A stretch of 64,000 nt of DNA from Podarcis gaigeae (Eukaryota): the NCBI GenBank assembly GCA_964106915.2, contig OZ066917.1; one strand, 5' to 3'. This document shows, one piece after another, positions 1 to 64,000 of this stretch. A model generated the notes under the pieces. It made no database searches, was not told the DNA's origin, and worked only from the letters and a program-made list of their open reading frames with translations. Each line of letters begins with the position of its first letter. The stretch's first letter is position 1. The position numbers were made by a program, and so were the translations under genes.

Positions 1-1066
1 GACAAAAGCCTTATTTCTTCATGTGTCAGCTCTTGTTAAGCGCCTCCCTGCCCCTCTTGCTGCTGGCAGTAAACAGGATTAACAAGCCCTATACTTAGAC
101 ATGCTGCGCCTGCACATGATTCTCAAACAAGCAAAGGAAGAATGCACACCACCCAAATGCAGACAAGGCACACAGGCAAGTGTGCGCACAATGCGCCCTA
201 GTAAATAAACCCTTTGTGCATCCCACAAAATGGCAAATGCCCATAATGTGTACAAGGCACATTCACAGCACAACCATATATACTCTACAGAGGGAGAGAG
301 GAGGGGCTAATGGCCACCCACAGGGTGAGTCTCACAATTACGTTATTTATTTAATTGTAGACCACGTTCTCCCCCCGCCCCTTCTTTAGAGAATAGTAAA
401 GTGATTGTGCCAGGCTTGTACTAAAGGCTCAACTGGGACTGATTGCTCAGCACACCACTGCAGAAAGTGACTGGTGACAATCTGACCCTGTAGTAAAATG
501 CTCACCTAATCACTTCTACACAAGTAAAATATAAATCCAAGTTTGTTCATAAATAAATAAATAAACAAACGGTCCGACAAAATAAATAGCAAAAAACAGC
601 CCTCCAGAACCAGACTGAGGTAACAGTTCTGATGCAAATAGGAGCTTGGATGCACTGTTGAGATATACACTGTACAACAACAACAACAACAACAGAGCAT
701 TAGGGGTATGATCCTTTCTGCACCTTATGGAAATACAACACAGTGATTATGCCCATTTGTACTGGAGATACCACATATAGTATTAGGAAGCATTACTGCC
801 TCTGGCTTTGGAGGAAAGGCACAGAGAATGTGGTAATGGTTATGAGGTGTGACATTTTTGAGGCTGCAGCCCCTTCCCAGTTTGTTCTTCAAAGGTTTGT
901 CCCTAGAGGACCTCAATGGGAAGAATGAGGTGGGAGGAGAGAAAGAGGAGAAAGGAAAATGGAGTGAAGAGGGGAGAGACAAAAATGGAAAGGAACACAA
1001 AGCAAAGAAACACATCATTTGCATCTGAGCCTTGCATGCTAAGCCCTTCTTACCAAGTGCTCGCTC

Positions 1067-1068
<2 letters not shown>

Positions 1069-1110
<42 letters not shown>
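1069..1110. repeat. (CT)n microsatellite
   Basis: Perfect CT dinucleotide run read directly. Confidence 0.98.
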
Positions 1111-1113
<3 letters not shown>

Positions 1114-4100
1114 TTAGTAGTATGGAACATGAAACAAGCAGGTTGTGCGCTATGTTGGAAGTCCGGATCGTAGTAGAGTTCCCAATTCCAGCAGTAAAGG
1201 CTGTGGGAGAATTTCCAATACAGATGAAGCTGCAGACTTGAAAATTCTGACCAGCTGTTGGAATTATGTTATTCTTCCATGAAATTGGGAGAGAGTGCAT
1301 GGTGGGCTATAAACAGCACACCTCGGGGCACATGAAATTTAAAGAGATAGGCACATAATAATCTACCCTCCAAATTGTTTCTCCATAAAGAAAAGGTAAT
1401 CACCATCCCCTTTCATCAGTCTCCAATTGGAAGCCCCTTCCTTTGGAATCAAGTCTTTTTAACTTGAGTGTTAACATTAAAGGGAGGGTTTTGTTTTTTT
1501 AAAAGATCACTTCAGAGCTCAGTTGAATATATAAAATCTTGAAACCCGAATGAACATCTAGATTCACTAGCTATTGGGGCTTGATTTGTAGAGTTTCAAC
1601 CAAAATGGAGAAGTGGCCAGTTGTTTAACAACTCATAAACCCAAAAATGGATCCTGGTATTTCAAATGCGCCACTGATGTATTTGGCGATAAATGGGGTG
1701 TTTTTGTGTGTGGCGACGGGAGGGGGGGCAGTTCTTCAGCTGTAACTCCCAGGCCTATTGCAACTGGTCTTTTATTGCAGCATTTCCAGTATATGTAGAG
1801 TTGTAACAATTTGCATCATTAAGTGTTTAACAAAACACCAGTTATAAATGCTGCAGTAATGGCTGCAATCTAGAGATTTCAGCGATTGGACAGATACAAA
1901 GCCATCCAATCATGAGAGAGGGGAGGCATTTGACTCATGCAAATACTAACTGGGCAAATTGTGGTAGTTTACAATTTTATGCAGCAATCAAAATTTGTTT
2001 CTTGGGGTGGGGTGGGGGGGAAAGGAACTGACGTTTTTACAGTACTGGCACTATTGAGAATATTGAGAGCAACTCCCCCCCCCTTTTTTTGTGGAAAACA
2101 CATACAATTTTACCAAAAAGAGACAGAATGAGAGAAAAGCTATTTTAAGAGAAATGGATTCCTCAGTAAGAGTAGCTGATGTAGCTACCGAGAGTGTAAC
2201 AAGTAAATGAAATTTGAGGCTTTAGTGCCAGTCAGCTGGCAATAGAGCAGTGGGGAAAGGGAGGGCCAACAGCAGTACACTCAACATCCTGGTTGAGTAC
2301 ACTCAACTGCTTATTGAGTTGGACACTGCAAGTGATCACTGCCCTTACAGCAGAGCCAATGACCAAAGGAGGCTTAATTCTATATGTATAGAATATATTT
2401 AAGAAATGTATATCCAGCTTCTCACCATATGTCTTGATGCAGCTTACAAAAATTAAAATAAAGGGAGGAATTTGACTGTTTTATCAGGTCAAGCTTTCTC
2501 CTTGCCAAACAAAAATATATCCCCTCTCCTCTCCTCCCAACCCACAGTGTTCTAGGGGGGCTTCCTACCCACCTGAGTCAACTGAGGGAAGCATTGGGGG
2601 GGGCACACTGTGAGACTCCCTTTTCTTCATGCAACACCACTGTCCATTCTCATTCCAGCTCTGATTCCATCTCCAGCTGTTCCTAATGGAGAAACCCCAA
2701 TCCTAGCCAAGGTGTGCAAGGTGAACTCTTTGCAGTAGGGAACTGAAATTCTCCTTTCCAAGAAGTTCAGCCTGCACCCTGCACCAATTCAAGGAAGTAG
2801 CACAGGTTGCAGCAATGTTGACTGATTGACACCTTATATTTGGAGCTGTGCAGATGCCGAGGTGCACAGGTTCACACTGAAAAATAGCATCCCCCCCCCC
2901 AAATGTTAATGTACCCTTTGTTAATATGGCAGTTCAGTCAATGGGAATAAAATGGAAGGATTAAAAAAAAATCCTTCCCATGCATTTAACGTAAGGTCAA
3001 AAACGGGGCAGAAGAAGGTGGGGAATAGTGTCCCAAACAAGTTCTACAGGAATGGCACTACTCCCACCAATATTAGTAATACCACACATCTGATGCCCTT
3101 TGGATGAAGAGCGGTAGCAAAACACAATAACTCATAAATCCTAAATGCTAAAATAAAGGGTCAGAAGTAGCAATGTCAACCCAAGTTGAGGTGAGCATCA
3201 TGTGCATCACAAGGAGGCAGAAAGTGATAATATTGGTGTTTTCGTTTTGTTTTCCAAAGCTAATATGCATTGGCTCCAAACGATGCTCAGTGTTATTTGG
3301 CTGAGTCTTGGCCTTTCCCCTTGGGCATTCTACTTGGTTACCTCCTGTTTGTTTGCAAATCGTAAGTTGCAGTAAGATCCAAACTGAGAAACTATCGATT
3401 GTACATTCTCTGCAAACCAGGATTGGCAAACTAGGATTATAGACAACAATCCTGTTGTTGTTTAGTTCTGCTTTCCAAAAGATACAGCTATTGTTCACTT
3501 TCAGGGATTTTCTGCTTGAAATCCAAGGCTTAAACCCCAAAATCAAGGGGCTATGAACTGATGCAGATTGAAACGGAATAAATAGAAAAATTCTAAGCCT
3601 TGACCAACTGTAATCACAATGCCAGAACATAAATGATGTTCTCATCACAGCCATAGGTGAAAGATAAAGCTCCGAAGATGCTAATATTTTGTGGTACACT
3701 GCCTTTGGTATGTACAGTATGCATATTTCTATTGCTGTTGGCTTTTTTTAAAATGTCTTGTAGAAGAAGAAAGTAATTGAATGGGAGTGTTTGTATATGT
3801 TCAGCATGCAGGAAAAAATGTGATATAAAAGTATAAGCACCCACTTTCAATAACTCATACAACGAGTGCCAGCAAGACAGGGGGTGTTTTGCTGAGACCT
3901 GCAGTGTAAGGATGGAAATTTTTCGCTTGTTATTTTTATATTTGCCATCAGACGCTGCCACGCTCCATCAAGCTTAGAGGCTTAAACGCCAAAAGTTGGA
4001 AAGGAGAAAAGAAATCCATCCAGCGTTTCAATGTGTTTGACGGCTGCATAAGCATAAATGCTGGATACAATTGTGTTGCAAAACTGTTTGTCTACCTATC

Positions 4101-4390
4101 TCTAGGTCTGAGAGGAGAGCGGAGGCAACAAACTCATTACCATTGGAAACAGGATGACATATTTTGAGGGGGATATATGGATTTAGACCTTGGTGATCTT
4201 GTTAGAAGCAGATATTCCTGGGAGATCCAGATTCAAATGCTCACTCAGGTATGATGCCCTTGGCTTTGGCAAATTTGCTAATTAATCCCATCACCTAATT
4301 TATGCTGCCAAAAATACCTAACAGAGTTGTGGTAGGTTGAAATGACACAAGGAATAATACTGCATTTTGCTGCTTGAAATGTGCTATATG

Positions 4391-4636
4391 CAGGGGTCAG
4401 CAAACTTTTTCAGCAGGGTCCACTGTCCCTCAGACCTTGTGAGGGGCTGGACTTTTTTTTTTTGGAGGGGGGATGAACGAATTCCTATGCCCCACAAATA
4501 ACCCAGAGATGTATTTTAAATAAAAGCACACATTCCACTCATGTAAAAACACACTGATTCCCGGACTGTCTGCGGGCCAGATTTAGAAGGCAATTGGGCC
4601 GGATCAAGCCCCTGGGTCTTAGTTTGCCTACCCATG
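4391..4636 (+). mobile_element. Non-autonomous hAT (Charlie-like) MITE
   Basis: Termini CAGGGGTCAGCAAACT...AGTTTGCCTACCCATG form imperfect TIRs. Flanks tgctatatg/tgctatag resemble an 8-bp TSD. A close second copy lies in reverse at 55305-55558. Confidence 0.85.
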
Positions 4637-4822
4637 TGCTATAGCAATGATGAATCATACTAAAATATCCACACAGTCTCAGGGAAGTCTCATCTTAAAG
4701 TTATATCACCACCGCAACCACACATTTGTGTAATGAAACAGAATTGGTGATTTCTTCTCATTCTTTACTGGTTGTAAACACTACAAAAGGTATAAGATAC
4801 ATTTCACTACTAGCACCAGGAA

Positions 4823-5055
4823 TTTATTTATTTTTACTTTATTTACTACACTGATATGCCACCTTTCCTCCAAGGAGCTGAAGCCAGCATACGAAGTCCT
4901 TCCCTGTCTCTATTTTATCCTCATAACCTTGTACAGTCAAGATTAGGCTGAGAGACAGTTAATGGTCCAAGGTCATCCAGCAAGCTTTGTCACCCAGTGG
5001 AGATTTGAACTTGGGCCTTGTGGTTCCAGTCCAACCACTCTAACCAATACCAAAC
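4823..5055 (-). mobile_element. MIR/CORE-like tRNA SINE with L2-type tail
   Basis: Reverse strand shows a tRNA-like head (tggttagagtggttggactggaacc...gttcaaatc), a core (cagcctaatct...gaggataaaat) and an AAAT-rich tail. Confidence 0.65.
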
Positions 5056-6564
5056 CGGGGTGGTGGTGAATACACAAGATGCTGAATGGGATAAATGAGC
5101 AACTACTCAAGTAAATTTTAAAAATCTGCAACAAAGCCAACCATGTTAGCAACAGAGACTAACAATGCTTGTGAAGATCAGGTGAAAGCTAGGAGCTTAC
5201 CCCTTTCCCTGTTTCCCTGCCATGGGCTATAGCACATTGGCTTCAAGCACCAGATCAGCCTTTTGTCTGATTTATGCTTGTCCTCACCTACTCACCATGT
5301 GTTTAGGAGGCCCCTGACCACTCCATCCCACCATGACTGGACAGCCTTAGATGTGATGAGACCTTCAGAGCCCAAGGGTAGCCCCTAGCCCTGGTCAGCT
5401 GTGAGAGTTTGGTTGGATAGCCATCCCTTTATCACTAAGGTGCATCAGGGTGCTCACCACAAGAGTATCTGTTTAACTCTCTCGCTGAAGCGGACAGCTG
5501 TGCCAAATTCATTAGTTTGCTGAATCAGGCAAATTGCTGCAGTTTCTCCCAAGAAACACTGTAGGCAGAGGGAAAGGCACTACCAGTTGTCAACTGTGAA
5601 ATATAACCCCCAAAACTCCTACTGTGACTCTATATAGGCAACAGGCTAATCCCAATTAGGCACATTCTAGGGGTGGGAGTGAATGAGGCTACCCACAATC
5701 AATCTCCCATTGGCTGCTGTGTCTCACCAAGTGTGGCCACAGATGTACAAGTACAGACTCATTTAGACATTATATAGAGTTCCTGGAGTTTGGCACTTGT
5801 GATTGTACCATAAACACCCTTACTTATAGAGCCAGTACTATTAGTTTACAAATAAGGTTCTATTTCCAGGGATATTAAGGCTTCCCATGCATCTCCTTAA
5901 GAGATTTGCTAATTCTTATTACAGTTGGTTATTTCTAACCTCTCCACAGAACTTTAAAATACTGATGGCATACCTCTGGTTTTTTTTTGTTTTTTTAAAA
6001 TAAATCCTGTCAAGAATGGTTGTGTACAGGAGATCCATGTCAGTTTACATTTGTCACAATGCCCTGAGTCTCCTGGATAATGCTAACTTTTTTTGTTTAA
6101 GATACCAAGGAAACTCAGAACAATTTGATTATTTATGTGCACAATAACATGACCACCGGCTAGTGGTAAGTGGTAGAGGATTGTGGACAGTGAGAGAATG
6201 TGACAACCTCATCAGAGCATAGCAAAGGAAGCATGCAGGAAGGACAGTAGCTGATTGCACTGCTGGGGACATTTTTCTTGACCGCTCCTTGGGAAGCCAA
6301 GGTAGCTCTGCCCAGTTTGGAGATGATTATTCACTTCCTTTTTATCTCCTGAGATTCATTTCCTCCCATACTCTTGCATGGAGATAGATGTACCTGATCT
6401 CTCTACTCCTCTCTGGTATGGATTCAGCAGGATTTTATTTCTGTTTTTGAAAAAGACATGAATGGTAACTTTGTGAGCAGGTGTAGCATAGAAACTAAGA
6501 ACTGAGAACCAAAAAGTCATGTGACGTCAAATGCAGCTTTGCATTAAAATGTAAATGGCATCAG

Positions 6565-6568
<4 letters not shown>

Positions 6569-6625
<57 letters not shown>
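6569..6625. repeat. Compound (CT)n(GT)n microsatellite
   Basis: Read directly. Confidence 0.95.
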
Positions 6626-6627
<2 letters not shown>

Positions 6628-6741
6628 GTAAATAATGGGATCAGAGCAGGCATGGAGGGGGTGTTTAACCCTTTACCTGCCTGCTGTGGTCCTAAGGAAA
6701 ATAAGTCCCTCTTCTGATGGTGTTATTTACTTTAGGAAGAA

Positions 6742-6920
6742 GGGCTATAACTCATTGGTAGAGCATCTGCCTTGCATACAGGTGGTCCCATAGTCAGTCT
6801 TTGGCATCTTCAGGTAGCTGGGAAAGACACCTAGTCTGAAATTGTGGAGAACTACAGGCAGTCAGTGTAGTCAATACCGAGCTCTTGTCTGACTCAGTAT
6901 AAGGCAGTTTCCAGTGCCCT
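6742..6920 (+). mobile_element. Squam3-type tRNA-derived SINE
   Basis: Head gggctataactcattggtagagcatctgccttgcat, body ggcatcttcaggtagctgggaaagac, tail gactcagtataaggcagtttcc. Homologous to copies at 20411, 38784 and 52063. Confidence 0.8.
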
Positions 6921-6992
6921 GATTTAACTAACAAAATGAAATTCAGCAAACAAATGTAAATGTCTGCATTCAGGCAATTATTCAGGTGGTTG

Positions 6993-6996
<4 letters not shown>

Positions 6997-7038
<42 letters not shown>
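6997..7038. repeat. (ATT)n microsatellite, probable LINE tail
   Basis: Read directly; followed by tctatatcac, typical of an L2 3' end in reverse. Confidence 0.9.
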
Positions 7039-8531
7039 TCTATATCACTCTTCAAGGTACAAAGGGTGGAAAAGGATGAAAGGTTGAAGAAACTATGCAT
7101 GTTTAGAATAAAGGAAAGGCATAATAGTGCTCTTCAAATGCATGAAGGGCAATACAGTTATGTATGTATGTATGTTTAAAGCATGTTGTACCCCTCTCTT
7201 CAGTGTAAAGGGATCCCAGAGTGCCTTAAATGTGATCAATAAAAACAAGGCAGTCCCTGCCAGCAGGCTTACCATCTGAAAAAAACACAATACGCAACGG
7301 AAAAGGGACAGGGAGAGAAGAGGGGACAGTTCTTAGGCAGTTGTTCTTATAAGGTGGCATAGTTCAGAGGTAGGAGGTGCCTGATAGCACTGGTCTTTTG
7401 GCAAAGTTGATTGAATGAACTCTGCTTCCCTATCTTTCCCACTGAAACAGTCTGGGGAAATGACTTACCAGGGGGTCTCCTTTTTCCTTCCGATATCAGT
7501 GCTTTTAAGGAAGACCATGGAAGGATCAGAACTGGATATCTACTTTTTCTGTTTGGCGGCAGCAGCAGCATCCAGGTTCAAGAGTGATTTGGGAACCATG
7601 GCTAGCTGGGAGATGGTTCCCGAATCAAGCACTTGTTCACTGCTGCCCCTGAGTTCAGGACTAGAAGGGTAGTTTTCAGCTGAACACTTGGAGAACCTTC
7701 TTAATGTCAAGAGCAGTTTGACCATGGAACCAATGACCTGGAGAGTTGGGGCCTTTTCTTGGCTCAAGGTCTTGAAGCCTTAGCTTTGGATTTCCTGCAA
7801 AGAGGAGGGGGGTGAACTCCCTACATAGTTTACAAGACCCCCTCCATAACTTTATGATTACACAGTCCTTTGATTCTATCCTTTACATGAGAGTTAAAAT
7901 GGACTCTCACTTTTTCTTTTCTAAAAACACACAGATAGTGATAATAAATAATCGAATGACAGCAGGAACTGAGGCTTTAAGCAAATTACTACCAGAATCA
8001 CAAAATGTGCTAAGCCTCTGTAAGAAATCAATGGGATTTATTTCCAGATAATATGTTTCGAATCAGGGGGCCAGAGCCGCACAGTATTCTTCAGGGCTTT
8101 TATTATGGTATATCTTCAACCACATTTACAAGTGCAGCTTTCTCATTTGCTATTTCCCCTGGTGCAATGACTTCTAAGATGACTCCAATAGCCGTTTCTA
8201 TAATAACTATGCTATTCTATTCCATCTGTATATTGTATTTTCTGTTGAATCACCTTCCTTGTTAGAGGACCATGGACTGGATAGGGAACCAACTGATCAC
8301 CCACCAACCTGAGACATAGTCCTATGCCTAAAGCATTCCTGTCAAATCCCTCTATGGCATGGATAGGGAATCTGTGGCCCTTCGAACACTGTTGGATTAC
8401 AACTCCCACTGCCCCCATTGGCCATGGTGGCTGAAGCTGATGGGAGTTAGAGGTTAAGAACATGTGATGAACCACAGTCAAAACAGAAAATACCTTCCAG
8501 TAGCACCTTAAAGACCAACTAAGTTAGTTCT

Positions 8532-8573
8532 AGGTATGAGCTTTCGTGTGCATGCACACTTCTTCAGATACCT
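8532..8573 (-). ncRNA. Minimal type-I hammerhead ribozyme motif
   Basis: Minus strand reads AGGTAT-CTGAAGA-A-GTGTG(CATG)CACAC-GAAA-GC-TC-ATACCT: stem I 6 bp, catalytic core CUGANGA/GAAA, stem II 5 bp, palindromic AGCU stem III. Confidence 0.75.
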
Positions 8574-8586
8574 TCATATATTCTTC

Positions 8587-8628
8587 AGGTATCTGAAGAA
8601 GTGTGCATGCACATGAAAGCTCATACCT
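8587..8628 (+). ncRNA. Minimal type-I hammerhead ribozyme motif (second, inverted copy)
   Basis: AGGTAT-CTGAAGA-A-GTGTG(CATG)CACAT-GAAA-GC-TC-ATACCT. Differs from the minus-strand copy by one C>T change at the base of stem II. Confidence 0.7.
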
Positions 8629-9050
8629 AGAACTAACTTAGTTGGTCCTTAAGGTGCTACTGGAAGGTATTTTTTGTTTTGACTATGGCAGACCAACACG
8701 GCTACCTATCTGTAACTGATGAACCACAGGTTTACTACTGCAGATCTGTGACCTTCATCTGATATCTTCATTACTTGGTGACTTTCCACACTTTTGAAAC
8801 ATGTTCTTTTAATGCATGGAGAGGAAAGCCAGAATTATACCAGCTGGCTTGTCCTTGATCTCCAAATGGTTGCCATAGGCCTCTGGATGACCACCATGAG
8901 AACTGAATGCTGACCTAAATTGGTTTGATCCACCAAGTCTTTTCTTCTGTTCTTCTGTCCCATGAATAGTGTGCATGCATCGTTATAGACAAACATGTTA
9001 TCATTATAAAAATGTATGTGTAATCAGGAACCATTCATGATCAGGAGTCC

Positions 9051-9053
<3 letters not shown>

Positions 9054-9107
<54 letters not shown>

Positions 9108-9118
9108 TCACACACACA
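9054..9118. repeat. Compound (CT)n(CA)n microsatellite
   Basis: Read directly. Confidence 0.95.
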
Positions 9119-9501
9119 TACAAAGTATGTTCACAGAGCTCTGTTCACACCTTCTGCTAAACATACAGAGGTCAGAGGCAGGTTGAGCATGCACAATTCT
9201 ATCTCCCTCCCACTTTACATTTGGTGAATGTGTTTTGAAGATGTGTGAAAGGAGCAAGTGATCATTTTAATGTGTGACTGGACCCTCTGAGCTATAGCTT
9301 TCACTTCACACAAAAAAATGCCTCTCAATGCCAACTGTTCACCCATTAAGCTGGCAGCCATCAAGTGTACCTCAAAACATCAAGGATAGAGAAGCCAAGT
9401 GAAGTGCATATATGTGTGAATCAGTCCCATTTTTTGAAAACCTCATGGAATGAGACTTTATAGTCACCTTGAATAGCTTACTCCATAGAGCAATTGTTCT
9501 T

Positions 9502-9647
9502 NNNNNNNNNNNNNNNNNNNNNNNNNNNNNNNNNNNNNNNNNNNNNNNNNNNNNNNNNNNNNNNNNNNNNNNNNNNNNNNNNNNNNNNNNNNNNNNNNNN
9601 NNNNNNNNNNNNNNNNNNNNNNNNNNNNNNNNNNNNNNNNNNNNNNN
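9502..9647. other. Assembly gap (146 N)
   Basis: Run of n characters. Confidence 1.
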
Positions 9648-11689
9648 GTATTTTATCATATTATACCAGGCTTCCCTGCCTTCAGGGGTGGGAGAAGAAA
9701 AACCTGGCTCCATTTGCCAGCTAACTCCAGTTATGGGGCCAGAAGAGGGGCAGCAGTGGTGAGGGCCTTCTTTTCCCTGGAAGTGGCCTACCTGCCTGCC
9801 GCTGCAACTGCCCCTGTAAGGAGCAATATCTGTGAAGTGAAATAAAGTGAAGCACAATAAAATGAGGTGTTTTCTAATACTTCTTGCTTCTTGCCCTACC
9901 CTCAGAGGATTCAGTGAACAATCATCTTTCATGTTTCTACCTTATTAAATATCAGAAGGGTATCAGCAAACACTAGTTTCCTTTATTTCCTGGTGTGGAA
10001 TTAATCCACACTTACTTCAAACACAGAGGGATATAGAGAACAATGTTTTTGAAAGGGGCATTCTAGTCAGCTATGATTTATATAGCTTTCTGCTGCTATT
10101 TGTAAGTGAGGCTGACTCTCTAGAGTTTTCTCTGTCTTTTGCTTAAGCTCGGACCATCTCATTGTGTCCATTTACAGTACAATGGCCAAGAGTCAGGGAA
10201 AACTGAGTCTCAACACATTATTTAAATGTGGAGTATGCTGCCACCACTCCTCTGTTTGTTTCTGAGGTGATAGTCAAACAATCAAGGCACAAGTGATCCT
10301 TAACAATAACACTTTACAAAGGAAAACAGAATTAAGGGGGAATATGTGCTAAAAAATTCAGATTTTTTCTCTCGTAATAAATTAATTATCATATAACACT
10401 CAAATAGTAAATCTTTAATAAGTAGAAACCCCTACACTACATTTCAATATGAGCTCAATGTCTTTCAACACAAAGTCTTCATCAGTGGCCTGATAAAAGC
10501 ACCAGAAACCCCTAAACATAGTGAATCAATAGGCTTTGACTCATGGATATAAAACTTTAGAGGAGGAAGGCAAAACAATTACTTCCACTCTCCATTGCAA
10601 ACAGCTATCTCAATACAAGCTTTCTAGCCTACAATATAACCCACAACCTCCATATAAATTTATCTTCTTCACTCAAAGGCTCTGATGAGTATAGTTGAAA
10701 CCCTGGTATATTTATTTTTTACACATTTGTCTTACACACGCCCTGCTTATTTTTCAGGTGGAACACTAAGCAATGTAGATATGATGCCTAATCCAGAATA
10801 TTTTGTACTTCAGAAGCTATTCCAGAGTATAAAAATACATGTAAACAGCGAAGGATATGAATGCAGCACACATGTATAAATTCACATACAAGTAGACAAA
10901 CCCAAACCTTACCAGGCCACACAACCTGTGTCATCAGAAATTTTATTAAGTGTTTGACCACAACCAATTAAACTAATATTTACAATTTCCTTTACATAAA
11001 GGAAACAAACTCATTCTATAACTGAAAAAAAAAACAGAGAAAAAGAAATACACTAAACTATAATCTAAGAAAAAGTGAATAAATCTCTAAATAAAACCTG
11101 GCTATCTTTCCAGCACATGAACCATAAATGTCACTGCGATTTAGAGAAAGAATGAAGAATGGAAAAATAAGGAAAAGGGGGGGAAAGAATAATAGCATCA
11201 CAGATCGAACTCTGAAACATTCTGAACCAAAGAATACCTTTACTGATAGGTCACATTTATAACAACAGAAACTGATTACAAACTACTTCTCTTGTGTATT
11301 TTGCTGTGAAAACATGCAATTTATTCACATGCATTCAATTCATAAATTGTGCTGCTCAAGTGCAGTTTGTTCTCAGGAATGGGTGCTTGCATACAAAAAG
11401 TGATGTATGTAGTCCACACCCTAATTAGTTTCTCTTTCACACACAAATACAGCTTGGTTATCCCTCATGAGAGCTGCTTGGCATACAAATTTGTGCTTAG
11501 CTTAGTTTTCACTGTAGCTTTGCAATCCACCCTTATAAAATTAAACTCTCCTACATGAAATGTTTCCAATCAGTAAAAAGAACAGAACAAACCAACCAGC
11601 AAACAAAACCCCCAGCTGTGTCAGCAATCTCCAGCTGTAGAAATTGCAAATGTGGTATATGTGTAAATAAATGGTCACCCTCCAAAAAT

Positions 11690-12075
11690 GGTTGCACTTG
11701 GCCATTTGCTGGTTCAGCCTGCTCACTCGGCACTCCCCTGTTTATCCGATCTAATGCAATAAAATGCGTAATTAATTTCTAAATGCTTCTGTTGAGCAGT
11801 GCAATTTGTCAAGTCGAGTTGTAATAGAATTAAGCTTTTTATCAGCGATTAGCAAAAGAAGGTAAAAAAATTAATTACAGAATTGTATGCCTCCCTGCTT
11901 CAAAGCCAGGTTTGGGATTAAATGTTTGATAAAGGTTCCTTGGCACATTATAAAACATTTAGCAAAATCCGCTCTCTCCCCCCCCAACCCCAGTAATTTC
12001 TCAAAACTATCTTTGTACACATGCACAATGGGTGTAGCATAAGTAATTGAACATTTGTACAAGTTGGTTCAAATT
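11690..12075. promoter_or_regulatory. Candidate conserved non-coding element / enhancer
   Basis: Repeat-free, retained CpGs, dense TAATTA/TAATTG, GCAATAAAA and GATA-like motifs. Conservation is inferred, not measured. Confidence 0.5.
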
Positions 12076-12659
12076 GGACCCAGCCTTCTTCCACATAACT
12101 GGAACATAGCTGTTTCCCTGTATTTAAAATGTATGGACTATCTTCCTAGTAGAGTATGTATATTTCAGCCATTTTGAAAATAGCTGTGCCACCAGTTGTA
12201 TATTGCTTTTCTGTGAGGAAAGATCCACACTTAAAATGGAAGATAAATGTAAGCTAACATGCTAGTTAGATGCTGAAAATGCAACTCCTAGTCTGCGTAA
12301 GATGAAACAGCTTTCATGCGAAAGAGAAATAACTTCAGATGTCACACTTAAGGGTCATACTGGTTCACTGGAAAATTACCAAAACTTTGGGCAAAATTGA
12401 TAGTATATTTGTGCTTATGAAATGGGGCAAGAAGGAAAAAAACAAGCCAAGACAAAGGCATTGGTGTCAGAGACAAGACTGAACATCAACAGACTGGAAA
12501 AACTTACATCTAAAGGGGAAATTAGCAATGATTATATACTGCTTACTGAAACTAAGCATCTACAGGTGTTTACAAAAGACTTCACAAAAATGAACTGGTA
12601 GGTGTCACTAAGCTCACAAAATTAGTTTGGGTTATTTAGCTAAACTCCTTATTCCATAA

Positions 12660-13041
12660 TAGGGAAGGCTGTGGAAGAAATTAAGTTTTGTTCACATTTT
12701 AATCTAACACACTACTTCCAAAAGCAACGTGTGCAGCTATCCTTGGAAATTTGCACTTTCCTGAATTTTGCAATGCAGTTCTACACAACCACACCAAATA
12801 TGTTTATTACAAGAAAATGTGCATTGAAATCCATATATTGGGGAAAATAGCATACAAAAATGCACATTGCTTGCAAAAATATGTATATATACAAAACTGC
12901 ATGTAAAAACATATATATTAGAAGAAAAGTGCTGATAAAATTTTGTTAGTGCTTTTAAAAATAATCACAAACTGATGCAAAATGTGGTGAACTGAATTTA
13001 AGGTTAGACAAATGAGAAACTGGCAGATTTGTCCATGCCTG
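12660..13041 (-). mobile_element. AT-rich hAT (TAGGGATG-terminus) MITE, decayed
   Basis: Reverse-complement similarity to 54360-54755 and 23656-23994 (gaatctgtca/tggcagattt end, tgcat-rich body). Confidence 0.55.
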
Positions 13042-14584
13042 TTATTAGGTGAATTCAATTTTCCAACCTGCTTCCCAGATTTGTTTGAGGACACCATACC
13101 CAGGCAACATGTCCACTTAGTCCATTTCCCCCCAGTTCTGCTACACTACCACTGAATGCTCTTGCTTAATACCTAACACCCTCACTAACCAGAGAAGAAA
13201 TGGCAATCCCAACAGTCTGCTCCATCACTCCACAGTGCAGAGTGTTACCATAACATCGTTGGTGAGCTTCCATTTGGATTCACGTGTGTGTTGGCCAAAC
13301 CAATGAGATGCAATATTGGTAAATTCTTCTTTTTTCCTCTGACCATTGCCTTACCCATTTGATGAGCGTGACACTGTAACATGAGCCTATACTTCACAGA
13401 TACCAGCTATGACAGTTTTGCGATCTCCTCTCTTAGTTATATTTTTGAACTTCAACGAGAATGGAAGTTAGTATGACTGAGAACTGTGAGCTGCTCGCTC
13501 ACACACATCATGCTGCTTATGCATGGCGACCACTCACCTAAATAAAAAAAGTGGCTCAAAGTAATTTGTGGACTTGCTCCAAGAATTTCCAGAATATTGA
13601 TTGTACCCCACATTTGTTGTTAATGACTATCCTACAAGCGGGGAAAGAAAGGATGAAAGTACAGCACTCCTTAATCAAAGACTGCTTATCCTATTAGCAA
13701 GATGAAAGTACATAGGTTATCATACATTTATTAGAAGGATACCTGGAGGAAGTTGCTCTAGATCATTGTTCTTTACGGGAGGAAGAAACACTAATGAGAA
13801 TTGCTCATGGGAATCGATTGCCTAATAGAGGCTCTCTCCTGAAGCTTCATCTCCACTCTACTGCACTGCCATGCTAAGGAGGATAGCAGAACAAATCTAA
13901 CAGGGCAATCAGTGGTTTATTTAGTTCTGAAGATTACACTAGCAATATTAACTGCAGCAGCCTAATACTAGGTAAGACCTAGTATTTTAGCACTAACAAC
14001 AGTAAGAATAATATTTAATAATTACACTTCCAATAGATACCAACATCTTTTATTTGTTCATGACCCAGCAACAGCAAAGCACAGCTTGTTGCATTTAAAC
14101 ACATACTTTAAGCCTTTCTCAGTGAAATCAGTGGGATGCATAAAGGAGTTTGGTCCTTGGATTTTGTCCATTTGAAGCACAGTCCTATGCATGCTACTCT
14201 GAAGAAGAACCTGAAGAAGAAATTAGTATGAAGGTATTCATGCTGATGTAGTAATAACAGTAATAATAGCAGCAGCAGCAGCAGCAAAATGTTATGTTCA
14301 GATCAGCCCATCCCAGAATACCTCTTACCTTTGCAGTGGGCAGCTTTGCAGGACAGAGCCAGCCCGCATCCACAACAGCTGGGGAATTGCAACCACAGGG
14401 AGATGCTCCTGGCTCTCCCTCTGGTTAGATAGTTTTGAATTCAGCCTGCCTGCCAGATTGGGCCAATGACTCACTCTGGGCTCACTCTGGAGGGTGGGCC
14501 TGACAGGGTCCAAAGAGGACTCTACCCAAGTCCACCCCCAGGGGATAAAAATGGGCCCTGCCTCACACCTGGCACCGCACTACC

Positions 14585-14589
<5 letters not shown>

Positions 14590-14616
<27 letters not shown>

Positions 14617-14725
14617 ATCTATGCCACACACATCTGGCTGGGTTTCCCCAGCCACTCTGGGTGGCTTCCAACAAATAGAAAAACATAATAAAATGTCAAA
14701 CATTAAAAACTTCCTGATACAGCCT
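14590..14725 (-). mobile_element. L2 LINE 3' end with (GAT)n tail
   Basis: catctggctgggtttccccagccactctgggtggcttccaac, a lacertid L2 3' terminal stem-loop motif, preceded by (GAT)n. Confidence 0.7.
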
Positions 14726-14797
14726 TCATGTTGTTGTGCTTGTTCTTACCTGCTCCAGGGGTAGCTTGGATAATTTGCCCTGTAGCCTAGCCAAATT

Positions 14798-14890
14798 ATA
14801 ATTATTTTATTATTTATATCCCTCTGATTTGACTGGGTCACCCCAGCCACTCAGGGTGGCTTCCAACAAAATATTAAAACACAAAAAACC
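14798..14890 (-). mobile_element. Second L2 3' end
   Basis: gactgggtcaccccagccactcagggtggcttccaac, homologous to the 14590 copy. Confidence 0.65.
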
Positions 14891-15599
14891 TCATAATCAC
14901 TTCTGCTTTCCTCCTACGGCTCAGCAATCTGACTGTTCCCATCCCTTTCATACAACTGTTGCCCCTTGGTGTGGCTTCTTCTTACCCTTCAGCTAATGCT
15001 GTCTGCAGTGATAGCTCCATCTCTGCAGGTTTTCTGATTGTGGACACTTCCCTGTCATCCCTGTTTTCTTCAGCGCAGATCAACAACATGTCTGAGCTAA
15101 AGCAATACCGAATTTAATTCCCAAAGGTGTGTTCCCGCTGCCCAAGTCTACTGGCCCATTCTGAAGATGGCAACGGCATTGAAGAACTCCAATCACTAAA
15201 ACATCCAGATGGAAACCAAATCAAATCCTAAAAACTGTATCAGCAGTTGCTTAACTGTAACCATGGTACAGTTGTGCACGCAACGCACATTGCTGCAAGA
15301 TGTTCAGGCATTCTGCTCATGAGTAAAATCTACATGCAAAGAGGAAGAACTTTCCTAACATTCCAAAACTTGTGAGCATGTTTAGTCCTCATTGGGCAAT
15401 ACTGTGCATTTGGTTTTCCCCAGGGATGCTGCTATCTCTCTGTTGTTTCACGTGATCCTAGTTTTGGCTCTAGTTTTTGTCAGCACTTGCCATGCGAGTT
15501 CAGATACAAAGGTGGACCTGCTTGTAACTCTGAATATACAAATGATCACATATTTTGCCTAAGCATAACTAATATGTACAGGTATTAAAATATAGTCAA

Positions 15600-15970
15600 C
15601 AAAATTGCATCATTTTTCTCATAGAGTTTTTTCCATCACACTTTTGTCTAATGCTCAGGCTAAATGGTTCCCTAAGATGCTATGTCCTCTCCTTTGAACC
15701 ACCCTGGAAAATCGCTCTTTCCTTGCTGATTACATCCTTCAAACACATCTAGGTAGTTATAATTCATGTCCCGTCTTAAGTTACCATTTAGCCAACCTAG
15801 ACATATTTAGTTCCTTTAATCTTCTTCCCTAATAAGTCAATCCCTTGAGCCCTTTAATCATCCTTGTTGCTGTTCTCTCAATTCCCTCCAATTCATCTAC
15901 ATCTGTCCACTGTGAAGGTACCCAGAAGGAAAAACAGTATTATAACTCTAGTTTTGCTAAAGCTGCCTAG
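15600..15970 (-). mobile_element. Old CR1 LINE ORF2 3' fragment
   Basis: ttagccaacctagacatatttagttcctttaatcttcttccc...ccctttaatcatccttgttgct is reverse CR1 ORF2 C-terminal coding pattern (MI.GL...EERLKEL.M.SL.K). Confidence 0.6.
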
Positions 15971-16199
15971 TGATATATGCTTCTCCTCTGACATGAGCTT
16001 TTGCTGAGTCTCCACCTGACAACCTTGCTACTGGAATCCACTGGTGAACTTGTGTGATTCTCACATTACAACAGTTTTATCGTACAGCAAATGTGCTCAG
16101 GGGAATTGTTCTTCAGGTGGGCAGTTGTAAAGACTTTTGGGCACTTGCAACTAAATGCTGGGACAGCCATTTAAGGCATCCAGTCAGTAAAATTGATAA

Positions 16200-16480
16200 T
16201 GCTCCCTCAGAAATTTGGGATGGAGGTGGCCTGGGAGAGGGCATTCTCTGTGACAGCCCCCAAGTTGTAAAACTTTCTCCTCACAGAGGTGCACCTTCAC
16301 ATTTCAGTTTGCAGCAAATGCTAAAGACACACCTCTTTACGCTGGCCTTTGCCACCTGACATGCATGTTTTTAAGGCCCACCCTATTTCTGTGACTATAA
16401 TTTGTTTAAAAGTGTTTTTAATATTAGGTTTTGAATTGTTGTTGCCCGCCATTTGGGAGAAGGATGGTTAATAAATCAAT
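16200..16480 (+). mobile_element. L2 LINE 3' fragment
   Basis: gagagggcattctctgtgacagcccc (RAFSV.AP) and QQMLKTHLFTLAF stop, then an AT-rich 3' UTR and aataaatcaat tail. Confidence 0.7.
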
Positions 16481-16704
16481 GGCATGGAGAAGGAAGGTTG
16501 TGTTTAAATATCCCCAGTCAGTCACTACAGTGACCAGTGACCAGTTCTGCCTCCCACATAGTTGTGTATATTTCACCATGAATTTATATGTACCGTATTT
16601 AACAGTCATCTGACTTACACATGTGCATGACCTAGTTCTTTCTTTTCTGCCTCCTTTTCTGTTCAGGTTGGAATATCTGTGCAAAGTGTACAATGGAAAA
16701 GTTA

Positions 16705-16946
16705 CAGTGGTACCTCGGGTTACAGACACTTCAGGTTACAAATGCTTCAGGTTACAGACTCCGCTAACCCAGAAATAGTATCTCAGGTTAAGAACTTTGC
16801 TACAGGATGAGATCAGAAATCGCATGGTGGTGGCACTGTGGCAGCGGGAGGCCCCATTAGCTAAAGTGGTACCTCAGGTTAAGAACAGTTTCAGGTTAAG
16901 AATGGACCTCCGGAACGAATTAAGTTCTTAACCCGAGGTACCACTG
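16705..16946 (+). mobile_element. Tc1/mariner (Tigger-like) MITE
   Basis: TIRs CAGTGGTACCTCGGGTTA...TAACCCGAGGTACCACTG with TA on both sides. Confidence 0.93.
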
Positions 16947-17024
16947 TACTTTATAAAAACGAATGTAGGACAGTATTACCGGGTCACTTTAGGCCTTCTT
17001 CAGAAAACGTGAAACCTCTGTAAT

Positions 17025-17164
17025 GGGATAGCTCAGTTGGTAGAACATGTGGCTCTTAATCTCAGGGTCATGGGTTGAAGCCCCACAAAGGAAAAACAAA
17101 AACAAATCCTGCATTGCAGGGGGTTGGACTAGATGACCCTCATGGTCCCTTCTGATTCTATGAT
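17025..17164 (+). mobile_element. tRNA-Lys(CTT)-derived SINE with CR1-like 3' tail
   Basis: tagctcagttggtagaacatgtggctcttaatctcagggtcatgggttgaagcccca matches tRNA-Lys-CTT. Followed by gcagggggttggactagatgaccctc...gattctatgat. Confidence 0.85.
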
Positions 17165-18413
17165 AGGTGTCACACAAAGCAAGGACAAGAAGTGTTTGGA
17201 AGGCCCTTCTGGTTTTATTTGTGTTTCCCATAATAGAAAACTAGCTTTTGTGTTTTCTGTAATTACAAAATCTCCTTCACAATTTCTATATTGTGGCTGT
17301 GTCCCTGAAAAATCAGTGAAACGCTCTCTTGAGTTCTGATTCACAAAGGATCATTTGGGACAAGTTATAGCATATGCTCTTGAAAATCTGAAAGCAAAGT
17401 AATCACAGGTTTATTCCCCCCCCAGCCCCCAAATGCTAATCTCTGAGTGAACTGCGAGCTGTTGTAGTGCGTAAGAACAGAAGGAACTGTATAAACAACT
17501 TGGGCCATGGTGGTGATATGTATTTTTGGGTTGAAGATGAAACAAATTTTGTAAGACATATACAGATCAGTAGGCAAAAGTAAGCACAGAGGAGCAGAAA
17601 TTAAGAGTCACATGTTTGTAGGAATGGAGTTACAACTGTAGTCTGGGCAATGCCATTTCATGAACCTCTGAATTACCAAACGACCAGAAGACTGATAAGC
17701 ACATGCTGCCAATTACCTTTATGATGCTTTCACATGCAATTACCCAATGATTATCATCCCTTGAAACTCTTGGCATTCAGAGTTCAATTAAGAGACTTTT
17801 TACCTCAATCTGGATTTTGACAATTTTCACCCAAGAATTAATTTTGATGTAAAAATATGCCACCAGCATTCAAATGTCATCGCATTTGAAACTTGCGCAG
17901 GTTTTTATTTCAGTCCTAATGCTCTTTCTTTGCTGACAGAACATCATCCTCTGGACCAGTGCATTGAAAGCCCAAGTAACCTTTTATTCCTACACCTTTG
18001 TAGTTGGTCATGTATGTCAATGCAGAGTTCAACATTTCATGGATCATGCATAACATTTACTGAGCCTGTTTGCATAGTAAGTAGATTCTCCAGCAAGGGA
18101 GCTGACAGTGTATTTCTGTCATTAGGATTTATTAAATTGGTTATACAGGGGAGCAGTTCCACCATGAAATGGATATTCATATATGCAATGTATGCAGCCT
18201 TTTTGAAACTACTATTATTTCTAATTGAAATGAGAATATAATATAATATTGTTGGGACAAACTGATTAATTTTTTGACCACTCCTATTTTTTAAAGAGTT
18301 TTAGGTCATGAGAAACAGTCACCTGGGTTGCCTGCTTTCAGATCTTGGTGTGCTCTTTAGATATCTATGTGCTTTTGCAATACTGCTTGTACCAGTCACT
18401 AAAACTGGGAATA

Positions 18414-18654
18414 CAGTGGTACCTCGGGTTACAGATGCTTCAGGTTACATACGCTTCAGGTTACAGACTCCGCTAACCCAGAAATAGTACCTCGGGTTAA
18501 GAACTTTGCTTCAGGATGAGAACAGAAACCGCACGGCGGTGGTATAGTGGCAGCGGGAGGCCCCATTAGCTAAAGTAGTGCTTCAGATTAAAACAGTTTC
18601 AGGTTAAGAATGGACCTCCGGAACGAATTAAGTTCTTAACCCGAGGTACCACTG
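18414..18654 (+). mobile_element. Tc1/mariner (Tigger-like) MITE, second copy
   Basis: Same TIRs and TA TSD; highly similar to 16705-16946. Confidence 0.93.
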
Positions 18655-18726
18655 TACAGTGAGGAACGGTAACAGGATAGCAGAGTAGTTTTCCTCCCTG
18701 CTGTAGTTTCATGAATATGGAGCAAA

Positions 18727-18910
18727 CCAGAGTCATGTGGTGGTTAGTGTTGGATTAAGACTAGGGAGACCCACATTAAAATCCCTTCTGAGACTTTGAG
18801 GTGGGTCAGTCACTGTCTCTTGTCTAACCTCCCTGACAGGATGCATGTGAAGATAAAATGGTGATGGTGGTGAAGACCCATGTCACCTTGTGACTTGAGG
18901 AGGAAGGGGC
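18727..18910 (+). mobile_element. MIR/CORE-like SINE
   Basis: gtggtggttagtgttggattaagactagggagaccc...gtctaacctccctgacagg...gaagataaaatgg. Confidence 0.6.
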
Positions 18911-20410
18911 TGATGGAAATCATAATCCCAAAACTCTGGAGAGCACCAGGTTGAGGACTTGATGGTAAAACTCTTTCTTTGATAGTATTGAAGAGCTTGG
19001 AGTTTTGTTGAGTGCTTCCAGGCTTGAGGTAGAGTAGAATCACCAGTATCTCTTTCTCTTCTCTTTGCACATCCTTCCTTTCTTGAATCTACTGGCTAAT
19101 CTGATCTGTTTCCATGATTTTGTGTTGAATAAAACTTTGACCACTGACACCCCTAACTAAAACAAGTATAGGCTGTCAATACCTAACATAAAACTGTTTA
19201 CACTTGTCATGGGCACACCTGCTTAGAAAAACAAGGATGGTGGTGGGAAATGTGTTGTAGACTCAACTTAATTTTGAGGTCAGAATAATTAGCACAGCTC
19301 AGTGCATCATGGAATTCATCCATTAATTATTCTCTCTATTTCTCTATCTATTATGAAACTTACAAAGGTAGGAAAGCTTAGGAAATCTGATGTTGACATG
19401 AAAGAATGAAATGGGCCAGATTTGTTTGAGGCACACATTTAATGATTTATAGAAATCCTTGGCAAATGGACAATTTCCCCCTGGGCTTTAAGGTGCTTTC
19501 TGAAAGGAGTCTCCCAGGGCTGCCATCTGTGTCTTCATATCCAAAACAGAGCATTTGCCCACAGCATTTTAAGGCTCCTCTTGGCTTGATTTCCTGATCA
19601 GTAATTGGGGAGCTATTAAATGGAAACAGTTTTGAACAGATTTAAGGGAAGTGGTGGTTGCCGAGTTCATTAGGAAATTGCATTTGATTTTATATCCTAA
19701 CAAACTTGCATCTGCCTCTTCCACCATATTGTAACTCTTCAAATCCACACATGTGCCAAGGATGTGCAGGGCTGACAGAATCACCATCTGTTTCCCAGTC
19801 TCAATGATCTGCACACTGTAGAGTCATAACACAATAATTTGATAACAGGTTTACACTGTGTGACCACCATTGCCTTGCTTGGAATGCTTTCACCTTTTCA
19901 CCTTTTGTGGGTGGCTTCCCTATCTGCTGCTGCAGGCCAGAGATGTTGCACAGGGAGTGATTTTTAATATGGAGAAATTTTCAAATATGCAAGTCCTGGT
20001 TTGCATTTTGAAGCACAATAGTCCACCATGCTTTTAGTTTATTTATATTTATTTTTGCAATGGCTTTTCACCTAGTTGAATTGATAAACTGGTTTTGATT
20101 AGGGTATAAATATAGGAAAATATAACAGGGAGCTTGCACCTGAAAATGTAGGGTTAGAGGAAATTGGCTGTAATTATCTCTTTTGTTTAATGTATTGCAT
20201 TATACCTGGTTTTATCTCTTTTAATTGTAACCAACTTTAGAATTGCGTTTAGAATGAAAATCAGGCAAGAAATGCTTTAAATAAATGAAACTGTCCATGG
20301 AACATAATATTTACTGAACATCTGGCTAGGTTATTGGCCTGTGCTCTACTTTGCCAGCTTATTCTTCTTTTAGGGATCAAGTTGCAGGACAAATGCAGGT
20401 TGCACCATCT

Positions 20411-20609
20411 GGAACACAGAAACATAGGAAGCTACCTTATTCTGAGTGAGACCATTGGTCCATCTATAGCTCAGTATTGCCTACCCTGACTGGCAACAAC
20501 TCTTCAAGGTTTCAGACAGAATTTCTCTCCCTGCTGTAGCTGGAGATGCCAGCGATTGAATCTGGAACCTTATGTATGCAAAGCAAATGCTCCACTAAGC
20601 CATGACCCT
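20411..20609 (-). mobile_element. Squam3-type SINE
   Basis: Reverse of the tail aacataggaagctaccttattctgagtgagaccattggtccatct and of the tRNA head (ggagatgccagcgattgaatctggaacc...atgcaaagcaaatgctc). Confidence 0.8.
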
Positions 20610-20760
20610 TAGAATCATAGAATTGCAGAGTTGGGAGGGACTCTGAGGATCATTTAGTCCAACCACCTGCAATACAAGAATATGCAGCTGTCTCATACGG
20701 GAATTGAACCAGTGACCATAGTGTTTTCAGCACCACAATCTAACCAACTGAGCTATCCAG
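20610..20760 (-). mobile_element. tRNA-Ile-derived SINE with CR1-like 3' tail
   Basis: Minus strand ggatagctcagttggttagattgtggtgctgaaaacactatggtcactggttcaattcccgta resembles tRNA-Ile, followed by gcaggtggttggactaaatgatcctc...ctatgattcta. Confidence 0.8.
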
Positions 20761-22914
20761 AAGAGCAATCCATGGTTTCATCTAGTGAAAGTAATGCATG
20801 CCTTTGGTGGAAAAGTACCTTCCTTTCTCTAAGACATCTTCTGCAGTCATTGCCTGCTCTTGAGTTCTGAAGGGTCCTTGGATAAGACACTCTCCATAGG
20901 CCCCCTCCTCCTTGCTTCCATTGTCACCAGATGCTGCCATTGCTTCTCCTCCTCACTGCTGTTGCCTGCTCACTTCCTGGTGAGTGCATGAGTGAGCAAG
21001 CAGGAAGCAACTACTGCTGCTTCTCCTTCTTGTCACCATTCTCCACCTTCCCTGGGCCAGAGAGAAAGGATGGCTGAATAAGCAAGTGGCAAGTGAGCAG
21101 ATAACAGCAGTGGGGAGAATCAAGGGCCAGGAGACTCTTGACAGTGGACCCCCTGCAGAGGACTCAAGGCCAGCCCAAGATGCTTTGCTGCTTGAGGTAA
21201 GAGACAAAATGTCCTCCCCAATTCCTCATACAGAAAATACAGAAAACCTTACTTCACTTTCACTAATGGCAGGGCAAGCTTCAAGAGGTCTGGGTCTTAG
21301 TAGGTGTCCCGCAGTTCCTATCACTAATGCTGGCTCTGTCTACACTCCTGTCAGTACATCTCCAGCCTCTTGTGCTTTCTCACCATCCCAGTATTCTTAC
21401 CGTAAGTTTGGTACCTCCAAAAGTACACCTCTACCCTGAATTTGGCAGTCCAGGCTTCCAACACAAAACCCCGGAACCACGACGTACAGTAGCCACTACT
21501 ATTCCGGTCAATGGTGCCACCCGCAACTTTGTCCAAATCTCTCCCTCCTTACCTGTATCTCTTTCTCTGTCATTAATATCACCACATTTTGAGGAGATGC
21601 CTTGAAGCCTATTTATCAGCACACCTCTTTACTTCAGCCTTTTCCTCACTTCTATCCTGTTCCAGTCAGCTGTCAATCTAGGCAAAGTTCAACCTCACCC
21701 GCGGCCCACCAGGATTTAAGAATGTGTACGCATTCCATTTCAGAGGAGGCTTCTGTTGCCCTTTGAGAATTTGCAAAGGGGAGGGAGTAAATTTGAAATA
21801 CATGCTGGGGGGGGGGGGGAGTGCCTAACAAAAATGCTCTCCTCCCTTCCCTTAGAGAGTTTAAATTTTGCTTGCTGGTTCTCTCCAGGGTCACAATTAC
21901 TTAGAATGTTAAAACAACTTCTACCATCCCTCCCGGAACAACTCCCACCCCTCCTCTCAGCAACAAGAGGAAAATTGTAGAGAAACACTACTTAATTATC
22001 ACACCACGTAACTAATTAAAAGCAGAACACTAGTGTGTGGTATGCTAATGGAGCATTAGAGATCCAGCATGCTCTGGTAAGGAGACACAGGCCCCCTCTT
22101 CTCCCCTTCACCTCACTGCAGGGGCTTCAAGCTGACAGGCAACCATGATGAGATGGGAATTTATTATGCTGCATTTCCGCTCAGAACTTTTACAAGAGGC
22201 CATGGAGGTCAAGCAACTTCATTGACGCAGGGGGAGAAGAAAACACCTGGGCAGGAACCAAGAGGACGGATGCGTTGCTGGAGAATGTTACGAGCAGCAG
22301 CTATTTCCTAGTGCTCTATAAAGGAAGGTTAGTTCTTTTCTTCCTTAAATATCTGATGGGAAATATATAACTCTCTGGATAAAGGTCAGCTATTCATTTC
22401 TAGATTGAGAATTGCTAGGTCTCAGAATTGCCTGCACACCATGCCCTCCGACTTGGAGCCCCCTCCCTCTTTTCTAATTCCAGATGTGTATAGAGTCGTC
22501 ATTGAAACAACAGAAGGGGAGCAGAATGAAGGTCAAATATTGTAGTTTAGAATGAATCCTGCTTCAAATATTCTTACATTCATCCACACAGATCATTGCA
22601 GTGCTTTGATACACCAGCTGTAGTCATCCTGATCAGGAAATGTTCATTGTTGCCATATGTATCTATTGAGCTTTCCCACAGTGTTTTAACTGTTTTTCAT
22701 AAAACCATTTCAATGACTGAAATATGTCCAAACCTGTCTGCAACCAACTCTTTCCCAAATCCTGCAATATGGCCTTCTGTGGTATTACCAAATATCAGTG
22801 CATGAGAATGGCTTAGTGGTTGCAAATGTTTAACATCTTAAGGCAGAGCAGTATGTGTGAGCAGGATCAAACTGTCTATGCCATTTAAGACTACAAAAAT
22901 CCATGATCTTCTCC

Positions 22915-23085
22915 AACCATGATTGGTAGAATGCCTACTTCGTGTACACAAGGTCCAAGCTTTCATCTCCAGAAACTCCAGGGAGGGCTGGGAAATGCTC
23001 CATCTTTAACCCTGGAGAATTGCGTCAGACAGTACATTACCAAGCTACATGGAACAATGGTCTAAGACAGCTTCCTGTCTTTCTT
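22915..23085 (+). mobile_element. Degenerate Squam3-type SINE
   Basis: ctccagggagggctgggaaatgctcc...accctggaga...atggaacaatggtct...cagcttcct. Confidence 0.6.
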
Positions 23086-23655
23086 TGTGAGACATTTTGG
23101 ATCTAGATTACATCAAACAATTGAGAAAGCTATGAAGTGTGGTAGTACATATGAGAGTCGTTGAATCAGGAATGGTTCTCTGTAGTTCATTAATTGGACT
23201 TAGGCAGATAAAATTGGTATCAGAACTTCTAATGTAAATTTACCACATGACTAGATACGACTAGATAGCAGCATTAACAACAATACTCTCATGTGTACCT
23301 GGCACTTTAAAAACACTGTGCACACATTTAAAAGCATTTCTGCATTGCTAATTTATATTCCTGGGTTTAACCTAGACACTGAGGGTTGTATCCCAAGCTA
23401 CTCTTTCTCTTAGGCAGTAGATATCCACCTGCATGATGGAATGTCCTCATCTACTCTTCTTCTCTACAGCCTTCCGTACATCCTCAAATTTGTTCAAGAG
23501 GGTTGGGAGGACATTGGATGAGATTTTGGGGGATGATGAGAGAGAGGGCAGAGCTGCTGCACAAGTGCAATTCCATGTGTTCAGCATTGGGTAGAACCCT
23601 GAAGCCTTGGTGAGCCTGTAATGTGGCATAAATATGTTTATTGGTGTGTTCCAGG

Positions 23656-23994
23656 TGGCAATGGATGAATCTATTTCTAGTTTCTGTCAGTTTCATATGT
23701 GTTCAATCCCATTTCTACATAAACTTTTTTCTTTTTTAAAAGTATGTCCAAAAAATGTATTTTAAATACTATTCAATTGCAATGTACACATTTCTAAATG
23801 TACTTTACCCTAAACTAAGTATTCTTTTATGCATTTTAGTACATTTTTAAGCCAAGAACTATACTGCAAGATTTAAGGGAAGTGCAAAATCTGAGTGATA
23901 ATTTTATTCCAATTCATGTAAATTGGTTTAGAAGGTGTGAATTAGGTCGATTTGCTAAAAAATGCAGATCAAACAATATTCTCCTCCATCCCTA
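23656..23994 (+). mobile_element. AT-rich hAT MITE (TAGGGATG-terminus family)
   Basis: Right end ...ccatcccta. Flanks gttccagg/gttccaat resemble an 8-bp TSD. Similar to 54360-54755. Confidence 0.6.
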
Positions 23995-24509
23995 GTTCCA
24001 ATTATAATCTTTTGTACATATTTCTAGATTATTATGCACTGTTTGGTGACTGAAACAAAATACAGTGACTTACTATCTCTCTTGCTTTCTCCTATTTATG
24101 TTATACCTGCATTACTTCTAATACCACACATGGTACAGTAGAAGTGTGCACACTTTAGGTGTACCATCCACACAATTTAGTCAGAACAAAATATGTATGT
24201 GTGCATATTTGTGCACACACAAACACACCTATTTGTCTATCAAGCTCCTTAATGTGTTTTTGGAAAAATGTAGGTCATTACCCCATAGTCTTGCAACTGT
24301 GAAAGTATGCCCAGGGGACTGATGGAAGACTGTAGAATCAGCAGCATGTGGTATAAAGCCACACCTAGGCTGGTGTTTTATGACAAGCAAGTGATGTGAA
24401 GGCATGCTTTCCACCCAGTCAAAGAAAGTCAAATATATAAAATAAGCTGCAACAGAGAAGACATTATTAACAGTGGCAGCTATTAAGTGCTCAGTTTATT
24501 GGTGTAAAC

Positions 24510-25018
24510 CAGGGATGGGGAGTGGGGAACCTGATCTGACTGCTAGGCCAGATCCTTCTCCCCTAGTCCTCATAGGAAAATTTGTCAAGAGGGCAAAAGT
24601 TGTCTAGCTTTCAATCACCTGATGTCACACTGAAAAGGTGATGATCCTTGGAACTTCAAAGGACCACTTCAAAGGCTTGCAATGAGCCCTGCATGGTGCT
24701 CTGAAGTGTTGCAGATCACCAGGCTTGAGGTCAGCTGATGGACAGAGACTTCAAGCCTGCTTTCTGCAGCAGTTGGCTACGCAACCCAGTTTCCCATGGG
24801 GTAACTCTTGCGCAGCTGGTCCATAAGCCTTGAAATCACCACCCATTCACAGGTGGATATACTGTTAATCGGCTGGTCCCACTTTCTTTACCTGTCCCAC
24901 ATCTGACATAGATGTCACCAGGTGTAGGACGGATGGATGTAAAAGACTGGCAAAACAGCCTTGCGCATCAAATGCTAGGCCTGATTAGGACTGCAGGCAG
25001 GAAGTTTCCCACTGCTGC
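24510..25018. mobile_element. Old hAT-like non-autonomous element
   Basis: Ends cagggatgggg...gggaacctg and caggaagtttcccactgctg are degenerate Charlie-type TIRs. Confidence 0.45.
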
Positions 25019-28000
25019 CTTGTTAGCACTTAGCTAATAGTTGGCAGTATAAGTGACTTAATATTTAGACATAGTGCAGAATAGCCTCATTGAATCCAGT
25101 GCCTTGGGAGACGTTTTAAACTTAATCAGACACCAGAATAAACAGCAATAATATTTACTCATAGATACAAAGGGGAAGCAATTTGGATTCATATAACAAG
25201 GTCTTTAACGCTGTGGATTCAGATAACAGGTCTGTACAATATTTCTTAGAGGGGGAAACAGAATTTTAAAAATGCAGAAACATTACCTTGATCCCTTCTC
25301 TTTTCAGTTTAGAGTACTGTGTGAGAATATTCTGGATGCTCCCTTACTTGTGAGAGGCCACAAAGTTTTAGAGAGGGTTATATTGGTCTTCTCTTTTATA
25401 CCAGGAGACTACCCCAACATCCATGCATTTGGAAACTAAGAAACAAAAGGGGGGTTCACCAATAGTATGTGAGTAGGTAAAGGTTTCTTCTTCTTCTTCT
25501 TCCATGTTTCCATGCTAGAGAAGACTAACTTGTTGAACGTCTGTCTTGTACACAGCTGTTAAATGCAAGGGTGTCTTGCTCTTTTCCATTGCCAATCCTA
25601 TATCCTGCAAAGAGCTCAGGTTTTATCAGTTGTAAACTAATTAGACTTTCACTAATTGCTCTTAGGAAGCAATACAACATTCTGTACAAAACAAGGCAAA
25701 GTGTTTCAGAAGGTTGTGTGTGTTAAAAGAGATTTAAGATTTACAGCAACCATGGTTCAGGTGCCCATGCTTGGATAAATTCAAGACTGAATTTTTATAC
25801 AGCAAGCCGTGCATTCTAAAAGCATTTCTTGCGGACGTTTATTTATACCTCATAATAATTATAGCAATGTTATCAGCACAGGTCAAGAGGTCACCTTTGG
25901 GGATGGAGCAGCTTTAGCAAAAGAGAGAGATTTGAGTCTTTGACATGAATATATACCCTTTTAAGTGTTTATATCGGCAGCAGCAACTCTCAAGAATCTG
26001 TCTATTTCACACCATGGGTGAGGAAAAAATGAATCACCACTCCCCCCCCCCCCATGTTGCTCCTAATATCAGCTTAATAGCCTTCTCTGCATTTTCTCTA
26101 AAGAACCCTAAGATACCAAGAGAATGGGCAATAGCACTGGACTGCACTCAGTATTTGTCATAGCCCTCCCCTCCACCAACAGCAGTATAACTACACTGAG
26201 CTACTTGGCAGAGCTGATGTGGCCCATTTTCTCCCAACAACAGTACATACAGTACATAATATAGAGTGGCTATAGGAGACTCAATACTAGTCCTACTCAA
26301 AATAGATCCATTGAAGTCAGTGGGCATGACTATGTCCAACTGGTGTACTCTGTGTAGGATTTCAGAATAAAACCCATATTGATGAGGATCTTCATTTGAA
26401 TTTGCATTGTTAAAGGTGTGTTTACACACAGAGATGGGGCATTCAATTAAACCTGAACTAGAAAGAGCATGAAATTCTGTCGCTGTGGCTATCTTTTGTT
26501 TTGTAGTAGTATGCTTCTCTTCCAGTCACAGCTACACTAAAATCCTGGATTTCTCAATTTTCTCAAACGGAACCAAGATCTTTCTTCTTCTTTGCTTTAA
26601 TCTAGAGAAAAACATCCAGAGGCACACACCTACACACTGAGGAAGAGCTAAAAACAGCTTCAAAATGAATCAGGAAGTCCTCCATTATCTGGGAAAGAGA
26701 CTTCCTGAAGACTTTATGAAGCCAGTTTTGCATTCTTCCTTGGGTGCCTGTATGACTAATATTTTTCTACAGCACTCGTCAATCACAGCTCTGACTTCAC
26801 CCATTAGCTAAGAACATTGAAATGTATAGACAAGCTCATTTCTCACCAAGTAATTGCTTACTGCCTACATATTTTGTTTTGCCTCCTCGTTTTGCTTCAG
26901 AACCCACTTTTGGAAAGAGCTGGATACAGACTTTTTAATAAAAACAAAACAAAACAAATGAAAACCCAGAATCTGGATGCTCTAAGACCAGCACAGCAGT
27001 AACTCCTGTTTCCGCTTCTTGGTAGGTTTGTTTCTGAATCAGTAAGTAAATCACAGATCCAAACCCTGCCAGTCCCCTCTTCCCCACTCTGAAAATGAGG
27101 ACTTTCAGGTAAAGTGGAAATGGCTTAGAAAGCCATCCGATATATGTGTTTGAAAATGGCTTATACAAACACACCAGTAAAAATGATTTCTGCCGGGATA
27201 ATAGCCTAAGTTGTTGTAATGACTGAACTAGACTGCATGCATACTCAGTGCAAATTTGTATCAGAGCACGTGAAGGGAAATATAACAGTGGAAGTGTATC
27301 TAACAACCATTAGCTAATCCAAGTCTGCTTGTGTGCTCACATAGCAGTGGTCTTAATTCTCTACATGCTGGTCCTTATTCAGGCAAATACAACAGGAAGA
27401 TTTCCAATTTGGAGTACCATTTTTTTTTTGGGGGGGGGGGGGACAACCAATGGTGAAAAAAATTCTTCCAAAACTGTTGCAGAAAATGAAAAACAGGGTG
27501 TTGGTGTGGCTGAAACCTTGAGCAGAAGCAGACATTTGCAACAGTTTGTTACAGATCTGCTTGTATATAAATATAAATTTTAAAAGAAACCAAACAGCGC
27601 TGCAAACTATTTATAAGGGCCGCATCCTTCCAAATCAGGCTGATGTTTGCTTAGGAGAACCCTCTGGGTGAGAGTAACTCAGTTTAATTCAGTGAACAAT
27701 TATCAACAAGACAAGCTACGGAACCGCTGGCATGACAGGCGGACACAGAAGGGAAAAGGACTGGCACTATTGGGATTTTCTCAGGTGTGAGTGGGAGCCC
27801 AGCAGGATAAGATACAGTTTGGGGGTCTTTCTTTTCAGCCTGCCATAGCAGAACCACACAGAGCTGATAGCATGGGGCTGCTATAAAAGAAACACATCAT
27901 CACCCTCCCATCCCTGCTTCTACTGAGGCCATCTCCAGACTGTTGGTATTTTGCAGGAGGCATTCAAGCACGTACCAGGAATTGTAGGTTTGCATAATTA

Positions 28001-30639
28001 AAGTTGATTAAATTGCTCTGTCGCTGTGGTGCACCAGATCCACTTTTTCAAATTAAAAAAGGGACTATTTGCAGTTAGGTAGGTGCTGGGGAAATGCACT
28101 GAAAAGTGAAGGATGAATGACTGATTACTGGGAAGATCTGCAAACACCATGCAAGCAAATCCAGATGGATGCTCATTGTTGTATAACCTCTCTGCAAACA
28201 TCAGAACCAATGTTCAGTAATGACCTGATATAGACTAACCTGCACATATGCTTTGTGTAAGCAAATCAGGATGCTCAATAAATAGGACATCTGGAGGAGC
28301 CCTGAATTACTCTTAGTAATGGGACAGTCTTTTGTAACTGGCATACATTAATTGCACGCAGCCAGTTGCTAAACTGATTTCTCATCAGTGGGTAATGCAC
28401 CAGGGTCTGCAGCTGCCCTGCTGTCTCATGCCCCTATGGAACCACAGGCAAAGCAAACAGCTTTGCTCATTGGCCCAATCTTTTTTTACTCCCCTGTATC
28501 GCTCTATGTCAACTCCTCATTCGTTACTTTTCCTGCTGCATTATTTAAGTGAATATATATCTTCATTATTGCTTTCCATCAGCCCTTCCCTTCAAGGTGG
28601 GGTTGCAGGGATAGAATGTAAGGGACATCTATTCAAAATAATCCACCGTACATGTGAGCTTGAGCATACTGCAGTCATTAAAGAGAAGAGTGAACACCCC
28701 AGGGCACCCTGAAATAAGGTAGCTGATTTACTATTGTATTTTGCTCTGGGCAAGGATATTGCCAGATACTGTACAAGAAACAGAACTTCAGTTTCAAGCT
28801 TTCCAAGGAAGGAGAAAACACACTACATATTGCATGAAGAGGTACACTCTGAGCACCCATGTTTTTCTCTTTCTAAACCCAGTCCTTTAAACATTATGGA
28901 GAGGCTTAACACACACTTTGGAGTATCTGCAAGACTCTAGTGATAATTTAGGCAGCAACTAAGGTGGCATAGCTAGCACCCACCTGACATGGGTAGCTAG
29001 CTACACAATTAAGGAAGGTAAATGAATATTCCAACCTTGCTGCACAGTTATTAATTAAACAGGATTTCACCCCAGAGGTGGAGGCATTTGTGTAATTAAT
29101 GTAACCATCTGTGTACGTGGAGGTAGTTTTGCAAAGCACTTAGAAACCCTCTGAGATACAAATGTGAGATAGTGATGAAGATGGTGATGGCAGCAGTGGA
29201 AGTTTTCTCTCTCTCTAATTGTGGGTTTTGTCTCTGAATACAGTGTCAAATGCTACCCCACTTGCACAAGAGAAGACAGTGACATACTGGCAACCTTCAC
29301 AATGTTTAGGCTGCACATATAAAGTCTTATTAATTATCTGAGTACATGAAGAATGTGGCCTTTCAGTTCCATTCATATCACCATGCTTGCAGTGAGGACG
29401 AGGGTAATGATACAACGTGTGATGTCAGTTAGCGAGGTCTGCATACAGAAACACATGAAGGCTGATGAGTATAATGTAGCATTTGTGCCACACAATATCA
29501 TGGAAACTAAGAACAAAAGGTAGACACAATTCCATAGTCTTCAACTCATCTTAGCACCCATCTCAAGCAGCCAACCTGCAACATGGGACCCACTTTTACT
29601 TTGCCACCTTGCCTGAAATCGAATGTGCAGAAAATAAATCTGGGGAACAGTCATTTCCCTTAGAACATAGTACAGGCAGCACTTTTCTTTGTTAGATGCT
29701 GTAGTTTGTGGGATTTATGGCTAGCAGCTTCTCTTACTCTGAAGCAATACCAAAAGTATTTTTCCCTTTTATTTTGCAATGCCTTGCCATTTTATTTATT
29801 TATTTATTTCATCAATTTACTTAGGTAAAAAGTGACTAGTTTTCACTTTCACCCCAATTCCTGCCCCCTCCTGCCCCCTGCTTTTCTGCCACCCCATTGC
29901 CCAAGACAACTTGCAAGGTTCCCTGTGTGCAAAAGAGGCTCCTCTAAACAAGGGCAGAGCATATTCCTCACTGGCAGATTCTGGCAGGCTCATATGGGTA
30001 GAAGCGGTATTGCAGTTTGGAGCCATTTAAGACTTTATTGGTCAAATCCAGTACTTTGAATTTGGCCTGAGAACTAACTGGTAGCCAGTATAGTCAGGCT
30101 AGGATTGGTGTAATATGCTCAAACCATCTTGCCCCAGCGAGTAACTTGGCTGCCGAATTTCCCCTGAGATGATATGCATTGGTAAGAAGAGGCATGACAA
30201 GTCTGGAATTAGGAGGATTCAAAGCTATGAACTTCATCTGCCTGTATTCCTCAACTTTGGTTTCCTGCTTCCTAAATGTTGGGACTGGACTTCTTATTCA
30301 ATCCATATCTAAGACTTTATTAAAGTGCTGTGCCAGCATCCCAATAATCTTTGGGAAAGGAGCTTGTCATAGTCGTATCTTTTGTCGCACTGTGTTGGCT
30401 TTTTCCAGTCAGTTCCAGAGATGGGTAGCCAATGGAGAACTTCAACAGCATCCCGTAATAACATCCATACCAACAGTATTGTTACACATGGATGCTGGAC
30501 ATTCACGTTCAGTTTTGCTCACTTAAGGACATGTCTGTTTATGGAACAGCCTTTTCTCCCCCTCCCTCTGCAGTCTATTCCATCCCCAAACCATCAGACC
30601 TACTTTGCAGGTCTTCCCAGAGCTGCCGACTGTCAGAAC

Positions 30640-30900
30640 AACTTCAGCTGCAGCAGCGATGGGCCCCATGCCACCAGCAGCATCCATGGCCTTCCAGCGG
30701 CTGACAAGGACTAATTAGGAAATGAAACATTAGTTAAGTCGCTCTCAATTAGGGCCGGGATAACGTTTTCCTGGCAGCGCTGGGGCGCTTTAACTGCTGG
30801 TCCCACGATGACGGTGAGCACATCAGACTTGCTGAAGGAGCTTTAATGTTTAACATATGTTGGAGGATTACAGAAAACCTTTCAGCTGTGACATTTTCTG
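30640..30900. promoter_or_regulatory. Candidate conserved non-coding element
   Basis: Repeat-free, CpG-retaining, with CTAATTAG, CAATTAG, an RFX-like gttttcctggcagc and TGACA motifs. Conservation inferred. Confidence 0.45.
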
Positions 30901-32144
30901 TGTGCTCCCTGCTTTTTCTATCCCCTGCAGCAAACAGTGAATGGTGAGAGCTACAGCAAAAGAAAGGCGCTCAAAGCAATTGCCAACGAGGAAAAAAACA
31001 ACACATTTTTATGCATGCTTGTGATGAACAGTCATCTCTCCTCCTTGCAAAAACCAAACCAACAAGTCTCTAACCGAGACCAAGCTCTGATACGTTTCCT
31101 ATTACCAAAGCATTAAAAAATGGGGAGGTCAAGAGAGAGGTGAGGTTTGAATTTCAACAAAAAACAGATGTAAAGGACCTCAGAGAACAGAAAGCAATAA
31201 GCAAAAACCTAATCCCCACGAATGGCATATTTTTTAAAAAGCTTGTTACCATAGAGGAAAATTTTATTTGGGGTGGGGTATAATAGAGAACTAAAATCTC
31301 TATGTTCAAACACACAGGCTTTTCATGCAGTGGAACAGCTTGTATGAGATGTGATAGCAGAAATTAAGCATAATTGGAAGTGAAGATTCAGATTCCAGGC
31401 TCCCTTGGAAAGATGCATTAATCATAGCTCAAGGGTAATATTGTTAAATATTTATTATTAGTACTAGTAGTATTTTTTACATTTATAAGTCACTTTAGAC
31501 AAAAGGGAAAGTCTCAAAGTGACCTGAAAAGACAAGGCAAGATAAAACATGAAGAGCACATGTTCTGCAGGCAGAGGGTCTCAAGATCAATCACTATCAT
31601 CTCCGGTAGGAAGGATCAAGTAGTAGTATGAAAGAGCTCCCTCTGCCTGAGACCCTACAAAGCTGGACAAATAGTCAAATGAAAAACAATTTAGCTATGG
31701 GGCTGGGGCACTGAAGATCACACCTGCATTTAAATGTAACCCTCTCCTTTGATTTTGGCCCATTCCATAGATTGCAGGATGGACTTGGCTGTGCAATGGC
31801 AACTTGGCTGTGCAATGTGCAATGGCAACTGTAGAACAGGGATTGGGAGTCTGGTCATGAAGTTCAAATTAGTTCACTGGATGGGTTTAACATATCTCTC
31901 AGCCTAACACATCTCACAGGGTTGTTGTGAGAGTTTGTGAGAAGGACGCACTGCAAAGTGTGCCTTGTGTAGTTTGACTATGTATAAGAGAAACTGAAGT
32001 CAATTGGAGCTTTTCTGCTAAAAGCAAACCTAGATGTGATGTTAACTACCGTATGTCTCCAATAAATTTACTTCTCTGGGTGGACATGCAAGGGATTGTG
32101 CTATTACTGCATCTGATTGTGAAGGTGATTAGTATCTGCTAAAA

Positions 32145-32442
32145 GCCAGGGCTTTTTCGGCTGCGGCTCCAACCTGGTGGAACGCTCTGTCACAAGAGAC
32201 AAGGGCCCTGCAGGACTTGACATATTTCCGCAGGGCCTGCAAGACAGAGCTGTTCTACCTGGCCTTTGGTCAGGGCGCAGCCTGACTCCCTCCTTTGGCA
32301 ATCTTTACAAAGCTTTAGTTTATGGTTGCCATCAATTTTGATTTTAATTACTTTTTATAATGTTTTTATAATGTTGTACTGTTTTAGTGTTGTTAGCCAC
32401 CCTGAGCCCGGCTTCGGCTGGGGAGGGCGGGATATAAATAAA

Positions 32443-32488
<46 letters not shown>
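32145..32488 (+). mobile_element. 5'-truncated young L2 LINE (ORF2 C-terminus, 3' UTR, (TAT)n tail)
   Basis: Translates in frame as ARAFSAAAPTWWNALSQETRALQDLTYFRRACKTELFYLAFGQGAA*, followed by a terminal stem-loop (gcccggcttcggctgggg) and (TAT)n. Confidence 0.9.
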
Positions 32489-32489
<1 letters not shown>

Positions 32490-33426
32490 TTTTCAAAATT
32501 ATGTTATGTTGATTTCATAGGGTGCTCTCTATCTCTTGAATTATGCAATATAACAAACACATGTTCCATATTTGCTGTATGCAAAATAGTGCAACATTTT
32601 GTAAATGTCTCCAGAGTTCCCAACTCAATGCCTCCTCCCAAGACCTCTCCATATACAGCATATCAGGGAGACTAGATGCCTGGGAAATTCGTGCCTGCTG
32701 TCCCTACTCCAACTTCTGAGTATTCACCTACCTTTTCTGTATAGTGTTGTGTTTACAAGCTGTACGTGCATAGGCTTTGTATGCAGAATCTGTTCCCTGC
32801 AGCGTACAAATCATGCAGGCAGATCCTATATGTGTTCAGCTTCTGCACAGACAATGAGATTAATTTTCAGTGGTTTGGGTGGGGTCAACAGGTATGAGCT
32901 TTACACATACACCACTGTTCATTCTCTCTAGTAAGTCAGTAGGGCTCCACTAGATTCTGATTGAAAGGGGGATGATAGTTCCTCCCCTTTGTCCCTTTCC
33001 TGAGGTCCTGCTTCTAAAATCCCCCAAAAGACCATTGATTTCATAAAGTGTTTTCTACACAAATGTCTTCAGAATTTTCCAAGTGAAACGTCATTCATTG
33101 ATATTGTTCTGGATTCCTTTAAGTTCAATTGAAGCTTTTCATTAGATTGCGATGATCTCATAGGATTACAGAACTTGCTTCAGATGCAAAAGGTCAAAAA
33201 TTCACAGCAGTGCCACAGCTTCACGAAGTTCACACACTATTGTTTCCAGAACAGGATCCTGATTTGACGATTATCTTTTCTTTTTCTGTAAATAAAATGT
33301 ATGTCTATGTGACTACTTGGCTAACTATGAACTTTAATATTCCTAAACAGGCAAACCTTTCTTCAGAATCAATTGTAGAAGGCCCTGAGACAGGTTTGTG
33401 TGTGTGTAAATATTTAACAAAATTTA

Positions 33427-33564
33427 AGAAGTGGCTTAGTCATGCTGGCTACATGACCCAGAAGCTGGACACCGGCTCCCTAGGCCAATAAAGCAAGATG
33501 AGCGCCGCAAACTCAGAGTTGGTCACGACTGGTCCTAATGGTCAAGGTTCCCTTTACCTTTACC
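33427..33564 (+). mobile_element. 5'-truncated Sauria SINE (POM/Squam1 type)
   Basis: gcttagtcatgctggctacatgacccagaagct...ggccaataaagcaagatgagcgccgc...gactggtcctaatggtcaaggttccctttacctttacc, with the characteristic (ACCTTT)n tail. Confidence 0.88.
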
Positions 33565-33879
33565 AAACTTAAATTTGCACCTTCTTACAATTTCTAGCGG
33601 ATGATTATCCTACTGCATTATCTGTTAGTGTCAGAAAAGTTAGCTGATAAAAAAATAAATTAAAAGAGGAAAAGGGTTTTTCCACAACTTCCATTTCTCC
33701 CATTAATGAAACTTCATTAAGAATGGCTCCCTTTGTGGGCAGGATAAATTTACCTGCATTAGCAAATACACTTTTCTTTCAGTAAACATGAATACATTTC
33801 CATTGGCAAGAGACTCAAAAGTCACACAAGTTACTTTTACTACTGAAAATTTCTAAATGATTCTGTAAAATTTTAATTT

Positions 33880-34277
33880 GGCTGCATTCACATGCATAGT
33901 AAGCTTGGTTTATGAAACCATACAGTTTGTGAATTGTTTAATAGTACAGCTGCCCTGGATACTCCCACTTTTTCACTTTGCAGAAGTGTGTAAACAAACC
34001 ACAATGGTTTAACGTTATGCCCAAATCTAGGATTGTGATTTATTTCTACCCCAACAAACCACAACAAACTAATAGTGATTATCATTTTGGCAAAATCATC
34101 TACAATTCCAGGGTTGGATATAATGCTTAGCTAGTCCCTTTGTGGGTTGCTTACTCACTTGTACAAAGGAAGGAGTGAAGTGGCAGTGCTTGAGTTGCAT
34201 GGACTAGCACTCAGCTTGTGCACAGTATGGATCAATAAACAAGGGTTTGTGACTTAGCATTATGTGCAAACATGGCC
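33880..34277. mobile_element. Putative PIF/Harbinger-type MITE
   Basis: Ends ggctgcattcacat / atgtgcaaacatggcc with internal aaacca/tggttt motifs. Confidence 0.4.
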
Positions 34278-36539
34278 ATCATCTACGGTTACCTATTTCT
34301 ACAAAGGTCATCTGTTCCAGAGGTATAAGGAAAAGACACATCCAGGCAATTATGTTTCACACCTTAAGGAGACATCCCTCTCCATTTCCTCACTTGCTTT
34401 CAGATGCTTGAGGAATTCCATCAAATTCTGATATGAATTTATCTGATCCATGCTAATGGGCAAATCAGAATATCTCAGCCTATCAAATTTTGCATTTGTC
34501 TGAATGTTATTATGCAACTCCTGCCTCTATATATCAAGATGTCTTTTAAAATGAGTATTTTGACATTAAATGCATTTAGAAAATGTGTGTTTTGAAAGAA
34601 AAAAATGTTTATAAATACATATTGAGAAAATGGATTCAAAATTTCTTATTTAAATACATATTTAGATGCAAATTTTCATGCAGTTTTTTTTTTTTTTAAA
34701 AAAAATATCAGCCGATTAATGTGGAAATGAGAGAAAAATGCAAGAGTGACACAGAATGGAAACAAACTGATCTTAATCTACTGTTTAAAGGTTTATGTGT
34801 AAGGGATGGTTAGAGAGGGATGTAAGAGACTAGTTAGTTACAACCAGTCCTTGAAAAAGGAAGTGGAACATTGTGTTTTAATCTAATTATTCAACTTAAA
34901 ATTTCTACACTACGTTGCCCTGAGCCACCCAAATATAAAGCATAAATATATAACATGTCACCCAAAGGTTAACTATTTTTATTTCCCAAGATGACTAGAT
35001 ACCAATCCATCACCGGAGGCACTTTTAAACCACAGCCATTTATTCAAACAAATGAATTGGTTTTAGCTGAAGCATGGCTAATGGGAACTGTAAATTAGCT
35101 CGCTCAAGAATAGCCACAAAGCCTGCCAGATGGGACACTGAAAGAGAAATGAACATGTGTGTCATCATGTACGGAAATCACATCAGGAGATCGGCTGCAG
35201 TTGCAAAGAGAGGAAGCATGTCTATAATTGTCCAAAAGCACTTTATTCCTTTAATGCTGCTTCCATGATTTGAGCACACTTGAGGAGACAAAAGAGGGTG
35301 GGGAAAGCAGCTGAATTATTAATTCTGTGTAGACCTGGATAGTTTAGGAATATCGAGGACTTCAAATAACTCATGGAAAGAAGGCAGCTAGACAACTTCA
35401 TCAGGGTCCAGTAACACGTGAAATATGAGCCCAGGAGTGAAGATTCCCTGGCATAGGTGGAAGATAGGGCAGTTTGAAGGAAAAACAGAAGGGAAGGCAG
35501 GGGTCTTAAGAGGTCACCGGTAAAAAGGCAGTAGAGGAAAAATTAGCAATGGTAATAACTTGCTACTCCTGAGGGGAAGAAGAGACTTCTGATACATTTC
35601 TGGATTCCATCTGTTACTTTTTACACATGAAAAGAAAACTATTTACAAATACATATAATGTCATCTTCACATCAAACAGGAGTGTAGTGATGGAATGAGG
35701 AGCTATCAGCACTGTTCTGCTTTATGGAAATGGGTGTTCTGTTTTAGATGTCAGGGGCTGCAATGGAACCTTCCATGTTGACAGGGGTCAGAAAGGGCAT
35801 ATCCCTTATGATCTAACCTACCAGGCAATGCCAACACAGCATTGGATTCCTTCCCTATGGAGGCAAAAACAAACTAAGATCCATATGTGACAGGGGTGGG
35901 GAAACTGTGGCTCTCCAGATGTTGTTAGGGGTGATGCGAGGTATAGTCTTTGCTGTAAGACCTGCTCCCTGCTTGGCTGGCCTTTTCCTATCTGGCCTGG
36001 TACACACTGGCTGCAAAACTTCTGCTGCTGCCAAAGGAACCAGAGACCACCCTTGCTTTGTCCTGCAAGACCTGCTGCTCAAGCTATCTAGAGACCATTG
36101 GGGTGGGGTATTGTTTGGGAGTTTTTGCTGCGGTCAAGATTTAATTTTGGAAATATTTAAATTTTGGTGTTATTGGTATTGTGTGGTTATACCTTTCTTA
36201 ATAGACCTCATTATGTGAGGATTGTTTAGTTTCATTGCATACCTATTGGGATGTTTTTATTTACTGTTTACGACTACTTAAATGTTATTTTTGTAATTCT
36301 GTAAATCTTTCGATATTGTAAGCTAACAAGCATGCTTTAACTTTGGAAAGGTGGCGAACAAATAAACAATGATGAAGATAGTCCAGCAACATCTGGAGGA
36401 CCTGAGTTTTTCTATATGACAAAAGTGACCAGGGCAATAATTGTCTGATCACAGATATCCCCTTACTGAATGCTCCAGCTGGAATTTGCCATTCAGCATC
36501 ATATGCTTTTGGATAAGACTGATGATCTACAAACAATCT

Positions 36540-36720
36540 GCTTTGAAATCTGGTTCAGCACCTAAACCACTTTGGTTGCCCTGATGCTGGGATAAAGACA
36601 GGGAGAGTATGATCTTGTTAATTCTCCTAGCTCTCTTGGGTGCTTTTGACACCATCAAGCTTGGCATCTTTCTGGGTTGAGGACTGGGTGCTCCTAACAT
36701 CATTGAGCTCCTCTGCATGT
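36540..36720 (+). mobile_element. L2 reverse-transcriptase fragment (decayed)
   Basis: ttgttaattctcctagctctcttgggtgcttttgacaccatc encodes LLILLALLGAFDTI, a variant of the L2 RT motif LLDLSAAFDTI. Confidence 0.7.
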
Positions 36721-37329
36721 TTTATTTTCTCAGGTAAGCACTCCTTGTTCCACTCCCACAGCCTTCCTTTAGCATAGATTCCCTGCCTTATGGAATTTCT
36801 TCTCCACTCCCTGCAACCCACTATTGGGGGTTTCTTGGCCCTGTGACCTTCGTTTCCAACTCCTGCTACTTCTGTTCCTTTCCTTCTGAGGCAAAGCTTC
36901 TCTCCAGCTCATCCCTCTGTCCCTGTGCTCCTCCAGGCTCTTTCTCTTGCAAAATCTCCTTTCTCTACCCTCCACTTTTCTGACTCCGGCCTCTCCAGAG
37001 CTATCACCCTACCTGCTTTGTCTCTCTCAGTTTGGGACTCTCCTGGGAAGTGCAGCCAGCTGCATTTTTATTCTTCAACCATGTGCACATTCCTCAGTTC
37101 TGACTGTGGTGCCGGGAGGATGCCTCCCTTCCGGAAGGCTCATCAATCCTACTGGCAGCTGCGGAGCTGGTTCCTGACATGGATTATCACCCAATAACAA
37201 TCTGATTTAATAACATGTCCATTGGTCAAGACTTCCTCTGTACCTTGGGCATTTTGTGCCTGGCTTATGCCAACTTTAGTACTCGTACCTATTTTCATCT
37301 CACCCGGGGTACCAGTGGATATATCACTG

Positions 37330-37745
37330 TCTAAATAAATCTCCAATCCTGTTTGAATCTCATTAATCACTTAGCCTCAATTACATCTCTTGACAGTGAG
37401 TTCCACCGATGCACATTTACGCACTGTGTACAAGTACACTTCCTTTACAAAGCTGCATTTTTAATATTTAAATTTAATTGATGTTCCTTTTTTGTGTTCT
37501 GCTCGGAAAGTAAATAGAAGCTGTTGATTGACCTTCACGATTCTGTTCATTATTTTCACACCTCTATCACGTCTCCTCTTATTTGTCTCTGGTGAAGTAA
37601 ATACGACTAATCTTCTTAATCTCTCTTTATAAGGAAGCCTGTTAAAGACTCTAATCATCCCCGTTGCCCTTCTCTTAGTTCTTTCTATTTTTACTGTCTA
37701 TCCTTTTGGAGACAGGGTGTGTGTAGCATCTTTGAGCATAGTATA
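37330..37745 (-). mobile_element. CR1 LINE ORF2 C-terminal fragment
   Basis: ORF 37461-37658 (MIRVFNRLPYKERLRRLVVF...KRRRDR..KIMNRIVKVNQQLLF) matches the CR1 motif MI.GLE.LPYEERL..LGLFSLEKRRLRGD. Confidence 0.8.
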
Positions 37746-38149
37746 AAAACACTTTTCTTATTCGTTTTATAACAGTTGCTTATCTCACCCACCCAATACC
37801 CTTCTTTCCCCCTGGTTTCTTTTATGCAGGGTAGTAAATGACTGGAAAAGTAGGTGCAGAAAAAACTATAAATTGTAGATGACAAACTTGAAACATGGGT
37901 GCCACAAGTGGAATAGGCAGCAAGGTGGGAACAGGATCAGTACTGTTCGTGGATTAGCTATGAAATTGAACCAGGCATGCACTGGTGCTTTTTTTTTACT
38001 TGCTCAGTTGTCAGGGGGGGCACCTATGCATTGTAGCACACATTGCAGTGGTGCTATATCATACATTGGACAAATTGTAGCAATGCCATTGGAGTTTTAA
38101 TTATCTGATTTGCAATATTAATGTGTTGAGCTGCTAATAGCCAGATACC

Positions 38150-38689
38150 TCTATGCTTGTGGGCTACCCAATGACATGTGGGCCTGCCACAGGGGCAGGC
38201 CTTGCTATGGAAGGTGTCAAGTCAGTGTATTCAGGGTCAGGCAGAATTTTGCCTTCAGACAAATTGGGCCTTTCTGGGGGTTTCACCTACCTCACAACAA
38301 GTGTCACAACTTTATGGTGAACCCATTGGGCTGGATCTTTAATTGAACCAGACAGGGGGTGCCCCTTGCTCCTCAGGATCAAGGTATCCCTTTAATGGGA
38401 TCCTGGGGGGAGTGGTTTTATCCTGATGCCCAGATGGGAGCTGACAGGCCATAGGACAACAAGTGGTGACCTTGAGGGGGTTGCCCTGATTTGATGTTCT
38501 CCATAGGGCAACCCTTAACCATGTCTAGCATCCACCAGCGATCGAGCTGGTTGATGTCAGGATACGCACCCAATGCTGATGCCAAAACCTGCTAACTTCT
38601 ATAATCAATAAAAGTTGTGGCCTGTATGAAATCCCGATATGGTTGTCTTTAGTTACAACTAATATCATGACTGCTCCATCCTATCCACA
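38150..38689 (+). mobile_element. LTR/DIRS-like terminal-repeat element (family unassigned)
   Basis: Shares cctacctca...gtcacaacttt...attgggctggatc and aatcaataaa..tgtggcc blocks, and a CACA end, with 59905-60643 in reverse. 5' boundary is approximate. Confidence 0.6.
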
Positions 38690-38783
38690 GATCCATTGCG
38701 CCTGGGCCCATAAGTAAGCTTCATTGAGTCAATAGGACTTACTTCCAGCTAAGTGTGCAGGACTTAGTTGTGATGCATGTGTG

Positions 38784-38941
38784 AAACATGGATCCTTATA
38801 GCATTGGTCCATCTAATTTGCTATTGGCCTGACTGACTGGCAGTGACTCTCCAGAATTTGAGGCAGGAACTTTCCCTACCTGAAGACACCAGAGACTATA
38901 TGTTGGACCTTCTGAATACAAAGCATTTGCTCCACCACTGC
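38784..38941 (-). mobile_element. Squam3-type SINE
   Basis: cattggtccatcta...tgactggcagtgactctccag...caaagcatttgctccaccactg. Confidence 0.7.
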
Positions 38942-41900
38942 AAAAGGAGAAACTTTGAAAATAACAACAGGCAAAACAAACTATGGCTGCGATGAGTCAG
39001 TGATACCAATTGGGTCAATTCCATTTTCCCCCCTGCAAACACAAGGATGCTGTTTTCCTCTAAGGCACTGAAACCCTCTTGTGTTTCTGAGAGAGGCCTC
39101 AGTGGTGGTTGAATTTCCAAGCAGCTCGCCAACATCACTGGTTCTAAAACTAAAATTCCAGGGGCAGGGTAGTGGTAAAATGAAAAGCGTATGAGTGTGT
39201 GTGCTTCAACATTACAAGCTGGTAGATAATCCTCAGTAAACAAATAAGCTTTGTTCAAACATATGCCTAGAAATTCATAAATATCAGACTGATTCCACAG
39301 AGCTGAAGGGAGTTCCCCCTTCAATTTTGAACTATAGTACAGTTGCTAAGAAAGCACCCTACCAATCTCCCACTTTAATACTCTTGCGGTATTGACATTG
39401 ACTCTTTTCCCTTTCTTTTGCTTTGAAAAAACAGGGATCAATCAGCTAAACTAAACAGTTTCAACTGGAGAAATTTCAGTATAGACCACTCTTCCTCTTC
39501 CTCCTAATGTCAGGATTATAACCAAATTGTTTTGTGGATACAATCATTTTCCATGGTTGCAAAGAACCTTTGGGGAAGCAATTCAGTTCTACAGTGCATC
39601 CAGCTTCCTTTCATGTGTACGGTGTATTTCGTGTGGATCACATGTGCTCTCTCTGTATGCTTTCCCTGGGGCTATGATCATGAGAAGTTTCCTTCCCTAT
39701 CACATGTACTGTATGTTGAAATCTGTGATCTACTATTAATAAAAACAGGTAGTGTGCGAACTGAAAATGGGAGTGGGTTTTGAAAGCACATTTTTAGAAA
39801 TACAATAAATGTTTTCCTTTCATTTCCTTTCAAATGTGCCTGCATTCTCAATGTTTCATTTTTCTTCTTTTTAATGGTTAAGAAAAACTGATAACCAATT
39901 TTTTTAGATTCCCAATAGAAATAGATATACACACACCGCTACCAACAAACCCTGGTTTCATTCATCAAAACTTGCTTTTCTTTTTTTAGAAAATAGAAAG
40001 AATTTTATCAGGGTGGGAAATCTTTCATAATTTTTTATTTGGAGGAATGATTGTTTGAAAAAAGAAAACTGTTTCCATTAGAAAACTTTTGATGGACTCG
40101 TGGTAGATGTGGCTCTGTAGGTAGCAATATACTTAGAATGAAGCAATACATTTAGAGGAGAGCCAGGGAGGATAATCAATCTAGAGGCTGGCTTATCAGA
40201 TGAGAGTGTTGGTCTTCTGTGCATTTATGAGGGATAGACCTGCTTAGTATTTTGCTCATGATGTGTTCTCCTACCTCTGTGAACCAAAATGACTCTCCTC
40301 TGATTCTAAAGTATGCATCTTAATTTAGTTTGCCCACAAATACCTTGTTAAACAATAGCCCAGCCTCTAGAGATCACACCAAGAGTTCAGTTTCACACCC
40401 CTGTCAATTCTCTGTACTGTACCCAAGTGAAAGTAAGGGGTTCAGGTTACACTGGCCATAAAGTCTATTAATCTCTGAATGAATGTGTATTTTTGCAACA
40501 TATTTGACTCCATCAACAGTGTAGCATTCCATTATTTTCCTTAAAGCAAGCCATGTAAAGAGTATAATCATCAAAGGCTGCCACTACTATAAACAACCAG
40601 AGCACAGCCAAGCCTCTGAAAGTCCAAGTATGAACGTGATGGCAATTTATTAAGACAGGAAGTAAACTTCACAAAATTATCTTCTCCCACAATGAATGTG
40701 AACACAGCAAACTATTTACCATGTAGGAGTTCACTATGGTATGCACATGACCACTTAGTAAGCAAGATTTCTACAGCATCTTTCCGAGAATGAAGAATTA
40801 TATACATAACAGGTGCAGCAATCTTTTAGTGTGAGAAAAAGAATCAAATAAAGAATAAATCATAGTTTGACATAAACAAAAAGAAAGTCCATACACATTA
40901 TCTCATTGATTCTTAGGCCTTCACCAAACTCCTCACTTTATAAACAGATGTTGTGTATTCTATAGCTTCAGGTTTTAGGTCATATAGGAAGCAGCTTTCT
41001 ATCTCAAGCATTATGTTGTTGTTGACATTTGTCTGTCTTGGGAGAAAATGGAGTGCCCCTCCAGGGGTGCACTGCTGTGTTATCAGCACCAAAGTGACCT
41101 GCCTGGGGCACAAGTTTGGGCAGTGTATATGGAGGTCCTGGGCTGCCCAGATGATAGGACCCCCCCCCCCTTGCCTCACTGATATGGTCCAAAGAAAAGA
41201 AGAGCAATATGTTTGGCACCAGCTTGCCTGCAGGAGTTGCTCTCATCTTAAAGAGGGGGGGGAAACATTCTGTGTTTCAACAGAGAAAGCTAAGAAAACA
41301 AAGTAAAAAAATACAGTTGAAAGAGCAACAACACCAAACCTACACTGGCACCCTCTGTTACAGCACAGGTTGCAGACTGCACTGTGGGAAGAAGGGGAGA
41401 CAAGTGAAGTAGCTAACCCAGCTTCTCCTTTGATATTCCTCACTACCACTAAGTGGATATTTTTATTCCCTGGATGCCTCCACTGAAAGACCCTTTAACC
41501 TCTGGAATTTGGCCCAGACGACTCTCTGTGCTGGGCAAGGTGGTCAGATAATTAAGCATGGGGTGAAGAACAAGGCCTTAAAGATTTTTTTTCCCTCCAA
41601 AAAACAACTTTAGCTTTTACTAAAGGCATTTGAAAGGCAGCCACTTAAAGTTATTGCAAAGATTTTTTTATTTTAGTTTTAGAAAATTCTTGAACAGTTT
41701 GAAAAGTCAACCATTAAGAACCAAATGGAAGTAACATAGGAGGTGGGGAATCATCCTGCTAAAATAAACTGGACTGTTTCCCTACCCAAGCCAATCCTTG
41801 GCAGTTCTTCATTTCTTGGGCTGAACTTTTTACCCTTCTGTAAACTTTTGAATGTTCTGATCAGTACAAGTCTGCAAACAACCATATAACAAAAAGTGCA

Positions 41901-43094
41901 AAATAAAATTCTGGAATAATTACATTCCTTTTCACCTTCCTTCCTGCTATGTTTTCCTCATCAAAATCACCAAAAGATTGTTCATCTTTGGAAGAGGCAA
42001 CCTTACAACCTGTGCATTTGCCTGAACCATAGTGAACTTTCTTCACACTGTCTAATTTCACCAGGAACAGAAATGCTGGTAAACAGCATCCGACATCTCC
42101 CAAAAGTCTAACCAGGTAACAAATGGACAAACCATCAAGATAAATGGGAGACTGATAGTTCACTACAAGTGCCTCTGCTGCCCCTATAAAGGGGTTGGGG
42201 AGTTTTGCTTTAATTTGGACCAAATTTTCATTTTCATTTGACAAATCCCTCCCAAACATGTGACTGTCCACACAAAACCAAGCAAGGTTTTTAAAAATGG
42301 CTGCAGTTTTGTTCAAAATTAGGACTAACCTGCTGTATATAGCAGTGATGTCACCACATGGGGTTATCCTCCACTGCAAGTAATTGGCTGCCACATGAGG
42401 AGGAGGCCAAAGAAATCACATGGGTAAGTGGCCTTAAGAATTTGCTGTGGGTAGGAGAACCAGATATGGGCCTGCCATTTTCTGTAGCAGTCCCAGTTCT
42501 AATGTCTATTTACACACTCTGAGAATTGGGATCCCTCTTTGGTTTGAACAAGGCATACTGACTGATATAAATGAGATAATGTATCCTTGTGTGTCCTCTG
42601 AAGAGAACAAGTGCTGGGGATCATCTTGGTTCCCTTTAGAATAAAGCTGTGAAATTATAGCAAATTTCGTACAGCATTAACTCTTTGAAATGCCTTCTGT
42701 GGGTGTTATTATGTGCCAATCCTTCCTAAAGAAAAGCTGGGGTTTCCATACAACATGAAGTCCAAAAGTTTAATGCCTATACTTGATGATTAGGAGTGTT
42801 CCTTATTAAATCCTCTTGCCTGCAATGGTACATAGTGACTGTGGATATGACTGGAGCCAAGGTAAGCATGTTAAGAGTTTTTGTTAAGCACACTCTCTCC
42901 CCAAATGAGGAATTGTCTCCCTAAGTTACGCACACTGGAATAGGGTAAACAAAGGGAAATAAGATTTATAAATTAGAAAGATTGAGTGGTGGAAATTAAG
43001 AGGGATGTATATACATTAGTAGACAGTCAGCCTTTGTAGTCAGCATAGGTATCAGCTAGCCTAGTCATTGTTGGTATTGTCTTCATCATAATCT

Positions 43095-43260
43095 ATTTAT
43101 ATTCAATTTCATGCAAGGTGTTCGAGGCAGCATACCGAGGTCTTTCAAGTAGGTTATGTTGGAAGATGGTGACCAGCCCAAATGCGCTTCACATCTAACT
43201 AAGGATCTGAACCCGGGTCTTTCTGGTCCTAAGCTGACACTCTAACCACTAAATCACATT
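43095..43260 (-). mobile_element. MIR/CORE-like SINE, decayed
   Basis: ggatctgaacccgggtctttctggtcctaagctgacactctaaccacta is a reverse tRNA-like head homologous to 4823-5055. Confidence 0.55.
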
Positions 43261-43696
43261 GTCATTGGTCATCACCATTTCTGCCTGGTCAGGCCACTCC
43301 TATTGTAGACTGCTGCGATTGGATGTGAATTGAAATTACAAAGTAGGCATCTGATTTTCTAGGATACTCACTTAGTTCTGCTAATGTGCACCAATTATAG
43401 TTTACAATGCAACATTTATGGGTCAGTATATTTCCACACAGGTATTTTATAGATAGCCTCCTGTGTAGCCACCACTGAAATTAATAAGAGCTGATTTTCC
43501 CACCACTTGTTCTACTGGTGGTCTTGTGTGCATGCCAAGTCTATCAATGTGGTTTTTGAAAGGAGATTGTCTGTTGGAGTGAATTTTAAGATAACATTTG
43601 GGCCTTTGGAAGCTGAAAAGCACAAGCATTTAGGTATGGCCGGAAGAAACTGGGCAACATGCAGTGAAAGAAAAATTGCTATGGGATTTATATGTT

Positions 43697-44248
43697 CAGG
43701 GGCGCCGACTTATAAAAAATATTGGGGGGGCCCATACCGGGGTCCTTGCCACAAGATCCTGGCTGCGGGGCGCAATTCGGGAGGGCTCGGCTGGCCGGGC
43801 CCAGGCCCGCGGGGCTCCTCCGTGCTCCCCTCCCCCGGCCAGGCGGCGCCTGCAAAGGCTGCAGGTTCCGTTGCACCTCCGTCTCTCTTTCCACTGGTAG
43901 CGAGAGCGGGTGGGAGGAGGCCACCCGGGAGCCGGAACCGGGCACCAAATAAGGAGAGCGGGGCGGGCCTGGATCCTGGCCTTGTTTGGCGCTTCCCCTC
44001 GGCCGGCGGCCCAGCCAAACCCGTGGCGGCGGCGAGGCGATGCCCGCGCAGGGGGGCGCCCACCTCTCGGCCCCCGCCCGGCGCTGCCGCCCCAGCACCT
44101 GCCCGCTCCTCCCAAGGGGCCTCCTCTCCCTCCCGCCTCTTCGCAGCAGTAATATAATTTTCTTAAATTATTGGGGGGGGCGGAGCCCCCCAAACGAATT
44201 TTTGAGGGGGCTCGGGCCCCCTCAGGCCCCATGGAGTCGGCGCCTATG
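43697..44248. mobile_element. Young GC-rich non-autonomous hAT element
   Basis: TIRs CAGGGGCGCCGACT / AGTCGGCGCCTATG. Perfect 8-bp TSD tatatgtt at 43689-43696 and 44249-44256. Confidence 0.92.
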
Positions 44249-45819
44249 TATATGTTCACTCTGCCCACAAGGTTGAATCTGAACTGCTGCACTTTTCAGC
44301 AATCGGAGGAGCAAGTAGAAGATACCAAAATCATACATTGAAACATTTGAGTCTAAAAGGAGAGAGAGAGAGAATGTAAGAAATGTACTACTAATTATTA
44401 TCTGTGGTGGAAATAGAAAACCACTAGAAACTCTATAGAATGGAAGGGAAATCTGGTATAGTAAACATTGTAATATGGATAGACTATCTTTAGAAACTGT
44501 AAATTTGGGTGGGCAAAAGGTAGATCGTTATCCACTTTTAGATATTTGGGTGATTTAAAGAAGGCCAGCAAGGATTTTTAACTCCCAACTGTTTAACCAT
44601 GGCAACAAAGAGAGCTTCCAGATTACCTGTTTATTGAGCATTCATCCTGATTTGTTTGCAAGTTTAGACAACGTCTATCAGCTATTCAATGAGCGTTCAC
44701 TCTGAATGTAGTAATCTCCTTACATATAATGGATGCACATATAGTCTGTAACATCAGGTTCCTATTATGCAATGTCATTAAAACCCCGTTTCAGGATATT
44801 TGTGGTGGCACATCCTGCTGCAATTTGAATTGTTGGTGGAATTTTTACATGGCCACTTTTGGACCCAATGAATCCATGCTGAAAATCATAGATAACACAT
44901 TGCCAACAAAGCAGTAGTTCTGATCAGATCAGGGGTTCTGTAAGGGAGCTCCCCTAAGGTTAGCTGACTCTCAAGTCAAACTTTACTTGTGCCTAAAGGA
45001 GTCCTAAAAGCTGCAAACATACATAGGAATATCTGAGAGTGGTAGTCCAGCGGCCATTTAGCTGTTGTTCTCTTGGGGACAGCACTATCTATTGATCTCA
45101 GGGTTAAAAAAGACAAAGAGCTATATGGATGTTCCAAGGGCTTCGGTCCACTCCTAATAATAGCTCAAAGTGCTGGGTTACTTCTCAAACATCTTGAAAA
45201 AAGAGCAGCAAGCACACCACTAAATCAAACCAGAGAAGGCTTAAAATGGGTTTTGAAACAAGTCTTGTGTGGGAAACAAATGCAATGAGGTCAAGACGCC
45301 AAGAGGTACAAAGGCCAAAGGCCCACAAGGCTATAAAACTAACTGAATTATCCAGAAATTAACACATTGGGGTCACTCGGAAGATGTGGGACTTAATGAT
45401 GGAAGGTTATTAGGTAAAACCCAGGTGGTTTCTCAAAGCTGCTGTTTTGCAGTGAGCAATGGCACAGTTATATGGAGCAGCTGTGTCTGTGGGAACTGCA
45501 TGTTTCAGAAAGAAACAGACTTGTTTAATGGCTAGTGGAAATGAAAGGTCATTGACAAAAGATTTAAGGTCAAATTAGATGTGATGTCACATGCTTAGCA
45601 TGTAACATCCTTTTTTTTTATAAGCCCACTAAAGGGAGGGTACTCATAACTATTTGGGATCCCAGCAGGCAGAGAGGGAGATTTAAATCTTTTCTCCATT
45701 TCTAACATGCTGACAAATGTCTGAATCAGGTTGCTGCCTTGGAAGAAAACCCCTCACTGGTACCAATGCAAATTGCACCTTCAAGTGTGCAAATTTCATC
45801 AGCGCAACATATGGACCTG

Positions 45820-46218
45820 ACTAAGTTTGACATCTTCAGGGAAGGTCCGTCTCTTAGTCCTTTCACCTTCAAAAGCACACTTGGTGGGGACATGAGGAGA
45901 GGGCCTTCTCAGTGGCTGCTTTCAAACTCCCTGGAGAAGCCTACTTATTGTTCTTCCTCTAAGGAGGATAAGGCCTTCTAGTTTCAACACGCTTTTGAGA
46001 ATTGACTGCTTTTAATGAAAGGGCTAGTGCTATACTGTTTTATTGCAATTATTTGTAGGTTTTAAACATATTTTATATACATATAAGATTTTAATTCAAT
46101 TAATGTTTAATTGTTTTTAAAGATTTAATTTTTTTCTGTTTTAAGCAATTCTTGTTTTTATATATAAGCAACCTTAATAAAGGTGGGCTATAAATAAAAA
46201 TATGATGATGATGATGAC
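45820..46218 (+). mobile_element. L2 LINE 3' fragment with (GAT)n tail
   Basis: gagagggccttctcagtggctgct (RAFSVAA), AT-rich UTR, ggtgggctataaataaaaatatgatgatgatg. Confidence 0.7.
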
Positions 46219-46544
46219 CTCTCTTCAGGAACCTGCACACTCATTTGTTCCTGTTAAGCCTTAGTTCTGCTTAGTGTTCTGTGAACTGACCCATTTTCTT
46301 GTATCATGCTGGACGGAGCAGTTGGGAACCACTGTGTGACTTGGCAGCCACTTCTTACATGATTGTGCTGTTCTTCATATGCTGTTTTGTAAATTCAGCA
46401 TTTGTATATACTATCATCTTTCCTACTTTTGTCAGAATTTCCTTGCAACCCTTCGCTGTGACTTAAGCAGTGAAAATACTCTGTGGATTTTCACCCACGA
46501 ATCAGCACAATAAAAGAAGTGACAACTTTATTAAGCATATTACA

Positions 46545-46720
46545 TATTGAACAGCCTTAAACTGAATCGGACCACTGGGCCATGTACTCCTATACTATCT
46601 AGTTCAGCAAGCAGCACCTCTCCAAAGTCTCAGGCAAAAGTCTTTTTCAGCTCTGTTACAAGAAAACGTTTTAAATGGAGATGCCTAGCACCAAATTTTG
46701 AGCTGTTGCTTACGAGACAA
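46545..46720 (-). mobile_element. Degenerate Squam3-type SINE
   Basis: gccttaaactgaatcggaccactgggccat...ctctccaaagtctcaggcaaaagtctttttcagc...ggagatgcc. Confidence 0.55.
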
Positions 46721-47780
46721 CAGCAGATGAGTCTGTGCAGTCTTTTATAAGCACGTATGAGTCTCCAAATTTTAACTTGCTTGCAAACTGGCTCTTTATC
46801 CTTTTACAAATCACATAGGTTTACAGAATATTGATAGGTATGTCAGTGCCCAGCCTTCTGCTCAAGATTTTGGATGCAACCGCACACACTTCCATTGATC
46901 TTCACAGACAGTACAAGGATGTGCAACTCCAGGGCACCTAACAAAAGAACATAGCTGCTTGGCACACACGTCTCTCTGCAGGTTGGACTTCAGATACTGT
47001 ATTAATCCCCAGGCCTTCTTTGGGAAATGAAAGTCCTTGACTCAGGCATGAATGTTACTGGCAAAGTTCCCATTACTGTAAAACAGCCTACCAGTAACCA
47101 CCCCACGCTCTCATGTATGCATGTCTTAGCTCACTCTCTGCATCCTCCTAAGGTCATTACGCCATAATTCAATACCTCATTTCCTTTTCAGAGTATGCAC
47201 AGGTCCAAAAATAGTGCTAAAGTTTCACTTTGAGACACATCTGGACAATGCAGAACCTGAATGAGAAAAGCCAAGCAGAAACTTTTGATGATATGCTTGT
47301 GTTCCAGGTCTGTAACAGCAACAGGGCTGTTGTCAGCCCCCTGGCACCCTTGGGCAGTTGCCAGGGCCCATGCTGATGCCTGGCTGTGCCCCCTTTAACT
47401 TTTTCCAGCCTGGCACTCACAGCAACCTGAGGCAGCTGAATCTGGCTTCTTTTTACTTTCCTATAATGCCACCATCTTGTATCACTCAGAGGTCACATTG
47501 CCTAGGACTCCCTCAAGCCTGGATTCGTCCCTAACAGCAGGCTAGCGTGCCGATCTTGTCTTCAGATGCTTCACCTACCAATGAGCAGATCAAATATTAA
47601 GTGAGCACTGTAACATGCATCTACAAGTGGCAATCTTTCTGGTAGTAATGGTTTTAGGACATTGTGTGCCCATGAAAAATAAAGAAGATATAGCCTTCTC
47701 TACCATCAAACTTGAAAATAGAAGCCTAATAAGTGACACTGCCTTCAACTGAATGTCCAGACTCTTCCAGCTGCTCCCAT

Positions 47781-48269
47781 TAGGGGCAAAGGAAGGTGTT
47801 GTGACACCCGGGGCAGGCGTCACTATGTAGGGCGCATGTGCGGCATTGCTACGTATGACACATGCTCCAGACGTAGCAACACTGCACATGCGCTGTATAG
47901 CAGTTTGTCGCTGGCACTGCTCCAGCGCCATATGGACGGTGCCGGGATTCCTCCCGCACCACTACAACCACGAATGAAGGATCCCTGCACTGTCCATATG
48001 GCGCTGGACTGGCGCCGGCAGCAAACTGCTATACAGAGCATGTGCAGCATCGCTACATACAGCACATGCACCATACTTAGCAGTTTGCTGCTGGCACCAG
48101 GATCCTCTGCTCGCAGCTGCAGTCGTGAACGAAGGATCCTCTGAAGGTGGCTGTGGCAGCGTGATGGTTGCGCTGCCACGAGCCCTCGCAGGGTGACTTC
48201 TTGTCACCCCTGCAGACATGGAACCCGGGGCGAACGGCCCACACCCACACCCCTGTTGTGACACTACTG
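47781..48269. mobile_element. Non-autonomous hAT (Tip100-like) element with internal palindrome
   Basis: Perfect 8-bp TSD gctcccat at 47773-47780 and 48270-48277. Degenerate termini taggggc / acactactg. CpG-rich interior. Confidence 0.8.
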
Positions 48270-51200
48270 GCTCCCATGACTCATCTTGGGGTGGCCAGTG
48301 GTTATGCATCCCTAGTGCAGTGCGTGAAGGCCCCTGACAATCCTTAGTAGTCTCCCACCCAAGTGAAACAGGTTGTGCAAAACCGAATGAAGTCTCTAAA
48401 TGTGATTTTCATCAATTGGCTGCTTGGCTTTAAAACCACAAGCGGGCTGCTACCAGTGACCACAATCTGCTTAACGGCTCTTTCGGGATGGGGGAGAAGG
48501 TTGAATTAATTTCCATCAGTTTTGCAGTACAGACAGATTATGGCACACAATCTTCCACGAGGTTTATATTATGTCACTTTGCTGGCTGCTCTGAAGTAAA
48601 GATTGGCGTTCAGGGTACTCGTCTCTATCTCTAATACTAGATCTCATAAACTGAGTAGTGGATTGAGGCTCTCTTGCAGGACCCTCCGGTAGGATTTGAG
48701 AAACACTATTTTTAAAAAAAATACAATAGGACATGACTAGTATTCTAATGAATAACTGGTTATGAGACATTATTAGCAATCATTAGGAGGCGTGGTTAAA
48801 TTTGAGAGAAATATGAAGCAACACAGATACTAATAGAAAATGAAGCCCTGGGTCTAGATGAATGCTGTAAAGTATTTGTAAAATAGAAGGCATTGCATAA
48901 AACTGATTGTGTTCTAATATGAAACACACAGAGTTAATTTTAACTACCTTCTTTCATTTATTACGTTTCAGATTTGAACATTAGGGCTTTGCTATTATTA
49001 AAAAAATCAATGGAGAAACCCAACAAATTTTTAAATGAAAGTTGAATTAACCTGCTTTCTTTCACTATAACTATTTGAAACACCAATGAGTAAATGCTGG
49101 CTGCACCTTTCTTCTATGGTTTTAGCTTGCATCAGTAGCCACAAGTTAAATGTGCTGAAAACTCTTTCAGTGCCACAATTTCAAACATTGGTTGTATTCT
49201 ATGCTATATTAAAACCATAGACAAGAAGAAGCTAATCACTGTGGGACTGTATTATTAATACTTTGTATAACTCAGTTTTCTGTAAGCTACCTATGATAGT
49301 CAGAGAAGGGTCGCAGTTAATGCTCCTAGAATTCATGGTTCTGTAGACAAGAGCTTTTACCTTTGAGACACCAACCCTAACATTGCTTCTGAATCTAGAT
49401 TACATGTCAGACAGACAGCAATTTTAGGTGAGCCCTCTTTAGCCATTTTAAATTCTTCACTTCTATGCAAACAGTGCAAACTGAACAGATGAAGCCATCT
49501 TTAGCAGTCAGTGGCCACTGCATAACCCCTTCTGAGTTTGGGTGCTGATGGGGGATGTATGTTCATAGTGCAACAAAGATCAGGTGGAGGCTGAGTTTAT
49601 TTGAGCCAGGACTTCAATACAAGGCTTCAATATGAGGCTGCAAATGGTTAGTGCCATTTGCAATATGGCAGCGGGTGTGCGTAAAAGGCCTGAGACATTT
49701 ATGCAAATTGCAGCAGCTGTGTTTACAGTATCCGCACAATTCTGTAGTGCCCATGCACACTCTCAGAAGCAGACACATGGGATGTTTCTGGCCCAGGGCA
49801 TGAGTGCAGGAATCCTTTTTACAGAACTGGCCAGTGGCCACAAATCCTAAATGGGTATAGAGTAGGCGGGGAGGCAGACCTATCCTTTGCAGAATTGCTT
49901 CATTTAAAGTCCTTTCCCTGTTATGATGTGTCCTAAATTCTTTTGGGGTCTAATTTCCTACTGAAAGAAATGCAAGAGAGAAGCTAGCATCTTGGTTTGT
50001 TGCAGCCACATCTCACGTGAACGTTAAGGCCTGACAGTCCAACAAAATGACCCACTTCTTGCAGACTCAGACAGAAAGGCTCCGCTTAGGCCCTAGGAAA
50101 GTGTCTCTAATAAGGCAATTCGTTAGTTCTGTCGGCTGGGCCCCTCTCAGCTATCCTTCATTCCTTCTCTCCCTCCCTCAAGCTAGTCATTAATGCAGCA
50201 GGAACAGAGGAAAATGAAGCCGTTGGGTTCGGTATATATTACTGAGCTCTGCGTAGTGTGTATAAGACCATTATTTAGACACCCAAGTCCCCAGTGTGTT
50301 TTGATCACACCAGTCCAGCAGGAAGAGCTGTCTAATGGCTTGGTAGCTACAATACATGTGTGTGCACGCTCTCGCTTCAGGAGTGCCTTTTACCAGCTTC
50401 ATCAGTTGCTCCAGCTGCACCTCTTCTTGGAAAATAAGGACACAACTACTGTTTGCTTGCTCTGGTAACTTCTCAGTTTGACTCTTGTATGTGCCACTGC
50501 ATATACCCTCCAACAGGTCAAGGAGAAAACGGGGAGACACCTTTTCCAGGATGCGCTCCCATGTGATTCATGTTACCCGTGCAACAGCACGCCGCCCCCA
50601 ATGGGATGTCATGACAGGACAATTATCTTTAAAAGGTGCTCTGGCCAAAATGTAATTGTATGATTTCTAGCTAAAACAACTTCAATAAAATGAGTTTGGG
50701 GGCTCAAAACAAAGTGCTGTTTTAACCGTTAAAGGCCTATGTTGTCATGGTAGGGGCTTCTTTCATATGTAACTCCCTGGGTTCTGAGATCAAGAAACTA
50801 GGACTTCTGGCAGATGCTTCCACCTTGTCAAGAACTGCTGGCCTCTGTCTAATGATATGAGCCTTGCTGTTGCAGCTTGTCAGTAAAGTGTTATGGACTG
50901 GGGGCCATTTTCCCATGTGGTGAGCAGTGTCACTGAAAAAACTCAGGGAACCTCCTCCTTCTTGAGCAGTAAAAAGCATTAGGGGGATGCCTGTCTCGGT
51001 GGTGCTTTGATTAGCCAGCAAAACCTACCTGACCACTTGTGTTGTCATTTCTGGCTCCTGGCTTGTTTGACTGGCCTGCCTTCTGGATTTCCCTTCTGTG
51101 CTCTGGGCCCACAGCCCAGCTCTGACACACAGCCTGACCAAAGATTGGTTTTCAACAAAAATAGGGCTGCTTCTCTGTGGTGCTCCTTTGAATTCCCTCT

Positions 51201-52062
51201 GTATAGATACTTATTCGTTTTGCATGGCTGGTCCTTTCCAAAAGGGTTTCTTATTTAGGTAATACTTTGTCACGTTTTGTTGTTAATTATCTTGCAGTAT
51301 TTAAATGTTTGTTTGTACTGTGTTATTGTCCTCTTATTGATTTCAGAGCCCGTTTAAAAAGAGGGATATATTTTTTAAATAAAGTAAAAAAAGAGAGAGG
51401 GGGAATAAACAAGATGGAAGAAAGCTTTATGCCCATTCTAGAGAAGCAGGACATATGTTGTTTAGATAAGCCTTCTCAGTGCTCTCTATATGCTTTGGAC
51501 TACATCTATCAACCCTGCCCCCACCGCCACCATGTAAGCTGGGTTGCTAAAACAGCTGGAGGGTAGAAAATGTAGAAGGCTGGGTGAACCCTACTTTTTC
51601 ATATCAGGAACTGAGGAGAGGTTGGGTGAAGCCAACTCTTTCTCTCAGAGATCACGTCTACCCTAAGGTCCATCAGGTAAGGTCAGGGGGACGGTGTCCT
51701 CCTTCTCTTCCTTTGCTCCTGCTGATACTGAAGCACCCTGGCTTTCAGGTCTACAATTCACAGAGCCTGTTTTTGTTCATATCTCCCAGAACAAGAATAG
51801 AAAACCCTTGGTGAAGCAGTTCCATATGACTAAAGGGAAGCAGGACTGTGCTGCTATGGCCCACCATTACAACCATCTTCCTGGTTCCAGCCCCCAAGAC
51901 TCCCTGGAGAGAGCATTTCACAACCAGTACACCACCACTGAGCAGACCCACCATACCTCAGATGATGAATCCACCTAGGACAAGTATTCTGATAAAGATA
52001 TCAAAAGAATTAGGGCAGGATGGACTGGTCTCAGACTCATTTAGCTTCAGGCATAAAGAAAA

Positions 52063-52234
52063 GGACTGTAGCTCAGTGGAAGAGCTTCCGCTTTGCATGC
52101 AGTTCAACCTCTGGCATCTCCAGGTGGGACTGTGTAAGAACCCGCCAGAAACCCTGTGGAGAGCTGCACGTCAATTTAGGCAATACTGAACTACATGGAC
52201 CAATGATCTGAGTCAGCTTCCTCTATTCCTATGT
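52063..52234 (+). mobile_element. Squam3-type SINE
   Basis: ggactgtagctcagtggaagagcttccgctttgcatgcag...ggcatctccaggtggg...gaaaccctgtggagagctgc...atggaccaatgatctgagtcagcttcct. Confidence 0.8.
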
Positions 52235-54359
52235 CTGATTTAGCTTCAGGTGTTACATGCCAAGTTCATGTAAGCAAGTCAAACCGATGCTTTCTGCCTT
52301 CACTCTGGCTTTGTCTTGATATATTTTGGGCAAAACAAACAAAAAATATGGCACCCAGGAGCAAGCAGAAGCACAATTAGTTCATGCCTGTTTGCATCCT
52401 CACCCCCAAGTGCTGTAATTCTTCTCCAGCTTTGTAGCCTAAAAACAGCAAGATGAGTGGAAGGGCAGAATTTCAGCTATTTTAGAGGCTGCCCCAGAGA
52501 TCAACCTAGCATGCACAAACTCACCTTAAAATGTACTATCCAATATTGTCTTTGCTTTAAGCCATACAATTGGCAGCAATGTAAGCTTTTCTTTTTTCTT
52601 TTAAAGTCTTGCTACATTAAAGAGGGGCAGGCAGGTGTGTTAAGAGTTTGCAATGTGTGAGGAGAGGAGGCTTAACCCTTACCTTCCCAATAGCAATTCC
52701 TCCAATCAAAAATGACCCTCTGTGCTGCAATTAAGCTTTCTAACAACAACAACTGGATACAATGATACTGCTTTTTAAGCCAAATTTTTGTGTGTCTGTG
52801 ATTTTCATGGTAAGCACAGTTTGCAGGAAGCTGCAACACCCACTCCCCAAATCATCTCTGTGCCACAATTAGACTTGAAAACATGCTTCTATTAGTACCA
52901 GTGAAATATATTTACGGTATATATTAAAAGCCTAATTTCTGAGCAGGGTATAAGAACGGAGTGGGGGTGGGGAGCTGTGGGCTGAATGAGGAAGTCCCAC
53001 ATCCAGCCTGAGGGCCAGATGTTCTCCACCCTGCTTTTAAGTCTCATTACTCCACACTTTCTTTCTCATAACCATTTTATTTGTTTCCTCTTTGCTTTTG
53101 GCTGTGACTGGAAATTAATTTATTCACTTTCCAACTCTAACTGAAGTATACACTTAGTGTATAAGCATTTGAGAGACATTTTCCAAGATTATAAGTCAAA
53201 TAAGGTTGTGTGGCGCAATGCTCCAGGGAAGCATTGAACCAGTGCTCATGAAGGATGGGGAAAAATTTACCTCACATATCAACGTGAGCTAAGCCGAGGA
53301 AAGTGCAGACTGATAAATCCCTTTTATCGGCTGCACTAGCGTGTGGAGGTGGAGGATTTTTAAAGTCTGGCCATTCTCCTCAGTGTCAAACCCAAGGGCG
53401 ACATTTGAAATTCTCTGGTGACAGGGAAAGACAGAGACGGAGAACTGTGGCCATGTGTTATCAACCCAGAGGACATGACTGAAGTAGAAAAGACAAAAGA
53501 TCAAAATGCCGGTGGAGCTTCCTAAATAATTCAAAGAGAAACAAATGCCTCACAAAACTGGTTGAAAACAATGCTAGGCAGAAATGCATGAAATGGAACT
53601 CTGAGACTATCACAGCTTACTGCTTCAAACAGCCCCTGGCACTTTCACCACCATCCTTCCACAGTGTGCAATCTCCATCTGGGTGCTGGTACCCAAAAGC
53701 TGTTCCAATATTTCTGTGTTGCCCCTTGCACCCAGGCAGCTGTTCTGCAGGGTTTGGTTTTTTTGCCTCACAAGCAGCAGAATTCAGCTTGATTTCCCCT
53801 ATAGATAACAGAATGATGGAGGCCGACAGCTTTGCAGTGCAGTTTTATTACAAACTGTTGAAGTGTGTATGTGTACAATGTTTTTCCCCTCCATCCAATC
53901 TGTCCCCACTGTGTACACCAGTTATAGCTGGCTCATTTTTCCAGCTAAATTTGGTTTTCATAATCCTTTGTTCTTGTTAGCCCTGAAAAAAAAATATATC
54001 AGCAGTTCTCTAGAAAGGGATTTGGAGCCTGTACTGCCTGATTAATTAACTACAGAATTGTTAATTAAATTCTAGTTATTGATCAAGAAGTAGGAAGGAA
54101 CCCAGCTTGACTCTTAGGGCCAAGCCATACATAATGCAAGAGATCTCTTCTTGGATCTCCCACTGTTTTGGAATCTCTCTCTCTCTCTTTGTCTTTTGCT
54201 TTGAAACAAGGCAGGGGACACAAAATATGACCGAGGCAATGATAGTAGGGTAGAGAGGAGTTCTTAGCCATCACTTGAAGCTTATAGTAGCTCTTTATGA
54301 AGCTGAAGTTGATGAACCTTTGCATGTGTGCCCGGCCTGGTGAAACAACAGTTTGGGAG

Positions 54360-54755
54360 TAGTGATGGGTGAATCTGTCAATTACAGTGTCTCATTTTCC
54401 TACTCTTCCATCAGTTCTCCACATTTCCAAATCATTTGTGATTAAGATAATAATAATAATTCATGAAAATTCAGCAGGATTTTAGTGTGACTTTCTCCTA
54501 ATATGCATATATTTGTATGCAACTTTGCCTATGTGAAATTGCCTATGCATATTCTTAGGCAATGCACCTTTGAATGCTACTTTTGTGTACACCTTATCTT
54601 AGCATGTGCATTTTTTTGCATACATGGCAGGAGAACTTCATTGCAAAATTCAGTGTGAATATTGATGTGGTTTGGTTTGGTTATTCTTTTCGAAAGTGCA
54701 GATCGGGTAGGTACACCTATAATTGCAAAGTGAACCAAATATCTCCACATTCCTA
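54360..54755 (+). mobile_element. AT-rich hAT MITE (TAGTGATG...CATTCCTA)
   Basis: Ac-like termini; TSD tttgggag/tttggtag (7/8 match). Confidence 0.72.
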
Positions 54756-55019
54756 TTTGGTAGTGAAATTTGTATTAGCAAAATGCCACGAGTAAAAGTT
54801 AACTAGCGCCCTACATAACAGTCTCACTGTTCAAATCAAGTTTAGAACTCTCTGTGCCTGTTAGGAATGATGTGTATTTACAAAAGGACAATCCAATCAC
54901 ATATCCCATGTTTGGTTTCAGTAACCATGGTAAGTGGTTTATCTGCTGTATCTTCTTGCAAATTGAACCAGTAATGTTGGAGTCAAAATATGATGATAAA
55001 TATGGATCAGACTCAACAG

Positions 55020-55151
55020 CAGGGGTCACCAGAATGATGCATCCTCACAGAGTGTTGCACTACAACTCTCATGACCATTGGCCATGCCAGCTAAGGCTGA
55101 TAGAAATTGAAATCCAGCAACATCTGGACGGCACTACATTGGCTCCCCTTG
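55020..55151. mobile_element. Short palindromic hAT MITE (old)
   Basis: caggggtcaccaga...cactacaactctcat...gcaacatctggacggcactacattggctccccttg. Confidence 0.65.
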
Positions 55152-55158
55152 CTCTAGA

Positions 55159-55296
55159 TAGCTGTTCTCAACCTGTGGGTCCCCAGATATTGTTGGACTT
55201 CAACTCCCATCATCCCTGAGCTCTGGCCTTGCTAGCTAGGGATGATGGGAGTTGTAGTCCAACAACATCTGGGGACCCACAGGTTGAGAACCGCTG
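55159..55296. mobile_element. Short near-perfect palindromic hAT MITE (young)
   Basis: ttctcaacctgtgggtccccagatattgttggacttcaactcccatcatccct is mirrored by agggatgatgggagttgtagtccaacaacatctggggacccacaggttgagaa; flanked by ctctaga(g). Confidence 0.9.
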
Positions 55297-55304
55297 CTCT
55301 AGAG

Positions 55305-55558
55305 CATGGATAGGCAAACTAAGGCCCGGGGGCCGGATCCGGACCAATCACCTTCTAAATTCAGCACGTGGACGGTCTGGGAATCAGCGTGTTTTTACAT
55401 GAGTAGAATGTGTGCTTTTATTTAAAATACATCTCTGGGTTATTTGTGGGGCGTAGGAATTTGTTCATTATTCCCCCCCCCCCAAATATAGTAAGGCTCC
55501 CCACAAGGTCTGAGGGACAGTGAACCAACCCCCTGCTGAAAAAGTTTGCTGACCCCTG
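55305..55558 (-). mobile_element. hAT MITE, same family as 4391-4636
   Basis: catggataggcaaact...agtttgctgacccctg; TSD ctctagag/ctctagaa. Confidence 0.9.
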
Positions 55559-56039
55559 CTCTAGAAGTAAAACTAAGAAAGTAGTCAGTTTTTGTGTTTC
55601 TTATTTATTTTGCTATTACCCCAGCGTCTCTGTGCCCTGACTTAGAAACTCACCAGGCAGGTCTGATATGTGCCTCCATATTTAAACATTATATAGGGAT
55701 ATGTCACCTGGGTGGGAAAATGCATTTACTGAAAAACAAAGGAAGGAGCAGCAGAAGTAGGAATGAAATATATGGCCTGGGTTCCAAGATCACTGAACAC
55801 ATACACACACACACACCCTAGTAAATGTGTGGGCTGTGCAACCACACATAGCACCACAGATATCAGGGGTGGCTGTGCATACACATCTACACTGAAGAAA
55901 GAATGAGTAAGCACACAGTCATCTATTCTGTGTGTGAGTGCCTGGGGCAACATTGCATAGGCCACGCTGACATACCACTGGCCATACAGCCTGGTAAATC
56001 TTCTTTCCCAACTGTGTAGGATCCACTTGGTTTGTCCAC

Positions 56040-56184
56040 ACCAGCTAACCCGGGGGGGGGGGGGGGGTCACCCAGATATTGTTGTTCTTGAGCTCCTATC
56101 AGACCCAGCCAGTATTGTGAATAATAACATTGATGGGAATTGAAGTCCAGTAATAACTGAAGGACACTATGTTGGCTGTCCCTG
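56040..56184. mobile_element. Decayed short hAT MITE
   Basis: ccagatattgttg...gctcctatcag...gatgggaattgaagtccagtaataactg...gttggctgtccctg. Confidence 0.55.
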
Positions 56185-57483
56185 AGATAATTTATGGACA
56201 AGGAAGTCAAATCTGTAGCTTTCACCCAGAATGCAACGTAATCCACGCTCCCCCCCCCAGCCCCTATTTACCCTGTAACATGGCTGGACCAGGGCAATTA
56301 CAATGCAATTTGGACATTGAAGCAATGGAGGTCACTCAGACCCTATCCTGCTCCCCAAACTATTTCCTTCCCCGTCGTGTGCAGCCCTCTATTATGTGAC
56401 GGCATGCATTGGAGGAGAGAATGCTTGGTCTCTGCAGGCTTCCCTATTGCGCAATCTGATAGGGGGAAAAAATCTTCCTTTTATCAGCAATGAGGCTGAG
56501 GAAAAAAGGGCAGCAGGAAAATAGCATTTATTTTAACCCTTCTGATAAGGAAAAGAAAACCTCAGCCCATCTGGAAGTTTCTGCTTCTCTTTCTTTCAGA
56601 TGCACAGCCAAGAACATCTTAAGGTCAGGCTGTAAATCATGTAAAACATCTTTATCTACTCAAAACTGTTCTGCTCCTTTATTCCTACACACACCACACA
56701 TGCACACACACACCAAGGACTTTTTGAGATCATCAAATTCCAACACTCACGGAAGGTGGGGAGGCGGGTATTTTTATAGTCACATCACAACACATTCAGA
56801 TTAGGTGATCTACAAGCAAGAAAGCCAAAGGACCGAAATGTTGCAAAACTGGAAACTGTGCCAAAACTCATGCCTCTGGATCTCTTGCTCTCCTTGACAT
56901 GCACATCTCATATTCATTAAAAGGTTGGGGCACAGGCCCCAAAGAAGCACCATGTGTGCTAGTGGCATGTGACCTTCATTTTCTTACTTCTATTGATTTG
57001 TATCCATCATTGCCTGTAAGCATATTTTGATATTCCATTTTGCTGACTTGCTGTCACCTCTGCCAAAACAGCAGGCAAACGAAGTAAAAAGAAGAGCACA
57101 GGTGGTTTGACTCAGATTTGAGGTTCACTGGCTGGTTAAGCTTGATAACAGCCACATTACAGATGGGAGAATTAGACAATAGCTGTCCATGGAAGTGAGG
57201 GTGAGTTTGTGTGTATAATTCAGAGTGCCGAGCTGCCCGATCCAAGCCAATTGTTATTGCAGCTATTCTCCCACCGCTCAGCTGAGGCATAAGAACATTG
57301 CTATGTTCCTTGTTATAACACCACTAGGCTTCTGTTCAGCAATTCCTTACCATGGGGTTGGTTACATGTCTAACTTTCCTGTAATTCACTGATTACGTGG
57401 AGCATGGTCACATGATGTGTGGTTTTTTTATATTGTAATTTTATGATGTGAACCATCCTGAGATCTATGGGTATAGGGCAGTA

Positions 57484-57709
57484 CAGTGGTACTTCGGGTT
57501 AAGTACTTAATTCGTTCCGGAGGTCTATACTTAACCTGAAACTGTTCTTAACCTGAAGCACCACTTTAGCTAATGGGGCCTCCTGCTGCCACCGCGCTAC
57601 CGGAGCACAATTTCTGTTCTTATCCGGAAGCAAAGTTCTTAACCTGAAGCATTATTTCTGGGTTAGCGGAGTGTGTAACCTGAAGTGTATGTAACCCGAG
57701 GTACCACTG
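57484..57709 (-). mobile_element. Tc1/mariner (Tigger-like) MITE, third copy
   Basis: Same TIRs and TA TSD, reverse orientation relative to 16705 and 18414. Confidence 0.92.
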
Positions 57710-59904
57710 TATACAAATTTAAAAAATAATAATAAAAAGTATAGAGGGTCTATTCTGCTTTCAGTTCCCCATTCAAAATGCACACGAGTTGTTTTCCCAA
57801 GGTTTGTTTAAAGCAAAGTAGCTGCCCACCCAAAGCCCTTTCCAAGACTCTATTTCACCTCAAACTACCAAATGTTGAAAAAGAAAGTAGGGAAATGTCT
57901 TCACAAGAATCAGAAAATTAGTTGTGTGGATTTTACTTAAGCTGCAGCCTCTTTGTGTCCAGCCACATATGGAAAGATATTGTAGCAGTGATAATACACA
58001 GTGATAGATCTTCACATCTGCTGAAGCAGCTTGAGGCCAACAACTTTTTAAAAAGGTTTCATGGTATGACTGTAAAAGTGCCAGAGCTTTGCTTTATACT
58101 TTATATCATCATATCCTGCTCAGCTGCAACTTTTAGAATGATAGCTTTATAATAATGAAATGATCACAGGATCATTTTCCTCTGTCACTTGACATGTGCT
58201 AATGACACATCTGGATGTGCTCAATTTGGCTTTATGATGCATGTCCGTATTTTGTCAAACCACACACATTCCATTGCAACATCATGCACATATATGGCCA
58301 CCAAGGCTTATGGCCACCAATGGATTATGCTAAGCATACTACTCCCATTCCATTCCGCTTCTAAAGCACTCTTAACTGCTTGCAATGTTTCTTTGCTGTG
58401 TTGGTTGTGGTGAATTCAGTGGTTCAAACTGTTCAAAGGCAAATAGAGAGTATTTCTTAGTTGGACTGATGTGTCCTCAGCATCTTGGAAACCATAAAGG
58501 GCTGCAAGTCTTCATTTACTGCATGTATAAAGTCATGCATGGATTGTGACACATATTCACAAATACACACAAACTTTGTGTGCATTCCAAGGAGATAAAT
58601 AAGCCTTCCAAGAACATCTGTGTCACTGAAGGACAAGACAGCCCAGGACTCTCGTTGAACTGACCTACTTTTACATTCTGTCCTTGGCTCAGATGAGGAG
58701 GCAGAAGGACAGGAGGGATGTCAATAGACTCTGTCAATAAACCAAAGCAAGAATCCCGGCTGCTCTCATCTAACACAGTTTAATTTTTAATCCTGCAAAG
58801 CAGCAACAAGGACATGGGCGGCAGCAATCCGACAGCAGAGCAAATTGGTCAGGACAGAGTGGATTGATCTATCTGGGAGAAATGAAGACACAGCAGAAAC
58901 TCTGTTTTATGAGTGGGGATGGCTTTTGGCCTCTCTTACACTTGGCCAAGAAAGACAGGAGTATAACAGCAGCAAGGACATATTGTGAATCAAGCCAAGC
59001 ATCCTAGTGCCAGATCCCTACCTACAGATTAGTTGTCTGAAATGACTGTCTGTGCAGACAAGCACAATCACCCAGCATATCTTAAGAGATACTAGCATAT
59101 CTTAAGAGATACTTAAGAGATACTGCTCTTGGTTGTTGCTTTTTTCATAGGCTTTCCCCCTTCAATGTCTTCTGCTTCCTTTTTTCCATAGTATTGGCCG
59201 GCCTGATGTCTCTGTCCTCCATATATGCAGATCCAAGGCACATCTTGGTTTCATTTCAAACACTCATATTTAACAGCAGGAATAAAAATAACAGAATGTC
59301 CTACCTTACGTTTGCATTTGTGCAAAAGCATTCACCCAGGGTCTATCTTGTACAAAGTGCTGAACAGAGCACAGAAGTAGCTTAAGTGCAATCACATGTA
59401 GAATTAGGGGAAGGGCTTACAGGTCACTGAGCATGACTCTCAGACACACCTGATAGTCTTCATTTTAGAAATAATAAATCCAGGTAACTTATTAAGTGTG
59501 CATATAAACCTGCTGCCACTGTCATCACTGGCTCTCTTTAATGAGATTCTCATTAAGTCATTTCAGCTTTGGAACACAGCATCCCACCTCCATTGGGATG
59601 CAATGATTTGTTCCTTCCTGTAATGCAAAATTAGAAGCTAAAGAAAAAGTTTCCAGGTCTTGGAAAATGGAATGTTGGGAGTCACACACAGGGCCCTCAA
59701 AGGTTAAACAAATCCTGGCTACACTTTCACTCACTTTCATTCACTAAAACACTCACTTATCAAAATAATACCAGGTTTTTCCTGCAGTTTTCTGAAAGCT
59801 ATTTCATTTTACAAGCATAGTGACATGAATTTTTGGTTCATAATGATTTAGAACATCATGCAGGTGATTCCTTGCCACCTCAGAGGCATAAAGTCTGCAG
59901 CTGA

Positions 59905-60643
59905 TGTGAGGAAGACTGAGGAAATGAACACAAGAATTGGTTTTGGGTTGAATTAGGCCACACCTTTATTGATTACAGGTAAGAGTAGGTTTGGCTAAGT
60001 CATTGGCCAAATGGTATCTGGCATCACGACGCCTACATGCCGGCTGATAGGAGCCCAGTGGATCAACTGTGTGCTCGGGAGTCACCCAAAAAATGGATTA
60101 GGTGCCACGACCCCGTATGAACCTGCCATTCGGAGGTGTTTTGGCTCATTGGTCTACGAGTGTGGACTCCCAGACTGAGCCACCCCTCTTGGATTCCTTT
60201 AACTGGGTACCTGCATGATGAAGGATCCAGCCCAATGCCTTACCCATCAAAGTTGTGACAGTTGCTATGAGGTAGGTAAAAACCTTCACACTGGCCAATT
60301 TGCTTGCAGGAGAAATACAGCAACTGATTAAGCACAGCAAGGTCCTTATGTCAACTTGCCCACTCCCCCATAGGTGGAGACTGTTAGACTCCACCTAACA
60401 GTCTGGGTGAGTGGGAGGTAAATTCTGCATTGGTCCCCAAGGGTGGGCAGGGCACAGCCCTCATGCCCATGCCCCAATAGGCTTGCAGGCAAGGCCCACC
60501 CAAACAATGGGTTCAGCATGGCCAGGGGAGGGCAATGTCAAATGGCCATCCCCTCCCGCATCTATCCAGGGCAAGGAGTTTATCCCTGGATCCAGCCACA
60601 GTCTCACTGTGTGGCAAACACTGGACCCCCTCCTGTTGAGACA
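59905..60643 (-). mobile_element. LTR/DIRS-like terminal-repeat element
   Basis: Reverse homology to 38150-38689, including the polyA-signal block ggccacacctttattgattac; starts with TGTG. Right boundary approximate. Confidence 0.6.
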
Positions 60644-61799
60644 TTAATTGAACAATTGGTTAGGCAATTGTGCCCACTGTGCCCACTTCAGACTTCCATG
60701 CATTTATAGGCCACTTTTATAGGTTCCCCAATCCTGTTGGCTGTGAAGGAGTTCAGAATAGGATATATTCCTTAACTATGCCCTGATTATGGAATTCCCT
60801 GTCTCAGAGGACTAGAATGTCATCATCCTTTATGACATTTTATGTCAGGTTGAAAACATTCTTCTGACATGCTTTCTAGAAAGAAAATTATGAGCCAAAA
60901 TGTGTCAACTAACTTAGCAATAAGAGGGTGATTGTTTTACCAACAATTGGTGCTATTATGAATGGTCATTGGACTTCTTTTACATGCATGCATTTAGGTT
61001 TGCAATCTCAAGGGGTGGAGAGTGGACTAAAGATAAACAATGAAAGGGAAATTAGAGGGAGAATCTTAGATTGCCTTCTGAGCTAGTCAAAATCAGTTTT
61101 GGAGCGTGTCAGGTGGCTGAGATGGCTTTGTATACTTCAGATCCAAGCTGTTTCCTGATCCTCCATTGACAGATCCCCAGTAACACCCCCTCCCCCTAAT
61201 CTTGACCTCACTACTGTTGCAGAACTGGGCCAGGGTGTTTCCATCGGGGCAGGAAGAAGCTTACTCCCTGACATCACAACCCGCTCTCCAGTGATATACA
61301 GGGGATGTCAATGTTTCCTATGAACCCTGAGACACCCTCCCATGGGCCATAGGTTTTCAGATCCAGATTTAATTGAATTTTCACAGTCTGTGCATTTGCA
61401 TTTCATTGCCACTTGACTCCTTTCTCCTTAGTTTTTCTTTTCAACTGTATATTCCTGTCAACTGAGGAAAACACATGCATCTAATGGAATGGACACTAAT
61501 CTTTAAGGTCCTCCAAAACTGCAAGAGTTAGACTAACACCTTTATTCCACCTTACTTTAAATCATAGCTGGTACAGGTTCATTTTCAACATGGCTATAAA
61601 CATTAGAATACTATAGCTAGAGTTAGAATGCTATAGCTATTGTCCTCCACTGCCCAACTTTTAAATAATGATTCCTGTAGTTCCAGTTATTCTTTTCTTC
61701 TTACAACTCCTTAATGAGCACAAAAGACAACATCATAACTTCCTAAGTATACTGCCTTTGACTGAGAGACCCAAATGGTATACACTATTTCTAAAGCAT

Positions 61800-62400
61800 T
61801 TGATTCATTAATATACTCAAATGCTGTTCACGGTCTTTCCTCCTCTAAACTGACTTCCAGTATTGAACCAGATACTCTATTGACTTGTATTTTCTTATGA
61901 ACCTTTATACGTATCTGCTGACTGACTGATCTTTCTCAGCAGCTATGCTCCTCTGCTATATATTTGTAAATTTGGCTTTCCTGTACTATATGCAGCACAC
62001 TCCATTTGTCTCTGGTGAAAATTTACCCCACTTAGCTCCAACTTATCAAGATATTTATGAATTCCAGTCTTCCCCCTTCTGAAATGTCAATATTCTTTCC
62101 CAGCCTCCTGGCATTTGAAAACCTGAGATCCAAGTAGTTTTTATCCAAATTACAGATGAAAGTCACGAACATTATGAATACAGCGACAATCATTACAGAC
62201 AAAGTTCAATTTGTTGCCTCATGCAAGTATGGAAACAAACTACTAACTGGTATTTCTTGCTACGAGGTTACATTAGACATTCAAATTAGCCACCAATTCT
62301 TTTGCTTCAATGTTACATGTTCTGTCTCTTACCATAAGCTCTCTCATCCACTTAGTGAAGTTACACAATTTTTTAAATTAAAAATCCTGCCTTAATTAAG
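61800..62400 (-). mobile_element. Very old CR1/L3 LINE RT fragment
   Basis: Reverse CR1-like coding texture (ttccagtattgaacc, ggtatttcttg, caccaattcttt), heavily decayed. Confidence 0.4.
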
Positions 62401-62443
62401 AACTCTTTTTAGAAAATGTTTGCAGCACTGATGTGTTATACTA

Positions 62444-62446
<3 letters not shown>

Positions 62447-62485
<39 letters not shown>
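62447..62485. repeat. (GT)n microsatellite
   Basis: Read directly. Confidence 0.97.
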
Positions 62486-62487
<2 letters not shown>

Positions 62488-62959
62488 GTCATACATGTCA
62501 CATTCTACACTAATTTCTACCCATATCAACCTTACATGAATGGTAATTCTTCCAATAGCATTAGCAGAAATAAATGTTAATTACATCCAAATATTTGGAT
62601 TGGCTAACATTAAGGATTATTATCCCATGACTGTCAGAACACTCTCATTGTCCTTAGAATTGGCACTTGTGAAGCAATTTCAAGAGTTGTGCCTCTCCCA
62701 GTTACCTTTCTGGAGAGTGGAATGAAAAATTGTGGATGACTAACAGCGCCAAACCTCAAGTTCTGTCCCTTTAATAATGAAATTAATCTACAGGATTCTT
62801 AAGAACATGCATTACTACATGGGGCCATTTTTAACAGTTTTTGGATACTGCCTCTCTTATCTAGCTTCCTAGAACCCCTCTGGATCTGTAATAGTTTAGA
62901 GATGACATGAAATATTTCAATTATACAGTTTCTTTACCTCTACCTTAGCTGTAGAAAAT

Positions 62960-63320
62960 TGGTAGAAATTAATTTATCACCTCACAGATGGAAACAAATT
63001 AGCAGAAACTGCAGCGAAAGACAAGGATCGCCAACAGAATTTGAATTCATTGTGCTTACCGATTAGGGCACACACGCTTCACCCATTAGACTATGCAATC
63101 TTTTGCTTCCTGTCTAGGATAAATTACAGGTGTTAAATTAGTCACAGGAGGGTTCCCCCATTGTTCCATCATTGCAAGAGAAACACTAAAAATTGCAGGA
63201 CTGAATAAAAAATCCTTAAGATGGAGCATAAAAGGTATAATTCTTCTTTTATTTACCCAATAAACCCTTTCATTACTGGGTTATTCCTCCATTCGTGCCT
63301 ACTTTGCAACAGAATAGAAT
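62960..63320. promoter_or_regulatory. Candidate conserved non-coding element
   Basis: Repeat-free with AATTAATTTATC, GATTAG, TAAATTAG, GCATAAAA and CAATAAA motifs and retained CpGs. Confidence 0.45.
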
Positions 63321-63609
63321 ATTCCATAGAGTCCTTAGAATGCTTAAGAAACACGCTCACCCATTTATACCTAACTGTATATTAATCCTTCCTTAATACA
63401 GTGGCATTAACTTGTAGAAACAAATAGATATATAGGCTTTTGACTGCTGGGAGTCCCATATTTTTCATCCTAGAATGAGAGTAAGTTGATGAAGTTCCAT
63501 GAATGTGCATTGCTGTGATGTGAAGGTTTGAACACACAACCAACCTCAGATAAAATGCCCTCACTTATTTGACTTTATTTGGCTCTTTAAGGCCAACTAA
63601 CAACACTAT

Positions 63610-63925
63610 CTTAAGAATATAGAAAGACCTCTGCTAAATCAGAACAAAGGCCCATCTGGTCCACCATTCTGTTATCACAGTGGCCAATTAGTCACTTATG
63701 GGAAGTCCACAAGCAAGACATGAGGTCAGCAGCACTGTCAATCTCATGTTTCCCCAGTAGCTGGTGCACAGGGATACATCTTAATGTAGCAAATTGTGAG
63801 GAAGCTGCTCTTTTTCTCTGTGCTGAATCACTTACCATTCAACTATTTTGAGGGGGTGAAAACAATATTTCTGTACACTTTCTTCACACGATGCATAATT
63901 CTATACACCTCTATCATGCCCCCAA
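63610..63925 (-). mobile_element. CR1 LINE 3' end
   Basis: taagaatatagaaagacctctgctaaatcagaacaaaggcccatctggtccacc is a reverse CR1 3' UTR; atgcataattctatacacctctatcatgcccc encodes GMIEVYRIMH in reverse. Confidence 0.8.
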
Positions 63926-64000
63926 ATGAAAAAGTCCTATACTATAAAAATCCAATAAATGAATAAATAAAATAAACAGGTGCATAATAAACTCAGGGGT

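What the first reader, a model, noticed from the sequence alone, without database searches (positions are those of the whole stretch)
8476..8684. Back-to-back hammerhead ribozyme pair in a Penelope-derived hairpin
Seen: two 42-nt motifs (8532-8573 minus, 8587-8628 plus) fold as type-I hammerheads with stem I AGGUAU/AUACCU, core CUGAAGA plus one extra A, stem II GUGUG-CAUG-CACAC, GAAA, and a vestigial palindromic AGCU stem III. Predicted cleavage is after CUC (8622 on plus, 8538 on minus). Known: Penelope-like elements carry minimal hammerheads thought to cleave as dimers through palindromic stem III. Inference: with inverted copies, a transcript from either strand carries one ribozyme plus its antisense. 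It could self-cleave co-transcriptionally or collapse into a ~98-bp dsRNA stem with a 13-nt loop that locks the ribozyme off, making a possible strand-independent RNA switch in a host intron.
Basis: partly seen in the sequence, partly recalled or inferred. Interest (0 to 1): 0.8.

Follow-up and report, generated by a model that had tools for sequence, protein, structure and literature searches.

The report
Back-to-back Penelope retroelement fragment with hammerheads
This is a recent 239-base insertion of a very common lizard "jumping gene" fragment, pasted in as two mirror-image copies that each carry a tiny self-cutting RNA motif; it is real but ordinary, and nothing supports the proposed RNA switch.

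Summary
Two 42-nt minimal type-I hammerhead motifs lie at 8532-8573 (minus) and 8587-8628 (plus). They sit inside a 102-nt inverted repeat that is 96% complementary, with a 13-nt spacer.

It is not a chance match. A strict descriptor finds it once in the window and never in 300 simulated windows.

What it is: a 239-bp insertion (8478-8716) flanked by a perfect 13-bp target-site duplication. It consists of two head-to-head, 5'-truncated copies of one Penelope-like/retrozyme family. A 34-nt "tail" is present at one end only. This is the published Penelope insertion layout in miniature.

Contigs from two related species run straight across an empty site, so the insertion is young and not conserved. 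The family is highly repeated in four related species.

The plus copy has already lost C11.1 by CpG decay.

On either strand the antisense copy is transcribed first. Forcing the ribozyme fold costs about 63 kcal/mol, and minimal hammerheads of this type are reported inactive as monomers. The "strand-independent RNA switch" is therefore unsupported.

The scan has noted many similar palindromic hammerhead inserts elsewhere in this genome. The "host intron" claim could not be tested, and no raw RNA reads were available.

The parts
8465..8477 (.). Left copy of the 13-bp target-site duplication TGATGAACCACAG
   Evidence: An identical 13-mer lies at 8717-8729. Related species have a single copy at the empty site. 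Its last 6 nt, CCACAG, match the next element bases (CCATAG on this strand) at 5 of 6 positions. This is possible priming microhomology.
8478..8573 (-). Inverted, 5'-truncated element copy without tail (96 nt); holds the minus-strand hammerhead
   Evidence: It is the reverse complement of 8587-8682 with 3 mismatches. It shares the minority family variants of the other arm at 8532 and 8492.
8532..8573 (-). Minimal type-I hammerhead motif, complete core (C3-A9, extra A, G10.1-C11.1, GAAA, AGCU, C17). Predicted cut after 8538.
   Evidence: It is the only hit to the strict descriptor.
8574..8586 (+). 13-nt spacer (loop) TCATATATTCTTC; probably a few more 5' bases of the plus copy
   Evidence: It resembles the family's upstream consensus (..TTTCAG-) seen as loose ends. 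That comparison was by eye only. UUCUUCAG (8581-8588) also pairs with CUGAAGAA of the core.
8587..8628 (+). Minimal type-I hammerhead motif with C11.1 changed to U (8614, CpG to TpG). Predicted cut after 8622.
8587..8682 (+). Direct-orientation element copy, the part mirrored by the left arm
8683..8716 (+). 34-nt 3' 'tail', present on the plus copy only
   Evidence: The family's 3' end lies at 8716/8717: loose ends behind 8717 are AT-rich with low agreement. The length matches the 30-40 bp Penelope tail (PMC8557442, PMC3846280) and the ~34-nt tail of Anolis PAc (PMC11167929).
8717..8729 (.). Right copy of the 13-bp target-site duplication

Best explanation
The locus is a young insertion, specific to this lineage, of a short Penelope-like-element (PLE) or non-LTR-retrozyme family.

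One RNA of that family was reverse-transcribed into a staggered break in the chromosome. This gave two head-to-head, 5'-truncated copies.
- The plus copy runs from about 8574 to 8716 and ends with the 34-nt tail.
- The inverted copy (8478-8573) stops 34 nt earlier on the template.
- A 13-bp target-site duplication flanks the whole.

The hammerhead motifs are passengers. They belong to the family's terminal repeat, where they are thought to act as dimers in tandem transcripts, helped by the element's protein.

At this locus they are almost certainly silent. Each transcript has one sense copy, and that copy is zipped to a perfectly matched antisense copy made just before it.

Shown here: the anatomy, the duplication, the empty site in relatives, the family's abundance, the variants shared by both arms, and the folding energetics.

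Inferred: how the inverted arm arose. Either both target strands were primed at the two reverse-transcription start sites, or one cDNA folded back or jumped templates.
For: - 13/13 identical direct repeat flanking 8478-8716.
- Empty site in relatives. Contigs of organism B (X4 record 24) and organism G (X14 record 9) pass directly from 8463 to 8716 with adjoining record coordinates.
- Filled site in this species. Contigs of organism A cross both junctions with 0 differences: 8350-8516 and 8692-8850.
- Family abundance. 6,000-20,000 contigs per DNA run lie on the element. Summed depth is 1e5-1e6 against about 10-100 on the flanks.
- Both arms share minority family variants. At 8532/8628 about 90% of family depth in organism A reads the other base. 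At 8668, about 99% of family depth reads the other base; this copy's base there is mirrored at 8492, though 8492 itself was not listed as variable. This points to one source RNA.
- The tail is 34 nt. The cut-site-to-end distances are 60 and 94 nt. In Anolis PAc the two RT start sites lie about 55 and 89 nt past the cut site, and the protein cleaves and extends both target strands (PMC11167929).
- Published layout: an adjacent inverted 5'-truncated copy, a tail at one end only, and a TSD (PMC8557442; PMC3846280).
- Motif features match the metazoan PLE min-HHR definition (PMC4209133).
- Folding.
Against: - No family consensus or autonomous parent with reverse-transcriptase and endonuclease domains could be retrieved. 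Assignment to PLEs rests on the motif and the insertion architecture, not on a linked ORF.
- There is no sequence similarity, by eye, to the published Anolis Poseidon_Ac terminal region.
- The 34-nt offset may be coincidence. The left junction shows a 5/6 microhomology (CCACAG vs CCATAG) that could by itself have set where the inverted arm ends.
- All runs were contigs, so no RNA ends, strand or expression data exist for this locus.
- No listed contig spans the palindrome centre.
Confidence: 0.85

Rival explanations
1. One reading: the inverted pair is a strand-independent RNA switch. It would either self-cleave co-transcriptionally or lock into a dsRNA stem that keeps the ribozyme off.
For: Both motifs have near-complete cores. 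The 42-nt pieces alone fold into the stem I and stem II shape. The long hairpin is very stable at -181 kcal/mol.
Against: - The antisense is transcribed first on both strands. The minimum-energy fold of growing transcripts pairs the ribozyme to it from about 14 nt on.
- Forcing the hammerhead fold costs +62.9 kcal/mol.
- There is one sense copy per transcript, but the motif needs a partner for helix III. Monomers are inactive and dimers only weakly active in vitro (PMC4209133).
- No RNA-seq ends were found at the cut site, even for the active Anolis element (PMC11167929).
- The insert is absent in two relatives.
- There is CpG decay at C11.1 in the plus copy.
Confidence: 0.02
2. By-product role: if the locus is transcribed, the ~100-bp near-perfect hairpin is diced or edited. 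It would then yield small RNAs against the same retroelement family, as a hairpin-RNA source.
For: The stem is near-perfect over 96-102 bp. Generic microRNA-hairpin models score it below their thresholds. Small RNAs that switch polarity across inverted Penelope halves were reported in a rotifer (PMC3846280).
Against: There is no evidence that this locus is transcribed. No small-RNA data exist. The insert is not conserved. It is one of many such inserts.
Confidence: 0.08
3. Assembly artefact: a fold-back chimera made the palindrome, and only a single 5'-truncated copy exists in the genome.
For: No listed contig spans the centre. PLE inverted structures are known to trouble assemblies (PMC8557442).
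Against: - Contigs of organism A cross both outer junctions exactly. The left junction joins flank to the antisense arm and the right joins tail to flank. This requires both orientations at one site.
- Some contig depth covers 8577-8580 in the spacer (table 3).
- The arms differ at 3 internal positions, which a fold-back read artefact would not give.
- A second study of the same species holds 0.83 of the words.
Confidence: 0.03

Closest known systems
Minimal hammerhead ribozymes of metazoan Penelope-like elements (Cervera & de la Pena 2014, PMC4209133; dimer cleavage by Lunse et al. 2017 as cited in PMC6765202)
   Same: - CUGANGA and GAAA boxes.
- One extra nucleotide between A9 and G10.1.
- G10.1-C11.1 pair (minus copy).
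- No helix III of its own, only a palindromic 4-nt AGCU.
- H17 = C, type-I topology, and very high copy number.
- The paper already reports pairs of min-HHRs on opposite strands 100-700 bp apart, and motifs in reptiles.
   Different: Helix II is 5 bp with a CAUG loop (a 14-nt perfect palindrome), not 7-8 bp. The two motifs here are only 13 nt apart. No linked RT/EN ORF was seen.
Canonical PLE insertion architecture (Arkhipova 2013 PMC3846280; Craig et al. 2021 PMC8557442)
   Same: 5'-truncated copy with an adjacent inverted 5'-truncated copy, head-to-head. A 30-40 bp tail at one end only. Short TSD (8-10 bp there, 13 bp here).
   Different: Miniature version: both copies are cut down to about 100-140 nt of the terminal repeat, with no ORF.
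Poseidon_Ac (PAc) of Anolis carolinensis (Frangieh et al. 2024, PMC11167929)
   Same: - Same motif architecture: CUGAGGA-U-helix II-GAAA-CGUC there, CUGAAGA-A-helix II-GAAA-GCUC here.
- Two RT start sites about 34 nt apart define the tail.
- Both target strands are cleaved and extended.
- The HHR is protein-assisted and dispensable for insertion in vitro.
   Different: No obvious sequence similarity to the Repbase consensus (compared by eye only). In PAc the ORF starts in helix II. Here the ATG in loop II meets a stop after 7 codons.
Animal non-LTR retrozymes (Cervera & de la Pena 2020 PMC7229834; Li et al. 2026 preprint 10.64898/2026.07.22.740005)
   Same: Short non-autonomous units with type-I hammerheads, derived from PLE terminal repeats. 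The mean reptile consensus is 176 bp. Monomer derivatives are scattered in genomes.
   Different: Retrozymes are defined by tandem head-to-tail copies that can give circular RNA. This locus is head-to-head and cannot excise a unit.

Membership tests
Metazoan PLE minimal hammerhead (min-HHR) | Catalytic boxes C3-U4-G5-A6-N7-G8-A9 and G12-A13-A14 | tested here: met
   CUGAAGA and GAAA are present in both copies. No family variant at >=10% lies in CUGAAGA. G12>A occurs at 10-15% through CpG decay.
Metazoan PLE minimal hammerhead (min-HHR) | [quoted passage not shown] | tested here: met
   An extra A lies at 8600 (+) and 8560 (-). The feature is listed in PMC4209133.
Metazoan PLE minimal hammerhead (min-HHR) | G10.1-C11.1 base pair closing helix II | tested here: met
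   Met in the minus copy. The plus copy has G-U after a CpG-to-TpG change at 8614.
Metazoan PLE minimal hammerhead (min-HHR) | Palindromic 15.2-16.2 (minimal helix III able to pair between two copies), then H17 | tested here: met
   A15.1-G-C-U16.1 is self-complementary and is followed by C17. The common family variant C17>U is still H. The nearest-neighbour cofold did not itself form this 4-bp helix.
Metazoan PLE minimal hammerhead (min-HHR) | Self-cleavage as a dimer | not testable with these tools
   Needs in vitro transcription of tandem constructs. Only contigs were available, so no RNA ends could be read.
Metazoan PLE minimal hammerhead (min-HHR) | Location in the terminal repeat (pLTR) of an element encoding RT plus GIY-YIG endonuclease | tested here: inconclusive
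There is no ORF in the insert and no other family copy in the window. No copies were found in the searchable collections.
PLE insertion architecture | Inverted 5'-truncated copy adjacent to a direct copy, 30-40 bp tail at one end, TSD | tested here: met
   compared with PMC8557442 and PMC3846280.
Rfam Hammerhead_1 (RF00163) and other Rfam hammerhead models | Score at or above the gathering threshold | tested here: not met
   No hammerhead hit even at E<=10. These models expect a helix III, so this does not argue against the min-HHR class.
Non-LTR retrozyme | Head-to-tail tandem of two or more units, each with a hammerhead, able to release a unit-length RNA | tested here: not met
   The two motifs are on opposite strands, head-to-head.

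The most novel reading that the evidence does not exclude
The two arms were copied from one RNA. One arm ends at the tail-less reverse-transcription start site and the other at the tail-including start site, exactly 34 nt apart.

If head-to-head mini-inserts across this genome show the same offset as a rule, they would be natural footprints of a symmetric two-strand priming step by a dimeric Penelope RNP. So far that step has been seen only in vitro for Anolis PAc.
Probability: 0.2. Interest if true: 0.45.

Novelty: new member of a known kind. Interest (0 to 1): 0.15.

Why it matters
On its own it matters little. It is one more copy of a class described in 2014, in a layout described since 2005-2013.

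Its modest value is as a clean, dated example:
- Relatives have an empty site, the TSD is perfect, and both arms share family variants.
- One arm carries the 34-nt tail and the other lacks it.
- This agrees with the 2024 in vitro finding of two reverse-transcription start sites and priming on both target strands.

A genome-wide census of such mini-palindromes could test that integration model in vivo.

Tried and rejected
- Rfam, whole window at gathering score and 8400-8800 at E<=10: no hammerhead model matched, only generic microRNA-hairpin models below threshold. The microRNA reading was rejected, because any long perfect hairpin scores on those models.
- More family copies in the window: pattern searches, blastn and nhmmer found none. 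The 12-17 nt GTGTGCATGCA-like matches at 8968-8986 and 9184-9200 lack the catalytic boxes.
- Family copies in public collections: two metagenome scans and one viral scan found none. No family alignment, covariation test or covariance model could therefore be made.
- RNA evidence: every run offered was kept as contigs, and the 'RNA?' run is from another species. It covers only the repeat, not the flanks. There is therefore no information on expression or cleavage at this locus.
- Dimer modelling: cofold gives a swapped stem I/stem II duplex (-42.4 kcal/mol), not the helix-III dimer. Nearest-neighbour energies cannot judge the hammerhead core, so this says nothing either way.
- Selection on the motif: variable family sites number 3 in the 42-nt motif and 6 in the next 60 nt. 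That is no clear difference, and the family is too young to show constraint.
- Gene context: the ten longest ORFs had no Pfam match, so 'host intron' stays untested.
The comparison was by eye only.
- The Lunse et al. 2017 paper is not held and is cited only through PMC6765202.

Full report
**1. Observation**

The repeat finder gives inverted arms 8472-8573 and 8587-8688. They are 102 nt long and 96% complementary, with 13 nt between them.

Each arm contains the 42-nt string AGGUAU-CUGAAGA-A-GUGUG-CAUG-CACAC-GAAA-GCUC-AUACCU.
- The minus copy (8532-8573) is exact.
- The plus copy (8587-8628) has U for C at 8614.
- In standard hammerhead numbering this reads C3-A9, one extra A, G10.1...C11.1, G12-A14, A15.1-G-C-U16.1, C17.
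- The predicted cuts fall after 8622 (+) and 8538 (-), as stated.

The motif is not chance.
- The 30-nt core has 0 expected matches.
- A script encoding the published min-HHR descriptor found only this locus in the window. The descriptor requires stem I of at least 4 bp, CUGANGA, 0-1 extra nt, a G...C helix II, GAAA, a palindromic ANNU, and H17.
- The same script found nothing in 300 Markov-simulated 64-kb sequences.

Rfam has no hammerhead match at any threshold tried. Its models expect a helix III, which this class lacks.

**2. What the locus is**

A perfect 13-bp direct repeat, TGATGAACCACAG, lies at 8465-8477 and 8717-8729. It brackets a 239-bp insert (8478-8716), which has three parts:
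- an inverted copy, 8478-8573;
- a 13-nt spacer, 8574-8586;
- a direct copy, 8587-8716.

The last 34 nt of the direct copy (8683-8716) have no counterpart in the inverted copy.

Contigs of public runs laid on 8350-8850 give the decisive test.
- In two related species (coded B and G) a single contig runs from 8463 straight on to 8716 with adjoining record coordinates. Exactly the insert plus one repeat copy is missing.
- In the window's own species (A), contigs cross both outer junctions without a difference.

The insertion is therefore real, its boundaries are right, and it is younger than the split from these relatives. Their flanks differ from the window by only about 1-2% (table 8).

The same call shows that the element is highly repeated. 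Between 6,000 and 20,000 contigs per DNA run lie on it. Summed depth is 1e5-1e6 against about 10-100 on the flanks. This is not a copy number.

The family's 3' end lies at 8716/8717, beyond which the contigs run on into unrelated AT-rich sequence.

No other copy is in the window, and none was found in the metagenome or viral collections.

**3. Fit to known Penelope-like elements**

Cervera and de la Pena (PMC4209133) define the metazoan PLE min-HHR by these features:
- the catalytic boxes;
- the G10.1-C11.1 pair;
- a palindromic 15.2-16.2 with no helix III of its own.

All four are met here, with the plus copy degraded at 11.1.

That paper reports single motifs with no detectable cleavage and weak cleavage of dimers. 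It also reports min-HHRs in reptiles, and pairs of motifs on opposite strands 100-700 bp apart.

Craig et al. (PMC8557442) and Arkhipova et al. (PMC3846280) describe the standard PLE insertion. It has strong 5' truncation and often an adjacent inverted 5'-truncated copy, head-to-head. A 30-40 bp 'tail' is present at one end only, and a short TSD flanks the whole. This locus is that layout in miniature.

Frangieh et al. (PMC11167929) studied the Anolis element PAc and reported four things.
- Reverse transcription starts at two internal sites about 34 nt apart, which defines the tail.
- The protein cleaves and extends both target strands.
- The hammerhead cleaves only with protein and is not needed for insertion in vitro.
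- No RNA-seq reads begin or end at the cut site.

Here the two arms end 60 and 94 nt past their cut sites, a difference of 34 nt. In PAc the start sites lie about 55 and 89 nt past the cut.

The PAc hammerhead, read from the Repbase consensus, has the same architecture but a different sequence.

**4. One template for both arms**

At 8532/8628, about 90% of family depth in species A reads the other base. At 8668, about 99% reads the other base. This copy's base at 8668 is mirrored at 8492 in the other arm, although 8492 itself was not listed as variable. Both arms thus carry the same minority state at two mirrored positions.

The arms therefore derive from one RNA, or one arm was copied from the other.

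The three internal arm differences are 8614, 8648 and 8674. At 8614 and 8648 the left arm seems to keep the family state: no variant at >=10% is listed at the mirrored positions 8546 and 8512. The change at 8614 is CpG to TpG. These look like decay after insertion, or reverse-transcriptase errors.

How the inverted arm arose is inferred, not shown. Two routes are possible:
- Two-strand priming at the two start sites, followed by a template jump.
- Self-priming or fold-back, as proposed for rotifer Penelope (PMC3846280).

The left junction has a 5/6 microhomology, CCACAG in the target against CCATAG in the element. That could by itself have fixed where the inverted arm ends, so the 34-nt match to the tail may be coincidence.

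Family contigs stop matching this copy at 8571 and 8589. Their upstream consensus..TTTCAGT|GTATCTG, suggests two things. The spacer is a diverged stretch of the plus copy's 5' side. The 6-bp stem I seen here belongs to this subfamily or copy, since the common form pairs only GUAU/AUAC. This comparison was by eye.

**5. Does it work as a switch?**

The geometry is head-to-head, so on either strand the antisense copy is transcribed before the sense ribozyme.
- In minimum-energy folds of growing transcripts of both strands, the ribozyme bases pair with the antisense copy once about 14 nt are out (13 of 14, then 24 of 24).
- Forcing stems I and II of the plus hammerhead inside the full insert costs +62.9 kcal/mol.
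- The whole hairpin folds at -181 kcal/mol, while the isolated motifs fold at -10 to -12 kcal/mol.
- Each transcript has a single sense copy, but the motif needs a second copy to build helix III.
- Upstream UUCUUCAG can also pair with CUGAAGAA of the core.

Two further points weigh against it. The insert is absent in relatives, and C11.1 in the plus copy has decayed. I find no support for a conserved or functional switch.

A by-product role as a source of hairpin-derived small RNAs remains possible if the locus is transcribed. That was not testable here, because all runs offered were contigs and the one guessed RNA run is from another species and covers only the repeat.

**6. Limits**

- 'Host intron' is untested. 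The ten longest ORFs of the window have no Pfam match.
- No family alignment could be built, so there is no covariation test. Common variants number 3 in the 42-nt motif and 6 in the next 60 nt, which is no clear sign of constraint in so young a family.
- Cofold does not reproduce the helix-III dimer, but nearest-neighbour models cannot judge that.
- No listed contig spans the palindrome centre. Some depth does cover 8577-8580, and both outer junctions are confirmed.
- The species is coded. Earlier notes of the scan call the genome a lizard, and I did not verify that.

**7. Earlier notes of the scan**

Searches by words found 72 notes on hammerhead plus Penelope in this genome. Several are palindromic back-to-back inserts of 220-285 bp. 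Three follow-ups judged such loci ordinary members of the known class. My own tests agree. These notes are not independent evidence.

**8. Verdict**

The feature is real and correctly recognised as Penelope-derived. It is an ordinary young insertion of a known kind, and its layout makes the proposed ribozyme activity at this locus very unlikely.

Interest is 0.15. The only lead worth a census is the 34-nt tail asymmetry between arms copied from one RNA.

Noticed in passing
window 8354-8460: High-copy palindromic MITE-like repeat (..TTGGATTACAACTCCCA...TGGGAGTT..). Contig depth at 8418-8451 is hundreds of times that of the unique flanks in all three DNA runs. The Penelope insert landed at its right edge.
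   Followed up: partly
window 8581-8600: UUCUUCAG-GUAU-CUGAAGAA is an 8-bp hairpin that would hide the CUGAAGA catalytic box of the plus copy even without the antisense arm. The family's upstream consensus has a 5-bp version (UUCAG/CUGAA). This may be a built-in alternative fold of the family.
   Followed up: partly
window 8601-8614 and 8546-8559: Helix II plus its loop (GUGUGCAUGCACAC) is a perfect 14-nt palindrome. Two RNAs could therefore also pair through helix II. Cofold prefers this swapped dimer (-42.4 kcal/mol).
   Followed up: partly
window 8968-8986 and 9184-9200: Short GTGTGCATGCA-like matches to helix II (12-17 nt). They lack the catalytic boxes and look like chance matches.
   Followed up: yes
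window 9066-9125: (CT)n followed by (CA)n microsatellite.
   Followed up: no
   Followed up: no
window 8272-8288 and 8354-8370: 17-nt direct repeat ATGGAC/CATGGATAGGGAA, 82 nt apart at 88% identity, just left of the MITE-like repeat. Its origin was not examined.
   Followed up: no
window 43697-44248 and 55012-55566: Earlier first-stage notes on this window report hAT-type MITEs there. These were not examined here.
   Followed up: no
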